DNA of 64,000 nucleotides from Nitrososphaeria archaeon (GTDB lineage Archaea; Thermoproteota; Nitrososphaeria; Nitrososphaerales; JAAOZN01). The stretch covers positions 71,807 to 135,806 of the forward strand of contig JARVJZ010000005.1 in assembly GCA_029775855.1 (NCBI GenBank). Reading direction: 5' to 3'. The notes below the pieces were generated by a model. The model made no database searches, was not told the DNA's origin, and worked only from the letters and a program-made list of their open reading frames with translations. Position 1 is the stretch's first letter; each line of letters begins with the position of its first letter. A program made the translations under genes and the position numbers. Of the stretch, positions 1 to 64,000 are shown piece after piece.

Positions 1-501
1 GCTGTATTTTCAGCTGAGTTTACACCATCCCCTCTTTTGGATAGGGCTCTGGGTAAACGGATACTCGCTTGGTCTAAGGATCATTACTGTAGGATGATAG
101 TTACGATAGTCGGAAGACCAGTAGAGGAGACTACCTTTACTACAAGCACACACGACGTTATGGCTGTAGGAAGCACTGAGAGGGCTAGGAGGCTTATAGA
201 GGGTGCGGGGCTAGAGCAGATGAGGCTGGGCATGGTTACGGGCATACCTGGAACACTGCTTAACGAAGGTAGATGGGAGAATTACGATGTGGTTGCACTT
301 GTGGTTAAAGCTAGGGAGCATATCGCTGATGCAACAGCGGCGGTTAAGGCTCTTTCAGCATTTTGTAAGCTTGTGCCAGATATATCTATAGACCTCACAC
401 CCTTGGCTCAAGAAGCGGAGAAGATAGAGGCTAGGTTGAGGGTTATGAGGAAAGAGGTCGCTGCCGTTCAGCAACCCCTTGGAAGTGACATCTACAGGTG
501 A
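1..501 (+). CDS. PAC2-family (proteasome assembly chaperone-like) protein, 5'-truncated by window edge
   Basis: Frame is open from base 1 (AVFSAEFTPSP...). G.VTGIPG.LL, D.TAA and IDLTPL..EAEKIE motifs, plus an aromatic C-terminus (DIYR). Confidence 0.75.
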   Translation, partial: AVFSAEFTPSPLLDRALGKRILAWSKDHYCRMIVTIVGRPVEETTFTTSTHDVMAVGSTERARRLIEGAGLEQMRLGMVTGIPGTLLNEGRWENYDVVALVVKAREHIADATAAVKALSAFCKLVPDISIDLTPLAQEAEKIEARLRVMRKEVAAVQQPLGSDIYR

Positions 502-854
502 ATATGATGGCGGTTTTCCCAAAGTGGGCTGCTGAGGAGATATCTAAAGCTAATTTTACATATGTCGAGACGGTAAAGTACAGTGGTTATCCTCTTGACA
601 TAGATTCTGAGAAGAAGAGGGTAGATGTTCAGTTTTATGATAGGCTTCCTGATGGTAGGTATATCGCGACCTTGGATGTGCCTGACGCTAAGTTGTTGGA
701 TGGTGTGGAGAAGGCAGAAGTCTATATATTCAGCGTCAAAGTCTATGAAGCTAGCCTCAGCGATAGATTGAAGAAGCTTCTAAGTGAGGAATATGGGGTA
801 TCTATTGATAAGATGTATAAATTTGAACTCGAGTCTATAGAAAGGATGGATTAA
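498..854 (+). CDS. hypothetical protein
   Basis: 118-aa ORF coupled to both neighbours (GTGA overlap upstream, 1-nt gap downstream). No recognised family. Confidence 0.7.
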   Translation: MNMMAVFPKWAAEEISKANFTYVETVKYSGYPLDIDSEKKRVDVQFYDRLPDGRYIATLDVPDAKLLDGVEKAEVYIFSVKVYEASLSDRLKKLLSEEYGVSIDKMYKFELESIERMD

Positions 855-855
855 G

Positions 856-1140
856 TTGGTTTCAACCCCATATACTAGGGGTAGGAGCAGAGAATACGCT
901 GCACTTAAGATACTTAGAGAGGAGGGTTGGCTGTGTAGCAGAAGTGCAAAGTCTCACAGTCCAGTCGACATCTTTGCTGGTAAAGATGGTAGGTTGATTT
1001 TGATTCAGGTGAAGAGCGGCTCAGCTAAGGTTAGTAAGGGTGAATTATTAGAGTTGAGGGCTTGGGCTGAAGCTTTTGGTGGCGAAGCGGAGGTGTGGTT
1101 CTTTAAGAAGGGTGGTGAAGTAGTTAGAAAAAGGGCTTAG
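856..1140 (+). CDS. Hjc-like Holliday junction resolvase / PD-(D/E)xK nuclease
   Basis: RG..RE, S..S.SPVDIFA and LIQVK motifs. Confidence 0.7.
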   Translation: MVSTPYTRGRSREYAALKILREEGWLCSRSAKSHSPVDIFAGKDGRLILIQVKSGSAKVSKGELLELRAWAEAFGGEAEVWFFKKGGEVVRKRA

Positions 1141-1948
1141 TTAAGGCGCTGTAGAATTTCGGTCTCCTATCCTTGAAGATGTCGTTTAACTCAGTCAACT
1201 TTTTATTTCTTGCTAGCTCAAGGTTTATTTGCGCAGCTTTACATTCTACTTGGTCGTCTGAGGCTGATGCAAGAACCTCCATCTTAGGGCTTACGATCTG
1301 GCTTCTTCCGATGTATTTAAGATGATAGTTTCCTCGCTTCTCCTCTCCTACTCTATTCGCTGTTACAGTGTATATGTGGTTTTCAAATGAGCGGGCTAAC
1401 ATAGCTCTTTGGCAGTAGTAGGGTAGCACAAGATTCGAGGGATGAGCTATGATATCAGCACCCTTAAGAGCTAAAACCCTCCATATTTCTGGAAAGAGCC
1501 AATCAAAGCAGATCAGCACACCTAACTTCACACCTTCAACATCATAAACCTTAGGCATTAAGTCCCCTCTGTTGAACAAAATCTTTTCTCTGTTAAAGAG
1601 GTGTATCTTACGATATGAACCCACAAGCCTACCTTTGGAAACAATGACTGCACTGTTATAAACCGCATCTCCAGCCTTTTCAGCCAACCCTGCTACGATT
1701 GTCTTCTTCTGTCTACCAGATTCTTCTATAAGAGCTCTGCAAGTCTCCCCGTGAGGCACTTCTTCAGCAAAGCGTTTAACCTCTTCTCTATCGATAAAGG
1801 CGTAGCCTGTGTTGAAGAGTTCTGGAAACACAATTATATCTGCATCAGTGCTTCGAATTAGCGTTAAAGCGTCTTCCACATTAGATTCCACTTCGCCGAA
1901 TGTAGGATTCGTCTGGGCATATGCTAACTTTATGACTCTCTCAACCAA
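1124..1948 (-). CDS. carbon-nitrogen hydrolase (nitrilase superfamily)
   Basis: E-K-C triad motifs FPELF, YRKIHLF and ICFDW.FPE. Confidence 0.9.
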   Translation of the reverse strand: MVERVIKLAYAQTNPTFGEVESNVEDALTLIRSTDADIIVFPELFNTGYAFIDREEVKRFAEEVPHGETCRALIEESGRQKKTIVAGLAEKAGDAVYNSAVIVSKGRLVGSYRKIHLFNREKILFNRGDLMPKVYDVEGVKLGVLICFDWLFPEIWRVLALKGADIIAHPSNLVLPYYCQRAMLARSFENHIYTVTANRVGEEKRGNYHLKYIGRSQIVSPKMEVLASASDDQVECKAAQINLELARNKKLTELNDIFKDRRPKFYSALTKPFF

Positions 1949-1954
1949 AGTAGT

Positions 1955-2332
1955 TCAGCCTTTTTCTATCAGCTCAATCCAGATTCCATTAGGGTCTTTT
2001 ATGAAGGCTAGGCGCTTACTTCCGCCTTTTAGCATATAGGGTTCTTTTGCTACTTCAACCCCTTCATTCTTCATCTTCTTGATTGTTGTGTCTAAGTCTT
2101 CTACTTCGAAGGCGAGATGGTCAAGTTGGTCACCTTCTTCATAGCTCTTCTTATCCCGCCAATATGTCAACTCAAGCTCTGTGCTATGTGCCTCATCTGT
2201 TAGAAAGGCTACTTCAGCATTATTTTCCGGAATCTCTCTGCGCCTAAGCAGTTTAAGCCCAAGACGCTTTGTGTAGAAGGTGATAGTTGCATCCATATTC
2301 TTGACAGTTATTGAAGTGTGCAGGAACTTCAT
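1955..2332 (-). CDS. VOC-family / lactoylglutathione lyase-like protein
   Basis: FLHTSI.V, LELTY, DHLAFEV and FIKDPNG.WIEL motifs. Confidence 0.85.
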   Translation of the reverse strand: MKFLHTSITVKNMDATITFYTKRLGLKLLRRREIPENNAEVAFLTDEAHSTELELTYWRDKKSYEEGDQLDHLAFEVEDLDTTIKKMKNEGVEVAKEPYMLKGGSKRLAFIKDPNGIWIELIEKG

Positions 2333-2572
2333 CTTAAATTAAGATAGGAAATTCTCTACACATAAACTTTATCCTCAACCTTCGATTATCTTTGCATTTA
2401 CTAGATTTTTATTTGCCTAGTCGTAAAATACCTATAGAAGTCTTGAGTTCAGATTAGATATACAACATTGTTCAAATGCAAGAATCTAATTTTCAAAATC
2501 ATATCTCTAGTATTAGTTAAAGAAGTTAAACTTTAAGTATGGTTTCTGCACATAATTAACTAGGCGGCTTCG

Positions 2573-2863
2573 ATGGCGGGTCAAAAGACCAAGATATTTG
2601 ATTATACCGCTTACTCTCTTCCAACCGAAGGTTCTGCAGGGTTTACCGGAAGCTGGAGGTCTAAAAGACCTGTTATAGTCGATGCTAAGTGCACGAAGTG
2701 CAATTTATGCTGGCTCTACTGCCCAGAAGGCACGATAATCAGAGTTAAAGGTAAAATCCCAATAATAGATCTAACTTACTGCAAGGGTTGCGGCGTCTGT
2801 GCAAACGAGTGCCCCAGCAAAGCCATAAATATGGAGGATGAATCCAAGTGGCTGAGCAAATAG
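2573..2863 (+). CDS. porD: 2-oxoacid:ferredoxin oxidoreductase delta subunit
   Basis: TGSWR..RP motif and two CxxCxxCxxxCP 4Fe-4S motifs. Confidence 0.9.
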   Translation: MAGQKTKIFDYTAYSLPTEGSAGFTGSWRSKRPVIVDAKCTKCNLCWLYCPEGTIIRVKGKIPIIDLTYCKGCGVCANECPSKAINMEDESKWLSK

Positions 2864-4014
2864 AGGTCTTAACAGGAAACGCAGCAGCAGCATACGCCGT
2901 AAAACTCGCCAAGGCTCAAGTCATTGCAGCATACCCAATTACACCACAAACCACATTAGTAGAAAGAATAGCAGACTTCATAACAAAAGGTGAGTTAAAA
3001 GCAGAATATATCAAAGTAGAATCTGAACACTCAGCATTAGCAGCGTGCATAGGCGCATCTCTCGGTGGAGCTAGAGCATTCACAGCGACATCTGCTCAAG
3101 GGCTTCTACTCATGCAGGAGATGCTCTTTTGGGCTGCATATGGTAGGACGCCTATGGTTATGGCTGTAGTCACTAGGGCTATTGCGCCTCCTTGGAATAT
3201 GTGGTCTGAGCATACCGATGCTTTGTCTCAGAGGGATAGTGGTTGGATACAGATCTTCTGTCATAACAATCAAGAGGTGCTTGATACAGTTATTCAAGCG
3301 TATAAGATATCTGAGGATAAGCGTGTTATGCTTCCGGTGATGGTGTGTTTTGACGGCTTTGAGATTTCACATACTTCTGAGAATGTTAAGGTTCCTGAGC
3401 AGCGGGATGTAGATGACTTTCTGCCTTCTTATGACAACGACCTAATAGATCCTGAGAAACCTAAGCTTCTGTGGAATGGTGTGTATCCTGATGATGCGTT
3501 CAAATTTAAGATGCTCTTCTCTGAGGCTGCGCAGAAAAGTAAAGATGTAATAGATGAAGTGCATAAGGAGTTCGACTTAAGATTTGGAAGAAGATATAGT
3601 GCAATAGAGGTTTACGGTAATCCAGACTCCGAAATAATCTTGATCGCTATGGGCTCAGTAGCTTCTTCAGCAAAAGCGGCTGTAGATGTCTTGAATAAAG
3701 AAGGTCTACCTATAGGCTTGATAAGAATAAGGCTCTTCAGACCCTTCCCCACGAACGAACTCCAAAAGGCAGTGGAGAGAGCAGAAGCCATCGTCGTGCT
3801 CGACCGAAGCCTATCTTTCACACGCGGAATCTTAAGCACAGAGGTCGCAGCGGCGCTTTACAACGCTAAGCGGAGACCAACGCTCTTCGAATATATAACT
3901 GGGTTAGGTGGTGCAGTAGTAAGCCATAGATCGATAGTTGAAGCGGTAAAACACTTACTTCCCAAGATCCGCGAACAGCCTAAAGGTGTGTTATGGATGA
4001 AAGCGGGAGGCTGA
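2848..4014 (+). CDS. porA: 2-oxoacid:ferredoxin oxidoreductase alpha subunit
   Basis: AYPITPQT, VESEHSA, TATSAQG and RLFRPFP motifs. Confidence 0.92.
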   Translation: MAEQIEVLTGNAAAAYAVKLAKAQVIAAYPITPQTTLVERIADFITKGELKAEYIKVESEHSALAACIGASLGGARAFTATSAQGLLLMQEMLFWAAYGRTPMVMAVVTRAIAPPWNMWSEHTDALSQRDSGWIQIFCHNNQEVLDTVIQAYKISEDKRVMLPVMVCFDGFEISHTSENVKVPEQRDVDDFLPSYDNDLIDPEKPKLLWNGVYPDDAFKFKMLFSEAAQKSKDVIDEVHKEFDLRFGRRYSAIEVYGNPDSEIILIAMGSVASSAKAAVDVLNKEGLPIGLIRIRLFRPFPTNELQKAVERAEAIVVLDRSLSFTRGILSTEVAAALYNAKRRPTLFEYITGLGGAVVSHRSIVEAVKHLLPKIREQPKGVLWMKAGG

Positions 4015-4021
4015 AATCAAA

Positions 4022-4915
4022 ATGGTCACTATAAACGAGCTTACAGACGACGAGTTCCTGTTAAAGGGGAACTCTTCATGCGCAGGCTGCGGCGCTACAA
4101 TGGCTATAAGGTGGGTGCTGAAGATCTTAGGTAAGAACACAGTTCTCGTAATGCCAGCTGGATGTGTCAGCGTCTTCCAAGGCATGTTTCCAGCAAGCGC
4201 CTTTGGGGTTCCTGTAATAGATTCAAGTTTCGGTGCTCAGTCATCGATATCAGCGGGTTTAGCTGCTGCGTATAAGGTCAAAGGTAAGAAGATTAACATA
4301 GTTACGCTAGCTGGCGACGGAGGCACAGGAGACATAGGTTTACACGCAGTGTCGGCAGCTGCGGAAAGAGGTGATGATGTGCTATACATATGTTATGATA
4401 ATGAAGCGTATATGAACACAGGAGTTCAAAGAAGCAGCCTTACACCTTACGGCGCGAAGACTGGCACAAACCCAGAAGGTAAGATGGAGTGGAAGAAGAA
4501 CCTACCTCTCATAATGGCTGCACACAACATAACTTATGTTGCAACAGCATCAGTAGGTTTCCCATTCGACTTGATGCGTAAAGTAAAGAAGGCAGCATCA
4601 CTATCAGGATTCAGATACATACATATCCTAACACCTTGCCCACCCGGCTGGGGAACTGCTGAAAACCTTGCTGCTGAGTTGGGTAGGCTTGCTGTGAGAT
4701 GCGGCATCTTCCCTCTGTTTGAAGTGGAGAAAGGTAAGCTAACCCTACATAAGGTGAGCTCAAGACTCCCAGTATCAAAATATTTTGAGGTTCAAAGGAG
4801 GTTCGAAGGGCTTACAGAAGAGCAGCTAAAATATATTCAGAGCAGAGTTGACGAAGAGTTAGCATATTTAGAGCAGCTGGAGAAGATTACATCAAAGGTG
4901 AGTAAAGCTGAATAA
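4022..4915 (+). CDS. porB: 2-oxoacid:ferredoxin oxidoreductase beta subunit (TPP-binding)
   Basis: CAGCG, GDGG..DIG, YDNEAYMNTG.Q and PCP.GW motifs. Confidence 0.92.
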   Translation: MVTINELTDDEFLLKGNSSCAGCGATMAIRWVLKILGKNTVLVMPAGCVSVFQGMFPASAFGVPVIDSSFGAQSSISAGLAAAYKVKGKKINIVTLAGDGGTGDIGLHAVSAAAERGDDVLYICYDNEAYMNTGVQRSSLTPYGAKTGTNPEGKMEWKKNLPLIMAAHNITYVATASVGFPFDLMRKVKKAASLSGFRYIHILTPCPPGWGTAENLAAELGRLAVRCGIFPLFEVEKGKLTLHKVSSRLPVSKYFEVQRRFEGLTEEQLKYIQSRVDEELAYLEQLEKITSKVSKAE

Positions 4916-4916
4916 G

Positions 4917-5474
4917 TTGATTGAACTCAGATTCCACGGCAGAGGGGGGCAAGGAGTAGCTACAGCCGCTGAACTCTTCGTCAGAGCTGCGGCATACGAA
5001 AATTGGTTCGTTCAATCAACACCATTCTTCGGTGCTGAAAGACGGGGTGCACTGGTTGTAGCCTATGCTAGGGCATCAGATAGCCCCATATGGCTGCGCG
5101 AACCCGTGTATAATCCAGATATTCTAGTCGTATTTGATCAAAGAGCGCTTTCTGAAGCAGGGGTGCTTGATGGTTTGAAGGCGAGGGGTAAGATATTAGT
5201 TAACTCCACTCAGAGGCCAGAAGATGTTAAGCCTAATATCGATGGTGATTTTCAAGTGTTTACAGTGGATGCAACTGGTATATCGATGAAGCATCTAAAG
5301 AGACCTACAGTAAACACAACTCTTTTAGGAGCGCTCGCCTCTATTACAGACTTGATATCTCTGGAAGCCCTTAGGCGTGCGATTCTATACCGCTTCCCCA
5401 AGATCGACATAGAGGCTACTATGAAAGCGGTGGATGAAGCCGCCACTACTGTAGTAGGCACATATTTATCCTAA
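4917..5474 (+). CDS. porG: 2-oxoacid:ferredoxin oxidoreductase gamma subunit
   Basis: RFHGRGGQG and FGAERRGA motifs. Confidence 0.9.
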   Translation: MIELRFHGRGGQGVATAAELFVRAAAYENWFVQSTPFFGAERRGALVVAYARASDSPIWLREPVYNPDILVVFDQRALSEAGVLDGLKARGKILVNSTQRPEDVKPNIDGDFQVFTVDATGISMKHLKRPTVNTTLLGALASITDLISLEALRRAILYRFPKIDIEATMKAVDEAATTVVGTYLS

Positions 5475-5493
5475 TTCAATTTAGGGTTATAGT

Positions 5494-6675
5494 GTGGAGA
5501 CTTTGGATGTTGATAGAGTAGCGGCTAGAGTTAGGGGCGTCGAACTCTCTGGTATAAGGGTTATATTTGATATGGCGGCAAAGATGCCTGATGTTATTCG
5601 ACTTGAAGCCGGAGAGCCAGACTTCAAGACCCCACAGCACATATGTGAAGCAGCACAAAAGGCTATGAAAGAAGGAAGAACACGCTACACGACGAGCCGA
5701 GGCATACCAGAGTTAAGGGCAGCTATAGCGTCAAAAGCTAAAAAAGAGAATAATATAGATGCCGACCCAGATGAAGAAATCGTAGTCACAGCAGGAGGCT
5801 CTTGCGCAGTCTACCTAGCCATAAACACAGTCGTAGAGGAAGGAGATGAAGTGTTAATTCCAGACCCAACTTGGCCGCACTACGAAGCCTGTGTGAAACT
5901 CGCTGGAGGAAGACCTTTAACCTACCCTCTGAAAGAGGAACTTGGCTTCAGCTTTGACATAGATGAGATAAAGAAGATGATAACAGATAGAACAAAGATG
6001 ATAGTTGTGGCTACGCCAAGTAACCCCACTGGCGGCGTTATCCCTCTGAAGGATCTAAAGGCATTAGCTGATGTAGCCATAAACCACGACATCTTGATAC
6101 TCTCAGATGAAGTTTATGAGAAGATAGTTTACGATGGAGAAAAGCACTACAGCATCGCGTCACTATCTGGAATGAAAGATAGGTGCATAACTGTAAACTC
6201 GTTTTCAAAGACATATGCTATGACAGGGTGGAGGCTAGGCTACGCTATAGCCCCAAAAGATATAGCTACAAATATGGCTAAGCTTAACCTGTTTGTCAAC
6301 TCTTGCCCAAGCTCAGTCTCACAAGAGGCTGGGTTAGCGGCGCTAACGGGTCCTCAAGATGATGTGGTAATGATGCTTAACGAATACTCGAAGAGAAGGC
6401 GTGTAATCGTGGATGGATTAAGTAGAATAGAGGGCTTCACAATTAACCCTCCAAAAGGAGCTTTTTACGCTTTCCCAAAAATCTCCAAGTTGAATTATTC
6501 TTCTTGGGACCTTTGTATGCTCTTATTGAAAGAAGGGAGGGTTGCAACAGTTCCCGGTTCCGCCTTCGGCGCTTGTGGTGAAGGATATATCAGAATCTCG
6601 TATGCTAACTCGGTTGAGAAGATCAAAGAGGCAATCTCTAGAATTGAAGAAACGCTTTCTAAGATCCGTCGATAG
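5494..6675 (+). CDS. class I PLP-dependent aminotransferase (aspartate/aromatic type)
   Basis: GEPDF, P.NPTG, SDEVYE and SFSKTYAMTGWRLGY motifs. Confidence 0.93.
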   Translation: METLDVDRVAARVRGVELSGIRVIFDMAAKMPDVIRLEAGEPDFKTPQHICEAAQKAMKEGRTRYTTSRGIPELRAAIASKAKKENNIDADPDEEIVVTAGGSCAVYLAINTVVEEGDEVLIPDPTWPHYEACVKLAGGRPLTYPLKEELGFSFDIDEIKKMITDRTKMIVVATPSNPTGGVIPLKDLKALADVAINHDILILSDEVYEKIVYDGEKHYSIASLSGMKDRCITVNSFSKTYAMTGWRLGYAIAPKDIATNMAKLNLFVNSCPSSVSQEAGLAALTGPQDDVVMMLNEYSKRRRVIVDGLSRIEGFTINPPKGAFYAFPKISKLNYSSWDLCMLLLKEGRVATVPGSAFGACGEGYIRISYANSVEKIKEAISRIEETLSKIRR

Positions 6676-7861
6676 TTCTGCCTTTTTTGTTTAACAGCCC
6701 TTCAATTTGTTTAAAGAGCGCCTTAACTTCATTTGACGCTATGATGGAAAAGAGCTTTACTATACCCTCCACGCCTAAGAGCTGTCTTATCGACTTTGAG
6801 TGCCTATCGAAGTCGCCTTCCTCAAATATGCTGTTAAGCACCTCTTTCTTCCTAAGCAGGTTGAAGATCTTCTCTAAGCTTTTGTTATCCAACTTTTCGA
6901 ATAATCTCCGCGCGTATAATGTGGTTCTGATATCATCCTCAAGTAGGCTGAGCCACCTTTGACTATACCTTTGAAGCGCTTCCTCTTCGCCATCTAAAAT
7001 GTAGGCTGCGGCAGCTTGGCCAGACAACACTCCGCCTAAGCCGCCCAAGTATATGCCACCTCCCGTAGATGGCTTTGTCTGACCAGCACTATCTCCAACA
7101 AGCATAATTCTACCATTAACGAACTTCTCCACCGGGCCGCCGACATAAATCGGCGCTGAAACCTTTTTTGTGGGATAACCACCTCTACGCTTTAAGAATT
7201 CATCTAAGGTGGAGAAGCAGTTTATAGAGCGCCCAGCAACCCCAAGTTTTGCTGTATCTCTACTTGTTGGTATGACCCATAGGAAGAAGCCGGGATATCT
7301 TAGGTTATCTAAATATATTTCTACCGTGTCTTGGTTTATCCATTCTGCTTCTATGTCATATCTTGCGGCTGGGAGGAGTGAATTCTGCTTCTCTGGTGGT
7401 AGGGCTGTTGTGCCTCTTGCATCTATATAGACCTTCGAATTAAAGGTTTGTTTAGCCTTTACCTCAACATAGCCTTCCTTTTCAACCGCTTGATAGACTC
7501 TTTCTCCAAGATACAGTTCAGCTCCCCTTGACAGAGCTGTTTTGGCGAGCTCTTTGTCGAATATGCTCCTATGTAAGACGATGATGTTCTGCTTGGATAT
7601 ATCTGCTTCGAGCGGCTTTCCATTTGGAGGATATATTAGAACTCTTTTTACGGTGTTCTGCACAGCTCTGCTCGATGGGATAACACCGAGTTCCATGAGC
7701 GCTTTCATACTTACAAGCCCATCGCATCTCTCTGGAACACCTATTTCTAGATCTTCTTCAAGCACAGCGACGCACAACCCTTTTGAAGCCGCTTCTCTGG
7801 CAGATAATAGCCCAGCCAAACCTCCGCCAGCTATAATCACATCATAGTCCAGTGTCTCCAT
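6659..7861 (-). CDS. geranylgeranyl reductase-family FAD oxidoreductase
   Basis: GGGLAG dinucleotide fold, P..C.GL and VGDSAGQTKP.TGGGI motifs. Confidence 0.85.
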   Translation of the reverse strand: METLDYDVIIAGGGLAGLLSAREAASKGLCVAVLEEDLEIGVPERCDGLVSMKALMELGVIPSSRAVQNTVKRVLIYPPNGKPLEADISKQNIIVLHRSIFDKELAKTALSRGAELYLGERVYQAVEKEGYVEVKAKQTFNSKVYIDARGTTALPPEKQNSLLPAARYDIEAEWINQDTVEIYLDNLRYPGFFLWVIPTSRDTAKLGVAGRSINCFSTLDEFLKRRGGYPTKKVSAPIYVGGPVEKFVNGRIMLVGDSAGQTKPSTGGGIYLGGLGGVLSGQAAAAYILDGEEEALQRYSQRWLSLLEDDIRTTLYARRLFEKLDNKSLEKIFNLLRKKEVLNSIFEEGDFDRHSKSIRQLLGVEGIVKLFSIIASNEVKALFKQIEGLLNKKGRTIDGS

Positions 7862-7906
7862 TGTTTAACCAAAGGCTTATTCGATAGAGCGCATAAATAC
7901 TCTCCT

Positions 7907-8272
7907 ATGGCAAGCCGTTGGGACTATAAGCAAGCGATAGTAGTTAGGACAGATCTTAAGATGGGTAAGGGTAAGATTGCTGTTCAAGCCGCGCACGCAT
8001 CTATCTTGGCTGCCGAGGAAGCAAGGCTACAGAAGCCCCAATGGCATCGAGCTTGGCTAGATAGTGGGATGGCGAAGATAGCCTTAAAGATCCCTTCACT
8101 AACCGAGCTTAAGATGCTGGAGAAAGAGGCTAAGGAAAACGACTTACCCGTAGCGACTGTAGAAGACAGAGGCCTAACACAAATACCACCAGGCACTATA
8201 ACCTGCTTAGCCATAGGTCCAGCGCCGGCACAGAAAGTTGATTCTATTACTGGTAGGTTAAAGCTACTATAA
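7907..8272 (+). CDS. pth2: peptidyl-tRNA hydrolase Pth2
   Basis: KQ.IVVRTDLKMGKGKIAVQ.AHA and D.GLTQIPPGT.TCL.IGP motifs. Confidence 0.95.
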   Translation: MASRWDYKQAIVVRTDLKMGKGKIAVQAAHASILAAEEARLQKPQWHRAWLDSGMAKIALKIPSLTELKMLEKEAKENDLPVATVEDRGLTQIPPGTITCLAIGPAPAQKVDSITGRLKLL

Positions 8273-8274
8273 CC

Positions 8275-9549
8275 TTGCAGCCTCCCCCTCTTGACAGAAG
8301 CATAGGAATGATGGTGTATGCAACGCCACATGAAGGAGTAGGGGGTAGGCTGCGTGTTGAGTTAGAAGATTTTTTCGTTGAAGAGATCTTAGATGGCGTT
8401 GTATTTAGACATCTTTCTAACGATCCTCAGAAGCAGAATTCGTTTACGCTCTACACATTAACTAAGGAGGGATTAGATACTCTACACGCTTCGGAGGTTA
8501 TCAAAAGAAAGTTTGGCGTTAGAGTTAAGTATCTTGGCATCAAGGATGCGAGAGCAGTCACAACTCAATATATCACTATACCTTCGTCAGCAGGATGTCT
8601 TAGAGAAAAGGTTTCGGATAAAATCACGGTTAGAAAACTAGGCTACCTAACTTACCCTCTAAACCGCAACCACCTCCTTGGAAATCGGTTCAAGATCAAT
8701 GTTAGAGATGTGATTAAGGCTGAAAATCTTGATAAAATCCTTGACGCATTGGGGGAGCACGGTGTGCCTAATTTTTTCGGTTATCAGCGTTTCGGCTCAA
8801 GAAGACCCGTTTCGCATCTTATAGGAAGAGCCTTGGTTAAAAGAAGATTCGAAGAAGCGGTCGAACTGCTTCTATCATACACTACGGGTGAAGAGGATCT
8901 AGAGGTGCAGCGGCTAAGAAGACTGCTAAGCGAAGAACCTAGCGTAGTGGATATCGAATCTCTTCCACCTCTGATGGATATAGAGAAGACCGTTTTAAGA
9001 GAGTTGAAGAAGAGCCCTACGGATTATGTTAAGGCTGTTAAAGCGCTACCCCTTCGTATAACTAGACTTTTTGTAAATGCTTACCAATCCTACATCTTTA
9101 ATAAGACTCTAAGCGCAGCTATCGAAGATGGTGTGAATTTATCTTCAATACAACCCTCAGACCTTTACGCAGAGTTTGCTGGGTTGAAGATGGGTGAAGT
9201 TAAGAAGGCTGACTGTAAAATTTCGTTAGATAATTCAAAGAAGCCTCTGCTACTATGCCCAATTGTAGGCTATCGCTACAGAGAAGAAAGATCTGGCAGA
9301 TTCAGAAGATATGTTTCTGAAATTCTTTCAGACGAAGGCTTGTCTCCTCGAAGCTTCTACATAGATGAAATACCTGAGTTGAGTGTAGAAGGCGACCTAC
9401 GACCAGCAACTATTCCCATAGAATCATTCGGCGCTAAATTCGATGGGGGTATGCTGTCCATCGAGGCTACGCTAAGTAAGGGATGCTACATAACATCGCT
9501 CTTAAGAGAAATCATCAAGCCAGCAGACCCTGTTAACGCAGGCTTTTAG
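8275..9549 (+). CDS. truD: tRNA pseudouridine(13) synthase TruD
   Basis: EDF.VEE, G.KD.RAVT.Q, GN.F.I and PNFFG.QRFG motifs. Confidence 0.93.
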
Positions 9550-9995
9550 CCGCTAACTACCTTACCTATGTTAACATCACTCTTCACAGCTGGATGTGTT
9601 GGGTCAACCATTATAACCTCATACCATCGATACTTCCCATCCTCGTATAGCAGATAAGAGCCGAGCACCTTAAGGTTTGGGTAACGCCGCACAGCCCTAT
9701 TTTCAGCTATCCTTTGGCTGTTTATCGCGCGCTTAATCTTAACTACACCAAGATGCTTCGGTCTTCTACCCGCTCTTGGGCGTATACGCACTCTTCCCCC
9801 ACGACCCACTCTAACCCTAACAACAACGAAACCTTGCTTCGCTTTATAACCTAGACTTCTAGCTCTATGCAGCTTAGTAGGCTTCTCCAACCTAACTATA
9901 GCCCGCTCCTTCCTCCACTCTATAGCACGCTGCCTTAGAGTTTCCGGCTTCTCCTTGTAGATCTTCTGCCAAGTTTCCGCTAAATGTCTATACAT
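9546..9995 (-). CDS. rpl15e: 50S ribosomal protein eL15 (short form)
   Basis: [19 protein letters not shown] and WYEVI.VDP.HP motifs. Confidence 0.95.
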
Positions 9996-10034
9996 CAGCG
10001 CTCATACGACTGGCTCAAACATACACACTTAAAC

Positions 10035-10949
10035 TTATCTTACACCCAACGCCTTGACGACCTTCTCAGCAAGAAGTTCACCAGCAGCGTCTTGCGCCTC
10101 AACCGTCTGCGCACCTATGTGTGGTGTGCAAACGACATTAGGCAACTTAACGGCTTCGGTGGTTGGGGGTTCGTGTTCAAATACATCTAGCGCTGCGCCG
10201 GCCAGCCACCCCTCTTTAAGCGCCATGTATAGGGCTTCTTCGTCGACTACCTCACCCCTTGAAGCATTTATCAGATAGGCGCCTTTCTTCATCTTCGCAA
10301 ATCTCTCTCTATTCATCATATGCCTAGTTTCCGGGGTCAGCGGGACATGTAATGTAACGAAGTCTGAATTGGAGAGCAAAGTATCTAGGTCTACTACCTG
10401 CGCATCAAGAGACTTCACAAGCTGCTCTGGGAGTTGAATTACATCATATACAAGTATCTTCATGCCGAAGGCCTTTGCCAACGCTCCAACTCTGCTCCCT
10501 ATTCTGCCTAAGCCGACTATGCCTAGTGTTTTACCCTTCAGCTCAATTCCCATCATCTCACCTTTTAGCCATCGTCCTTCTTTCAAACCCCTGTCTCCAA
10601 TCGGGATCTTTCTGGCGAGGCTCAGCATGAAACCAAGCACCAACTCAGCTACCGCTTCTGTTGAGGATTCTGGCGTGTTGAGCACGACTATACCCCTCTT
10701 GGCAGCAGCCTCTGTATCTATATTATCTAACCCAACGCCAGCTCGACCTATTACACGCAGCTTCTTACCAGCATCTATCACCGACGAAGTAATCTTTGTC
10801 CTACTTCTAACCACGACAGCATCAAACTCAGATATCTGCTTGATCAACTCATCAGCAGAGATCTTCGGCTGATAGGACACCTCAAGACCAGCAGACTTCA
10901 GAATATCTATACACTTACTTGATACCGGGTCGCAAACCAGTACCTTCAA
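10035..10949 (-). CDS. serA: D-3-phosphoglycerate dehydrogenase-like 2-hydroxyacid dehydrogenase (no ACT domain)
   Basis: RAGVGLDNID, G.GRIG, INASRG and TPHIGAQT motifs. Confidence 0.85.
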   Translation of the reverse strand: MKVLVCDPVSSKCIDILKSAGLEVSYQPKISADELIKQISEFDAVVVRSRTKITSSVIDAGKKLRVIGRAGVGLDNIDTEAAAKRGIVVLNTPESSTEAVAELVLGFMLSLARKIPIGDRGLKEGRWLKGEMMGIELKGKTLGIVGLGRIGSRVGALAKAFGMKILVYDVIQLPEQLVKSLDAQVVDLDTLLSNSDFVTLHVPLTPETRHMMNRERFAKMKKGAYLINASRGEVVDEEALYMALKEGWLAGAALDVFEHEPPTTEAVKLPNVVCTPHIGAQTVEAQDAAGELLAEKVVKALGVR

Positions 10950-11011
10950 CCCGCATCAGAAAGAGCTTATCAGCATAACATGCTTTTATATCCTACGCTT
11001 CCTCAGAATCC

Positions 11012-12220
11012 TTGATGCTAGTAGGTATAGTCGGCAAACCTAACACCGGCAAATCAACCTTCTTCAACGCAGCAACTCTGATGAATGTACCAATGGCTAG
11101 CTACCCTTTCACAACGATACAGCCAAACTATGGTGTAGCCTATCTTAGAAAAGATTGTGTCTGCAAAAGGCTCAATGTAAAAGATAACCCAGTAAACTCG
11201 GTCTGCGTGAATGGTGTTAGATTAATACCAGTCAAACTCGTGGATGTAGCGGGTCTAGTTCCAGGAGCGTCCCAGGGTCGAGGTTTAGGGAATAAGTTCC
11301 TTGATGATCTTAGGCAAGCCGATGCGTTAATACATGTTGTGGATGCTTCAGGCTCTACAGATGAAGAAGGTAGGGTCTGTGAGGCGGGCAGCCATGACCC
11401 TTTGAAAGATGTAGAGTTTGTTGAAAGAGAATTTAACCTTTGGCTCAAGCAGATAATTTCAAAGGATTGGCAGAGAGTGGCAAGAACTGTTGAGGCAGGT
11501 GCAGGTAAGCTCGCACCTATGTTGGGTCAAAGGCTAAGCGGTTTATCGATAGGCGAGCAGATGATACAAGAAGCTATTGGAAAACTTGGATTAAAAGCTG
11601 AAAAACCAACCTTATGGTCTGAAGAGCAGATAGACCGCTTTATAGACTATTTGAGGAGAAGGTCTAAGCCAAGCCTCATAGCCGCAAATAAATGCGATTT
11701 ACCAACAGCAGAAAAGAATATAATAAAACTTAAAGAGAGCGGCAGACTCGTCATACCCACCGCTTCCGAAGCCGAGCTCGTCTTAAGGAGAGCAGCAGAA
11801 AAAGGGCTCATAGATTATATCCCAGGAGATAGAGAATTTAAGATCAAAGATTCTACGAAACTTACAGCAGAGCAGAAGAAGGCGTTAGACTTCATAGAGA
11901 ACAGAGTATTGGCTAAATGGGGTTCAACAGGAGTCCAGCAGACGATTAACGCAGCATACTTTGAACTCTTAAACAGTATAGTTGTATATCCGGTGGAAGA
12001 TGAATCTAAGCTTTCGGATAAAAAAGGGAACGTTTTGCCAGACGCTAAGGTGGTTAGACGAGGCACCACAGCAAGAGACCTTGCCTACATCATACATACA
12101 GAGCTCGGTGAAACCTTCCTATATGCGGTCGATGCTCTTACTGGTGTGAGATTGGGTGCTGATCATGTGCTGGAAGATGGGCAGGTAGTTAAGATTGTGG
12201 CTGCTGGTAAGCGTGGTTAG
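11012..12220 (+). CDS. ychF: YchF/OBG-family ATPase with TGS domain
   Basis: GKPN.GKST, YPFTTI.PN, DVAGLVPGA and NK.D motifs. Confidence 0.93.
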   Translation: MMLVGIVGKPNTGKSTFFNAATLMNVPMASYPFTTIQPNYGVAYLRKDCVCKRLNVKDNPVNSVCVNGVRLIPVKLVDVAGLVPGASQGRGLGNKFLDDLRQADALIHVVDASGSTDEEGRVCEAGSHDPLKDVEFVEREFNLWLKQIISKDWQRVARTVEAGAGKLAPMLGQRLSGLSIGEQMIQEAIGKLGLKAEKPTLWSEEQIDRFIDYLRRRSKPSLIAANKCDLPTAEKNIIKLKESGRLVIPTASEAELVLRRAAEKGLIDYIPGDREFKIKDSTKLTAEQKKALDFIENRVLAKWGSTGVQQTINAAYFELLNSIVVYPVEDESKLSDKKGNVLPDAKVVRRGTTARDLAYIIHTELGETFLYAVDALTGVRLGADHVLEDGQVVKIVAAGKRG

Positions 12221-12906
12221 TTTTGTGAAGACTCTTCTTCTAATTCATCTTCCTCTTCTTCTACTTCTTCTCCAGTAGCGGTTGCTTCTACTATACTCGT
12301 AGCTGAAGCCATTATGGGTATTCCTTTAACGATTTTGAATTTACTTATCCCCACGTGTCTTAATGCTGCAACCTTTCTAGCCTCATTATATATATCTGAG
12401 CCGATTTTACTTAAAACAGCTTCTTGCACAAATTGGTCATAAGTTAAAGATGAAGTCTTCTCTGTGAGCACCTTATCAGCTACTAATCTTACAGAATGCT
12501 TTTTTGATGAGTTTACTCTCTTTTGAGTAAACGCTATGACGTACACTCTTACAGTTATCCCATCTTTGGTTATGTAATCTTTTATAAAGTTAATCATCGA
12601 TGAGCCTCTTCGCACAAGGCTTCTCAAATACTCTCTAGAATACTCATATGCTTTAAGGATGGATTTTGCTACGCCGTCTTGAATTTCTGTTATTTGGAAG
12701 TATAGTTTGTATACATACTGCTGTGGGTCTTGCTTGACGATGTCGTAAAGTGTTGTCTCTACAACTCGCCCTACAGCTTTATCTGGGTCTGTAGCTGGTA
12801 TATAGCCTACTTGTGTGCTGCCAAAGGATGGTGGAGCCTCAACTATCAACCAAGTCTTATCCCGCCATTTATCCTTGATCTTTCCGGACTTCTGACGCTT
12901 CGGCAT
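12217..12906 (-). CDS. rps3ae: 30S ribosomal protein eS1 (S3Ae)
   Basis: KDKW..K.W, GRVVE.TL.D and EYLRSLVRRGSS motifs. Start set at the MPKRQK ATG. Confidence 0.93.
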   Translation of the reverse strand: MPKRQKSGKIKDKWRDKTWLIVEAPPSFGSTQVGYIPATDPDKAVGRVVETTLYDIVKQDPQQYVYKLYFQITEIQDGVAKSILKAYEYSREYLRSLVRRGSSMINFIKDYITKDGITVRVYVIAFTQKRVNSSKKHSVRLVADKVLTEKTSSLTYDQFVQEAVLSKIGSDIYNEARKVAALRHVGISKFKIVKGIPIMASATSIVEATATGEEVEEEEDELEEESSQN

Positions 12907-12928
12907 ACTAAACAGCCAAGCCCACAAC

Positions 12929-14224
12929 CTACTTAGATTTAAGCCCTACTCTACCAGACAAGACTAGCCTCTCATCCCCAAAGTATGGTATAAGAACCTT
13001 CGGGATGTTTATCGAATTATCTTCGTTCTGATTATTCTCCAAGATAGCTATCAGCGTTCTTTCGGTTGCGACCAGCGTGCTGTTAAGGGTGTGAACAAAC
13101 TTTGACTCTTCATTGGGCTTATCTCTATATTTTATTCTTAATCCACGAGCTTGGTAGTCTAAGCAATTACTGCAGGAGACAACCTCCCTATATGTGTTCT
13201 GGGCTGGAAACCAAGCTTCCAAATCGTAGGTCTTTGCAGCCGTCTTACCCAAATCTCCTGTGCATAGTAGGACAACTCTATATGGAATCTCTAACGATTG
13301 GAAAAACTCTTCAGCGTTGCGTAAAAGTAGTTCGTGCTCTCTCCATGAATCTTCTGGTTTAGAGAAGATAAACTGCTCAACCTTTTCAAACTGATGAACC
13401 CTAAAGATCCCTTTCGTATCACGCCCATGCGCCCCCGCTTCTTTTCTGAAGCAAGGACTTACACCTCCATATCTTAGGGGTAGTAGAAAACCATCTAATA
13501 TTTCATCCATATGCATAGCAGCTATCGCGTGTTCAGAGGTTCCAATAAGGTAGAGGTCTTCACCTTCTATTTTATAGATTACATCCTCAAAATCCGAAAG
13601 TATTACAGCGCCCTCTATTGCCTCCCTTTTTAGCATGTAAGGTGGCTGCAGAAGTAGGAAGCCTCTCTGCTTTAAGAAATCAAGCGCATAGGATATTAAA
13701 GCATAGTTTAATCTGACTAGATTATCTTTTAGATAGTAGAATCTTGAGCCAGCCACTTTTGCTGCTCTATCTGTATCGATGATGTCTAACCATATGCCTA
13801 AAGTTATGTGGTCTCTTGGTGGAATTTGGAGCGGTTTAGGTTCACCCCACCTTCTAATGACGACGTTATCTGACTCATCTTTCCCTACTGGTACTGATTC
13901 GTGTATAAGGTTAGGGAGGGACTTTAACATGTTGTTTACTTCTTGGTCAAGTGCCTTTGCTTCCGAGTCTAATTGCTCTATTCTATCTGATATCTCTTTG
14001 ACGGTATGGAGTTTTTCGAGGGTGTCTCTGCCTTCTTTTTTCGCTTGCGCTATCTGTAAAGAGATCAAGTTTCTTTGATGCTTAAGCCTCTGAACTTCTG
14101 TGAGTAGCTGCCTCCTTTTAGCATCCTTTTTTAAAAGTTCTTCGAGTGGAAAGGAGATGTTCCTTTTTTCAAGCATATCCTTTATTATCTCTGGGTGTTC
14201 TCTTACCAGTCTAAGGTCAAGCAT
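12929..14224 (-). CDS. serS: serine--tRNA ligase
   Basis: N-terminal coiled coil, FRKEAG, GIFRVHQFEKVE and HTLNST motifs. Confidence 0.97.
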   Translation of the reverse strand: MLDLRLVREHPEIIKDMLEKRNISFPLEELLKKDAKRRQLLTEVQRLKHQRNLISLQIAQAKKEGRDTLEKLHTVKEISDRIEQLDSEAKALDQEVNNMLKSLPNLIHESVPVGKDESDNVVIRRWGEPKPLQIPPRDHITLGIWLDIIDTDRAAKVAGSRFYYLKDNLVRLNYALISYALDFLKQRGFLLLQPPYMLKREAIEGAVILSDFEDVIYKIEGEDLYLIGTSEHAIAAMHMDEILDGFLLPLRYGGVSPCFRKEAGAHGRDTKGIFRVHQFEKVEQFIFSKPEDSWREHELLLRNAEEFFQSLEIPYRVVLLCTGDLGKTAAKTYDLEAWFPAQNTYREVVSCSNCLDYQARGLRIKYRDKPNEESKFVHTLNSTLVATERTLIAILENNQNEDNSINIPKVLIPYFGDERLVLSGRVGLKSK

Positions 14225-14472
14225 CAGGTCTTCACCACATTTATCGAGTCCAAGGCTGAGTTTATATCCTCAAGCATTTCTTCTATGGTGGATATTAAGG
14301 TTTCAAACTTGGATTCAGATTTAACTTCTATGGTCATTTTGCACCCTATCAAATCCATTCTAATGTGGAGCCCCTTTGGTAGGTTAGTGTTATCTGGATA
14401 TAGGGCGTTGTAGAGTGCTTTAAGCAGATTCTGGTCGAGACTTGTTATCTCTAAGTTTATTTTAGAGATCAA
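14224..14472 (-). CDS. pcc1: KEOPS complex subunit Pcc1
   Basis: 82 aa with LY.AL.PD motif, in the usual rps15-recJ-pcc1 context. Confidence 0.7.
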   Translation of the reverse strand: MISKINLEITSLDQNLLKALYNALYPDNTNLPKGLHIRMDLIGCKMTIEVKSESKFETLISTIEEMLEDINSALDSINVVKT

Positions 14473-15859
14473 CGTTTAGACCTTCTTGGAGTACCTCCAC
14501 TAACTTACTTGGCTCCATGTAGATTAGAGTTGCTCCTCCGGCTGCTTTATGCCCCCCTCCTTGACCATTAACCTTTTCAGCCACTTTTCTTAATGTAAGC
14601 CCGATGTTCACTTGCCCCTTGAATGCTGCACCTATTCTTGCAGAAACTCTTAGATTTCCTTCTTTTGTTTTAGTGGTTAAAAATAGTGGTTTCTCTGAAA
14701 ATTTGGGTACACTTGAGAGTATGGATGAAAGTGAGCCAAGCATCTCAGCGTTAACTAAACCTTCGGCTACAATTAGGTTAAAGAGTTGATGCTTTATGAT
14801 TCTAGTTTCATCTTCGGTAAGCACCTTGACCAACCTACTTATAGTCTGCCGGTATTCTGCAAGAACCTTTTCAGCTTCGCTCAGAGAATAACCTCGATCA
14901 CCTAAGCATAGACCTATTGCAAGCCCAGCTTTACCCATCCTACCACAAGCATTAAGAAGTGTGCCAAACTCTCTAGCATCCCTTAGCGGTGAGAATTCAT
15001 CCTCCTTAACCAAAGTGTATATGTAGCCTACGAGCTCGTCAACACCTCTCCCACCTATGTATGGAAGAAGCACTTCAACGATCTTCTGCTTCTCCTCTAT
15101 CGTAAGCTCAGCTAATGTGCGCCAGCGATCATCCTCTCTTAATTTGATGCCTCCTGCATTCAACGCATTTAGGCAGGCTTCTCGATTGCCGCTTAACCCG
15201 TGTATGTAAGGTGTTGTTGTAGCAGCTAATGCTTCGTGCACAGCTCTGGTCTCACGCCCGTAGAAGAGTAGATCTACACTATCATTTATTAAACCAGCTT
15301 CTTTAGATACTTCAAGAACTACTTTGTTAGCACCTGTTAACGCTCTCCTCTCTCCTTGATCCTGCTTATCAGCTAAAGCAGCTACTACTGGAAGCCAGCT
15401 GAAGTTTTTGATGCTATGGTCTATGTTGGCTGCGACATAGTAGGATAGGGTTGCTGCACAAGCATCTACGCCACCGTCAAAACCGTATGCCCAAGCGTTC
15501 AAGATGGAAGGGTGCTCAAGCTCCTCTTGCGGAACTTGGTGGTGGTCTATAAGAACCCACTTTGAGCCTAGATTTGTTTCTATATCTTTAAGCATCCCTC
15601 CACCCATTTCACAGAGTATATAGAGGTCGTATTCGCTTTCCTTTAATGCTTGGAGTGCTTGTATGCTTAGGTCGTTGTATATCCGTATTGTGTAAGGTGC
15701 TTCTAGACATCTTAAGGAGTTTGCGATTAGGCTTGCTGAAGATATGCCGTCAGCATCGATATGGCCTATGATGATTATACGCTGCCTACGCTCTGCTACT
15801 TCTACTATCCTCTCAGCTATGTGCGCGGCTTTTGTCTTTAGGGATTCGAAGTTACCCAA
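14462..15859 (-). CDS. RecJ-like DHH/DHHA1 phosphoesterase
   Basis: H.DADG, IDHH, LNACGR and GGGH..AGG motifs. Confidence 0.9.
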   Translation of the reverse strand: MGNFESLKTKAAHIAERIVEVAERRQRIIIIGHIDADGISSASLIANSLRCLEAPYTIRIYNDLSIQALQALKESEYDLYILCEMGGGMLKDIETNLGSKWVLIDHHQVPQEELEHPSILNAWAYGFDGGVDACAATLSYYVAANIDHSIKNFSWLPVVAALADKQDQGERRALTGANKVVLEVSKEAGLINDSVDLLFYGRETRAVHEALAATTTPYIHGLSGNREACLNALNAGGIKLREDDRWRTLAELTIEEKQKIVEVLLPYIGGRGVDELVGYIYTLVKEDEFSPLRDAREFGTLLNACGRMGKAGLAIGLCLGDRGYSLSEAEKVLAEYRQTISRLVKVLTEDETRIIKHQLFNLIVAEGLVNAEMLGSLSSILSSVPKFSEKPLFLTTKTKEGNLRVSARIGAAFKGQVNIGLTLRKVAEKVNGQGGGHKAAGGATLIYMEPSKLVEVLQEGLNVDL

Positions 15860-15872
15860 CTCTAACTATCGT

Positions 15873-16322
15873 TTATGCTAGCTGTGCTATAACGGCGGAA
15901 TACTTCCAATCTGGGCTGATGCGTCCTATTCTCTTATAATATTTTGAGAGCCTGTGTATCTTTGCCTCCAGTAGTTCCAGTGAACGAACATTCTTTCTAT
16001 CGTTTTTGTGAACTCTAAGGTGTTCTTGAAGACGCGTCGCTCGATTGATCAACCTCTCCAAATCTTCTGGGTGATCGCTTAACAGATTATTCTCCTTAAG
16101 CACCTCTGTTATTGATTTGCCTAAGATGGGTTTAACAAGAGGTATATTATATTCGTCTCTAAGTCTAACACCAATCTCAGAAGGCTTTAATCCACTTTTA
16201 GCCAGCTTCACAATTAGCGCTTCAACTTCTTCTGGGCTATGGGTAACCCAGCTAGGAACCCTCTTTGAAGTCGGTCTAATTGAATGCGACTTCCCCTTTC
16301 TGTGAGAGTGTATCCTCGCCAA
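15873..16322 (-). CDS. rps15: 30S ribosomal protein uS15
   Basis: ARIHS..KGKSHS.RP, IG..LRD and EAKIHRL.KYYK motifs. Start set at the TTG. Confidence 0.95.
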   Translation of the reverse strand: MARIHSHRKGKSHSIRPTSKRVPSWVTHSPEEVEALIVKLAKSGLKPSEIGVRLRDEYNIPLVKPILGKSITEVLKENNLLSDHPEDLERLINRATRLQEHLRVHKNDRKNVRSLELLEAKIHRLSKYYKRIGRISPDWKYSAVIAQLA

Positions 16323-16372
16323 AGTCTCTGTTACAGCGCCTACATTACCCACAACATAAACCTTACGGATAA

Positions 16373-16951
16373 CTATTTGTATTCTTCAAGTAGCATAGAC
16401 GCTAAAAGGCGAGCCGCCTTAGCTCGATGCGAAAACATATTTTTCTCTACAACGCTCATCTCTGCGAAGGTCTTTGAGCATCCTTTCGGTATAAATATTG
16501 GGTCGAAGCCGAACCCACCACATCCTCGCGCCTCCTCTGCTATCGTTCCTTCACACGAGCCTCTGCATAGTTTTAATGAGCCTTCTTCGTTGATGTATGC
16601 TATCTGTGAGATAAATTCTGCTTCTCTATTACTTTGACCAAACATAAGCTTTAGAACACCATCTACACCTATCGTCTTATAGACGAATGATGAATAAGGG
16701 CCTGGGAAGCCATTTAATATCTTCACAAAGAGCCCCGCATCCTCTACAAAGAGTGGTTTCTTTAAAGTTTGGTAAGCATATAATGCGCTTTCTCTTGCTA
16801 TTTCCCCTATATCTTCGCTCTGTATTTCGCGCTTCTTTATTTGTGATACGACTATTGAGATATCGTAGGTGGAAAGCACATTCTCAATCTCCTTTGCTTT
16901 ATTGATGTTGCTGGTCACGAAGATTATGCTTAGCTTAAACGACTCTGGCAT
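16373..16951 (-). CDS. rdgB: RdgB/HAM1 non-canonical purine NTP pyrophosphatase
   Basis: TSN..K..E, EDAGL, GFPGPYS, FGFDPIF and SHR motifs. Confidence 0.93.
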   Translation of the reverse strand: MPESFKLSIIFVTSNINKAKEIENVLSTYDISIVVSQIKKREIQSEDIGEIARESALYAYQTLKKPLFVEDAGLFVKILNGFPGPYSSFVYKTIGVDGVLKLMFGQSNREAEFISQIAYINEEGSLKLCRGSCEGTIAEEARGCGGFGFDPIFIPKGCSKTFAEMSVVEKNMFSHRAKAARLLASMLLEEYK

Positions 16952-17570
16952 ATCTTCCTCTACGCTCTATCTCACGAATTTTCACTTTAAGAATGTTAAC
17001 GACTTCAGCGCCAAGTATTGAGCTGTAGCCGTTTAACACTGAGTTGAAGAAGGCATCTGCTTTATCGGTGTATGTGCTGAGCAACACGCTCTTAAGTAGG
17101 TGTAGATCGACAGCCCTATCTTCTATCTTCTTGGAGGTAAAAGATAACCCAAAGTCGATAACTACAAGCCCTTTTTTTGATAAAATAAAGTTAGAAGGTG
17201 TTAGATCGCTATGCATGATATCACCTTGATGTAGAAGCGCTATAACCTTCCCCATCTGCTCACAGAGCTTTAAGCATTCATCATACGCTCTACTTAAAAG
17301 CAGTTCTTTAAGCCGTATCCCTTCAATAAACTGCATAATCAGCTCAGCACCCTTAGGGTCCACATAATAGACTACAGGAGTTAAGACGCCGCATTCACGC
17401 GCCTTCTTCAAGAATAGGGCTTCGTGCGATGTTCTGTAGGTTCTGAGGGCCTGATCAAGTTTAGGTTGAAGATAAGATTTTGAGACCCTAACTTTCTTAA
17501 CAGCTGGTAACCCAACCCAATCTATCAGATATAGGTCTGCTTCAGCACCTTTCTTCATCAGCTTCTCCAA
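16935..17570 (-). CDS. bud32: KEOPS kinase Bud32
   Basis: KGAEA, H.DLT.SN, IDFGL and RGRY motifs. Confidence 0.93.
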   Translation of the reverse strand: MEKLMKKGAEADLYLIDWVGLPAVKKVRVSKSYLQPKLDQALRTYRTSHEALFLKKARECGVLTPVVYYVDPKGAELIMQFIEGIRLKELLLSRAYDECLKLCEQMGKVIALLHQGDIMHSDLTPSNFILSKKGLVVIDFGLSFTSKKIEDRAVDLHLLKSVLLSTYTDKADAFFNSVLNGYSSILGAEVVNILKVKIREIERRGRYARVV

Positions 17571-18568
17571 GGTGTATCTACCGAATCAAGCCTCCAAGAC
17601 TGCCTTATCACACTCTTCTCCAAAGGTATAAAGACACCTGTACTGAATGCCAAAAGTCCAGCCCAAGCGATTTGAGCACCACAGTCCCCAGCGAATCTAC
17701 TCGACACAGCACAGAACTTGGCATTATGCCTTAAAGCGACAGCATTAAGCATCTCACAAAGCCTTCTGTTCGCAGCCACACCACCAGCTACCAGAAGTTC
17801 ACTCTTTTCAGTAAAAGCCAGCGCCCTCTCTGTTACTTCGCAGAGCATAGCAAAGCCAGTTTCTTGAAGCGAATATGCTAGATCTTCCAAAGATTCACCT
17901 GATGCCAGCATATTCTTCGCAGCTGTTAAGATGCCTGAAAAGGAGACATCGTTGCCTTTCACAGTATAAGGTAGGCTTATATATCTTTCAGCAGCTTTTG
18001 CGAGCTCTTCAAGTTTTCTGCCGGCTGGTGAAGCGAAGCCTGCTGCTCTGCCGAATTGATCTAGAAGCTGACCAATGGTTATGTCAAGAGTTTCACCGAA
18101 GATCCTCCACCTTCCATACGAGTGCGCTGATATAAGTGTGTGGCCACCTGAAACTAACAGAACAAGCGGGTCTGAAAAGCCGGCTTCAAGAGCCGCTATT
18201 TCTATATGACCAACCGCGTGATTAACTGGTATAAGAGGTAAATTAAAGTAAGATGCTATCGCTCTAGCTACAGTAGCACCAACTCTCAGACAAGGGCCTA
18301 AGCCTGGTCCTGCAGAGTATGCTATGAACGACAGATCTCTAGCTTTTATTCCCGCGCCTCGTAAAGCTTCATCTATTACATTAGCAGCCTTTTCTGAATG
18401 GTGTCTTGACGCCTCTCTGGGGTGTATGCCTGAGCCTTGCGGTGGTATATAAACTGATTTAGCGTCTGTCAAGATTCTACCCGTTGAGTCAACTACCGAA
18501 GCTCCAAAGGTGTGTGCTGTAGATTCTATACCTAATCCGTAAACTATCTTCTTCCCGGTTTTATTCAT
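17558..18568 (-). CDS. kae1: KEOPS t6A threonylcarbamoyltransferase Kae1
   Basis: GIESTAHT, GPGLGPCL, NHAVGHIE and VSGGHT motifs. Start set at the MNKTG ATG. Confidence 0.95.
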   Translation of the reverse strand: MNKTGKKIVYGLGIESTAHTFGASVVDSTGRILTDAKSVYIPPQGSGIHPREASRHHSEKAANVIDEALRGAGIKARDLSFIAYSAGPGLGPCLRVGATVARAIASYFNLPLIPVNHAVGHIEIAALEAGFSDPLVLLVSGGHTLISAHSYGRWRIFGETLDITIGQLLDQFGRAAGFASPAGRKLEELAKAAERYISLPYTVKGNDVSFSGILTAAKNMLASGESLEDLAYSLQETGFAMLCEVTERALAFTEKSELLVAGGVAANRRLCEMLNAVALRHNAKFCAVSSRFAGDCGAQIAWAGLLAFSTGVFIPLEKSVIRQSWRLDSVDTPWRS

Positions 18569-18593
18569 CTCCACACCAAGAGGATATATTTGG

Positions 18594-19160
18594 TTAGGTT
18601 GGTTTATGCGCTCTATAAAGATCACCTAGCAGCTCGATGTAAGGCTTTACTTCTATTAGAAAGTCATCAAACTTAGCTTTTTCGTAGTAGAATTCAACCC
18701 CACCACCTTTAACCACACACTTTGCTATAAGCACTATACCTTTGCTTCGCTCCGGCTTCTTTGGATCAAGCTCTGGAAAGTAGATTAGAGCGCCGTAGCC
18801 GACCTTTTGGTCCTTCAGTTTGAAGATTAGATTATAGTACATGCTCATCGTCTTTGTGAATTCTCTCATCTGCTTCTTTCTGCTTTCTGAGCGTTTAACT
18901 TCTTCGAAGTCTCCGCTGGTAAGTGTGTTGACCATTTCTTTAAGAAACTTTAGTTCTGGTATTCTTTTTGTGTACCCCCCGTATTCTATCGGTATCTCAT
19001 ATACTGAGTGCATAACCGTATCCCAATCATCTATGTATCTGAATTTTTTCCCCGATTCTAGAAACATTTCTCGTCTAAGTTGCTCTTCTAGCAGATCTTC
19101 TATCCTTAGGTCTCCGGTCGTCTTCTTTTTTTGACTCAAATCTATATCCCTTCTCCACAT
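18594..19160 (-). CDS. hypothetical protein upstream of kae1
   Basis: 188-aa ORF with natural composition, co-oriented with and adjacent to kae1. Confidence 0.7.
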   Translation of the reverse strand: MWRRDIDLSQKKKTTGDLRIEDLLEEQLRREMFLESGKKFRYIDDWDTVMHSVYEIPIEYGGYTKRIPELKFLKEMVNTLTSGDFEEVKRSESRKKQMREFTKTMSMYYNLIFKLKDQKVGYGALIYFPELDPKKPERSKGIVLIAKCVVKGGGVEFYYEKAKFDDFLIEVKPYIELLGDLYRAHKPT

Positions 19161-19221
19161 ACTTACCAGTAACCGATATGAATAAAGATATAGGTGGCAT
19201 GTCTGATAAGCGGTTAGACGC

Positions 19222-19668
19222 TTGACTAAGATTGTATTTATGTCTGCGGAGGTTTCATTTCATCTACATGCTACAGAGGATGAAGAGAGGTGTTTATCAA
19301 CATTCGCAGAGACATTAGGTATAGAGCCGCAGCAATTCGCTAAGAGCGTTCTTACTGGGCATTATGGTAATGAAGTTAAAAGGTATGTAGCACACTTAAC
19401 AGGTCAAAAGGCTGACGATTGGGGTAGGCTCCTCATATCCAAATTAGATGAGGAAGATAGAAAACATATTGCGCGTGAAGTAGAAAGGCATGTTGACGAG
19501 CATGGTAAGCTCTATCTACGATTAGATAAACAGAGTTTAGTAGATGGTTCAGTTAGGTTAGGTTCTAGTGATGTTGTAAGGGTGAAGTTAAAGCCTAGGT
19601 TTAGGTGGAATACGCTTAAGATGTATGATGAATTTGCGCGCCTTTTTCTTGAGGCGCGTAAAGGTTAG
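19222..19668 (+). CDS. DUF54 / RNA-binding domain protein
   Basis: HATED, GHYGN and LYLRLDKQ motifs. Confidence 0.85.
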   Translation: MTKIVFMSAEVSFHLHATEDEERCLSTFAETLGIEPQQFAKSVLTGHYGNEVKRYVAHLTGQKADDWGRLLISKLDEEDRKHIAREVERHVDEHGKLYLRLDKQSLVDGSVRLGSSDVVRVKLKPRFRWNTLKMYDEFARLFLEARKG

Positions 19669-21077
19669 CGTTTACCAAGCAGCCCAGCCAATCTAGGCAT
19701 CATTGTTTCCAGCTGCTCCCTCATAAGTAGCTGATAGTAGTTAATTATGATACCTACCATAAGAAGAATACCTATCCCAGAACCAAACACACCCAAGACC
19801 TGTGAAGCTCCAGCGATAAGACCGATGAGGATACCACCTATTATCGTGAGTGTTGGAATATACTTTTCTAAGATGTGTTCAACAGACACACCAGCCCTCC
19901 TAAAACCTGGAACTTGGACATTAGCATCAAGCAGACTCTTAGCCGCAGCTTTGGGAGATAAGCCTCCAATTTCAACCCAAATCTTAGAGAAGAGCACAGC
20001 AAAGCCTATCAAGATCAAAATCGAGGTGACGGTGCGTATAGGCTCAGATAATGCAACATCAAGTGAAGTAGGTATTGACATGTAGTAGAGAAGCCCTCCT
20101 GTAGGTCCGGCGCCGGGGTTGGTTTGGTTGAATGTGACTATGGTGTTTAATATCGGGTTATCGTTATTTGGGTTAAGGTTGCTCCACAAGATTTGAGAAA
20201 AGAAGGTTATGTTAGCCATTAAGGCTGATGTTAAAATTACAGGGATGTTTGAGACATATAGTAGCTTGATTGGATATACCCCTGAGAAGCCTCGGTATCT
20301 AGTAGATGTTATCGGTATCTCGATTCTAACCCCCTCTATGTATATGATGGCAAGTATGACTAAGATTGTGATGAAAAGAGTCGATATGCTAGGCAGCGCG
20401 CCGTGCCTAAACCAAGCTTCGTGAGGCACTCCGGCAAGCGTCGCGTTGATTGCGTGTGGAATAGCGCCAAAATAACCAGCACCAGTAGGCAGTATGCTGA
20501 ACATATCCCATACTATACGCTGAGCTACACCCGCCATGATAAAGAGGGATATCCCGCTTCCAATACCCCAACCCTTCTGAACTAACTCATCTAAGAGCAT
20601 AACCACAACGCCCGCAAAGAGAAGTTGAGCTAGAAGAATTATGATAGTTGTTGAAGTGAGATTTCTGCCGAACGCTCCTCCAGCAATATAGGCTGAGGCT
20701 TCAACGATTATCACTATAAAAGTGAGTAGCTTAGTAGCGGATGTGAAGAGCGCCCTATCTTCAGGCTTCTTAAAATCGACTCTAAATATGTCAGCACCTT
20801 TAAGGAGCTGAAGAATAAGACCCGCGGTAACGATAGGGCCAATACCAAGCTCCATAAGAGTCCCTTGCGATGAAGCGAAGATAATTCTCGTAAAAGCGAG
20901 CTGATCTTGACCGCCTACAGCAACACCATAAAGCGGCACTTGAGCCATAACAAGGTAGATTACCAAAGCAATAGCCGTCCAAATAAAACGCTCAGTAAGG
21001 CTAGGCTTCTTAGGGGGCTTCGGAACCTCGGGTAAAATAGTTGACGCAGATGATATGAAGTTCCGAAGCGCGCTCAT
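19665..21077 (-). CDS. secY: preprotein translocase subunit SecY
   Basis: ELGIGPIVTAG, GSGISLFI, YPIKLLY.SNIPVI and QVPGFR motifs; about 10 TM helices. Confidence 0.97.
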   Translation of the reverse strand: MSALRNFISSASTILPEVPKPPKKPSLTERFIWTAIALVIYLVMAQVPLYGVAVGGQDQLAFTRIIFASSQGTLMELGIGPIVTAGLILQLLKGADIFRVDFKKPEDRALFTSATKLLTFIVIIVEASAYIAGGAFGRNLTSTTIIILLAQLLFAGVVVMLLDELVQKGWGIGSGISLFIMAGVAQRIVWDMFSILPTGAGYFGAIPHAINATLAGVPHEAWFRHGALPSISTLFITILVILAIIYIEGVRIEIPITSTRYRGFSGVYPIKLLYVSNIPVILTSALMANITFFSQILWSNLNPNNDNPILNTIVTFNQTNPGAGPTGGLLYYMSIPTSLDVALSEPIRTVTSILILIGFAVLFSKIWVEIGGLSPKAAAKSLLDANVQVPGFRRAGVSVEHILEKYIPTLTIIGGILIGLIAGASQVLGVFGSGIGILLMVGIIINYYQLLMREQLETMMPRLAGLLGKR

Positions 21078-21083
21078 GATCGA

Positions 21084-21488
21084 TTAGCCCTCTATCAACT
21101 GACCCCCAACTGCTTCTATCTTTGATTTAGCTTGTTTAGTGTATGCTCTTACTGTCACCTTTATCGGTGTTTTGATCTCTCCTGAGCCTAGTAGTTTGTC
21201 GTAGCCTAGGTTTGTTAGGTTTATCTCATTTGTTTTTTGCTTCTGTGCTATCTCTTCTAGTTTGCTTAAGTTGATCCATCTGCGTGGTCTTGATTCTTTT
21301 TTCGGTTTTAATGAGTCTCTGCTGAAGTGCTCTGGGGCATATTTTACCACCCAACTCCATTTGTGTTTATGCAGACCAGCCTTGCCTCTGCCGCCTTTTC
21401 TTCCACTCTTTCTATGCTGCCCTATTTGGCCCCATCCGTGAGTTCTTGAGCCGCGAAGTTTTCTTACTTTGCGTAGTCTAGTCGGCAT
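21084..21488 (-). CDS. rpl15: 50S ribosomal protein uL15
   Basis: RGSRTHGWG, GGRG.AG and KLLGSG motifs. Confidence 0.96.
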   Translation of the reverse strand: MPTRLRKVRKLRGSRTHGWGQIGQHRKSGRKGGRGKAGLHKHKWSWVVKYAPEHFSRDSLKPKKESRPRRWINLSKLEEIAQKQKTNEINLTNLGYDKLLGSGEIKTPIKVTVRAYTKQAKSKIEAVGGQLIEG

Positions 21489-21563
21489 ATCATTTACCCT
21501 CTTTTAAGCACAACTAGAGTATTTAGCCCCTAAGATAAACTTGTTTATTGAAGTCATCTTAAG

Positions 21564-22025
21564 TCACAGCATACTCGCTATAAGCTTTGGTAGCTCGGGA
21601 TTTTCACCAAGAATGCCATCTTTGTAAAGCCTTCTGCTTGAGGCGGGGAATCCACCTCTTGGTGGATGAAGGGCGAAGAATGGTTTTATCGGCTTGAGCT
21701 TGCTTAAAGATATCTTACACTGAGCCAGAGATGCTGCTAGAGAAGAGAAGTCGTCAAACCCTAGCTCCTTAACTACATCAAGGCTAAGTCGCTTATTTCC
21801 TGAAACTTTGCCACGCTTCTCCAGAAGTGCTTTTACCAACTCGGCGTCAGCAACACACCAAGCCACATAATCTTTAACCTTCTTGAGCATACCTATAACA
21901 GAAGGCGAGTCTGCAACTAAAGTTGCTCTGAACCGCTTATCTAGATTAAGTAAGCGTAGGGTCGTCTTAGCCCAATATGGGACATTTACCGTCCCTCTTA
22001 ACCTTACAACTACTAGGCAAGCCAT
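21564..22025 (-). CDS. rpl30: 50S ribosomal protein uL30
   Basis: VVRLRG, GML.KVKDYVAW and F.LHPPRGG motifs. Confidence 0.95.
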   Translation of the reverse strand: MACLVVVRLRGTVNVPYWAKTTLRLLNLDKRFRATLVADSPSVIGMLKKVKDYVAWCVADAELVKALLEKRGKVSGNKRLSLDVVKELGFDDFSSLAASLAQCKISLSKLKPIKPFFALHPPRGGFPASSRRLYKDGILGENPELPKLIASML

Positions 22026-22034
22026 ATTATCCCA

Positions 22035-22655
22035 CTACCTAGATACAATATTCAACTTATGCATGTTCTTAAACGCCATACTTACAGCATTAGTTATGGA
22101 AGACGGTGTGTTAGTCGAGCCAAAGGTTCGTGTCCAAGCATCCACAACACCAGCCAAGCTGAGAAGTTTCCTTACCGTCTCACCAGCCACCAACCCTAAG
22201 CCCCTTGGTCCGGGTATGATCTCAACAGTAACACTTCCAGCCTTCCCCACTATCTTATAGGGGACGCTGTGTGGTCTCGCGCATCTACATTCCCAGCTCC
22301 CACACCCAAGTTTAACGGGTAAAATATTTAGCAGCGCGGCGTTTGTAGCTTTATCGATGGCGCTTCGCATTTGCATAGCTTTACCTCTCCCCACACCAAA
22401 CCAGCCAGTAGTGCCAACTGCGACTATAGCAACAAACCTTGTGACTTCTCCTGCGTCTGTCTGCTTCTGAACTATGCCGGCGCTTATCACCTCTGTTTTG
22501 ATGTCTGGAAGTAATGTTTTGACGATCTCCGGCTCTCTTATTCGATAACCCATTTCGAAGACGTTGCTGAGTGAGGTTATCTTACCGCTTTGCACCATCA
22601 GACCTAGCTTGGTTCGAGGGTTCCAGATCTGCTTATCCTTCGATTCTAAACTCAC
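22035..22655 (-). CDS. rps5: 30S ribosomal protein uS5
   Basis: W.PRTKLG, GCGSWEC and PRGLGLV motifs. Confidence 0.96.
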   Translation of the reverse strand: MSLESKDKQIWNPRTKLGLMVQSGKITSLSNVFEMGYRIREPEIVKTLLPDIKTEVISAGIVQKQTDAGEVTRFVAIVAVGTTGWFGVGRGKAMQMRSAIDKATNAALLNILPVKLGCGSWECRCARPHSVPYKIVGKAGSVTVEIIPGPRGLGLVAGETVRKLLSLAGVVDAWTRTFGSTNTPSSITNAVSMAFKNMHKLNIVSR

Positions 22656-23254
22656 TTTGCTTTCACCTTTAACTCCTTAAACAACTTCGATTTAACCAAC
22701 GCTGTGTGCTTAGCATATTCTTCAGGTTTAAATCGACGAGAAAGTAAAAAGGAGAACCTTCGCTTATACTCCTCTGGTGAGGAAGAGAGCAGCATATTAG
22801 CGTACTCAGATATATGCTTTCCAGATAAATACTCCTCTTTTGGCAGTAGCTCAGGATCTACTGGAACATCGACGCCAGCATCGATTATCCCCTTGACTAA
22901 AGCTGTGACTCTAGAACCCTTGACAAATCGCCTAGGACCCAAGTAGAGGACTGCTGACTTTACACCTTTTTCTAAGGCTCTTAAGCCTACTAATAGTCCA
23001 GTAAGGTATGCTGAGGGTATGTTCTTCCTTGAACCCTTCCACCCATATTTTGTTAGTTCTTTTGAGTTAGCAGAAGCTATAACTATGTCTCCTTTTAGTT
23101 CCGGTTTGTGAATCTGGCAGTATATGGTGTAGTTACTTTTGTGGAATGTTATGAATGGTTTCTTACCATATAGTAGAAGCCTTCTCTTCTTATAGTCGGT
23201 CTTTCCCTCTCTTCTCCTTCTGAATATTGGGATGTAGCTCTTCTGGATATTCAA
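22652..23254 (-). CDS. rpl18: 50S ribosomal protein uL18
   Basis: RRRREGKTDY and N.PSAYLTG motifs. Confidence 0.96.
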   Translation of the reverse strand: MNIQKSYIPIFRRRREGKTDYKKRRLLLYGKKPFITFHKSNYTIYCQIHKPELKGDIVIASANSKELTKYGWKGSRKNIPSAYLTGLLVGLRALEKGVKSAVLYLGPRRFVKGSRVTALVKGIIDAGVDVPVDPELLPKEEYLSGKHISEYANMLLSSSPEEYKRRFSFLLSRRFKPEEYAKHTALVKSKLFKELKVKAK

Positions 23255-23685
23255 GATTTACTTACCTCTTTTACGAGTTCGTTTAGATGGCGTAGGCTTC
23301 TTACTTGCCCACCCTTTATCTGCAGATAAAGCTCGTCGAAGACTTTACCAGTTATTACCCCCCTATCTCTGAGCAGCTTTAACCTTCTCCTTAATGCCCT
23401 TACGCGGGTTACCCAATGTTCCTTCTTTCCCATTCTTGCGCCTTTAGCGCCTTTTTTGCTTCCTGCACCACGCTTACTTTTCCTATCTTTAGTTAATCTA
23501 TGCCTACCTCTTGATACACCTTTAGCCGGCTCAGCCCATATAACGCCTCTTTTTATTAAGTTCCTTATGGATGCACGAGTTATAGCGTCAGCTATCGCAT
23601 CAGCCTCATTTGGGTCTAGCCTAACTCTGCTAACTCCGACCTTCAATATATCTGCAGCCAGCCTCTTCTTTGCACTAAGATCCAT
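23251..23685 (-). CDS. rpl19e: 50S ribosomal protein eL19
   Basis: RLAA.ILKVG..RV and G.GSKKG.KGAR motifs. Confidence 0.96.
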   Translation of the reverse strand: MDLSAKKRLAADILKVGVSRVRLDPNEADAIADAITRASIRNLIKRGVIWAEPAKGVSRGRHRLTKDRKSKRGAGSKKGAKGARMGKKEHWVTRVRALRRRLKLLRDRGVITGKVFDELYLQIKGGQVRSLRHLNELVKEVSKS

Positions 23686-23688
23686 AGT

Positions 23689-24093
23689 CTACTTCACCCG
23701 CTTAGGAACAGTCGGATTAAGAACCTTTATGCCCATTTCCTTTGCTTTAGCCATAATTTCCAGCCTCTTCTTAGCGCCCACAGTAGACGCTATTCTAGCC
23801 GCATCAGTCTCAGGATTGAGGCTTTCAAGATCCGAGGGGTTATAGATGAGTATATCCCTGTAGCCGCTTGGATGTAAACCTCTGACAGCAGCGGGGCCTC
23901 TGTATCCTATCTTTACAATCTTTGGCCATCCCTTGACTTGCAGCCGCATTTTGCTGTCTATACCTTTTGGTTTACGCCAAGATGGCTTTAACCTATTATA
24001 TCTCCAGCTCTCTTGCCTAACAAATTTAGGTCTCTTTGATGATAACTGTTTTCTAAGCGTTAACATCTGTTTAATGTCTGACCTACTGCTCAA
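23689..24093 (-). CDS. rpl32e: 50S ribosomal protein eL32
   Basis: WRKPKGIDSK.R and RGLHPSG motifs. Confidence 0.96.
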   Translation of the reverse strand: MSSRSDIKQMLTLRKQLSSKRPKFVRQESWRYNRLKPSWRKPKGIDSKMRLQVKGWPKIVKIGYRGPAAVRGLHPSGYRDILIYNPSDLESLNPETDAARIASTVGAKKRLEIMAKAKEMGIKVLNPTVPKRVK

Positions 24094-24638
24094 GGGTTAA
24101 CCACCTTTTCGTAGATATATATGCCGTCCAAAAAGACTCTTTGATCCTTTCTTTTAATCCTCGTAGCTTGCTCTATGTTGGCAGCTGTCGCACCAACATG
24201 CTCTTTATCTATTCCAGTAACTATAACGTCTTCACCTTGCACTTGAACCTTGCATTCACCAACTATTTCTGCGGTCCTTGGGCTACGCTCACCATAAAAG
24301 TTTTCAATGTAGACTGTTTTATCTTTGACCCTAACAGTAATCGGAAAATGAGCATAAACAACTTTAAGCTTGTATGTAAATCCCTTTGTGACTCCGATAA
24401 CCATATTTGAAATTATAGATTTAGCAGTGCCCAGCACAGCCTTATCACGCCTCCTACTCGATGGCACAGTAAGAACTACTTTATCCCCACTAACCTTCAA
24501 CAACACAGGGATCTTCGAGAAATCTTTTGAAACAGCACCTAAAGGACCCCTAATCTGAAGAATGTAGCCGTCCAACTTGCCTACTACACCATCAGGTAGA
24601 AGAATTTCTTCAGTTAAGGGATTAGTAGACGTAGCCAA
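24090..24638 (-). CDS. rpl6: 50S ribosomal protein uL6
   Basis: VYAHFPI, NFYGE..PR and D.RVFLDGIYI motifs. Confidence 0.96.
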   Translation of the reverse strand: MATSTNPLTEEILLPDGVVGKLDGYILQIRGPLGAVSKDFSKIPVLLKVSGDKVVLTVPSSRRRDKAVLGTAKSIISNMVIGVTKGFTYKLKVVYAHFPITVRVKDKTVYIENFYGERSPRTAEIVGECKVQVQGEDVIVTGIDKEHVGATAANIEQATRIKRKDQRVFLDGIYIYEKVVNP

Positions 24639-25023
24639 GCAATCTCCCCCCTACTCCTTGCTCTATAGCCTCATAATGTGACATAACACCCTTTGGTGTT
24701 GTGACAATAAGTATCCCCACGCCTACTGCGGGTAGGAACCTCTGCTCCCATACGCTGAATTCATCTTTAGCGACGCTGAATCGAGGTGTGATTACTCCAC
24801 ATTTATTGATTCGCCCTAGCAGCTGTATTCTTAGTTTTCCCGAGAGACCATCGTCAATAAACTCGAATTCGCCGATATACTTGTAGCGCTGCATAGTTCG
24901 AAGGACTTCGCTAGCAAGCTTTGAAGCTGGTATAACGAGGCATTCCTTCTTATTCCTAATCTCGTTGTTATAAATAGTTGAGAAAAGATTTGCAAGCACG
25001 TTTTGAGCTGGCATAACTAGCAC
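24622..25023 (-). CDS. rps8: 30S ribosomal protein uS8
   Basis: YIGEFEFIDDG, INKCGVI.PRF and GG.LLGYVY motifs. Confidence 0.96.
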   Translation of the reverse strand: MLVMPAQNVLANLFSTIYNNEIRNKKECLVIPASKLASEVLRTMQRYKYIGEFEFIDDGLSGKLRIQLLGRINKCGVITPRFSVAKDEFSVWEQRFLPAVGVGILIVTTPKGVMSHYEAIEQGVGGRLLGYVY

Positions 25024-25185
25024 CTACTCATACTTCTTAAATCCCAGCTTCTCTGCGACTTCTCTGAAGCACTGTCTGCATAGCTGAAGATCGTATTTTC
25101 TGATTAGGGCGTTGTATTGCCCACATCTCTTACACCACCTAGCACCCTTACCAAATTTTCTTGGCTTACCGTGCCTTTCCTTCAA
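25024..25185 (-). CDS. rps14: 30S ribosomal protein uS14 (Zn-ribbon type), absent from the supplied ORF track
   Basis: Manual translation from TTG: [53 protein letters not shown] (53 aa). Sits at the canonical position between uL5 and uS8. Confidence 0.95.
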
Positions 25186-25187
25186 AC

Positions 25188-25715
25188 TTAAACCACCTCT
25201 ACACCGAAGTTTGACTTTAAGAATTCTATCGCATCTTCTCTCTTGACTCTGTGGGCTCGTCCAACCTTAGAACGGGCACGTCTACGATACATAACTCTGT
25301 ATCCTGGTCTTGTGATAAATACAGAGACGTTCATTCCAAAGATGCCTAATTCAGGCTTATATTTTACACCAGCTATGTCTATATGTTCTTTTAATCCGAA
25401 TGAGACGCTTCCGTTTACATCGAAGCTTGATTCTGGGAGCTTATTTCCCTTTGCTTGTAGAAGCTTCTTAAGTGCTTCCGTTGCTTTGTCCCCTCTTAAA
25501 GTCACAGAGACACCGATAGGTTCACCTTTTCTTACACCAAAATCTCTTATTGTCCTCCGTGCCTTTCTTACGCTGGGTTTTTGCTGAAAGAGTTCTTCTA
25601 GTATCGTTGAAGCTTTCTGCAGGGGTTCGCCTGACTTTCCTACTCCTATATTTACTACAACCTTCTCTATACGCATCATTCGCATAGGATTCTCAGAGAT
25701 CTGTATGGCTGACAT
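25188..25715 (-). CDS. rpl5: 50S ribosomal protein uL5
   Basis: [13 protein letters not shown] and FG.KEHIDI motifs. Confidence 0.96.
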
Positions 25716-25717
25716 GA

Positions 25718-26446
25718 CTACCTACTCCCTATATATATGAGGGGCTTATCTTCACCCACAGGCATGAGTATGTTTGTAGGTAGTTCAACCGTTGCTGCCC
25801 CGGTTAAAAGGGTTGCTGTTGGTTTTCTAGTAAACGTTCCTGGCTTAAGGTCTTCCACATAGCCTAATAGTCCAGCCCTCTCTCCACTAGTCACCAATGC
25901 TTGGATACCCTTCTTCATTCTTATGGTATTGATAAGCCTTTGTGAGGGAACTTCAATGAGACAAGTATCCCCAGTCTTAAGAGACAAGTCACCTTCATCC
26001 AATAGGCATCGACCATCGTGTAGAGTATATTGTGTAATCCCGCCTCTGACGGTGTTCTTTTTAAGTATCTTGCATAGCTTTAGATTCTTTTCATCTGGAG
26101 ATATTTCAATGGGCACAAGAGGTTTCCCATCACGTGGGACAAGCCGATACACCTTTCCAAGACCATCGAATTCCACAACATCCATCAAACCTATCGGAAA
26201 GTCTAAAGCACGCCTAACAACACCATCTACCCGCACTTTACCCGAAGATGCGACAAACCTTGCTTCCCTATAGGTGTTTACTAACTTAAGCACGTCCCTA
26301 ATCAAAACAGCGAGAGCATAGCTACTGTCTTTACCATGCGGCCCTGGGCTTGTTTTGACCGTGAACTCTTTTACTTTACGGGGTATAGGCCAGAACGGTG
26401 GTGCGGTAGACCTTTTAGCTCTGTTTGACCCTCCCTTTTTACCCAA
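25718..26446 (-). CDS. rps4e: 30S ribosomal protein eS4
   Basis: KR..AP..WPI.RK, PGPH and FPIGLMDV motifs. Start set at the TTG (LGKKGG). Confidence 0.94.
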   Translation of the reverse strand: MGKKGGSNRAKRSTAPPFWPIPRKVKEFTVKTSPGPHGKDSSYALAVLIRDVLKLVNTYREARFVASSGKVRVDGVVRRALDFPIGLMDVVEFDGLGKVYRLVPRDGKPLVPIEISPDEKNLKLCKILKKNTVRGGITQYTLHDGRCLLDEGDLSLKTGDTCLIEVPSQRLINTIRMKKGIQALVTSGERAGLLGYVEDLKPGTFTRKPTATLLTGAATVELPTNILMPVGEDKPLIYIGSR

Positions 26447-26448
26447 CT

Positions 26449-26802
26449 TCACCTTACACCTCCTTTGCGCTCCAATATCTTCTGTCTCCATTTGTCGTCT
26501 AGATTGAGCGATGTTATCATAACCTTCGAAGCGTGTATCTTTACTGGAGCTGTGCCTCCAGCGATCTTTTCACGTGTTACACCCTCTACCGCGATTCTAC
26601 CCATCGCTCGATAAACCGCGGTAACCTTACCCTCTACCCCAGCGTATTCACCACGCAGGATCTTTACCGTATCCCCCTTCCTTAACGGAAGCGACCTTAT
26701 ACCATATTTTGCTCTGAGATCGTCGGATAGATGTGCTGAAAGCATCTTACCACGCTTATGGTGTGGAACAGTCTTCAGAATTATTCTGCTTCTGCTCGGC
26801 AT
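26449..26802 (-). CDS. rpl24: 50S ribosomal protein uL24
   Basis: RS.P.RKGD.V.I.RG KOW motif and IH.SKV.I. Confidence 0.95.
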   Translation of the reverse strand: MPSRSRIILKTVPHHKRGKMLSAHLSDDLRAKYGIRSLPLRKGDTVKILRGEYAGVEGKVTAVYRAMGRIAVEGVTREKIAGGTAPVKIHASKVMITSLNLDDKWRQKILERKGGVR

Positions 26803-26815
26803 ATCGTGTTCACCA

Positions 26816-27250
26816 TCACACTATCATAGACGCCAAGTTTGCGATTCTAGGCCAACGTTCAGCGGCTTCAGCGGCAACAGGACCTTTTATGTCCGTGCCC
26901 TTAAGGTCACCTTCTGGTGTAACTATTACCGCTGCGTTGTCTTCGAAGCTGACTCTAAGTCCACTCGCCCTTCTAATAGGATATTTTTGCCTAACTATTA
27001 CCGCGCCGAAAACTTGTTTTCTTAGCTCTGGATTACCTTTTTTCACAACGACGGTCACGTGGTCTCCAACTGAGGCTGCGGGTATTCTTTTAAGTCTGCC
27101 TTTAAATCTAGTAACTTGAACGAGCTTTAGGGTCTTCGCACCTGTGTTGTCTGCGCAGTTGATTACTGCGTTCGCTGGTATTGCTTTGGTTATGTATAGC
27201 TTAAATTCAGATACACCCTTTGCTGATACAGCACGAGACTTTGGCAACAC
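26816..27250 (-). CDS. rpl14: 50S ribosomal protein uL14
   Basis: CADNTGAK, FEDNAAVI and I.GPVA.EAA motifs. Confidence 0.97.
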   Translation of the reverse strand: MLPKSRAVSAKGVSEFKLYITKAIPANAVINCADNTGAKTLKLVQVTRFKGRLKRIPAASVGDHVTVVVKKGNPELRKQVFGAVIVRQKYPIRRASGLRVSFEDNAAVIVTPEGDLKGTDIKGPVAAEAAERWPRIANLASMIV

Positions 27251-27573
27251 TATTCACTCTCCTTACTTATGACTACGAAGGCTACAGATTTTGCTAGAGG
27301 TCTGCACTCAGCTATCTGCACCACGTCGCCCTCTTTCACATCAAGGCAAGGTGGTAGGTGTGCGTGAATTCGGCTTCTTCTCCGCTCATATCTCATAAAC
27401 TTCGGTATATAGTGGAGGTATTCTTTCTCTACAACCGCTGTATTCTTCGACTTCACACTGACTGCCTTACCCTTTATCAGCTTACCTCTAATGCTGAGTT
27501 TGCCATGGAAAGGACATAACACGTCTGTGCAACTTTTTTTTGGTGGTTCAACATCTATTCCTATGCGTCTCAT
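27250..27573 (-). CDS. rps17: 30S ribosomal protein uS17
   Basis: C.D..CPFHG and ECRPL.K motifs. Confidence 0.96.
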   Translation of the reverse strand: MRRIGIDVEPPKKSCTDVLCPFHGKLSIRGKLIKGKAVSVKSKNTAVVEKEYLHYIPKFMRYERRRSRIHAHLPPCLDVKEGDVVQIAECRPLAKSVAFVVISKESE

Positions 27574-27845
27574 CTTAATCTCAACCTCTTCACTCTATCT
27601 TCTGGTCGCCCCACAAGTTTCCACCCTTCCACTTCAACAACACGCTGAGGCAGACGTAAGGCAAATCTACAGACATCTTTTGGGACGACCTTTATCCTAC
27701 CATTTGCAGAAATATGTAGCGTCTTCTTAGTTTCGTAAACTACTACACCATTTAGATTAATAAGTGTAGGTTCTTTACTGTCAACTATCTTAATATTTAG
27801 TCCAATTAATTCATGGCATAATAAATTTATAGGCGTTATCTTCAC
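27570..27845 (-). CDS. rnp1: ribonuclease P protein Rpp29/POP4
   Basis: HELIGL, G.VV.ET and G..L.GRPEDR motifs. Confidence 0.93.
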   Translation of the reverse strand: MKITPINLLCHELIGLNIKIVDSKEPTLINLNGVVVYETKKTLHISANGRIKVVPKDVCRFALRLPQRVVEVEGWKLVGRPEDRVKRLRLR

Positions 27846-28078
27846 CCGCTTACACCTCTCTTAGCGGCAAGTTCCTTCTCTCTTATTATAGTCAGCACTC
27901 TTGCAAGATTTCTTCTTACGCTTCTGATCTTACCTGACTCCTTTCTTAATGTGCCTCTTGCTGACGCGGTGCGCAGTCTAAGAAGCTCACTTCTAAGTTC
28001 TCTTACCTTTGAATTAAGCTCCTTGATGTCCATCTTTCTCAGCTCAGCTGGCTTTAGCTTGGTCACCTTCTTTCTCAC
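27842..28078 (-). CDS. rpl29: 50S ribosomal protein uL29
   Basis: ELR.M and IR.VRR..ARVLTI..EK motifs. Confidence 0.93.
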   Translation of the reverse strand: MRKKVTKLKPAELRKMDIKELNSKVRELRSELLRLRTASARGTLRKESGKIRSVRRNLARVLTIIREKELAAKRGVSG

Positions 28079-28670
28079 CTTCCTCTTTTAACTCAAATTC
28101 AGATGGAACAACATCTTTTAAAGCGATCTTAACCTTGATACCATAAAGCCCCATCTTAAGCAAAACATGTGTCACAGCTTCCCTCACCATCTTTTCAGCA
28201 GGGTCGCCGCTCTTAGGTAAGACACCTATACGATACTTTTCATAGTTAGCCCGCTCGCTTCTAAGCTTACCTGCAATCCTAATTTCAGCACCGCTCGCTC
28301 CAGCAGCCATTATAGAGTTGAGCGCCCATAGAGCAGCCCTACGGAAGGCTGTTCCCTTTGTAACCATTTGTGCTATTCGATTGCACATTATACGTGGATT
28401 TAGTTCAGGTATTTCAACTTCCGTAACCGAGATCTGGGGGTTAGGGAGGTTGAACTTCTTTTCGAGCTTCTCTGTTAATTCTTTAATTCCTAAACCTCTT
28501 CTACCTATGACTAAACCTGGGCGTGTGACGTAGATGGTTATCCTTGTTCCTATGGGTGTCTTGAGGATATCTGAGGCACCGTAGCCTGCTTCACTCAGCT
28601 CTTGTTGGAGAAATTCATCTATTTCAGCGTTTCTTATATAATTTTTCATTACATTCTTGACCGCGGACAT
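28044..28670 (-). CDS. rps3: 30S ribosomal protein uS3
   Basis: KH domain RPGLVIGR.G, plus GAEI.I.GKL and G..GIKVKI motifs. Confidence 0.96.
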   Translation of the reverse strand: MSAVKNVMKNYIRNAEIDEFLQQELSEAGYGASDILKTPIGTRITIYVTRPGLVIGRRGLGIKELTEKLEKKFNLPNPQISVTEVEIPELNPRIMCNRIAQMVTKGTAFRRAALWALNSIMAAGASGAEIRIAGKLRSERANYEKYRIGVLPKSGDPAEKMVREAVTHVLLKMGLYGIKVKIALKDVVPSEFELKEEGEKEGDQAKAS

Positions 28671-28673
28671 AGA

Positions 28674-29135
28674 CTACACCACCTTACCAACAACCTCTAT
28701 ATGCACCAAAGTGTTAAAGCTCGGGCTTGAACGCCCAAACGCTCTTGGAACATAGCTCTTCACTTTTCTGCCTCGATGAGCAGCAGCATGCACTATAACA
28801 AGATTATCTGTGTCAAGTCCTCTGAACTCAGCATTTGCCTCTAGATTTTCAAGAGCAGAAAGAACCTCCTTCGCGGCTTTAACCGGATATCTACCAGCGT
28901 AAAACTTGACCAAACCAGATTTATGCCCAAGATCCTTCTTGTACTTCCTAAAAGGCACACAACACTTTTTCTCTATAACCTCATTTAAAAGACGCTTCGC
29001 CTCAGAAAGGGTCTTACCTTTTATAAAGGCGCAGACTTCGGTTGCAGCCTTTGGGCTAACATCTACTTCGCGCCTACTGGCGCGCACGTGTATAAGAGGG
29101 TCGTATTCTTTGAAGCTGTAACCGAACTCTGGCAA
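28674..29135 (-). CDS. rpl22: 50S ribosomal protein uL22
   Basis: GRYP.KA, N..ANAE..GLD, PRA.GR and H.EVV motifs. Confidence 0.96.
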   Translation of the reverse strand: MPEFGYSFKEYDPLIHVRASRREVDVSPKAATEVCAFIKGKTLSEAKRLLNEVIEKKCCVPFRKYKKDLGHKSGLVKFYAGRYPVKAAKEVLSALENLEANAEFRGLDTDNLVIVHAAAHRGRKVKSYVPRAFGRSSPSFNTLVHIEVVGKVV

Positions 29136-29195
29136 TATGGAACCCCAATCTTGATTTGACCCGTCACACCACTAAATAAATACTTTACCTTATAT

Positions 29196-29218
29196 CAGAA
29201 GACAAAGCTCTTCTTCTG
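29196..29218 (-). terminator. short hairpin just after the nadA stop (candidate terminator/3' stem)
   Basis: CAGAAGA-N9-TCTTCTG inverted repeat 2 nt from the stop codon. Confidence 0.3.
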
Positions 29219-29220
29219 CC

Positions 29221-30171
29221 TTAGGAGATTTGCAGCATCCTTTCTATAGCTACTCTTGCTCTTCTTGCTACATCATCATCCACTTTAACTACATAAACCA
29301 TATTCTTTAACGAAGCAAGAACTTTATCAAGAGTTATCATCTTCATGTATTTGCAGACGGCATCTTCTTTGACAGGTATGAACGTTTTATCTGGGCTCTC
29401 TTTTGCCAACCTATGCAGTAAACCGACCTCGGTTGCTATAATGAATTCTTTAGCTTGTGATAGCTTAGCTTCCCTTAGCATACCGCTTGTAGATAATACA
29501 GCCATACCGTTATAGCCCTCTGAAGCGCATAAATAAAGGCACTGGCTTACGCAACCGCACTCAGGATGTATAAGTAGTTTAGCATTTGGATGCCTTCTTC
29601 TGACAGCCTCGATATCTTGCAATCTTATTCCCGCGTGCACATGGCATTCACCAGTCCAGATGTGCATTTTACGACCTAGCTTGGCTTCTGCGTATGCGCC
29701 GAGGAACATGTCTGGTAGGAACAGAATCTCTTTTTCTTTTGGTATAGCTTCTATGACTTTGAGGAGGTTGCTTGAAGTGCAGCAGTAATCGCTTTCAGCT
29801 TTAACCTCTGCTGTTGTGTTCACATAGCTTACGACTACTGCATTAGGATGCTTCTTCTTCCAATCTCTAAGCTGCTCAACATTTATCGTATCACATAGTG
29901 AGCATCCAGCGCCAAGATCTGGTATGAGGACTGTTTTGTCTGGGTTCAGTATGGCTGCTGTTTCAGCCATAAACTTTACACCGCATAAGACTATAACCTT
30001 AGCTTTGATTTTTGAGGCGTATCTTGCTAGTTCTAGTGAGTCGCCTATGTAGTCTGCTATATCTTGAACTTCTGGGATTTGGTAGTTGTGCGCTAAGATA
30101 GTCGCTTCCCTAACTTCCTTCCAATGCTTTATCTCCGCCTCTATGCCTTGTAGGGTCTTCGCACTCTGCAC
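29221..30171 (-). CDS. nadA: quinolinate synthase
   Basis: ILAHNYQ, GDSL.L, CGV.FMAETA, YVNT and HPEC motifs. Confidence 0.96.
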   Translation of the reverse strand: MQSAKTLQGIEAEIKHWKEVREATILAHNYQIPEVQDIADYIGDSLELARYASKIKAKVIVLCGVKFMAETAAILNPDKTVLIPDLGAGCSLCDTINVEQLRDWKKKHPNAVVVSYVNTTAEVKAESDYCCTSSNLLKVIEAIPKEKEILFLPDMFLGAYAEAKLGRKMHIWTGECHVHAGIRLQDIEAVRRRHPNAKLLIHPECGCVSQCLYLCASEGYNGMAVLSTSGMLREAKLSQAKEFIIATEVGLLHRLAKESPDKTFIPVKEDAVCKYMKMITLDKVLASLKNMVYVVKVDDDVARRARVAIERMLQIS

Positions 30172-30259
30172 ATAATATTTAGCGAATAATATTTAATAAA
30201 AAATGTAGGTTTTCGGCAATTTAGGCAAGTATGATTGATTTTTGCTTCTTAAATTGCCG
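30172..30259 (-). promoter_or_regulatory. nadX-nadA intergenic element: 10-bp inverted repeat, TATA-like box and 10-bp direct repeat
   Basis: CGGCAATTTA (30214-30223) / TAAATTGCCG (30250-30259); ATAATATTTA at 30172-30181 and 30186-30195; TTTATTAAATA on the minus strand about 25 nt before the nadA GTG. Confidence 0.5.
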
Positions 30260-30260
30260 T

Positions 30261-31094
30261 TTAAGTGCCTACTTTAAGACCAAGAGTGCATATGCTTCTT
30301 AGGGTAGAGATGGCTGAGAGTGCTGCTATATAGCTCGTTTTAGGGTTATTTGGGAAGGGTTTATTTTTAAGCACTATGCTTATTTCCCCAAATTTACCTT
30401 TTGCTACTACCTCATGTATGTTTACGTCTAACGTTGGGTCTGCTATGACGCGTATTGTAGGCTCTCTATTCGGAGAGGCCGCTAGTGTGAGCGTTGCACC
30501 CACGTTCACATTTGCTGGAAAGAGTCTCGCAGCTTCGACGGCTCCTCCTTCATAAAGTGTGGTTGGTTCAGTTATGCTGCTGGGGTCGATTCCTTTTTCG
30601 GCGAAGAAGGGTGAAGAGGCTAGTGCTCTTGGATGCTTACGTGTAGTTAGGCTTAGTTCACTAAAGCCGACTATACTTGCAGCCTTTACTGCATCAATGC
30701 CTCCAAGTGCTCCTGAGACTACATAGATTTTACAACCGTATCTTTGACATAGTAAAAGTAGTCGTTGGAGTAATTCTCTGTCCAGTAGTGCTCCTACGCT
30801 TAACACGACGAGGTCTTTTCTGCTCTTAAGGATCTTTTCAGAGTATTCTCTTACAGCTTGCTGTGACGCTGCTTCTACTATTAAATCTATATTGCTCTTT
30901 AGGAGCTCGGCTAACGTTTTGACTGGTTTGTATCTCTTTTTTAGGTGTGTGTTGAGTGTGTGTAGTGCTTGGAGGTTTTTGTCTAATGCTGCTTTGAGTT
31001 CAGCGTTTGGTACCAGCCCCTCATCTATAGCTTTTGCTATTTCGCTTCCTATCGCGCCGCAACCTATAAGTCCTATGCGCACCTTCTTAGACAC
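30261..31094 (-). CDS. nadX: L-aspartate dehydrogenase
   Basis: G.GAIG, VEAAS, SGA.GG.D, FP.NVNV and NPKTS..AA.S motifs. Confidence 0.94.
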   Translation of the reverse strand: MSKKVRIGLIGCGAIGSEIAKAIDEGLVPNAELKAALDKNLQALHTLNTHLKKRYKPVKTLAELLKSNIDLIVEAASQQAVREYSEKILKSRKDLVVLSVGALLDRELLQRLLLLCQRYGCKIYVVSGALGGIDAVKAASIVGFSELSLTTRKHPRALASSPFFAEKGIDPSSITEPTTLYEGGAVEAARLFPANVNVGATLTLAASPNREPTIRVIADPTLDVNIHEVVAKGKFGEISIVLKNKPFPNNPKTSYIAALSAISTLRSICTLGLKVGT

Positions 31095-31104
31095 ATTCTC
31101 ACCT

Positions 31105-31974
31105 TCAAATAGGTTCCAATTCTAAGCTTATGTCTATGTATTGTGGTGTAGAGGTTAGGCTGCCCATCGAAATTATATCTACACCAGCCATAGCGTAGTT
31201 GAGCACATTTGAATAGTTTATTCCCCCAGAAGCCTCAAGTAGAACCTTCTCACGCAACCCCCTTCTCTTAAGAACATCAACCACTTGTTTAACGTCGTCA
31301 GAAGATAGGTTATCGAACATAACTATGTCCGCACCGGCTTCTATCGCTTCTAACGCTTCATCCAAAGACTTAACCTCTACTTCGATCTTCATAGAGAAGC
31401 TTGAACCAGACCTAACCTTTTTAACAGCCTCACCTACCCCGCCGCATAATGCTATATGGTTATCTTTTATGAGGATCATCGAAGATAGATCCATCCGATG
31501 CGGGTCACCACCTCCAGCTAAGACCGCCTTCTTCTCGAACAGCCTTAAACCAGGGTGGGTCTTCCTTGTGGCAGCTATACGTGTGTATAGACCATTTGCT
31601 CTAAGGAGATCCACGATGTTTTTGGTCGCTGTTGCTACTCCACACATATGTGATAGTAGGTTCAGAAGCGTCCTCTCGATTAGAAGTATGTCTTTGGCTT
31701 TACCTGTTATCTCACCTAACACGCTTTGTGCTTTGAATCTTTCCCCGTCTTTGAGGTTAAGCTTGCTTGATAGGTTGAAGAGTGAAGATAGTGTCTCAAC
31801 TTCTTCTGAGCCTGCGAAGACGCCGTCTGTCTTTGCTATTAGGCTTGCCCTTGCCTCTGTTTTAGGGTCTACTATAAGATGTGTTGTGATGTCTCCCCAA
31901 GGAGCATCTTCCTCTACAAATTTCATTAGTAGGTCTTTAATAAGCGGGTTCATCACTTTTTTGCCCCCCTTCAC
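31105..31974 (-). CDS. nadC: quinolinate phosphoribosyltransferase
   Basis: ED...GD.TT, TRKT.PG.R, IKDNH, EVEV and EASGGI motifs. True start is probably the GTG/ATG near 31953-31956. Confidence 0.95.
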   Translation of the reverse strand: MKGGKKVMNPLIKDLLMKFVEEDAPWGDITTHLIVDPKTEARASLIAKTDGVFAGSEEVETLSSLFNLSSKLNLKDGERFKAQSVLGEITGKAKDILLIERTLLNLLSHMCGVATATKNIVDLLRANGLYTRIAATRKTHPGLRLFEKKAVLAGGGDPHRMDLSSMILIKDNHIALCGGVGEAVKKVRSGSSFSMKIEVEVKSLDEALEAIEAGADIVMFDNLSSDDVKQVVDVLKRRGLREKVLLEASGGINYSNVLNYAMAGVDIISMGSLTSTPQYIDISLELEPI

Positions 31975-32968
31975 TTTCTTCTAATCTCCAGAGCTCATCT
32001 ACAACTGCTTTCGGATAAGCATGCTTTTTTCCCATTTCATCCACAACAATACGCTTTGAAGCTGTAAATCTACCTATCTCAGCTACTGATATGCCTTTAC
32101 ATTTAAGCTGACTTTTAACCTCCTCCACACCTTTTGGGTCAACCGCCATAAGTAGTGAGCCAGAGCTGATTAGAAGAAGCGGGTCTATACCCTTCAATCC
32201 ACAGATCTCTCTAGTCACAGAAAGCACTGGAATCTTAGATCTGTAGACTATAAAACCTAAGCCGGATGCTACAGCCATCTCACATAACCCCCCTATAACC
32301 CCGCCTTCGGTCGGGTCATGCATAGCGTGCACATAGCCAGTTGAGTAAGCAGTCAGAGCGTCCTCTACTATACTGATCTTCTTTGCTAAGTTGATAGCCT
32401 TCTTCCTAGTTGAATTAGGAAGATTTTTTAAAGATCTGTCGAATCTAGCTAAGATCGATGTGCCTTCTAATGCCGCTGCCTTAGTCATCATTATTACGTC
32501 TCCAAGTCTTGCGTCTGCAGATGTTACGTATGTTTCCGCTACGCTGAAGCAAGTTGATATTACGATAGGTTTTTTGAGGCCTTTCACTGTTTCTGTATGT
32601 CCTCCGGTTATTGAGATACCTAGCTTCTTAGCTGCCTTATGCATATCATAAGCTATCTGTTTAAGCGTGGAAGCATCTGAGCCCTCAGGAAGTAATATGA
32701 CTGACTGCAGAAACATTGGTCTAGCCCCTGATGTTGCAACATCGTTTGCAGCGACATTCACAGCATACCAGCCTATCTCCTCTGCTACACCCGTTATCGG
32801 GTCTGAGGATAGGATAAGGTAGTGCTCTTTAAGTGCTATGACAGCTATGTCTACGCCTACTTTTGGCTTAACAAGGAGTAACGGGGAAAAAGCACCACCC
32901 TTCTTAAGCACGATAGATTCAAGAATTTGTGGAGGAACCTTACCTAATGGTAGAGCCATGCCCTTCAA
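31937..32968 (-). CDS. AIR synthase/PurM-like ATP-binding protein (HypE-related)
   Basis: GK.PP, DPITG, NDVA..GA, GGHTE and MHDPTEGG motifs. Confidence 0.88.
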   Translation of the reverse strand: MKGMALPLGKVPPQILESIVLKKGGAFSPLLLVKPKVGVDIAVIALKEHYLILSSDPITGVAEEIGWYAVNVAANDVATSGARPMFLQSVILLPEGSDASTLKQIAYDMHKAAKKLGISITGGHTETVKGLKKPIVISTCFSVAETYVTSADARLGDVIMMTKAAALEGTSILARFDRSLKNLPNSTRKKAINLAKKISIVEDALTAYSTGYVHAMHDPTEGGVIGGLCEMAVASGLGFIVYRSKIPVLSVTREICGLKGIDPLLLISSGSLLMAVDPKGVEEVKSQLKCKGISVAEIGRFTASKRIVVDEMGKKHAYPKAVVDELWRLEESEGGQKSDEPAY

Positions 32969-33042
32969 CTATCTTCTAAACTCATTTATACGCTTAAGCA
33001 TCACACTAATAAGCTATTAGGTTAAAAGCGAAGGGGTAGGGT

Positions 33043-33942
33043 GTGTCGACAACACATATAGCAGCACAAACATTAAAGAGCCTCAGCTCAGAAGATTGGA
33101 GCGTACTTTCAGCGCTTGAGAGAGCGCTCGAAGCATATGAAGTTGTGCCATTTGAGTACATATCTAAAACAACAAACCTACACCTTGATGAAGTAAAGTT
33201 TAGGCTTAAACGGCTAGACCAATTAAAACTCATCCACCTTACCACAAACGGAGCTACATTAGTATCTGCGGGTCTAGATGCATTAGCCCTCAGAGGCTTT
33301 GTGAAACGAAACTTCATATCTGGCATAGGGCCAATAATAGGTGTAGGCAAAGAATCTGATGTCTACGAAGCCATAGACGACGCAGGCAGAGCCTATGCGG
33401 TAAAGTTCTATCGAATAGGGCGCATAAGCTTCAGAGCCATAAAGATCAAGCGGAGCTACGTGGAGCCAACCGCACACCACCATTGGCTAAAGGTGAACAT
33501 CAGCGCAGCGAAAAAAGAGTTTGAAGCAATTAAAAAATTGAGCCAAGTTGGTGTATCTGTACCTGAAGTTATAGCGCGTAATAGGCATGCGCTGCTGATG
33601 GAGAGAATTCGAGGAATGCTTTTAGTAGATTGTAAGGAGCTTAAGGAGCCTAAGAAGGTGCTTAAAGAGATCTTAAAGAATATCCGCTTAGCCTACACTA
33701 AAGCTGGTATAGTTAACGCAGACCTCAGCGAATTTAACATCTTATGCAGCGACTCAAAGATCTTGCTTATAGACTGGCCTCAAGCAGTAAGTAAAGAGCA
33801 CCCTAATGCAACTATACTCTTAGACCGAGATGTGTTGAACATCTTGAAGTTTTTTAGAAGAAGGTTTAAAATTGATTGCTCAATGGAGGATGCCTCTTTT
33901 TATGTTAGGGGCTGGCGAGACAGTGTAGAACTTCACAGCTAA
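33043..33942 (+). CDS. rio2: RIO2 atypical Ser/Thr kinase
   Basis: N-terminal wHTH; G.GKES.VY, DLSEFNI and IDWPQ motifs. Confidence 0.92.
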   Translation: MSTTHIAAQTLKSLSSEDWSVLSALERALEAYEVVPFEYISKTTNLHLDEVKFRLKRLDQLKLIHLTTNGATLVSAGLDALALRGFVKRNFISGIGPIIGVGKESDVYEAIDDAGRAYAVKFYRIGRISFRAIKIKRSYVEPTAHHHWLKVNISAAKKEFEAIKKLSQVGVSVPEVIARNRHALLMERIRGMLLVDCKELKEPKKVLKEILKNIRLAYTKAGIVNADLSEFNILCSDSKILLIDWPQAVSKEHPNATILLDRDVLNILKFFRRRFKIDCSMEDASFYVRGWRDSVELHS

Positions 33943-35159
33943 AATAGCGTAACCTCTCGGCGCCTTATCATCTCCGAAACCTGGGAAGTCTTACCTAATT
34001 CCTCTTCAATTATTTTTTCAACATCCCCTCTAACAGCGCCCAGCGTCTTACCTTTCTCAAGGAGCAGAGCTGCGCTTGCTACTTGAGGTTCAGCTATAGG
34101 TGAGCCTATTCTGCTTAATATCCTCACATAGACTTCTTTAATTCCACTAACTTCTTTGATGATTCTGTTTGCAGCGCTCTGAGCGATTACTTGATATATC
34201 TTACCCGTATGGTTCACCGGATTCTTACCAGCTGTAGCTTCCATGGAGTATTGGCGCATGGGTGTGATAAGCCCATTAACTCGGTTTCCTCTACCCGTAT
34301 TGCCATCATCACCTGCTTCAGCTGAGGTGCCTGTAACGGTTAGGTAGTAGCTGCCGGTTGACTTTATGTCCCCTGAATTTACTTTTACTTCTACTTCTAG
34401 TTCACTCTGCCTAGAGGCTAGGTCTTTAATCAAATTGCTTGCTTCTTCGATTACACTCTCGTAATGAGATGCGTCGGGGATAAGCCCGCTTACTGTAGCT
34501 AGAGCTACTGTAAGATGTAGCTTCTTTCCTCTTCGGAAACCCATAACCTTTATGTCCTCGCCAGTTTCAGGCAGCATCTTCTTAACACGCTCTGAGTTAA
34601 GCATCTTTTCAGTTTCTAAGACAAGAGTCTCAGTTGGTGAAAGAGGTGCATAAGCCACACCGATAGAGGTGTCGTTAGCTAAGGGTATCTTGTTTGAAGA
34701 TGTGAAGACAGACATAAGATCTTGTGAACCCTGTTTTATCTTATAGTCCACTACTACATGTGTCTCTACGTCAAGGTGTCTGACGGTCTGCTTAAGATAG
34801 CGTTTGACTGCAGAGATGGCGATGCCGCCTATTGGAACTGAGAGCACTTCTGAGCCTTTGTTTATGAATGATGTCGCTCTGCCTGCTATAAGTATGTAGA
34901 TGGGTTCTATAACCTCTCCGCCTCCGAATCTAGGCTTTGATCTACCGCCTACAAGAAGCCCTTTGTCCACGTTATGATGGAGGATGGTGCCAAATTCTTT
35001 AAGGTAGTACTCACATAAATTCAGAGAAACCGCTTCACACGCACCATCTATGAGGCTATCTGGGTGTCCTAATCCTTTCCTCTCAACTATCTCAACCTCG
35101 AGTTCAGAAACCATAGGTGCTTTGATTTCTTCTGTATGTAGAAAGGACATCAACACCAC
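33939..35159 (-). CDS. mat: archaeal S-adenosylmethionine synthetase
   Basis: [27 protein letters not shown] and GKNPV.H.GK motifs. Confidence 0.96.
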
Positions 35160-35172
35160 CCTATATTCGGTG

Positions 35173-35412
35173 CTATATATCGTCTTCGAATTTAATGAAG
35201 AGTACGTTATTTCCTCTTATAACTACTTTGCCGAATTGAGCTGAAAGCACACCCTTTGAAAACTCCTGTGCGTCAACAAGTATAACATTCATGTAGTTAT
35301 CCACATTCGCCATTTTTCCTCTGTATTCCAAATCACTCTTTAGCTTCACAGATATATGCTTGTTAATCGCTTTCTGGAGGCATTGAAGTGGCTTCTTTCC
35401 GCTTTGCAACAA
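35173..35412 (-). CDS. Sm-like (Lsm) RNA-binding protein
   Basis: Sm1 (D.YMN..L.DA.E) and Sm2 (IRGNNV) motifs. Confidence 0.93.
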   Translation of the reverse strand: MLQSGKKPLQCLQKAINKHISVKLKSDLEYRGKMANVDNYMNVILVDAQEFSKGVLSAQFGKVVIRGNNVLFIKFEDDI

Positions 35413-35497
35413 CCGTGTTCACTTCTCTATCTTATAAAGACGCTTCCAGATGCTAAATAAAAACCTTCCTAATTTAGATATGGGTTGAATTGAAGCC

Positions 35498-36292
35498 TCA
35501 AAGACTCCTTGCATATGCCTCCACCAAGTCTCTAGCAGTAACTATACCCACAAGATCTTCTCCTTGAACAAGAGGAAGCCTCTTTATCCGCTTCTCCACC
35601 ATAATCTTGGCCGCTTCGCTTACAGACACATTAACTGAAGCTGTGATAAGTGGTGTAGAGAGCAAGAATTTTAATTCGGTTGTGAAAGGTATGTTTTGTG
35701 CGGCAACCTTTGTCATAAGGTCTCTCTCAGCGAATATGCCATACGGTTCATCGTCTTTTGTTACTATTACACTACCTATCCTCTTTGATGCCATCATTTG
35801 AGCAGCATCAAGGGCTGTTGCATTCTCATCCAAACAGTAGACCTTTTTCGACATAACACCATCTACACCAACACGGAGGTTGAGTTCAGATATACCTTTA
35901 ACAAGATCTGAAGCGGTCACTATACCCGCAACTTTATCACCTTCAAAAACCAAAAGACGCTTCTTCTTTTCAAGCATAAGCTTAGCGGCATCCTTCAGTG
36001 AAGCGTCAGAAGCGATACGACCATAGGCGATAGACATAACCTCCAGCACTAAGGTTGTTGATAAATCCCTCTTCAATGCTATAACCTTCCAAATTATGTC
36101 TGTCTCTGTTAGAAGGCCTATTGGGCCAACACTACCTATCACTACTAGGCTTCCTATATGCTTCTCACCTAATATGGTTGCTGCTACCTTCAGTTTCTCA
36201 GTTGGGTTTATACACTGCACATTCCTTTGCATAACATCCTCAACTATCTTAAACAATCTAATCTCTACTTTTAGGCATCTCCTATTAAACAT
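35498..36292 (-). CDS. tandem CBS-domain protein (4 CBS repeats)
   Basis: Repeated IGS..V, RL.V and GIVT..DLV motifs. Confidence 0.88.
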   Translation of the reverse strand: MFNRRCLKVEIRLFKIVEDVMQRNVQCINPTEKLKVAATILGEKHIGSLVVIGSVGPIGLLTETDIIWKVIALKRDLSTTLVLEVMSIAYGRIASDASLKDAAKLMLEKKKRLLVFEGDKVAGIVTASDLVKGISELNLRVGVDGVMSKKVYCLDENATALDAAQMMASKRIGSVIVTKDDEPYGIFAERDLMTKVAAQNIPFTTELKFLLSTPLITASVNVSVSEAAKIMVEKRIKRLPLVQGEDLVGIVTARDLVEAYARSL

Positions 36293-36305
36293 AACGTATG
36301 CTGAC

Positions 36306-37331
36306 TCACTTATTTGGGTTGATAACCACTTTTAGCGCTTTACCCTCAATAACCAACTTAAAACCAGACAATATTTCAGAAAGAGGTAGACGGTGGGTAA
36401 TTAGGTCTTTTAACTCAAGCGTCTTAGCGGATACCATATCAAGAGCTTCTTTTAGATCTTTTGGCGCTGCACCATAGGAGGTTGTCAAAGTCACTTCGTT
36501 CCTCCAGTAGTCAGTTAATGGGATATGCGCTCTAAACGCTGGGTCAGGTACTGCAAAAAATAATATGGTGCCTCCTCGATCTACACATTTCAAAGCATCT
36601 TTATAGGCTGATGATGAGCCTGTGCATAGAATAACTTTATCAGCTCTTTTCCCCTCATTAAAGTCTAAGAGAGCCTGCTCAACATCATCTTTCAGAGCGT
36701 TTATAGTTAAGTCAGCACCAAAGCGCTTAGCATAATTGAGCTTGAGATCGTTAACATCTGTCGCAATTATCTTCGACACCCCTCTATGATGAGCCAGTTG
36801 TATATGAAGAAGCCCAGCCACACCACTACCTAGTATGAGGACTGTGTCTCTGCTCTTTACTTCTGCCACTCTCTGACCGCGTATAACACATCCTAAAGGC
36901 TCGATGAACACGCCTTCTTCGAATGAGATTGTGTCTGGTAACCTAAAAACTCCTCTCTCCACGTTTATCTTAGGCACCCTAATGTATTCTGAAAATCCAC
37001 CAGGATAGTAGTTCGTTGTATGTAGGGTTTCGCAAGCTGTTTCCTTGTCTGAAAGACAATATTTGCATACACCGCAAGGTACATGGTGCGAAACGAAGAC
37101 TCTATCTCCGCATTTATATTCCTCCACACCTGCGCCTACTTCTACTACTTCCCCTGTAGCTTCGTGTCCTAAGACGGTGGGTGCTCTTTTCTTACGATAC
37201 CATTCTAATACATCAGTTCCGCAGATTCCGCAGGCTTCTGTTTTGATTAGTAGTTCTCCGCTTCTGATTTTTGGTCGCTCTACCTCCTCTACTCGTATAT
37301 CTTGGTTGCTGTAGTAGACTGCGACACGCAA
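36306..37331 (-). CDS. Zn-dependent alcohol/polyol dehydrogenase (MDR family)
   Basis: CGTD, GHE..G, C..C..C structural Zn site and G.G..G motif. Confidence 0.9.
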   Translation of the reverse strand: MRVAVYYSNQDIRVEEVERPKIRSGELLIKTEACGICGTDVLEWYRKKRAPTVLGHEATGEVVEVGAGVEEYKCGDRVFVSHHVPCGVCKYCLSDKETACETLHTTNYYPGGFSEYIRVPKINVERGVFRLPDTISFEEGVFIEPLGCVIRGQRVAEVKSRDTVLILGSGVAGLLHIQLAHHRGVSKIIATDVNDLKLNYAKRFGADLTINALKDDVEQALLDFNEGKRADKVILCTGSSSAYKDALKCVDRGGTILFFAVPDPAFRAHIPLTDYWRNEVTLTTSYGAAPKDLKEALDMVSAKTLELKDLITHRLPLSEILSGFKLVIEGKALKVVINPNK

Positions 37332-37346
37332 CTGTATCTAAACCTT

Positions 37347-38141
37347 TTAACCTGTTAGTTTAGCTCTTTCGAACTCATCTTGTGCCTCTTTAGGTGTGTA
37401 GTTTTCGTGGATCAACGCTCTTAAAGCCTTTATCATAGCTACAGGATGGTCGTGTTGCCAGATGTTTCTTCCCAAGTTCACACCTATCGCCCCTTTCTGA
37501 AGGGCATCATATACCCACTCAAAGACCTCTAGCTCTGAATCAACTTTTGGCCCTCCAGCTATAACCACTGGCACTGGGCATCCTCTAACAACTTTTTCGA
37601 AGCCTTCTTTGCAGTAGTATGTCTTCACTATTCTTGCACCTAGTTCTGCTGCTATCCTTGAACTTAACGCTAAGTATCGTGCTTCACGCTTCTCCAACTC
37701 CTTCCCAACCGCTGTGACCGCCATCACAGGTATACCGTAATCTTCACATACATTGACTAACCTCGCTAGATTCAGTAGTGATTCGCGTTCATATTTATGG
37801 CCGACGAAGATAGAGAGCGATACAGCCGATGCATTCAGCCTTATAGCCTCCTTAACTGATGTTATAATCCCCTCGTTAGAAAGGTCTTCACCGATAACAC
37901 TAACACCACCTGAAACCCTGAGTATGATTGGTTTGGTGTTTGTTGGATCTATACAGGAACGCAGCACGCCACGTGTAAGCATTATAGCATCAGCATAAGG
38001 CATAAGAGGCGCAACGGTCTTACCAGGCTCTTCGAGGCGTGTAGTAGGGCCTTGAAAGTAGCCGTGGTCTATCGGTAGGAAGAGTGCACGCCCATCTTTC
38101 TGGATTAGTTGGGCTAACCTATTCTTCATACCCCAATCCAT
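37347..38141 (-). CDS. lsrF: LsrF-like DhnA-family aldolase/thiolase
   Basis: MDWGMKNRL N-terminus, DHGYFQGPT, ELGA.IVKTYY and VIAGG.K motifs. Confidence 0.85.
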   Translation of the reverse strand: MDWGMKNRLAQLIQKDGRALFLPIDHGYFQGPTTRLEEPGKTVAPLMPYADAIMLTRGVLRSCIDPTNTKPIILRVSGGVSVIGEDLSNEGIITSVKEAIRLNASAVSLSIFVGHKYERESLLNLARLVNVCEDYGIPVMAVTAVGKELEKREARYLALSSRIAAELGARIVKTYYCKEGFEKVVRGCPVPVVIAGGPKVDSELEVFEWVYDALQKGAIGVNLGRNIWQHDHPVAMIKALRALIHENYTPKEAQDEFERAKLTG

Positions 38142-38191
38142 AGCGGCTCATCAACCATATGCTCTAGTTATTAGATAACCTTTTACTGTTA

Positions 38192-39262
38192 TCAGCCTAA
38201 CCAATCTTTTAAGGGTTGTGTTATAACTTTTCGAGCGTTTCTTAGTTCGCTGACTTTTTGCGCACCAACTAAGAACATAGTTGCTTTGAAATGTAGGATT
38301 ATCTTATTAAGTGTGGCTTCAACTTCTTCCTTTGAGACAACCGCTGCCTTTAGAAGGGGGTATGCCATCCCACTTAGAGCAGCGCCTAGAGCGATACATT
38401 TTGCAGCCTCCAAACCTGTTCTTATGCCTCCAGAAGCTATAACTGGAACCTTAACCGCTTTAACCACCTCTATGAGCGCTGCCGCTGTTGGTACCCCCCA
38501 GTCCCAGAAGACTTCGCCTAATTCAGCCTTTTGCGTCACGTTTGCATCTTGGGCTCGTTGGCTCTCTATGCCCGCCCAGCTTGTTCCCCCTGCTCCAGCT
38601 ACATTTATTGCAGCAACACCAGCTAGCTGCAGTTTTAAGGCTACTTCCCTTGATATTCCACAGCCGACCTCCTTTACAATAATAGGTATATTCAACTGCT
38701 TCGTTAGTTCACGTATTCTTTCTAAAACACCCTTATAGGTAGGCTCTCCTTCTGGCTGTATAAGCTCTTGCAGAGGATTTAGATGAACTACAAGCGCATC
38801 TGCCTTCACTATGTCGATAAGCTTCTTAACATTCTCAACGCTTAAGCCTCTTGCGAGCTGCGCCCCACCTATATTGGCGGCTAAAAATATGTTTGGTCCT
38901 TCTTTTCTTGCAACTCTGTAGGTTTCCGCTAAGTCTTCACCTAATAGTGCTGCTCTTTGGCTCCCAAGCACCATACCTAGGTTTAACTTTTCGGCTGCTG
39001 CAGCTAAGTTTGCGTTTATCTTGGTTGCTTCTGGGGTTCCTCCCGTCATTGCATCTATGAGTAGGGGTGCACCGAATCTGTGGTTTAGGAATGTTGTTGA
39101 TGTATCTATACTGTTAAAGTCTAATTCTGGTAATGCGTTGTGAATTAAGTGCACGCATTCAAGTAATGTGGATGTTGTGCGTGCTTGAACATTTCGCTCT
39201 AAAGGTATTTTGAGTCCGTCTAGCTTCCTCTTAGCTATAACTTCTTTTTCATCTTCCTTCAA
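38192..39262 (-). CDS. fni: type 2 isopentenyl-diphosphate isomerase
   Basis: AMTGG, GSQR, HLN.LQE..QPEG and KEVG.G motifs. Confidence 0.95.
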   Translation of the reverse strand: MKEDEKEVIAKRKLDGLKIPLERNVQARTTSTLLECVHLIHNALPELDFNSIDTSTTFLNHRFGAPLLIDAMTGGTPEATKINANLAAAAEKLNLGMVLGSQRAALLGEDLAETYRVARKEGPNIFLAANIGGAQLARGLSVENVKKLIDIVKADALVVHLNPLQELIQPEGEPTYKGVLERIRELTKQLNIPIIVKEVGCGISREVALKLQLAGVAAINVAGAGGTSWAGIESQRAQDANVTQKAELGEVFWDWGVPTAAALIEVVKAVKVPVIASGGIRTGLEAAKCIALGAALSGMAYPLLKAAVVSKEEVEATLNKIILHFKATMFLVGAQKVSELRNARKVITQPLKDWLG

Positions 39263-40017
39263 GACCTTACCCTTCCAGACACCATTGTGCTTATAGTTTC
39301 CTCTCCACGTAATACCTTTAAAACTCTTTCAGGGTATAGCCCGTTTACAAAGTATACATCTGAACCCAGAGAGGCGATCTTTTGGGCTTCTCTAACCTTC
39401 CCTAATATGCCGCCTGTCACATCAAATTCTACACCCGCATTGTGCTCTGTACGCCAAGTCAAAGAGATTTCTTTAAGCAGCCTACCAGACTTAGGGTCAG
39501 TATCATACAGCCCATCAACATCGATTATGAACACCACTTTTCTCGGCTTAAGGTATTCTGCAAGGAGACGCATCAGCATATCCCCAGATATAACGAAGCA
39601 CCCCTCTTTGCTTGGAATGACATCGCCGTATGTTATAGGTGTTAAGTTGCATGAGAGAGCTTCGTTGAGGACATTGATGCACTCTTTATATAGGATATGG
39701 TGTGGGTGTATACTATATACTGGTATGCCAGCCCTTAAGAGGCTCAGCACGACCTCGTTGTGTAAAGTAAAGACGCCTAGGCGTGTAAGTGTGACTCCTT
39801 TAGGCTCAACTTTTGCTGGCTCAATCTTCAACCCATATTTTTTTGCTATCGGGTGAGCATAAGAGCCGCCGCCGTGCACCAGCACCAACCTACCCTCATA
39901 GCGTGCTAATGCTGAGGAAAGGTTGTTTAAACAGTTGAATCTAAGAGATAGCGGTTTGCTTTTATCCGTGATTACTGAGCCGCCGATCTTAACTAAAGTT
40001 AACTCTTCTGAATCCAA
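39259..40017 (-). CDS. ipk: isopentenyl phosphate kinase
   Basis: K.GGSVITDK, VHGGGS..H, SGD and DVTGGI.GK motifs; lies between mvk and fni. Confidence 0.92.
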   Translation of the reverse strand: MDSEELTLVKIGGSVITDKSKPLSLRFNCLNNLSSALARYEGRLVLVHGGGSYAHPIAKKYGLKIEPAKVEPKGVTLTRLGVFTLHNEVVLSLLRAGIPVYSIHPHHILYKECINVLNEALSCNLTPITYGDVIPSKEGCFVISGDMLMRLLAEYLKPRKVVFIIDVDGLYDTDPKSGRLLKEISLTWRTEHNAGVEFDVTGGILGKVREAQKIASLGSDVYFVNGLYPERVLKVLRGEETISTMVSGRVRS

Positions 40018-40952
40018 GTCTTTACCCCGCTGTTAGGTAAGGGTGTGGCGAAGGCTTCTGAGGATATGCTTGAGATCTCTTTAACAACATTATCTACCTT
40101 ATCCTCTGAGCATAGTATAATCACGCTACCACCTCCGCCAGCTCCTGTCAGCTTCGCACCGTATGCTGAAGATGATAGAGCTGCTTCAACTATCCTATCG
40201 ATTTCCTTTATCGAAATTCCAAGCCAGCTTAAAGTTGCGTGAAAGAAGTTGAGTATAGCCCCAGCCCTCTTAAGGTCGCTTAAACATAAGGCGTCGGCGC
40301 AGCAGTGCGACATTACAGTTGAAGACTCCACAAGACTGTTAAACAAAGACGGATTCTCCTCCCTCCAAACCTTAACCCGTTCAATTAAATCACTTGTCTT
40401 CCTCTCTATACCAGTGCAAGCTACTACAAAACTCACATTTTTGCTGAGGGTCAGAGTTTGTGGTTTAGCACCTTTTTTGAATAAGAGTAAACCGCCTCTG
40501 GCTGAAACTTGAACATCCACACCAGAGGGGCTCCTATGCACTAAACGTTCAGCAGACATCGCTAACTCTATAACTTCATCTAAAGACAATTTATGCCCAA
40601 GGGCCAGCGCGGTAGCAGCTACTGTGGCGACTGCCGATGAGCTCGATGAACCTAATCCGGATCTAGGCGGTATGTTGCTTTGAATCGTTAGTTTAACTCC
40701 TCTTTTTTCGTTTAAATATTCTTTTGTGGAGGAGATTGCTGCTGCGAGTGGTTTAAGTTTTTCTGGAATCTTGTTAGTTGATAGGTCTGCTTGCATCTCG
40801 AGGTTCTTGGAGTATATAGTGGTTGTAGGCGAGGTTTCGGCTATGGCTGTTGTGCCTCGATTTATGGCTGCTGCGAGGGCTGTTGCGCCGTAGACTACAA
40901 AATGTTCTCCGCAGATTATTATCTTTCCTGGGGCGTAGGCGTATGCTTCCAA
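39999..40952 (-). CDS. mvk: mevalonate kinase
   Basis: PGKII..GEH.VVYG, GLGSS, PSGVD and KLTGAGGGG motifs. Confidence 0.94.
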   Translation of the reverse strand: MEAYAYAPGKIIICGEHFVVYGATALAAAINRGTTAIAETSPTTTIYSKNLEMQADLSTNKIPEKLKPLAAAISSTKEYLNEKRGVKLTIQSNIPPRSGLGSSSSSAVATVAATALALGHKLSLDEVIELAMSAERLVHRSPSGVDVQVSARGGLLLFKKGAKPQTLTLSKNVSFVVACTGIERKTSDLIERVKVWREENPSLFNSLVESSTVMSHCCADALCLSDLKRAGAILNFFHATLSWLGISIKEIDRIVEAALSSSAYGAKLTGAGGGGSVIILCSEDKVDNVVKEISSISSEAFATPLPNSGVKTWIQKS

Positions 40953-40958
40953 CGCTCA

Positions 40959-41804
40959 TCATTTACTAAACTTTACTGAGGCGTAGCCGACTACCGAACT
41001 TTTGTCCCCTGTGATATCGCCGCTTGTAGCGTATTTGAGAAGCTCAGCTTTTCTTAGATTAAGTTCGTTCACAGCGGTTATCAACGCAGCTATAGGACCA
41101 TACCCGCAAGCAGATACATCTAGGCGTTGCAGCACATTATAGAGCTTAGATACATCTAGAGTAAGTGCAGCTTTAATAAATTCATAATCTTTGGTTGAGG
41201 CTTGTTTATGGCTCTCATAGTGAGTTAGATCTGAAGACGCTATTATTATGCATCTCCTTCCCCTAACTATCTTCGCCAAAGCGTGTCCAACTTCCGTAGA
41301 AGTTTCTTTATCTTGGAAGAGCATAGATATAGGTAGGATCTTAAACTGTGAATTGAAGATGTATTGTAGGAAGGGGAGTTGAACCTCTATCGAATGTTCA
41401 CGCTTATGTGACTCAGCGTTGAAATCGACTATACCTGAAAACTTTACGAGAGTCTTAGCGTCCTCTGAACTAACTTCAAGAGCACCTAAAGGTGTACGCC
41501 AGATTCCTCCTGATACCGTGGCAACCCCACTACCGAGCCCCCAGTGATTAGGCCCCATGATTACAACGAGCTCAGGATTAGGCAAGGCTGAAGCATAATA
41601 GTAGCCGTGTGCAGCGATTGGACCTGAATACATGTAGCCAGCGTGTGGAGAAATAAGTCCAATAACTTCTTCATCAGACCTTGGAGCTGGCGGTATCTTC
41701 TGAGGCCCGAGTGGATGTAAGAAGCATTCTTCGATGCTCTCCTTGAGCTTAGTAGGGTCTGATTCGTAAAACTGCCCGGCTACGGCAGGCATTCTAACCT
41801 CCAA
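40959..41804 (-). CDS. MEMO1-family protein
   Basis: PAVAG.FY, PHAGYMYSG, EHSIEVQLPF, SSDLTHY and CGYGP motifs. Confidence 0.93.
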   Translation of the reverse strand: MEVRMPAVAGQFYESDPTKLKESIEECFLHPLGPQKIPPAPRSDEEVIGLISPHAGYMYSGPIAAHGYYYASALPNPELVVIMGPNHWGLGSGVATVSGGIWRTPLGALEVSSEDAKTLVKFSGIVDFNAESHKREHSIEVQLPFLQYIFNSQFKILPISMLFQDKETSTEVGHALAKIVRGRRCIIIASSDLTHYESHKQASTKDYEFIKAALTLDVSKLYNVLQRLDVSACGYGPIAALITAVNELNLRKAELLKYATSGDITGDKSSVVGYASVKFSK

Positions 41805-41844
41805 AGAGCATCGGATTAGAGTAGTAGGTGCTGGCTTTAAAACA

Positions 41845-42525
41845 TTAGGGCTTAGATGTTCCTTCTGCTGCTTCCTCTATGATTTTGGTTTCAAAGTCCT
41901 CTATAGTGTATTTCATAGGCTGGTCTGCGGTTAATCTGCCTGTCCGTATAAGTACTGCTCTGGCTAGTAGCCAAAAGACTGCCGCCAAAGCCTTTCTGCC
42001 ACGGTTATTTGCTGGTATTACTAAATCGACTTTAGAGGTTACATTGTCTGTGTCGCAGACCGCAATAACAGGCACACCCATCTTGGATGCTTCATCAACT
42101 GCTTGTGCGTCTATCGCTGGGTCACTTACTATAAGGAGCTCTGCATCTATATGGTAAGGGTAGAGCGGGTTTGTAAACGTACCAGGCATAAAGCGTCCGG
42201 TTACAGGGATTGCTCCAGTTAGTTCGCAGAACTTTTCTACTGGGGTTTTACCGTATTCTCTGGCTGAATATACTACGACTTTGCTTATGTCTGCTCTTGA
42301 TATGAAGCGAGCTGCTGTCTCGATCCTCTCTAAAGTTTTGCCTAAGTCTATGTAGTGTAGGCCGTCGGGGGTTGTTCTGCTTATAAAATGCGCCATGGCT
42401 TTAGTCTTTACCATTGTGCCTACGCGTATACCTGTTGCGAAGAGTGTCTTCTCTGTTATTGCGGTTCCAGCTTTTGCTAGCTGATCTACACCTTCCGATT
42501 CATCATTTAGGTCTTTTTTGGACAT
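41845..42525 (-). CDS. rps2: 30S ribosomal protein uS2
   Basis: GRF.PGTFTNP, A.CDTDN and P.NN.GRK motifs. Confidence 0.95.
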   Translation of the reverse strand: MSKKDLNDESEGVDQLAKAGTAITEKTLFATGIRVGTMVKTKAMAHFISRTTPDGLHYIDLGKTLERIETAARFISRADISKVVVYSAREYGKTPVEKFCELTGAIPVTGRFMPGTFTNPLYPYHIDAELLIVSDPAIDAQAVDEASKMGVPVIAVCDTDNVTSKVDLVIPANNRGRKALAAVFWLLARAVLIRTGRLTADQPMKYTIEDFETKIIEEAAEGTSKP

Positions 42526-42607
42526 CTTGCTTATTTCACGCTTACCGCATATTAGGCTTCCTACAGCTTCTTTATAAGGGTATGCTGGGAGCTCGATAAG
42601 GTTTTAA

Positions 42608-43021
42608 TTGGGTGGAATGAGGTTCTCTGCTGGGTTGGAGTATTCTTATGCTGATGATGTTAAGAAGATGGCTGAATCCATAGTGAATGCGCTCAGTTTA
42701 GGATACATCGATCTTTCGAGGCTTGGTTTCGTTAGGAGCAGAGGCAGTAGATCTAGGCAAGCTGTTGCGAGGATACATGCAGTAGGTAGGGCTTGGGAGG
42801 CTGCTTTCAATATTAGACCGATGTATCTTATAGAGGTTATATCTGAAAGGTTTGATAGGCTCTCCCAGCAAGAGAAGGAGAAGGTTATTATACACGAGTT
42901 GCTACATATACCGAAAGGTTTCAGTGGAGGGTTTGTACCTCACGGCAGAGGTGTGAATCGAAGAAGAGTTGATGAGATGTATGCTAAATACATAGAGAAG
43001 AGCATTCTATTCAGATGTTAA
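42608..43021 (+). CDS. putative small HExxH metallopeptidase
   Basis: RS.GS...A.ARI, Y.IEVISE.F and HELLHIP..F.G motifs. Confidence 0.75.
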   Translation: MGGMRFSAGLEYSYADDVKKMAESIVNALSLGYIDLSRLGFVRSRGSRSRQAVARIHAVGRAWEAAFNIRPMYLIEVISERFDRLSQQEKEKVIIHELLHIPKGFSGGFVPHGRGVNRRRVDEMYAKYIEKSILFRC

Positions 43022-43215
43022 GATACTTTATATCCTATCTTAACAGTAACTTGGAACTCCTTTACTTCCCCTTCCTTTATGCTGCCTCTAATCTCAGATA
43101 CTGAGAACCATGAGATCTGCTTACTTTCTTTATAGGCTTCCTTCACAGCCTTCTTTATGGCGTCATCCAACCCTTCTTGGGATACACCTACTACTTCAAT
43201 ATATTTGTAGACCAA
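43018..43215 (-). CDS. dodecin-family flavin-binding protein
   Basis: VYK.IEVVG.S, WF.V.E.RG and FQV..KIG motifs. Confidence 0.92.
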   Translation of the reverse strand: MVYKYIEVVGVSQEGLDDAIKKAVKEAYKESKQISWFSVSEIRGSIKEGEVKEFQVTVKIGYKVS

Positions 43216-43321
43216 TAACCATCAGAATAGAGGTAAACAGTTCTTGAATATCAGTTTTGCGCTTCGGTTAGATAACTAAATTTTTATACTATAGGTGTCA
43301 AATTTGATTGCGTGGTGCTGA

Positions 43322-43801
43322 ATGGGCAAGAAAGGAAGGGAAGTAGTTGAGGGTGATGTCAACTTACTTATCAAGGAGCTTCAGAAGGCTCACGCCGATG
43401 AATGGATAGCATTCTACTACTACACTTTAGCATCTGAAGTAGCTGAAGGTAGAACCTCACCTATGATCATAGATGCCTTAAAAGACCTTGCTAAAGATGA
43501 ACTTGAACACGCAAGCGAGCTAGCGGAGAGGATAATTGAACTCGGCTCAGAGCCGACTACAGATTTCGCCCAACTCACAAAGGTAGCAAACTACCCTGAG
43601 GTTAAGCTGCCTAAAGACCCCAAGGATCTTGATGGCATAGTTAATGCAGTCATCGAAGCTGAAAGAGGGGCTATAGATGTATACAACAATTTGCTAAAGA
43701 AGCTGATGAAGGATTGGAAAGACCCAGTGACCTTCCACATAATACGGCATATAATGCAGGAAGAGGTGGCTCACGAAGAGAGGATGGAGGACATCCTCTA
43801 G
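43322..43801 (+). CDS. ferritin-like / Dps-like (DpsL-type) protein
   Basis: DEW.A.Y.Y, DE..HA...AERI..LG, AE..AI..Y, D.VT and EE..HE motifs. Confidence 0.88.
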   Translation: MGKKGREVVEGDVNLLIKELQKAHADEWIAFYYYTLASEVAEGRTSPMIIDALKDLAKDELEHASELAERIIELGSEPTTDFAQLTKVANYPEVKLPKDPKDLDGIVNAVIEAERGAIDVYNNLLKKLMKDWKDPVTFHIIRHIMQEEVAHEERMEDIL

Positions 43802-43824
43802 CCACCGCTCTTATTTTTACCTCG

Positions 43825-45834
43825 CTATGACAATAATCTTCTTAACTCATCCCTACTTGTAGTCGGCGGATAGCAACTCTGTTTAACACACACATAGGCT
43901 GTAGGCAAACCGTTTAAGGGCACCTTACCTTTAACAATTGGAATAACAGTTGAGTGCTCTGACCCATCTAGAGTTTGGGCTAAGACTTTGTTCGGTAGAG
44001 GTCTTCGATGTACCTCTTCAATCAAATGTTTGGCTTGCTTAGGGTCTCCTACTATAACCACTTCAAGTTGTGAATTCTTGTATTCTGCTGCTGTTATTAG
44101 TGTTGTATGCTGCTCTGGTAGTTCAGCGACAGCACCCCACATAGCTTTTATAGCTTTTTCTGATACTGAGTAGAATCTGCTGTTTTGGTTTAATGCAGCT
44201 AATCTGAGCAAGTTTAGGGTTAAGGTTGCGGCTGGAGATGGGGTAGCGCCGTCTTGAGCATCCTTAAGTCTTAATATGGTGTTTCCTTCTACTGTATTGT
44301 AGAAGCCACCCTCACCTTTGTCTTCGAATAGTTCAATCGCTTTCTCTGCAAGCCTATAAGCCCATTCTATCCACTCTATGCTAAAGTCTGATTCGTATAG
44401 GTCTATTAGAGCTTTGATCAAGTAGGCGTAATCTTCAAGTAGACCTTTTACTCGAGCTTCACCTTCACACCAACTGTGATAAAGTATGTCTCCTTCGGTT
44501 AAATGCTGCTTTATGAAGAGGATGGTCTTTCCCGCCACTTGAAGGTAAGTGTCGTCGCCGAAGGCTTGGTAGGCTGTTGAGAAGGCTGAAGCTGCTAGAG
44601 CGTTCCAAGATGTCAGTATCTTTTTATCTATGCTAGGTTTTGTGCGCCTTCCTCGCTCCTCTAGTAAGGTTTTGTGCGCCTTCAAGAGTCCCTCTTCAAC
44701 CTTGGTTTCATCAATCCCTAATTCTGAAGCAACTTGCTTAACATCCTTAGATACATAAAGTATGTTTCTCCCTTCAAAGTTTCCCTCTTCTGATACGCCA
44801 TAGGCTAAGTTAAAGGCCTCTGAGCCTACTAATCGGTCTAACTCATCTTTCGACCAAGTGTAGAATTCACCCTCCACTCCGCCGCTTTCTGCGTCTTGGG
44901 CTGAGTAGAATCCACCTTCAGGCGCAGCCATCTCATTAAGCATCCATTGCAAAGTCTTCTCAGCAACCCGCCTATAAAGTGGTTCTCCAGTAATCCTCCA
45001 AGCGTCGATGTAAATAGATGCTAATAGAGCGTTGTCGTAGAGCATCTTTTCAAAGTGCGGTATAAGCCAATACCGATCTGTTGAATATCTGTGAAAGCCG
45101 CCGCCAAGTTGGTCAAAGACACCCCCTTTAGCCATATGTGTTAAGCTCTTGTTGAGCATCTTAAGCGCTAAGCTGCTCTTCGATTTAACATAATACATTA
45201 TTAGAAAGGATAAGTAAGGTGCATTCGGAAACTTCGGCGCCTCGCCGAAGCCTCCATAAAGTTGGTCAAACATCCTACTCAGGTTAAGGAAAGCCTCATG
45301 ACTGACCTCTTGAGTAGGCACACCAAATGAAGATTTAGATGACTGGCGGAGATATTCTAGCAAGTTTGACGAAGCCTCAACTATCCTTGCTCTATCATTC
45401 ATCCAAAAATGCGCTATTGTCAAGAGTATCCGTTTAAAGCTTGGAAAACCGAACTTATCCTCTGGCGGGAAGTATGTGCCACCATAAAATGGTTTTAATT
45501 CAGGTGTAAGAAAGACTGTAAGCGGCCAACCTCCTTGCCCAGTTAAGCTGACCACAGCCTTCATGTAAAGTTGATCTACATCAGGTCTCTCCTCTCTGTC
45601 AACTTTAATGGCAACAAAATACTTGTTGATTATAGAGGCGGTTTCTTCATCCATAAAGCTTTCTCGATTCATAACATGGCACCAGTGGCAAGTAGAGTAT
45701 CCTATGCTCAGTAGTATCGGTTTATCCTCAGCAACGGCTTTAGCGAAAGCTTCATCACACCAAGGATACCAGTCAACTGGGTTAGAGGCGTGCTGTTGCA
45801 GATACGGGCTCTTTTCTCTAGCTAATCTATTCAA
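43825..45834 (-). CDS. YyaL/SSP411 thioredoxin-domain protein
   Basis: NRL..EKSPYL.QHA.NPV.W, CHWCH and GGGFHRYS motifs. Confidence 0.93.
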
Positions 45835-45876
45835 CTCGACTATATATTAATACATAAACCTACTTGATTAACATTC

Positions 45877-47838
45877 CTAATCATTATCCTTCCTATATTC
45901 AGATAACAAATTGAGGAGTTTTGCGATGTCTTTATCATTCGTGAACTGCTCGATGCTGAACTTCGCCCTCTTCCTCCAGTTTCCCGCTTCAACACCTGTA
46001 CCCGGTATATTATGTGCTTCTTCTTCTAGCCAAAGATCTTCTAGGTTGACTAGCAGTATCTTTGCTTTGCTTAGTGCTAGCAATTTTAGCGCCGCTTCTA
46101 GTAGGTCTTTTTCGCTTTGGCTTTTTTTGAGTAGTTTTGCGGTCTTTAGATGCTGCCTTAGTTCCTCTATTTGATGCGTTCGCTGTGTTATTTCATTTTC
46201 TGCTTGCTCTTTGTCTATTAGACCCATTTTAAATCTTAATTTGATGTCTCTTCCTTCTAGGTAAGCTTTGAATGGTGGCATGTCGTGTGTGTTAAGAGCG
46301 GTTAAAGTGTTTGTTGACACATTCTGTAGCGCTGCTAATGGTTTAATTTGTAGGATGAAGCAGCCAATTAACCCATGCCTTTGGATTGCATTATTTATGT
46401 AGTTTGGTACCGTCCCTAGGTTCTCACCTATTACTGCGCACCTATGCCTATGTGATTCTAAACTGATTATAGCGTAAAACTCTTCAGCGTTATATTCCAC
46501 ATAGACACCTTCGTCGCCACCAGCTCCCTTAGGTATCCAATAGAGCCTATGGAGAGCCATCACATGATCTAACCTCAAGATTTGTGCGAAGCGCATATGG
46601 TGCTGTATGCATTGAATGAAGTAGTCGTATCCTTCTTCCCTTATCTTCTCTGGATGGATCGGATTAATACCCCAGTTCTGCCCCTTTGGAAAGAAAGAGT
46701 CTGGTGGAGCACCTACATAAACATCTTTAACGAATATGTTGCTCCAACGCCAAGCGTCATATCCATCTGGGCTGCAACCTAGAGGTAAGTCAAGATATAG
46801 TTTTACTCCATGTTTTTTAGTTTGAGAGGCTAGGTGTTTTAACTGCAGTTGGGCTAGGGTCTGTAGGTAAAGGTGTTGTTTGAATCTAGCCTCATATTCC
46901 TTATTAGATGATGCTTGCTTCGATGCCCTAAACCTCGCGTATTCTTCCAACTCTGGGTGTTCTTTGATATACCTCTTTATGGTGTGGTCTCCGTTTTCGA
47001 TGGCTTCCTCAGCAAGATTAGCTGCAACCAGCTCTTTTATTTTGATTATATTCTCGTAATCAACCTTCTTGGATGCATTCACTTCCTTTATCCTCTGCTT
47101 TAAGGTATGACTTAACTTTCTTAGGTTAGAAGGTGTGTTAAGGTCTACATAGAATTCGCTCCAAAACACCTTGCTGAATGGTGTGTATGGGCTTGGGTCA
47201 AAAGTATGGTTTGGGTTTAAAGGGAGTAGGGGGGTTGTGCCAACGAAACCAGCTCCAAATTTAGAAACCCATCTGCTAAGTGTTAGAAGGTCGTTGTATG
47301 TTCCAGCACCCCAGCTTCTTTTTGAATAGAGTGCATAGAGTGGTATGTATACTCCCCAAATCTTACTTTTAAGCTGATATGCTTTAGAAGGCGCTGAGAT
47401 GATAAGAGCCTTACTCAACAACCCCTCTACCGCTATCTCAAACCTGTGGTAGCCGAAGGGTATCCTAAAAGGTAGATTTAGCGTTCTATTCTCTTTTAAC
47501 TCAGCGAACCACGACTTAACCCTTCTTTCACCCTCTAGGAGAAGCCGACACTCAACTCTTTTGCAGCTATCCACATTTGATTTGACGGGTAAGGAGCGGG
47601 CGCCATCAAACAACACTACAACAGGTTCGATGAGCCTCGATTCAAGTTGAGCAAGCCTATATCTATAGGCGTTCTCCAAATCAGAAAGAGTATCTAATCT
47701 TGCACCAAGCGCTTTCAACACCTTCAGCAACGAAGCCAAAGGAGGTCTCCTAAGCCTACCAAACACATCTCGATACCGTATTTGAACACCATACGCTCTA
47801 CATAAATCGGTTAAGGTGGGCTTTCTTTGACGGTGCAA
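45877..47838 (-). CDS. malQ: 4-alpha-glucanotransferase (GH77)
   Basis: SPY.P.S, GAPPD, GQNWG, R.DH, GENLG and THD motifs. Confidence 0.92.
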   Translation of the reverse strand: MHRQRKPTLTDLCRAYGVQIRYRDVFGRLRRPPLASLLKVLKALGARLDTLSDLENAYRYRLAQLESRLIEPVVVLFDGARSLPVKSNVDSCKRVECRLLLEGERRVKSWFAELKENRTLNLPFRIPFGYHRFEIAVEGLLSKALIISAPSKAYQLKSKIWGVYIPLYALYSKRSWGAGTYNDLLTLSRWVSKFGAGFVGTTPLLPLNPNHTFDPSPYTPFSKVFWSEFYVDLNTPSNLRKLSHTLKQRIKEVNASKKVDYENIIKIKELVAANLAEEAIENGDHTIKRYIKEHPELEEYARFRASKQASSNKEYEARFKQHLYLQTLAQLQLKHLASQTKKHGVKLYLDLPLGCSPDGYDAWRWSNIFVKDVYVGAPPDSFFPKGQNWGINPIHPEKIREEGYDYFIQCIQHHMRFAQILRLDHVMALHRLYWIPKGAGGDEGVYVEYNAEEFYAIISLESHRHRCAVIGENLGTVPNYINNAIQRHGLIGCFILQIKPLAALQNVSTNTLTALNTHDMPPFKAYLEGRDIKLRFKMGLIDKEQAENEITQRTHQIEELRQHLKTAKLLKKSQSEKDLLEAALKLLALSKAKILLVNLEDLWLEEEAHNIPGTGVEAGNWRKRAKFSIEQFTNDKDIAKLLNLLSEYRKDND

Positions 47839-47874
47839 GATAGAATCTGTTTACTATTCAAGCTCTTTTTAGTC

Positions 47875-48612
47875 TTATCCCTCCTCGGCTCCTACATGTT
47901 CACCTAAAGCTATCTTCAAGATCTTTGTATGCTTCTTTTCATCTATGTCGATAGAGGTTAAGAGTGCTTTCACCGTTGGACTAGTTTCCTTCAAAAAGTC
48001 TAGTCTGCTATCAATAGCCTCATCCTCCATCTCTAAAACAGCCCTTAATGTTTGAAGCTCTGCGTCAGTAAAATATGGTTCATTTAATTTATCAAGCCTA
48101 GCGAAAATATGTGAAACTATGTCAGCATGCCTTAGGCTGTCTGCTGCTATCTGTCTGAATAGAAGTTCAATTAACTCATCTCTAATGTTGTCAGTAGCCT
48201 TAAGACAACGCTGCGCTGTTTTAATCTCTAACAACCTTCTAGCGTTAAGTAGAGCTGCTAATTCGCCAATCTCACCTTCAGCCTTAGGCTGCATCTTTGA
48301 ACCTTTTTTAAGCGAAATTATCTGTTTTGCAGCATCAAGTAGATTGAGTTCAACAGCATCCGCATCTAAACCTCCAGCAACCTTCTGCGTAAGCTCCTCA
48401 ACAACCAACTGAGCCTCACCATCAAGTAACTCACGAAGCCTAACACCACGGCTACCCTTCATATACTGCGATACAGCAGCAGGCGTCACACAAAGCACGG
48501 TAGCCGCATCCTTCTTAGAAAAGCCGTATCTTGAGATAAGTAGAGCTGCAACAGACGCTCTTAAAGGTGGAATGATATCCTCACTTCTAACTCTCTTAAG
48601 TTTTTTATCCAT
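47875..48612 (-). CDS. HTH transcription regulator fused to a ferritin-like domain
   Basis: N-terminal IP..R...A..L....G.S....A..L.VT.AAVSQY..G.RG; C-terminal QIA.DS.RH and SI..DEKKH di-iron-like motifs. Confidence 0.75.
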   Translation of the reverse strand: MDKKLKRVRSEDIIPPLRASVAALLISRYGFSKKDAATVLCVTPAAVSQYMKGSRGVRLRELLDGEAQLVVEELTQKVAGGLDADAVELNLLDAAKQIISLKKGSKMQPKAEGEIGELAALLNARRLLEIKTAQRCLKATDNIRDELIELLFRQIAADSLRHADIVSHIFARLDKLNEPYFTDAELQTLRAVLEMEDEAIDSRLDFLKETSPTVKALLTSIDIDEKKHTKILKIALGEHVGAEEG

Positions 48613-48623
48613 TTGTTATTCAC

Positions 48624-48645
48624 ACTGTTAACCAGTTAAATTAAC
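48624..48645. promoter_or_regulatory. overlapping palindromes in the divergent promoter (candidate operator)
   Basis: ACTGTTAACCAGTTAAATTAAC contains TTAAC-N2-GTTAA and GTTAA-N-TTAAC. Confidence 0.4.
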
Positions 48646-48689
48646 GCCGTAAGGATTATTTAACTCTATTTCCACTATATTTACTATAG

Positions 48690-49586
48690 GTGCCGTGTTT
48701 GATTGGGCAGACGCTGATTGCATTGAGAGAAGGGTTTGAAGCAGCTCTAATCACATCGATAATAATAGCATACCTTACCAGACTGAATCGAAAGGACTTG
48801 ACAAAGCAAGTCTGGATAGGAGCCTATTTATCCCTAGCTTTAAGCGTATTGCTTGGCGCAGCCATCTGGTTCACATACGGAGCCATACCTAAGAGCACAC
48901 AAGTTCTATTTGAAGGAGTAGCGGCTTGGATAGCAGTTATTGTTCTCACGTCGATGATATACTGGATGGCTTCAAAAGGTAGGAGGCTAAAGGAAGAAAT
49001 CGAGCATAAGATAAACCAAATTATGCATAAAGAAGTTGTAGCAACATTTGGTAGCGGCTCCTCAACCTACCTTATCCGCACCTCAACACTAGCATTTGCG
49101 GCTCTTAGCTTTGTTGTGGTGTTCAGAGAAGGCTTGGAGACCGTTCTCTTCCTTACACCATTCTTACTAAGTAGCGTATTTGAAACATTAGCCGGAGCAG
49201 CCGCAGGTATTGGCGTAGCATTCCTCTTATCCTACCTAATATTCAAAGTAGGCATGAAGCTAAACCTACGAAGATTTTTTTACTATACAAGCATACTCTT
49301 AACATTACTGGCAGCTGGTCTAGCTGGATACGGAACACACGAACTTCTAGAGTACTCCAAATCTGTAGGCTTAGACTTAGGCTGGCTCTCTAAAAACGCT
49401 TACGCATTAAACATACCAGACGATAGCATCCTACACCATAAAGGCGCCATAGGATCTATATTCGCTGTTATGTTCGGCTACACCATTAAGGCGGAGTGGC
49501 TTAGAGTATTTGTACATCTAATCTATTTAGCTGTAACTTTACCCCTTATACTATATGCCTACTCTAATAAGCGAAGCAGCAATTGA
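48690..49586 (+). CDS. FTR1-family iron permease
   Basis: Two REGxE motifs (LREGFE, FREGLE) and multiple TM helices. True start is probably the TTG at 48699. Confidence 0.93.
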   Translation: MPCLIGQTLIALREGFEAALITSIIIAYLTRLNRKDLTKQVWIGAYLSLALSVLLGAAIWFTYGAIPKSTQVLFEGVAAWIAVIVLTSMIYWMASKGRRLKEEIEHKINQIMHKEVVATFGSGSSTYLIRTSTLAFAALSFVVVFREGLETVLFLTPFLLSSVFETLAGAAAGIGVAFLLSYLIFKVGMKLNLRRFFYYTSILLTLLAAGLAGYGTHELLEYSKSVGLDLGWLSKNAYALNIPDDSILHHKGAIGSIFAVMFGYTIKAEWLRVFVHLIYLAVTLPLILYAYSNKRSSN

Positions 49587-49666
49587 GCCCTTCTTTCCAT
49601 ATTCTATATATTAAAGGTAAGAAATATTTAAACCAATGTATCTACAACTAAGAGGCGTGCGATAAT

Positions 49667-50362
49667 ATGAGTGTAGGGGCAGAAGTCTCAAAAGTTTTGT
49701 CTAGCAGCTCAAGGTGGAAGATACTAGAAATACTAGCAAAAGGTCCTAAAGATATTAAGGCTATAGTGAAAGAAACAGGAATACAGCCCACAGCAGTCAG
49801 ATATCACATACAATCACTACATCGGCTTGGATTAGTCGAAACCTACGAAGAAAAAGGCACCATCGGCAGACCACGCATATACTATAAACTCTCTAAAAAG
49901 CAAATCTCTGTAGGCTTCCCAGCTAGAAACTACATACTGCTAGCCACACTCCTAATAGAAGCGATAAAGCAGAACTTAGGCACAGAAGAGGCTAAAAAGT
50001 TAATTCATATAGCGGGGGTTAAAAAAGGGAAGGAGCTCGTAGAAGAGCTAACCTCAAAGTATAATATAACGAAGTGGAAACCACATGACTTCAAATCAAT
50101 CTATATTGAGGATTATCTTACTCAAATAGGTGTTCAACCCGAAGTAGTGAAGATGAGCAGCGATAGAATTGTCTTTAGAGAGCATAGCTGCCAATTCTTA
50201 GAGCTGGCAACAAAGTATCCTGATTTGGTTTGTGATGTCCTTGACACAGCTATACACTCTGGCATAAGTGAAGCATTAAAGGATGTGAAGATAACTAAAA
50301 CCAAATGTATGGGACACGGCGACGAATTCTGCGAATACACAGTATCTTGGAAGAAGAGTTAA
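49667..50362 (+). CDS. ArsR-type wHTH regulator with a Cys-containing V4R/SufR-like sensor domain
   Basis: R..IL..L, VRYH...L and GRPR..Y motifs; C-terminal HSCQF..LA..YP.LVC and C...G...CEY. Confidence 0.8.
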   Translation: MSVGAEVSKVLSSSSRWKILEILAKGPKDIKAIVKETGIQPTAVRYHIQSLHRLGLVETYEEKGTIGRPRIYYKLSKKQISVGFPARNYILLATLLIEAIKQNLGTEEAKKLIHIAGVKKGKELVEELTSKYNITKWKPHDFKSIYIEDYLTQIGVQPEVVKMSSDRIVFREHSCQFLELATKYPDLVCDVLDTAIHSGISEALKDVKITKTKCMGHGDEFCEYTVSWKKS

Positions 50363-50841
50363 CTTTCTAAAAGCGCGTTGCAGTATCTGCGTATGTGTTC
50401 AGCTGCTTTACCCTCTTTAATCCATCGTCTTTTCAATAGAAGGGTGGCTTTTACTCGAGCGCCTTTTTTGTTAAGGAGCTTAATCATCTGCTTTAGGTAA
50501 CGTCGCTCATCAAATCCACCGTATGTTATAAATAGACCTAGCGTTTTCCCCCTAAGATTTACCTCTTTAAGATACTGGTTTATAGGCGGGCAGCTTACTG
50601 TCCACTTCGGCAGACCCAAGCATACCAAATCGTATTGGCTCGGGTTTGCTTTAGGCGGTTTTATGGGGGTGCGTAACTTTGGGATGAATGATAGTATAAG
50701 CCAGTATAGGTACGGTTGGTGCCTAGTAGGCTGTATCTCTTCTAAATCTACATCCACTTTCTCATTTAAAACTGAAGCTAAGGATTCTGCGACCTTTCTG
50801 GTGTTGCCGGTGTATGAGAAGAAGGTTATAAGAACCTTCAC
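50359..50841 (-). CDS. flavodoxin-like protein
   Basis: FS.TGNT..VA phosphate loop, YD.V.LG.P.W and F.T.GG motifs. Confidence 0.82.
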   Translation of the reverse strand: MKVLITFFSYTGNTRKVAESLASVLNEKVDVDLEEIQPTRHQPYLYWLILSFIPKLRTPIKPPKANPSQYDLVCLGLPKWTVSCPPINQYLKEVNLRGKTLGLFITYGGFDERRYLKQMIKLLNKKGARVKATLLLKRRWIKEGKAAEHIRRYCNALLES

Positions 50842-50890
50842 AACACATATAGGAGTAGAGATGCTTTAAAAAGATGATAAGGAAGAGTGG

Positions 50891-51379
50891 ATGCGGTTGA
50901 GGGTAATCGCTATATCAGACACACACATACAGAGCCTTAACGAGCTGCCTCAGAAGGCGATAGATGTTTTATCGAAAGCAGACATAATCCTACACGCTGG
51001 AGACTACACTGGTATACAACTTATTCTAGATCTTAAAGAGTTAACTGAATTTAAAGGGGTCTACGGAAACATGGATCCACCGAGTATTAAAGCCCAACTT
51101 AGATCTGTTGAAGTTATCGAAGAAAAAGGGTTTAAAATAGGGCTCACACATCCGAGCGAAGGAGGAAGCCCCTTCGGACTCATAGATAGAGTGAGTCGAC
51201 ACTTTAAAGATGTTGATGTTGTGGTATATGGTCACAGCCACAAGGCTAGAAAAGATGTCGTTGGAGAGGTGATTTACCTAAATCCAGGCAGTTTGACTGG
51301 AGCCTTCCCCGCTATTCGGAAGACTTGTGCTGAAATTACGGTAGGCGATAAGATCGATGTTAATATCATAGAGCTCTAA
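50891..51379 (+). CDS. YfcE/MJ0936-family metallophosphoesterase
   Basis: SDTH, HAGD, GN.D, GHSH and NPGS motifs. Confidence 0.92.
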   Translation: MRLRVIAISDTHIQSLNELPQKAIDVLSKADIILHAGDYTGIQLILDLKELTEFKGVYGNMDPPSIKAQLRSVEVIEEKGFKIGLTHPSEGGSPFGLIDRVSRHFKDVDVVVYGHSHKARKDVVGEVIYLNPGSLTGAFPAIRKTCAEITVGDKIDVNIIEL

Positions 51380-51430
51380 AGGGTGCATTAAACTTAATAG
51401 TATGTGTGTATTAATTTCTTGTGAGCTAAT

Positions 51431-52081
51431 ATGTTTGAGTATAGTGGTGTTAAGATATCTTGGTTAGGGCACGACGGCTTTAAGATTAAAAACGACGTCA
51501 CAATATACATAGATCCATTTCAGATCTCAGGCGGAGAGAAGGCGGATATTGTGTTAGTGACTCACGAGCACTTTGATCACCTCAGCCCAGAAGACATTAA
51601 GAAGGTCTCTACACCAGACACAACGATTGTGGCGCCTAAGATCGCTGAATCTGGGCTTAAGGGTATTAAATGTAAGCAAGTCTTAATAATCAAGCCGGGC
51701 GAGGTTAAGGAGGTTAAAGGTGTTTCTATTCAAGCGGTTCCGGCATATAACATAAACAAGTTTAGGGCTCCTGGTCAAGTCTTCCACCCAAAGGAAGACG
51801 GGAGAGTCGGATATGTGGTAAAGGTGAAGGGTGTAAGCATATACCACGCAGGGGACACAGACGCTATACCAGAGGTAAAAAAGTTGAATGTTGACATAGC
51901 GCTTCTTCCAGTCAGCGGCACTTATGTTATGACAGCGGATGAAGCTATAGAGTTGGCTAACACTATGAAGCCCAAGCTTGCTATCCCGATGCACTACGCA
52001 GCCATAGTAGGAAGTGAAGCTGATGCCCAACGATTCAAGAAAGGCGTGGTAGGTAAGGTAGAAATCTTGGAGAAGGAGTAG
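51431..52081 (+). CDS. metallo-beta-lactamase-fold hydrolase
   Basis: WLGH, THEHFDH, YHAGDT and IPMHY motifs. Confidence 0.92.
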   Translation: MFEYSGVKISWLGHDGFKIKNDVTIYIDPFQISGGEKADIVLVTHEHFDHLSPEDIKKVSTPDTTIVAPKIAESGLKGIKCKQVLIIKPGEVKEVKGVSIQAVPAYNINKFRAPGQVFHPKEDGRVGYVVKVKGVSIYHAGDTDAIPEVKKLNVDIALLPVSGTYVMTADEAIELANTMKPKLAIPMHYAAIVGSEADAQRFKKGVVGKVEILEKE

Positions 52082-52123
52082 GGAAAGAGTTAATAGGTTG
52101 GTTTCCGAATAGAAACATAGGTC

Positions 52124-52396
52124 TTGTCGGAAGTAGAAAGCGACCCTGACTTCGAGAATATAGTGGGTCAAGAGTTAGTGACTTACGCGCAGCTAAAGAA
52201 GATAAGAGAATACCTCATAGCTAAGCTAGCATACAGAAGCCCACGAGTAAGTAAGAGAATAATACATCATAACAATAAAGCGTATATGCTTACAATAAGG
52301 CTTGAAGAGGTTAAGCCGAAGATAGAGGTTCCTGAAGGTGTGCCTGAACCTGAGAGTGCAACAACTCAGACAGCCGAAGCTAAGAGCGGTGAATAG
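52124..52396 (+). CDS. hypothetical protein
   Basis: 90-aa ORF filling the gap, with a low-complexity acidic tail. Confidence 0.55.
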   Translation: MSEVESDPDFENIVGQELVTYAQLKKIREYLIAKLAYRSPRVSKRIIHHNNKAYMLTIRLEEVKPKIEVPEGVPEPESATTQTAEAKSGE

Positions 52397-52409
52397 CAGA
52401 TACCCACAT

Positions 52410-52586
52410 CTAACTATTTTTTGAGGTTTCTAAGGCTTCTACCTCAAATTCGAATGCGCCACTCTGTCTAGATAGGAGACCTAGAGCTTCGATGAGCATA
52501 TTTCCAAGGTATACCTTATCAACCCAAGTGAACTTTGGCTTAAACTTTATCTTAAATTCAAACTCTTGTTGCGGCAACCTGTTCAA
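52410..52586 (-). CDS. small hypothetical protein (58 aa), absent from the ORF track
   Basis: TTG..TAG ORF MNRLPQQEFEFKIKFKPKFTWVDKVYLGNMLIEALGLLSRQSGAFEFEVEALETSKNS, with TTTTATATAA about 25 nt upstream. Confidence 0.5.
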   Translation of the reverse strand: MNRLPQQEFEFKIKFKPKFTWVDKVYLGNMLIEALGLLSRQSGAFEFEVEALETSKNS

Positions 52587-52633
52587 CCACTACACTATCT
52601 TTACACTTATATAAAAGGCAGATGTTTCAACAC

Positions 52634-53188
52634 CTATTCATTTAACAAAATTTCTATAGCAACCCCTTGACTTATAAGTGGCTTAGCGTTTTCGAGCGGT
52701 ATAGTAGCTACATCTTCAGGCTGAAATGGACCATACTTCTGTAAGTCCACACCTATTATAGCATCAAATGGTTTTAGGAAGCGTAGTGTGACTAGTTTTT
52801 TTATGCTGCGTTCCTGTATGCTTGTAAGTAGGGAGACTTGTCCGTTCTTTAGGGCGTTTTCGATCTTATTTATTCGCTGCTTCACCGACGCTTCGGCTTC
52901 AAGTATGTATCTCTCTTCGGCTAGGAGGTTTGCTTCTTGAAGTTTTAGACCATTTTTTGCTTTGGTTAACCTAAGTTGCAACAGATTTAATGTGATCTTT
53001 AATATGAGTTCCTTTTCTCTTGCCTTTAGATGTGTGAGCAAAGTTTCTGTGAAATGGTCTGTGTTTCGCGCATTCTTTAGAAATAGAGCAACGGATCTGT
53101 AAAGGTCTTGCGGTATGCTTCTAAGCTCTTTATCTACCATCTCCTCTTCAAGCAGCTTACCGAGTAGGTTAAGGTTCATTTCGGTCAA
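52634..53188 (-). CDS. GINS complex subunit (Gins51-type)
   Basis: Helical N-domain; C-terminal I.GVDL..YGPF...DVA.IP..NA..L...G.A; adjacent to priS. Confidence 0.85.
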   Translation of the reverse strand: MTEMNLNLLGKLLEEEMVDKELRSIPQDLYRSVALFLKNARNTDHFTETLLTHLKAREKELILKITLNLLQLRLTKAKNGLKLQEANLLAEERYILEAEASVKQRINKIENALKNGQVSLLTSIQERSIKKLVTLRFLKPFDAIIGVDLQKYGPFQPEDVATIPLENAKPLISQGVAIEILLNE

Positions 53189-53192
53189 CGCC

Positions 53193-54329
53193 CTACACCA
53201 TCTTTGCTAAGCCTTGCCCCAGTAGGTATACTGCTGCTGCAAGTGGTAGTTTAACTTTCTGCGCTTCTTTGAATTTATAGTTCTGGTCTAGCATGGTGAA
53301 GTGAAGAGCGTGTGTGATTTCCACTTCAACCTTTTCTTCACCGAAGGCTACTGCGTCAACGAAAGGATTGAATTCATCTAAAGAGTAGACCCTCTTCTTT
53401 ATTAAACCTGTTTCTCCGTGTAGTGTGCCGGGAAGCCTGAGTATTCTATGTACATCTGTTGTGACATTTGTATCTATTGTTGCACCCATTTGTCTTGCGC
53501 ATTCCTCTAGAACTTTCTTGAAGCCGCTGTATCTGGTTTTTGTGTAGAGTTCTATAATATTCTTCTTCGGGTCTTCTTTGCCCTTGTTCGCAAAGTATTC
53601 TGCGATTCTGCCCCTCCAGCCGCCTTCGTCTATGCGAGGTAGTCTGCTTATAAGTTCGTCTGCTGTCGCTCTTTTGGAGATTCCTATGAACTCTGGTATA
53701 AGCCCTCTACCACATACATAGTCTGCGAGCTCCATCCTACCCATTTGATCTAGGTTTTCATAGGCTGTGTCTTCTAGTATTATGTGATAACCTTTGCTTC
53801 CAGAAAAGTAGACTTTGATCTGCTTTTTTGTGAAACCTAGGTCACTTATCAGAATCTCTATTAGCTTGTTTGCTTCGTGTTTCGCGCCGTTTAAGCAGTT
53901 TCGACAGACCATATTTAGCTGTGTGAAAGATGTGCTGCCGCAGATGCATCTTTTGGGTTTGTTTCCCCGACCTTGTCTACCACATTTGCTGCATGACCAT
54001 ATGTCGTGTTCTTTTTTGCATTCTAGGTTTAGGTCGTCACAGTCGATGTCGAAGGCGATGTCTGCGCCTTTCCATCCTTTTTCTTGCATCGGCAGGGTTG
54101 GCTCATAGTAGTATGCGATTGAGTAGTAGAAGGCTCTTGGAGCCTCTTTTACCAGCTGAGCCTTTAGCTCGCCTTCGTTTTTGTATGATAGATGCCTAAT
54201 CATGCTTCCTCCGAATGGTAGGTATCCGAATTCTCTTTCTGAGATTCTGCTTGGTACCTCTACTTCCTCTATCCTATTGTAGTAATAGTGTTTAAAGAGC
54301 TGCTTGAGGAATGCTTCTACTCGCTCCGT
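53193..54329 (-). CDS. priS: DNA primase small (catalytic) subunit; start uncertain, no canonical start before the conserved N-terminus
   Basis: FDIDCD, Zn-knuckle, FSG.KGYH, D..VT.D.HRI.R.PG.LH motifs. In-frame F..YY...P..I..REFG segment lies upstream of the first ATG (54203). Start placed provisionally at ACG 54329. Confidence 0.9.
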   Translation of the reverse strand, partial: TERVEAFLKQLFKHYYYNRIEEVEVPSRISEREFGYLPFGGSMIRHLSYKNEGELKAQLVKEAPRAFYYSIAYYYEPTLPMQEKGWKGADIAFDIDCDDLNLECKKEHDIWSCSKCGRQGRGNKPKRCICGSTSFTQLNMVCRNCLNGAKHEANKLIEILISDLGFTKKQIKVYFSGSKGYHIILEDTAYENLDQMGRMELADYVCGRGLIPEFIGISKRATADELISRLPRIDEGGWRGRIAEYFANKGKEDPKKNIIELYTKTRYSGFKKVLEECARQMGATIDTNVTTDVHRILRLPGTLHGETGLIKKRVYSLDEFNPFVDAVAFGEEKVEVEITHALHFTMLDQNYKFKEAQKVKLPLAAAVYLLGQGLAKMV

Positions 54330-55348
54330 TTCTTTGGCCCCCCTTTTGCCTTTACCCTTCTAAATTGGAGTGGGTTCTTTATGTCGTCACAGTCTTCGGT
54401 TTTGAAGCAGAATGCATGTGTTTGGAGGGTTCTGCAGCTTGGTGGCTTATACTTTGTTCCCCCGCCTCTGAGCCCAGCTATGTGCTCGACTTGGTACCGT
54501 GTTATCCGCTCGTTGAAGTCTGGTGCCTTCGCAAATAATGCTACAACTTCCTCAACGCTCTTCCCTATATTAAGTAGGTATGTAGTCATTAGGAAGCGTC
54601 CATAATGCGGTATATTCTGCCCTTTTTGCAGAAGATCGAGCGCGTGCTGAACACATGGAGGGTATTCTGTCGGTCTTACTGTTGTCTGAACTATGGGTGT
54701 TAGAGCCTTGATGACCTTTTTCAACTCTTCAACAGCTTCTTGGAGTGCTGGTGTTGGTGTCGGCTGCTGCAGTGATTTTATGCGGCTATATATCATCATT
54801 CTGATCTCCTCTCTTATAAGCCTCGTCAGAGCATGTGTAGTTAAGTAGACAAACCCTTCTTTCACTACCCGATTCACCAGCTTCCACTCCGGGCTATGTA
54901 GGTGAACAGCCCTCTTAAGGTATTCAACTACTGGAATCCTATAATCATATTGCACACCACCAAAAACCTCACACACTTCTCCAAGATCTATACCAGAGAC
55001 AACCTTAAAGATGTAGGATACCAAAGCCTTCTTATCTTCACGCTCTATGAAACTCTCAACCCTACGTGCTTCAGCGAGAGAAAACTTTACAGCCAGTTGC
55101 TCAACACCGATAAGCTTCACAAGTAACAGCGCTATGTGGAAGGAGAGCAGCTCTTTGTCGCTATCAGTGAACTCTTCACTTACACTGCCAGTCTTATAGG
55201 CTTGGAGTAGCCGCTCCTTAGCTCTATAGAGTATCGGAGCATAATCTGGTTTATCTAAATCCTCTAGGCTTACATTCAAGTTGCTTATGTACTCTCTCGC
55301 TTCCTCTAAGAAGGGATACTTTGCTCGATCTTCAGTGCCTAACTGCAA
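54317..55348 (-). CDS. priL: DNA primase large subunit
   Basis: KYPFL, W.LVNR.V..G.V, PPC, H..RF, PDF.E..TRYQ..H and Y..PSC motifs; Fe-S cysteines. Confidence 0.93.
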   Translation of the reverse strand: MQLGTEDRAKYPFLEEAREYISNLNVSLEDLDKPDYAPILYRAKERLLQAYKTGSVSEEFTDSDKELLSFHIALLLVKLIGVEQLAVKFSLAEARRVESFIEREDKKALVSYIFKVVSGIDLGEVCEVFGGVQYDYRIPVVEYLKRAVHLHSPEWKLVNRVVKEGFVYLTTHALTRLIREEIRMMIYSRIKSLQQPTPTPALQEAVEELKKVIKALTPIVQTTVRPTEYPPCVQHALDLLQKGQNIPHYGRFLMTTYLLNIGKSVEEVVALFAKAPDFNERITRYQVEHIAGLRGGGTKYKPPSCRTLQTHAFCFKTEDCDDIKNPLQFRRVKAKGGPKKRSE

Positions 55349-55374
55349 GTCTTAGCGCATTTAGGGTTGAGCTT

Positions 55375-56949
55375 CTATATTTCCCTTCGCCTAAGTAGTG
55401 GGGTTTTACTTTCGACCCAGAGGAACTTTCGCTGCATAGATTTAGGGTATATGAGCTTCCAGTCGAGTCCTATCTGCTTTGCCCATCTATAATAGACCCT
55501 TGGGTCTATATAGTTCTTTAAAGAGGTATTCAAGTTATATTCTTTGATGGCTTTAGCGAGCTCTAGTTGTAGTTTTACTTTTCTGATTCTCTGCTCAAGC
55601 CTCCGCAGACCTTTTTCGGTTTTAGGTTTTGGGGCGGATAGGAGTTTTGCAAGCCTCTCCTCCTTCTTTCTTATGCTCTCCTCCCAATTCTTTGGGGGTG
55701 TGCGTTTATGGTTGCATTTTATAGCAGCCTCTAGGTTCGCTAGCTTAGCGTAGTATAGTTTAACGTACTCGTCTTCATCCTTAAGGGTGCCGTTTCTCTG
55801 CTCAAGGAAGTCTTTTACAGTCTTTGTTGCTATGTAGGTGCGGAAGACCTTTGCTGTAAGCCCTTTATCAAATTTCTTAAGAAAGCTATTAACTTTTTCG
55901 GATGTGATGCCATCAAATATTAAATCTTGAGGGGTCTTGCCTACAGTGAACTCTTTGAAGTTCTCTATGAGTTGTGGATCGGGTTTCTCTAATGTCTTCT
56001 GCCACCTTACGCTATCCTTACCTAAGAAGTCGAAATCTATACTATCTTGATTTATCTTCACATGCTCCACTCTTAGTGTTGTGGCACCAACAGTATCTGC
56101 TTCGTCTTCATCCTTCTCATCACCAACCCTCAGAGCCAAAGCATCTATAAGGTAGCACACGGTAGCAACCTTCCGAACCTCTTTCTTCTTTGAAGAAAGC
56201 ATCTTCTTTATTTCGCTTCTAATCCGAGCAATCTTCTTTTCAAGCTTCGCTGCAGTTTCATACTTAAGCAAGTCTTGCCGCTGTCTCAGAAAAGATGATT
56301 CAGACAACCACACATACTTATTTTTGCTAGGGTCGATCTTATCAACCCACTTAGCAAGCCACATACTTGTATGATCGTGCACCACACCACCCCAACGCCC
56401 TTCTGGTATAGGCGCGTCTTCACCAAGATTCAGTGTCACATCCTCAGGCTTAACCCTCTCCTTCCACTTGCCGCGAAGAGGGTGATTACCTCTGCCCATA
56501 AATATTCCAGGCGGTTCAACCATCCAGTTTGATACCTCAACAGTTATACCGTCAACTATAGCGTAGCCATATTTTGCTTTGAGTTCTTCACGCTTCTTCT
56601 TACGCTCTTGGGCTAGCCGCTTCTTTTCCTCCTTGCTCAGCGACTCTTTAGCCTTCTTCTCTTCGTCAACTAGTTTGTAAAATTCAGATAAATCTATCTC
56701 ATTGAATGTGACATCTCTGTAATTTGGGGGTAGATGTGCTCTTAGGGATTCAAGAAAATTCTTTTGGAAGACTATGTCTTTCACGTATGGTGTGTCCTTC
56801 TTCTTCGCCCAATTATAGAACATTTCTTCTGCTAGAGGGTTGAGTGTTATCCACTCTCCTCTTAGACCAACCTTTACTCCTTTAGGTTCGTATTCCGGAG
56901 GGAAGGCTACACCATTATGCACCAGCGTCGTCCAGCGTCTTCCCTTCAA
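55375..56949 (-). CDS. DNA topoisomerase IB (eukaryote-like, single chain)
   Basis: W.TL.HNG, EPPG.F.GRG.HP..G, LRVG.EK, F.FLGKDS, AKVFRTY, CNH.R and TS..NYIDPR motifs. Confidence 0.95.
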   Translation of the reverse strand: MKGRRWTTLVHNGVAFPPEYEPKGVKVGLRGEWITLNPLAEEMFYNWAKKKDTPYVKDIVFQKNFLESLRAHLPPNYRDVTFNEIDLSEFYKLVDEEKKAKESLSKEEKKRLAQERKKKREELKAKYGYAIVDGITVEVSNWMVEPPGIFMGRGNHPLRGKWKERVKPEDVTLNLGEDAPIPEGRWGGVVHDHTSMWLAKWVDKIDPSKNKYVWLSESSFLRQRQDLLKYETAAKLEKKIARIRSEIKKMLSSKKKEVRKVATVCYLIDALALRVGDEKDEDEADTVGATTLRVEHVKINQDSIDFDFLGKDSVRWQKTLEKPDPQLIENFKEFTVGKTPQDLIFDGITSEKVNSFLKKFDKGLTAKVFRTYIATKTVKDFLEQRNGTLKDEDEYVKLYYAKLANLEAAIKCNHKRTPPKNWEESIRKKEERLAKLLSAPKPKTEKGLRRLEQRIRKVKLQLELAKAIKEYNLNTSLKNYIDPRVYYRWAKQIGLDWKLIYPKSMQRKFLWVESKTPLLRRREI

Positions 56950-57072
56950 TATTCTCCCCGTGCTTGCATCGTGGTATATGCAAGAGATAGTAAAAATTTT
57001 TCTAGAAGTAGCCTCTTTAATTGAGATGTCTCACCATTCATGCTAATTTAAATAAAAACTAAGGGGTGTAGG

Positions 57073-57615
57073 TTAGAGCATTATAGCAGCCGCGATTGCA
57101 GTAGTCCAGAGCCCGTTCTTATCACCTTCAGCAGATTGCACAATATGTCTAGTCTTAACGACTTTACCAGATATGCGCCAGATCTCTCTTCGAGCATCGT
57201 AGCTACGCTCTATATCAAAGTCCGCACCCATTGTAGAGGCGAGCATAGACGCAGCTAAGTCTTCAGCATACTCACCAGCCTTCTCCTGAGTCTGACCGTA
57301 AGCACTATGCTCTGACAAGTAGCCGTAGAGCCTCTTATCTTGAGGAATAGCCAAGCCTATCGCTGCAGCAATAAGCCTATTAGGTTCGTTTGTGTCGATT
57401 CTACTCATCACGCAGAAGGTTATCTGACCAGGCTTTAGCTTTCTCAACCCAACATCTCTAGATACCAGCTTGCAAGACGGTGGGAAGATGCTAGACACGT
57501 GAACTAAGTTGCAGAAAGCTATGCCTGCATCTCTCAGTGCAAGTTCAAAGCTAGCTAGCCTTTCTTTGTGTCTGCCTACACCTTTTGTCAGGAAGATCAT
57601 GGTGGGTAGGAACAT
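57073..57615 (-). CDS. pdaD: pyruvoyl-dependent arginine decarboxylase
   Basis: SFE.ALR.AGI, NLV.VSSI.PP (Ser-Ser cleavage site) and GYLSEH motifs. Confidence 0.92.
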
Positions 57616-57648
57616 TTCACTACAGTTAGGTGATAAGAGCGTAGTATT

Positions 57649-58626
57649 TTAGGATTTGTTCAACAACGCTTTTAAAGCTTTTGTTAACTCCGGCACCACC
57701 TGATACAGATCACCTACGATGCCATAGTCGCAGACTTGGAAGATGGGTGCCTTTTCGTCCGTGTTGATGGCGACGATTACACGTGAATCCTTCATCCCAA
57801 CTATATGATGTATCTGTCCAGAGACACCAACAGCTATGTAGAGATTGGGTTTTACAGTTTCTCCTGAGAGCCCGACTTGCCTCTCCTTTGGTAGCCACTT
57901 TAGGTCTTCAACTAAGGGTCTTGTCCCCGCTAATACCCCACCTACAACGTTTGCCAGCTCTTCAACGATAGCTAAATCTTCTTTCTTCTTAACCCCTCTA
58001 CCAGCAGTAACTATAACTGAGCTGCTCCTCAGGTTTACACTGCCTTTCTCAGCTGTAATGGTGCTTATAATCTTAACTTTAGGCTCACCTACTTTAGCCT
58101 TTACCGATATAACATCAGCCTTCCTAGATTCGTCGCGTTGAAGCTTCTCGAAGGTCTTCGGTCTGATGCTGGCTACAAGAGGGCTTGCTTTAGCAGCTAA
58201 GACGATGTTCGCCGCTCCACCATACACCATTCTTGTAGAAAGTATTCTGCCTGAGCTATCGACATCAAACGATATACAGTCAGCAGCGCACGCTGACCCC
58301 ATTCTTGCCGCAAGTCTAGGAGCAAGTTCACGTCCGCGCCTCGAGCCGCCTATCAACACAGCCTCAGGCTTACTCTGCTCCACTACAGCAAGTAGTGTAT
58401 CCAGCTGCAGATCGACGCTCTTCACATCCTGCAAGCCGTCTTCCACTTGATATACCACTTCTGCTCCGTGTGCCGCCAACTCTCTAACCCATTCAGGATT
58501 CGGTTTAATCGCTACAGCCCCTACTTTGAAAGATGCTTTTGACGCTAAGGTTTGCGCTGCTGAAAGCGCTTCTAAAGCTAAAGATGGCTCTTCTGAATAT
58601 GTAAGGATGATCTTATTCGCACTCAC
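57649..58626 (-). CDS. etfA: electron transfer flavoprotein alpha subunit
   Basis: GRG, RP.V, QVG.SG..V.P.LY.A.GVSG..HH..G and IN.D..APIF motifs. Confidence 0.94.
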   Translation of the reverse strand: MSANKIILTYSEEPSLALEALSAAQTLASKASFKVGAVAIKPNPEWVRELAAHGAEVVYQVEDGLQDVKSVDLQLDTLLAVVEQSKPEAVLIGGSRRGRELAPRLAARMGSACAADCISFDVDSSGRILSTRMVYGGAANIVLAAKASPLVASIRPKTFEKLQRDESRKADVISVKAKVGEPKVKIISTITAEKGSVNLRSSSVIVTAGRGVKKKEDLAIVEELANVVGGVLAGTRPLVEDLKWLPKERQVGLSGETVKPNLYIAVGVSGQIHHIVGMKDSRVIVAINTDEKAPIFQVCDYGIVGDLYQVVPELTKALKALLNKS

Positions 58627-58643
58627 ACATACTCACCCCCCTT

Positions 58644-59408
58644 CTAGATTACACCTTCTTTCTTCACAGCCTCAGCCAGCTTCTGCGCAGCTTCAGCAGG
58701 TTTCTCCTTGAATACAATTCTTTTTCTGGTAATCCTTGGTATCTCCATCCTAAGCGCCTCTAAGGTTGCAGGCACCTCTGCTAACACATCTTTAATCTGC
58801 CATTCAACAAGGGGTTTCTTACCAGCAGCCATCACTTGCATCAGCGTAGGAACCTTCGGCTCATTAATCTCCCTCGTAACTGTTATCAAAACTGGGCAAG
58901 TCGCTTCGCACACCTCAGTTTCTTCTTCAAGGGAGCGCTCCACCTTAACCTTGCCGTCGCTTACATCGATCTTCTTCACATATGTGAGTTGAGGCAAGCC
59001 TAAGATCTCAGCCAGCATAGGCCCAACTTGCCCGGCCAGATTATCCGTGGACGCTGAGCCGCATAAGATTAAGTCGAACTTCCCTATCTTCTTAACCGCC
59101 TCTGCCAAGAGTTTAGCTGTTCTGTAGGTGTCTTGGCTTCTACTTTCGCTGTCTAAGATCAGATATGCTTTATCACAGCCCATAGCTAGCGCTTCCCTAA
59201 CCTGCTTTCTCGATTCAGTTGAGCCTAGGGTTAGAGCTGTTACAGTACCTCCTACCTTCTGCTTGATTCTCACCGCTTCCTCTATGGCGTTCTTGTCGTC
59301 GTCGCTTATCTTAGTCGGCACACCTTCGAAGATGAGTCTACCACCTTCTCTGTCAACCCTTATCTCAGTCTCCTCTACAACCTGCTTAAAGCAGACTAGT
59401 ATCTCCAT
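58644..59408 (-). CDS. etfB: electron transfer flavoprotein beta subunit
   Basis: VC.KQV, D.NA.EEA, ALAMG.D, D...GQVG and INEP motifs. Confidence 0.94.
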   Translation of the reverse strand: MEILVCFKQVVEETEIRVDREGGRLIFEGVPTKISDDDKNAIEEAVRIKQKVGGTVTALTLGSTESRKQVREALAMGCDKAYLILDSESRSQDTYRTAKLLAEAVKKIGKFDLILCGSASTDNLAGQVGPMLAEILGLPQLTYVKKIDVSDGKVKVERSLEEETEVCEATCPVLITVTREINEPKVPTLMQVMAAGKKPLVEWQIKDVLAEVPATLEALRMEIPRITRKRIVFKEKPAEAAQKLAEAVKKEGVI

Positions 59409-59506
59409 CTCCTACGCACAACACTACCCTATATCTATCTACTTTATTTGATTAACTTAGGAGATTAAAAGCCTAATGAGCTGAGGAGCACGCTAACTTT
59501 ATTTAG

Positions 59507-60127
59507 TTGATTAAAGGCGAAAACTCTGATTTGGAAGAAACATTTAAACCTCATCCAAAGATGGTTCTGCTTTACCAAATTTACCTCGCTCTGGTAGTCG
59601 CGCCTCTTGCGTTGTGCGGTGTAGTAGCAAGTTTGCTGGTTTACTTATTTGAACCCCCGTATCTTTTTATTCCACTTCTAGTTTTCTTCGCGCCAATTAT
59701 AGCGGCAAGCTGCTTCATCCTCTACTGGTCTCCCAGATACTATAAATCAATAAGCTATAGGCTTACAAGCGATGAGGTCGTGGTAGAGAGAGGTGTCTGG
59801 TGGAGATTTAAGCACACAGTACCATATGCTAGGATAATGTCTGTAGATGTTGTTCAAGGGCCAATCTCAAGAAAACTCGGCATAGCGACAGTTGATACTC
59901 ACACCGCTGGATACACAGGTGTTTCAGGAGGCACAGCCGGTCCAGGTAGCAGAAGAGCTGAAGCATCTATTATACACATCTCAAACTACGCTGAGGTAAG
60001 AGAGAAGGTTCTATCAGTGGTTAGAGGTAGACCCCTATTTGCAACCACTATAAGCACTGTTTCTGAAGATATGCTGGCTGAACTGCGTCGAATTAGGGAG
60101 CTCTTAGAGAAGCAGATGAAATCCTAG
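59507..60127 (+). CDS. YdbS-like membrane protein with bacterial PH (bPH_2) domain
   Basis: Two TM helices followed by RG.W......VPY.RI..VD..QGP..R..G...V...TAG. Confidence 0.82.
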   Translation: MIKGENSDLEETFKPHPKMVLLYQIYLALVVAPLALCGVVASLLVYLFEPPYLFIPLLVFFAPIIAASCFILYWSPRYYKSISYRLTSDEVVVERGVWWRFKHTVPYARIMSVDVVQGPISRKLGIATVDTHTAGYTGVSGGTAGPGSRRAEASIIHISNYAEVREKVLSVVRGRPLFATTISTVSEDMLAELRRIRELLEKQMKS

Positions 60128-60154
60128 CGCTCTAAGGCTGCTCTGAAACAATAT

Positions 60155-60505
60155 CTACACTTTAGGTTTGCTGTCAGCTCTTGATAGGATTATCCTATCG
60201 CTTTCAAGTTTGCGCCTCTTCTCTTCAATTCTCGTCTAATTTCAATGATCTTCTGGCTTGAGTTGTCTAAGATTATCTTACCTTCAAGTAGCGGTTCACT
60301 AATATTGACTAATTCAGATTATCAGTTGATTCACCTCTTTTTACATTAAAGACGTTTACTGTAAGCCCTCTTGACTTAACGGGCTTATCCTCATATATGG
60401 CTAAGAGATCGTGTCGCTCAGAAGATTGTGTTTAGATGTAAGGAGGTTCTCATACGCTTTCTTCGAAGCTTCATCTAACCTACGCAAGCGCTCTACTACA
60501 TTCAT
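60155..60505 (-). pseudogene. degraded minimal nucleotidyltransferase (MNT) antitoxin
   Basis: Fragments in different frames: MNVVERLRRLDEASKKAYENL; S-D-(frameshift)-DLLAIYED near 60402-60418; LLEGKIILDN...IRRELKRRGA. Internal stops; no GS motif found. Confidence 0.55.
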
Positions 60506-60853
60506 CAACTACCGTCTTTGCAGTTTCGTATGCTCTTTCAGATTCATCAAGGCTGTAGCTGCTTATTCTCGCATTAGGGTTGCGGGCTTGAAGGTAGTGG
60601 TCTTCGAGCTCTTCAAGCCTCTCTTTATCTGGTAGATTTAGGTTCTTCAACGCGGATGATTCACTAGCTAGCTTAACGACGGAATATGTAAGAAGAAGGG
60701 CAGCAGCGAGTGTAATTAGCACACTTTTAAGAGTTGCTCCGCTGCTTGTTGTGAGTGAAAGCAGCTCAGTGAGTATATGCCGTTGTTTAGAGCGATTGCT
60801 AGTTGTAGATGCTCCCTAGCCTTATCAAGCCAGCGGAGTCCTTCTCTAACCAT
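60480..60853 (-). pseudogene. frameshifted HEPN-domain toxin
   Basis: ATG 60853 gives MVREGLRWLDKAREHL...GIYSLSCFHSQQAAEQLLK then a stop. After a frameshift near 60720 the reading continues ...LEDHYLQARNPN...YSLDESERAYETAK. Confidence 0.75.
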
Positions 60854-60956
60854 ACCAAAGTTTGTATATTTGCAGATATATATTAAGTTGGGTTGTTGAT
60901 TGTTATGTGAGTTTATGTAACGCGAAGGAGAAAATATTTATTTTGTTGAGTAGTAG

Positions 60957-61904
60957 TTGTGTTCGATGCTCTTTTTAGATAGAGCTGAGATGGATAAAAG
61001 GTTTCGGGTTTTAAGGCAAGAGCTCCTTCAACGACCTATATCTGATGAGTTGAGGGGTTGGAATTATGGAAATCCTCCTGTTAAGCCTATTTCAGCAAGC
61101 TTAAGGTTTGGTGTTGGTGAGCTCGCAAGTCGGTATTGTGAGACGCTAAGAGATATCTATTTGAAGAGGGTGTTGGGGGTTAAGCCTCCTCCTAGCTATA
61201 AGATGATTAGGGGAGTTGCGTTTCACGAAGTTATGAAGACTGCGCTGTTTGATATGAAGCGTTTCATCTATGACCACGCGGATAGTTGTGGTAAAGAGAT
61301 GTTGGTCAACTTGCTTCCAAGATCTGAGAGCGTTGGGTCTGGAGCGTTGGCTAAGGCTGAATCGGTCTTAGGAGGTAAACTCGACGAATATGAGGCGAAC
61401 CTCACTAAGCTGGGCTGCGCTAACCTCTATGAGTTCCTAATAGTGCAAGGAGCAGCGGCGTTAGACCGAACCTTATCAAAATACCCTCATGCTGAGTCTG
61501 ATTCCATAGTAAATGTAGCTGTTCCTCCTGTTAGTGAGAGGAAGGTAGATGGCTCTCTAGTAGGTTTGTCAACAGAGTTGAGTGTGGACATATACACACC
61601 CTTTAACGCTATAGCTGATGTTAAGACTGGTGAGGTTAGAAGTTTCCATCCACTAACTTTAGCTGGTTATGCCTTGGCTATTGAGAGTGATGAGGGCATA
61701 TCGATAGACTTTGGCTTCATCATATATATTAGAGTTGATAAAAAGGTGCCTTCCTTCGCAATTAAGCATCTTATTGTCGGTGAAGAATACAGAAGAGAGT
61801 TTTTGGAGGTTAGAGATGAAGCCCATAGCATTATCAGCTCTGGAAAGGATCCTGGGAAGCCTAGCAGATGCCCTAATTTCTGCCCATACTATGGTGTGTG
61901 CTAG
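60957..61904 (+). CDS. csa1: type I-A CRISPR-associated Csa1 (Cas4-like)
   Basis: ELRGWNY..PPV.P, YC.T.RD.YL, VDGS.VGLS, LAGYALA.E motifs and C-terminal C...CPY...C. Confidence 0.9.
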   Translation: MCSMLFLDRAEMDKRFRVLRQELLQRPISDELRGWNYGNPPVKPISASLRFGVGELASRYCETLRDIYLKRVLGVKPPPSYKMIRGVAFHEVMKTALFDMKRFIYDHADSCGKEMLVNLLPRSESVGSGALAKAESVLGGKLDEYEANLTKLGCANLYEFLIVQGAAALDRTLSKYPHAESDSIVNVAVPPVSERKVDGSLVGLSTELSVDIYTPFNAIADVKTGEVRSFHPLTLAGYALAIESDEGISIDFGFIIYIRVDKKVPSFAIKHLIVGEEYRREFLEVRDEAHSIISSGKDPGKPSRCPNFCPYYGVC

Positions 61905-61916
61905 GTTGGTGTATGT

Positions 61917-62927
61917 TTGAGGCTGGTAGTGAATGAGCCAGGGTTATTTGTGGGAACAAGGGGTGGTATGATAACTGTTCAGAAGAAGGGGGAGAGGGTG
62001 CTTGAGGTGCCTGTTGCTAAGGTTGATGCTGTAGTGGTCTTAACTAGGGGTGCTTCTTTCTCCTCAGCTTTAATGAGACTGCTTTCAAAGCATAATGTGC
62101 CCTTAGTGTTTTATTCATCACATGGTCTGCCTCTGTTAGTTTGTAGAGGTTTGACTGCTGGGAGTGTGATGCTGAGGAAGAAGCAGTATGAGGCTCAAGG
62201 GAAAGTGGTGGGGTTAAAGCTAGCTAAACTCTTTGCAGCCGGTAAGATGTTTAACCAGTCTAGTCTACTTTACTCTATGGCTAGGAATAGAGAGGTTAGC
62301 GACCCTCCTCTAGCCAAGCTTCTTCACGAAGCTGTAAGAAGTGTTAGAAGTGTTCTGAGAAGGCTCGAGGAGTTGTGCTGCGAGGATGGAGCTGATAAGG
62401 TTAGAGAAGAGATTCTTAGGTTAGAAGCTGAGGCAGCTAGGGTCTACTGGGATGGCGTTAGGCAAGCTCTGCTTAAGGTCGTGGATTTTCCTGGTAGGAG
62501 AAAGAGGTTTGAAGACCCATCTGACCCTGTAAATGTTTCGTTAAACTACCTTTATAGAGTGTTGGCTGGTGAATGTTACCTTAATGTTGAGATATGCGGG
62601 TTAGATCCATATGCAGGCTTCCTCCACACCGATAGCCCAAGGAGACCAGCGCTTGTTATGGACCTTATGGAGGAGTTTAGGCAGCAGGTTGTGGATAGGG
62701 TGGTCTTTAGGCTTGCTTTTGAGAGGAAGTTGAGTGATGTGCTTGAGGGTAGGTGGCTGAAGAGGGATGCTAGGATGATACTCTATAGAGCATTTGCTGA
62801 GAGGCTTAATACGAGCGTAACGTTTAGTGAGAGGAGCCTACCTATATCTGAGCATATGCTTCTTCAAACTAGGAGGGTTGCTGAGCATATTATGGGTAGG
62901 TTTGAGTATGTACCTTTTACGCTTTAG
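61917..62927 (+). CDS. cas1: CRISPR-associated endonuclease Cas1
   Basis: EA.AAR.YW, D.VN..LNY.Y, GLDPY.GFLH and DLMEEFR..VVD motifs. Confidence 0.96.
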   Translation: MRLVVNEPGLFVGTRGGMITVQKKGERVLEVPVAKVDAVVVLTRGASFSSALMRLLSKHNVPLVFYSSHGLPLLVCRGLTAGSVMLRKKQYEAQGKVVGLKLAKLFAAGKMFNQSSLLYSMARNREVSDPPLAKLLHEAVRSVRSVLRRLEELCCEDGADKVREEILRLEAEAARVYWDGVRQALLKVVDFPGRRKRFEDPSDPVNVSLNYLYRVLAGECYLNVEICGLDPYAGFLHTDSPRRPALVMDLMEEFRQQVVDRVVFRLAFERKLSDVLEGRWLKRDARMILYRAFAERLNTSVTFSERSLPISEHMLLQTRRVAEHIMGRFEYVPFTL

Positions 62928-62929
62928 GT

Positions 62930-63205
62930 ATGTTCACTTTAGTCATTTATGACATAAGTGATGATGAGTTGAGGATGAAGGTTGCCCAAGCGTGTAAGAG
63001 GTTTGGGCTTGTTAGGGTGCAGAAGAGCGCCTTCTCTGGTAGGATAAGAAGTTCTCTTAGGAAAGAGTTGATAGCGGTGTTAAACGCTCTTGTGAAGGAT
63101 ACTGAGGATAATATCCAGGTGTATGTGGTGTGTGAGCCGGATCTCTCTTTGAAGGTAGAGTTGGGTAAACCGTTTGCTGGTGAGGATAGTGATATGCTTG
63201 TCTGA
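62930..63205 (+). CDS. cas2: CRISPR-associated Cas2
   Basis: LVIYDISDD..R and GL.RVQKSAF.G motifs. Confidence 0.96.
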   Translation: MFTLVIYDISDDELRMKVAQACKRFGLVRVQKSAFSGRIRSSLRKELIAVLNALVKDTEDNIQVYVVCEPDLSLKVELGKPFAGEDSDMLV

Positions 63206-63794
63206 AGATGATGAGCTATCCCTGATACCTGTGAAGTGGATTGAGGAGTATCACTACTGCCCCAGAATCATCTACTTTATGGGTGTTCTTGGTTTAAGTG
63301 AGAGGGAGACTGCTTTGATGGTTGAGGGTAGGGAGGCTGAGGAGGCTGAAGAGGAGAGGGAATCAAGGAGAAGCACACTGCTCGCAAAGAGGAAGGAGAA
63401 GGTTCTAGGTAGATGGCAGAGGTTGAGGGTCTGCTCAACAAGCTTAGGGTTGGTTGGCGTAATAGACTTAGTGGTCAAGACTGAAAGCGGGTTAAAAGTC
63501 ATCGAAATTAAGAACACTGGGGCGCGTAGGCTATCATCTGGCTATCTCTACCAAGCTGTTGCATATGGGATGCTGGCTGAAGAGGCGCTGAAGCAGCCTC
63601 TGAGGAGTGTGATAATACACCATCTTAAAGGCGGCGAAACCTTTGAAGTTGATGTTTCTGACGCGCTTAGAGCGCATGTTAAATGGACGGTCAAGAGGAT
63701 AAGAAGCATACTCTCTAAAGCTGAGATGCCGAAAGCCACGAGGGTAAAGGAGTGCTGGGGATGCGGATACCTTAAAGTATGCAAGCGCCTCTAA
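63198..63794 (+). CDS. cas4: CRISPR-associated Cas4
   Basis: YCPR..YF, G.ID, EIK, Q..AY and C..C.Y...C motifs. Start set at TTG 63198. Confidence 0.93.
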   Translation: MSEDDELSLIPVKWIEEYHYCPRIIYFMGVLGLSERETALMVEGREAEEAEEERESRRSTLLAKRKEKVLGRWQRLRVCSTSLGLVGVIDLVVKTESGLKVIEIKNTGARRLSSGYLYQAVAYGMLAEEALKQPLRSVIIHHLKGGETFEVDVSDALRAHVKWTVKRIRSILSKAEMPKATRVKECWGCGYLKVCKRL

Positions 63795-63937
63795 ATAAGC
63801 ACTACTACTTACTTTAGGGTAGGTTTTCCGCTACCCCTTTATATAGTGTGGTGCAAGATGGGGGGTAGCGCCGCAACCAACAGCAGAAAGCCTTAAATCG
63901 AACCCAAAACCATATAATGGAGCGAGAAAAAGGGTCG
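63795..63937 (+). promoter_or_regulatory. CRISPR leader
   Basis: Non-coding segment between cas4 and the first repeat, with a BRE/TATA-like GAAAGCCTTAAAT near 63886-63898. Confidence 0.6.
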
Positions 63938-64000
63938 GAATCTCACATAGAGAATTGAAAGCAGAAATGTTTATATCCACATGTTGCGTCTAATATGGTT
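63938..64000 (+). CRISPR. first repeat and first spacer of a CRISPR array running off the window
   Basis: GAATCTCACATAGAGAATTGAAAG (63938-63961) has the ATTGAAAG end typical of archaeal repeats and is followed by 39 nt of unique sequence. Only one copy is visible. Confidence 0.7.

Follow-up and report, generated by a model that had tools for sequence, protein, structure and literature searches.

The gene for the small subunit of primase (priS) in a Nitrososphaeria archaeon from a hot spring is probably translated from an ACG codon; this reading, which would yield a PriS protein of 378 residues, is given a probability of roughly 0.8. What is proposed for priS concerns the position of its start only. 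The analysis covers a stretch of 64,000 nt (GCA_029775855.1, JARVJZ010000005.1, positions 71,807–135,806), here called the window. Initiation at this ACG, with an upstream G-run acting as a Shine–Dalgarno (SD) site, was among the readings put forward in a preliminary description of the same DNA, and both comparative evidence and a second gene with an apparent ACG start now argue for it. ACG is absent from the start codons of NCBI translation table 11, and gene finders disallow it. Translation starts in archaea are said to be AUG, GUG, and UUG in the accessible text of a review (PMC4705826).

The priL–priS junction and the N-terminus of PriS

Table 1. Features of the priL–priS locus and its neighbors, in window coordinates.
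Feature	Position	Strand	Basis or remark
topoisomerase IB gene	55375..56949	-	directly upstream of priL, same strand; ORF list and Pfam
priL, primase large subunit	54317..55348	-	TTG start at 55348; TAG stop 54319-54317; Pfam PF04104, E 8e-36
in-frame TAG, upstream closure of the priS frame	54360..54362	-	read from the sequence
AGGGGGG, putative Shine–Dalgarno-like site	54338..54344	-	16S 3'-end pairing and spacing
ACG, inferred priS start codon	54327..54329	-	position, conservation, 8 nt after the G-run
priS, primase small subunit, inferred extent	53193..54329	-	378 codons and stop; PF01896; 1ZT2_A
earliest canonical start (ATG) in the priS frame	54201..54203	-	gene callers' choice; 336-aa truncated product
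gins51-like gene	52634..53188	-	4 nt past the priS stop, same strand; PF22090

Reading of the minus strand (Table 1) confirmed that, as had been described, the priS frame is open from 54359, holds no ATG, GTG, or TTG until 54203, and encodes the conserved PriS N-terminus. The run at the junction consists of A4 (54347–54344) and G6 (54343–54338), followed by an 8-nt spacer (54337–54330) and then by the ACG (54329–54327). The overlap between priL and priS spans 43 nt by open frame and 13 nt when counted from the ACG, with the priL stop lying 10 nt downstream of this triplet.

The 378-residue product belongs to the PF01896 family (E 6.7e-16, 59.5 bits, cut-off 26.8) and matches the solved PriS chain from S. 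solfataricus, 1ZT2_A (E 7.1e-38), in an alignment starting at chain residue 13. The 42 codons ahead of the first ATG are coding. They align with 1ZT2_A from residue 13 onward as well as with human PriS and, across the 17 genus-level sequences, variable sites in priS codons 6–42 are distributed as 6, 12, and 34 over codon positions 1, 2, and 3 (37 sites each). In the same 17 sequences, codon columns whose variation is exclusively synonymous amount to 19 in the priS frame, whereas the two remaining frames have 0 and 1. Several residues are invariant in the alignment of PriS proteins (A1), namely F103, D104, I105, and D106; S186, G187, G190, Y191, and H192; and R308, P310, T312, and L313, with H314 nearly so. 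These columns correspond to what we take to be the catalytic acidic FDIDxD, the SGxxGYH, and the RLPGTLH motifs. The four-cysteine zinc-binding insertion is also present, and its residues (C123, C126, C138, and C140) are invariant in A1. The match with 1ZT2_A, the catalytic and zinc motifs, and the adjacency of priL and priS all resemble the archaeal heterodimeric PriS–PriL primase exemplified by that of S. solfataricus (1ZT2); the protein is ordinary, and the difference lies in the start codon only.

Conservation of the ACG triplet and its ribosome-binding site

The ACG occupies the place where relatives start. The REFG motif lies 31 codons downstream of it in the window, and in 77 of 80 loci from other Nitrososphaeria species an ATG, TTG, or GTG is found 28–39 (mostly 32) codons ahead of this motif. 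The Thr encoded by the ACG and the Met found in seven other families stand one column apart in alignment A1. The alignment of the junction across relatives, a check proposed in the preliminary description, revealed that the ACG is kept in 19/19 loci of the genus and a second family, representing 18 distinct junctions (four genus genomes, 13 metagenome contigs of 72–74% identity, and two second-family sequences), and never as ACA, ACC, or ACT. No ATG, GTG, or TTG occurs in frame between the nearest upstream stop and the ACG in 17 of these loci; this stop is only seven codons away in eight loci and a single codon away (TAA) in another one, L037. As for the second family, the ACG is the sole single-base neighbor of ATG before residue ~31. 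The invariance within the genus is explained in part by the overlap of the ACG with the priL codons AAA-CGG, so that the clean tests of conservation are the second family, with only two sequences, and the TRAM-domain gene described below. The two other loci hold canonical codons upstream: a TTG 21 codons ahead of the ACG in L041, and a derived in-frame ATG five codons ahead of it in the genus member G001, whose priS may be initiated at this ATG instead.

The AGGGGGG upstream of the ACG is able to pair with the 3' end of the 16S rRNA (...GGATCACCTCC), one G–U pair included, and the G-run reads GGAGGG in 11 of the 17 genus-level relatives. A GG[AG]GG motif ends 8–9 nt before the ACG in 17 loci; the other two have an AGGAG with a spacing of 11 nt. 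Canonical starts behind such motifs in the same genome show a spacing peak at 8–9 nt, within which the priS ACG (8 nt) falls. The recurrence of this geometry, previously described, holds in the window, where AGGGGGG-CAAAAAA-GTG is found at 31970–31954; AGGGGGG followed after 5–10 nt by a D-T-G triplet yields seven matches at four places, against 1.09 expected from shuffles.

A similar arrangement is found in a TRAM-domain gene of the same genome (G000:C1:279395-279697, minus strand), where GGAGGG is followed after nine nucleotides by ACG without any upstream gene. Among 30 orthologous loci, the aligned start codon is ACG in 17, from eight families, ATG in 10, and TTG in two, with one falling at a contig end; ACA, ACC, and ACT never occur. 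One of the ACG-type orthologues (L059) holds no ATG, GTG, or TTG anywhere in its open frame, and in another (L058) the first of these codons appears only behind the TRAM domain. Eight of the 17 ACG-type loci have some in-frame canonical codon farther upstream. Members of the genus differ in the SD–ACG spacer by a 1-nt indel that alters the upstream frame.

Two genome scans, both built on an in-house coding score from dicodons and on a fixed set of SD words, and consequently blind to leaderless or weak-SD genes, addressed how common such starts are. A heuristic scan of 1.5 Mb yielded two ACG-start candidates only, whereas a second, differently filtered scan listed priS as the only ACG start. 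SD-led sites amount to 2 of 15 for ACG versus 31 of 1934 for all codons, a weak enrichment; because ACG sites are too few for statistics, the case rests on the comparative evidence. The genome encodes a normal initiator tRNA (anticodon CAU), which has the only initiator-type anticodon arm present, and no initiator-like tRNA with a CGU anticodon was found in it. A dedicated initiator tRNA reading ACG was considered and rejected, as both tRNA-Thr(CGU) genes are of the elongator type and lack the GGG/CCC anticodon stem.

According to the proposed mechanism, pairing of the G-run (54344–54338) with the 3' end of the 16S rRNA would position the 30S subunit so that the ACG, 8 nt downstream, enters the P site, where the ordinary initiator Met-tRNA (CAU) would read it despite a mismatch of the middle base, presumably placing Met first. 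Ribosomes ending priL may also feed the ACG start of priS, although this coupling would not be required, since the second family and the TRAM gene lack an overlap of the priL type. ACG is a weak start codon wherever it has been measured. In E. coli reporters it initiates with an N-terminal Met, with some Thr in one culture, according to the available text of a preprint (bioRxiv 10.1101/063800), and archaeal aIF1 is described in the accessible part of a review as discriminating against a non-AUG codon in vitro (PMC4705826).

Alternative explanations for the ACG

A C-to-U edit in the mRNA could turn the ACG into AUG, with canonical initiation following. The strict specificity for ACG, observed in 19/19 priS loci and in 17/17 ACG-type TRAM loci, is equally compatible with editing and with near-cognate reading, and resembles the editing of ACG to AUG start codons in plant organelle genes, which likewise starts from a genomic ACG at the start position. 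However, to our knowledge, neither mRNA C-to-U editing nor a machinery for it has been described in archaea. Editing is not needed to account for the conserved SD spacing. A 260-nt contig has no listed change at the ACG at a depth of 2.1, which argues weakly in the same direction; its run (X9) is deposited as metatranscriptomic, with a flag marking it as probable DNA. The contigs of the only run on record as RNA (X13) cover 53737–53896 and a short repeat-like piece, outside the junction. Editing is thus unlikely; if it did occur, archaea would for the first time be seen to create start codons by editing mRNA, with two families of Nitrososphaeria doing so for priS and at least eight for the TRAM gene.

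Initiation might also take place at another non-canonical codon near the ACG, such as AAG (54359), AGG (54344), or GAA (54332), or at the ATG at 54203 with loss of the N-terminus, all of which are very unlikely. AAG and AGG are also single-base neighbors of ATG within the open frame, but they are not conserved, have no SD motif at a working distance, and lie upstream of an in-frame stop in 10 relatives, where the open frame before the ACG is reduced to seven codons in eight, one codon in one, and five codons in both f20-type loci. The ATG at 54203 is the choice of the gene callers; nevertheless, starting there would strip the fold of about 47 residues, which align with 1ZT2_A and human PriS and evolve as coding sequence.

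Another of the readings initially considered was a PriL–PriS fusion, with the ribosome slipping to −1, or the transcript gaining one G, at the A4G6 run. It takes its appeal from the position of the priS frame at −1 relative to priL, with an overlap across AAAAGGGGGG, and from the relative G003, in which a perfect A_AAA_AAA heptamer directly precedes the ACG when read in the priL frame. The programmed frameshift or slippage fusions of dnaX and IS elements likewise combine a downstream frame at −1 with a purine run in the stretch shared by the two frames. Unlike these systems, no conserved slippery site is present, and the target frame is not open in all relatives. The absence of a perfect X_XXY_YYZ heptamer, already described, was verified in the priL frame across the whole overlap of the window, and among relatives such a heptamer occurs only in the G003 type. 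The A4G6 run is interrupted (GGAGGG) in 11 of the 17 genus loci, and in L037 the priS frame is closed by a TAA after the run and ahead of the ACG, so that a shift at the run would terminate there. Moreover, priL and priS of the second family lie in one frame, without overlap and with two stops between them, and the TRAM gene shows the SD–ACG arrangement with no upstream gene at all. These data contradict the fusion, which appears extremely doubtful. A search for a natural PriL–PriS fusion, as had been suggested, found none among proteins of 680–2000 aa, which is weak evidence of absence; the sole long match, of 912 aa, proved to be a PriS with an intein domain.

Finally, a sequencing or assembly error, with ATG read as ACG or G7 as G6, is practically negligible: homopolymer runs are error-prone, and the ATG of G001 arises from a T replacing the first G of the run, but two contigs spanning 53193–55348—X2, of 64 kb, from another sample at a depth of 28.7, and X3, of 7.6 kb, from another study at a depth of 7.4—have no listed letter change or indel in 54317–54362, and the ACG is kept at 18 distinct junctions from independent assemblies.

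Relation to known initiation systems

Near-cognate initiation at ACG is known from eukaryotes and viruses, as exemplified by VP2 of AAV and C' of Sendai virus. These starts share with priS a conserved ACG at the start position, presumably read by the initiator Met-tRNA with a middle mismatch. However, they depend on scanning and a Kozak context and give rise to an alternative isoform, whereas the ACG of priS follows an SD site 8–9 nt upstream within an operon and would be the sole start of an essential gene. The archaeal factors aIF1, aIF1A, and aIF2 are homologous to eukaryotic initiation factors, as stated in the accessible text of a review (PMC4705826). If the ACG reading is correct, archaeal initiation would tolerate a middle-position mismatch when a strong SD site sets the frame, a tolerance that recalls near-cognate initiation in eukaryotes more than the prokaryotic textbook scheme.

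In bacteria, a non-canonical start is represented by the AUU of infC. Both this codon and the 64-codon measurement in E. coli, as far as the available text of the latter goes, resemble the present case in being SD-led and in involving a single-base neighbor of AUG; that measurement was made in an engineered reporter, whereas the ACG described here occurs naturally and is shared by several species and families. A ribosome-profiling paper on Haloferax mentions near-cognate initiation sites and, in its accessible text, sets them aside (PMC7261190). No published description of ACG starts in archaea was found in a full-text literature search, which covered journals other than subscription ones.

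The ACG at the start position is kept across species and families in an essential replication gene and in a widespread gene for a small RNA-binding TRAM protein. If it is used as proposed, ACG would be a regular SD-dependent start codon of Nitrososphaeria, and the accepted set of prokaryotic start codons would be incomplete. More speculatively, start-codon choice could conceivably be a candidate lever on the expression of replication proteins. Automatic annotation would, in addition, systematically shorten or miss genes starting with ACG. As this codon lies outside the starts accepted by gene finders, public annotations drop 42 residues from PriS: the protein cluster holding the product of the window itself (P0002) is called at 336 aa, with 100% identity and 87% query coverage, and eight clusters of relatives (P0004–P0011; 72–84% identity) are called at 334–337 aa, also with 87% query coverage.

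Start codon and conservation of priS

The window corresponds to C5:71807-135806 of genome G000 (1.51 Mb, 6 contigs), and the runs whose contigs match it are labelled hot springs metagenome. Its minus strand holds four closely packed replication genes, including those of the large and small DNA primase subunits, priL and priS. The coordinates first reported for the priL/priS junction were all correct on re-reading the sequence. The open frame of priS translates as KGKGKRGAKETERVEAFLKQLFKHYYY..., and its first ATG, GTG or TTG is found only at 54203. The PriS protein itself is ordinary; the new element at this locus is the start codon.

Features of the priL/priS region and of other loci of G000 (plain positions refer to the window)
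Feature	Location	Strand	Remarks
Topoisomerase IB gene	56949-55375	minus	
priL	55348-54317	minus	PF04104; stop at 54319-54317
TAG directly before priS open frame	54362-54360	minus	
priS	open from 54359; ACG at 54329-54327	minus	PF01896
AAAAGGGGGG	54347-54338	minus	
gins51-like gene	53188-52634	minus	
AGGGGGG-start matches, 4 places	24652, 31970, 32294, 58642	minus	
Initiator-type tRNA	G000:C5, near 155830	plus	anticodon CAU
tRNA-Thr(CGU), elongator	G000:C3:77965-78039	minus	no initiator features
tRNA-Thr(CGU), elongator, nearly identical	G000:C4:173693-173768	plus	no initiator features
TRAM-domain gene	G000:C1:279395-279697	minus	outside window; L049, L054; PF01938 on residues 35-92
Hemerythrin-domain gene	G000:C1:105822-106229	minus	outside window; L050; domain on residues 10-104
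SIR2-like gene	G000:C5:30787-31884	plus	outside window; L051
carB	G000:C2, ~73380	minus	outside window
carB insertion	G000:C2, ~73306-73286	minus	L053; alignment A2

Initiation at this ACG, one of three readings in the preliminary description, is the probable route by which priS is translated (about 80%), being supported by the position of the codon, its conservation without a canonical alternative, and the spacing of its Shine-Dalgarno (SD) site. The 42 codons 5' of the first ATG are protein-coding. In a comparison with the S. solfataricus PriS structure (1ZT2_A; E 7e-38), residue 17 of the query protein (P0001) pairs with residue 13 of the chain, and human PriS also aligns from about residue 13. 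A PriS begun at 54203 would lose approximately 47 residues of the fold. Counted from the ACG, codons 6-42 of 17 genus-level sequences vary at 6 first, 12 second, and 34 third positions (out of 37 each), and the codon columns with purely synonymous variation number 19 in the priS frame versus 0 and 1 in the alternative frames. Gene callers shorten the window's own PriS (P0002) and eight relative clusters (P0004-P0011, 72-84% identity) to 334-337 aa.

In the PriS alignment (A1), seven other families have their Met one column away from the ACG-encoded Thr. In a census of PriS across other Nitrososphaeria species (80 loci, one of them without anchor), 77 loci had a canonical start 28-39 codons, mostly 32, ahead of the REFG motif; the window's ACG lies 31 codons ahead of it. 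The remaining two are a member of the window's genus, with ACG at 31, and L108. This last locus, from another Nitrososphaerales MAG, is devoid of a canonical start there and holds CTG 32 and ACG 33 codons before REFG.

The GTDB family comprises four genomes of one genus, and a canonical priS start is absent in G000, G002, and G003; G001 has acquired an ATG five codons 5' of the ACG, through replacement of the run's initial G by T, and keeps the ACG too. All 13 metagenome contigs of 72-74% protein identity hold GG[AG]GG followed, after 8-9 nt, by ACG. Two sequences of ~50% identity, G022 and the metagenome locus L046, represent a second family, in which AGGAG and 11 nt precede the ACG. This codon is the sole single-base neighbour of ATG within the first ~31 priS codons there; priL terminates upstream of priS and shares its frame, with two stops between the genes. 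In all, ACG is present in 19/19 loci (18 distinct junctions), and in 17 of them no canonical in-frame codon occurs from the nearest upstream stop to the ACG; only G001 (ATG at -5) and L041 (TTG at -21, deep in priL) have one. In L037, a TAA lies one codon upstream of the ACG.

Mechanism and competing readings

The run before priS (AGGGGGG) is best read as a ribosome-binding site and not as a slippery site. The 16S rRNA ends in ...GGATCACCTCC. Among the 17 genus-level loci, 11 have GGAGGG as the run and six have GGGGGG or GGGGG. Across the window, AGGGGGG followed after 5-10 nt by ATG, GTG or TTG gives seven matches, at 4 places, against 1.09 expected, including the site quoted in the preliminary description, and this variant of the SD is habitual in the genome. 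A heuristic census of starts behind SD-type motifs in G000 gave ATG 82, TTG 80, and GTG 21, with a spacing peak of 8-9 nt; by these counts, TTG nearly equals ATG, both far above GTG.

Near-cognate initiation at ACG is known from eukaryotes and viruses. No published account of ACG starts in archaea was found in a full-text literature search. In Haloferax ribosome profiling, near-cognate codons are reported to make up ~30% of putative alternative initiation sites, left unanalysed in that account (PMC7261190), and E. coli reporters are described in which an ACG start functions, though weakly, yielding a product with N-terminal Met (bioRxiv 10.1101/063800). G000 holds a single initiator-type tRNA, and no initiator-like tRNA reading ACG was found in the 1.51-Mb genome, so the simplest mechanism would be SD-positioned initiation by Met-tRNAi. 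The SD site would position initiation at the ACG, with which Met-tRNAi would pair through a C-A mismatch; the priS start might in addition be coupled to the end of priL translation, 10 nt beyond the ACG, although the mechanism does not require it. As described in a review, aIF1 rejects AUU in S. solfataricus extracts (PMC4705826), which calls for caution about the efficiency of the ACG.

C-to-U editing of the priS ACG to AUG in the mRNA would leave the same DNA pattern as near-cognate reading, and is considered improbable; whichever of the two routes applies, the ACG very likely marks the start. A frameshift or slippage yielding a PriL-PriS fusion, also proposed previously, is rejected: the priL/priS overlap of the window contains no X_XXY_YYZ heptamer, the run is mostly GGAGGG among the genus-level loci, and the L037 stop, together with the second-family layout without overlap, excludes conserved shifting at this site. 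No such fusion turned up among longer proteins, which is weak as evidence of absence. The suspected sequencing error is discarded, since the region is covered by assembled contigs from another sample (X2, 64 kb at depth 28.7, with 4 differences in 2156 nt) and from another study (X3, 7.6 kb at depth 7.4, with 9 differences), and neither has a letter change or indel listed in 54317-54362, the likely source sample (X1) having been left out of the comparison. Separately, P0123, a PriS of 912 aa from a Diapherotrites MAG, bears an intein-splicing domain (PF14890).

A second ACG case in a TRAM-domain gene

When G000 was scanned for coding sequence lying 5' of the first canonical start, priS ranked sixth, and a TRAM-domain gene emerged as an apparently cleaner case of an ACG start in the same genome. 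Its first canonical start falls inside the TRAM domain, and GGAGGG and 9 nt precede its ACG. Among 30 loci from 40 relatives, the N-termini vary between MSYG, LSYG, and TSYG, and the aligned codon is ACG at 17 loci, ATG at 10, and TTG at 2 (a further locus being lost at a contig end), never ACA, ACC or ACT, with an AGGAG/GGAGG-type word 7-10 nt upstream. As no upstream gene overlaps this start, the third base of the ACG is free to vary, yet it is constant. The ACG-type loci span eight families of the order (f1, f3, f4, f10, f12, f14, f17, and f18); nine of the 17 are without a canonical in-frame codon ahead of the ACG, and in the remaining eight such a codon occurs farther 5', inside or adjoining the SD word in three cases. 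The L059 orthologue has no canonical codon in its entire open frame, and the first one of L058 lies behind the domain. Within the genus, the SD-ACG spacer carries a 1-nt indel that makes the upstream frame differ between G000/G001 and G002/G003, with a downstream protein 90-93% identical.

Directly 5' of the SD, a hairpin with a perfectly paired 6-bp stem and a 4-nt loop is kept in the genus (L054-L057), and may represent a 5'-UTR regulatory element; a related GCGCTAGGAG-type sequence is present in other families.

Other candidate non-canonical starts

Since three further genes of G000 appear to have unusual starts, and TTG is about as common as ATG, the lineage is suggested to be generally relaxed in start-codon choice behind strong SD sites. 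The N-terminus of carB holds no ATG, GTG or TTG, and the gene likely starts at an ATA, 9 nt after GGAGG, that aligns with the GTG of G002 and G003 (A2). In the hemerythrin-domain gene, the whole domain precedes the first canonical start, codons 1-9 contain no single-base neighbour of ATG other than AAG and ATT, and a TATA-like box lies ~30 nt upstream. The SIR2-like gene holds a conserved ILGAGAS N-terminus ahead of any canonical start, with GGAGGAGGG followed by ATA, AAA, and ATC.

In G000 and G001, but not in G002 and G003, exactly 21 nt are inserted in frame into carB between the conserved ...IGEAGE and FDYSG...; the insertion contains two stop codons, or one in the case of G001. It is predicted to fold into a helix, a 3-nt bulge, a 5-bp helix, and a tetraloop, making it a candidate mini-intron in the mRNA, or else the gene would be disrupted.
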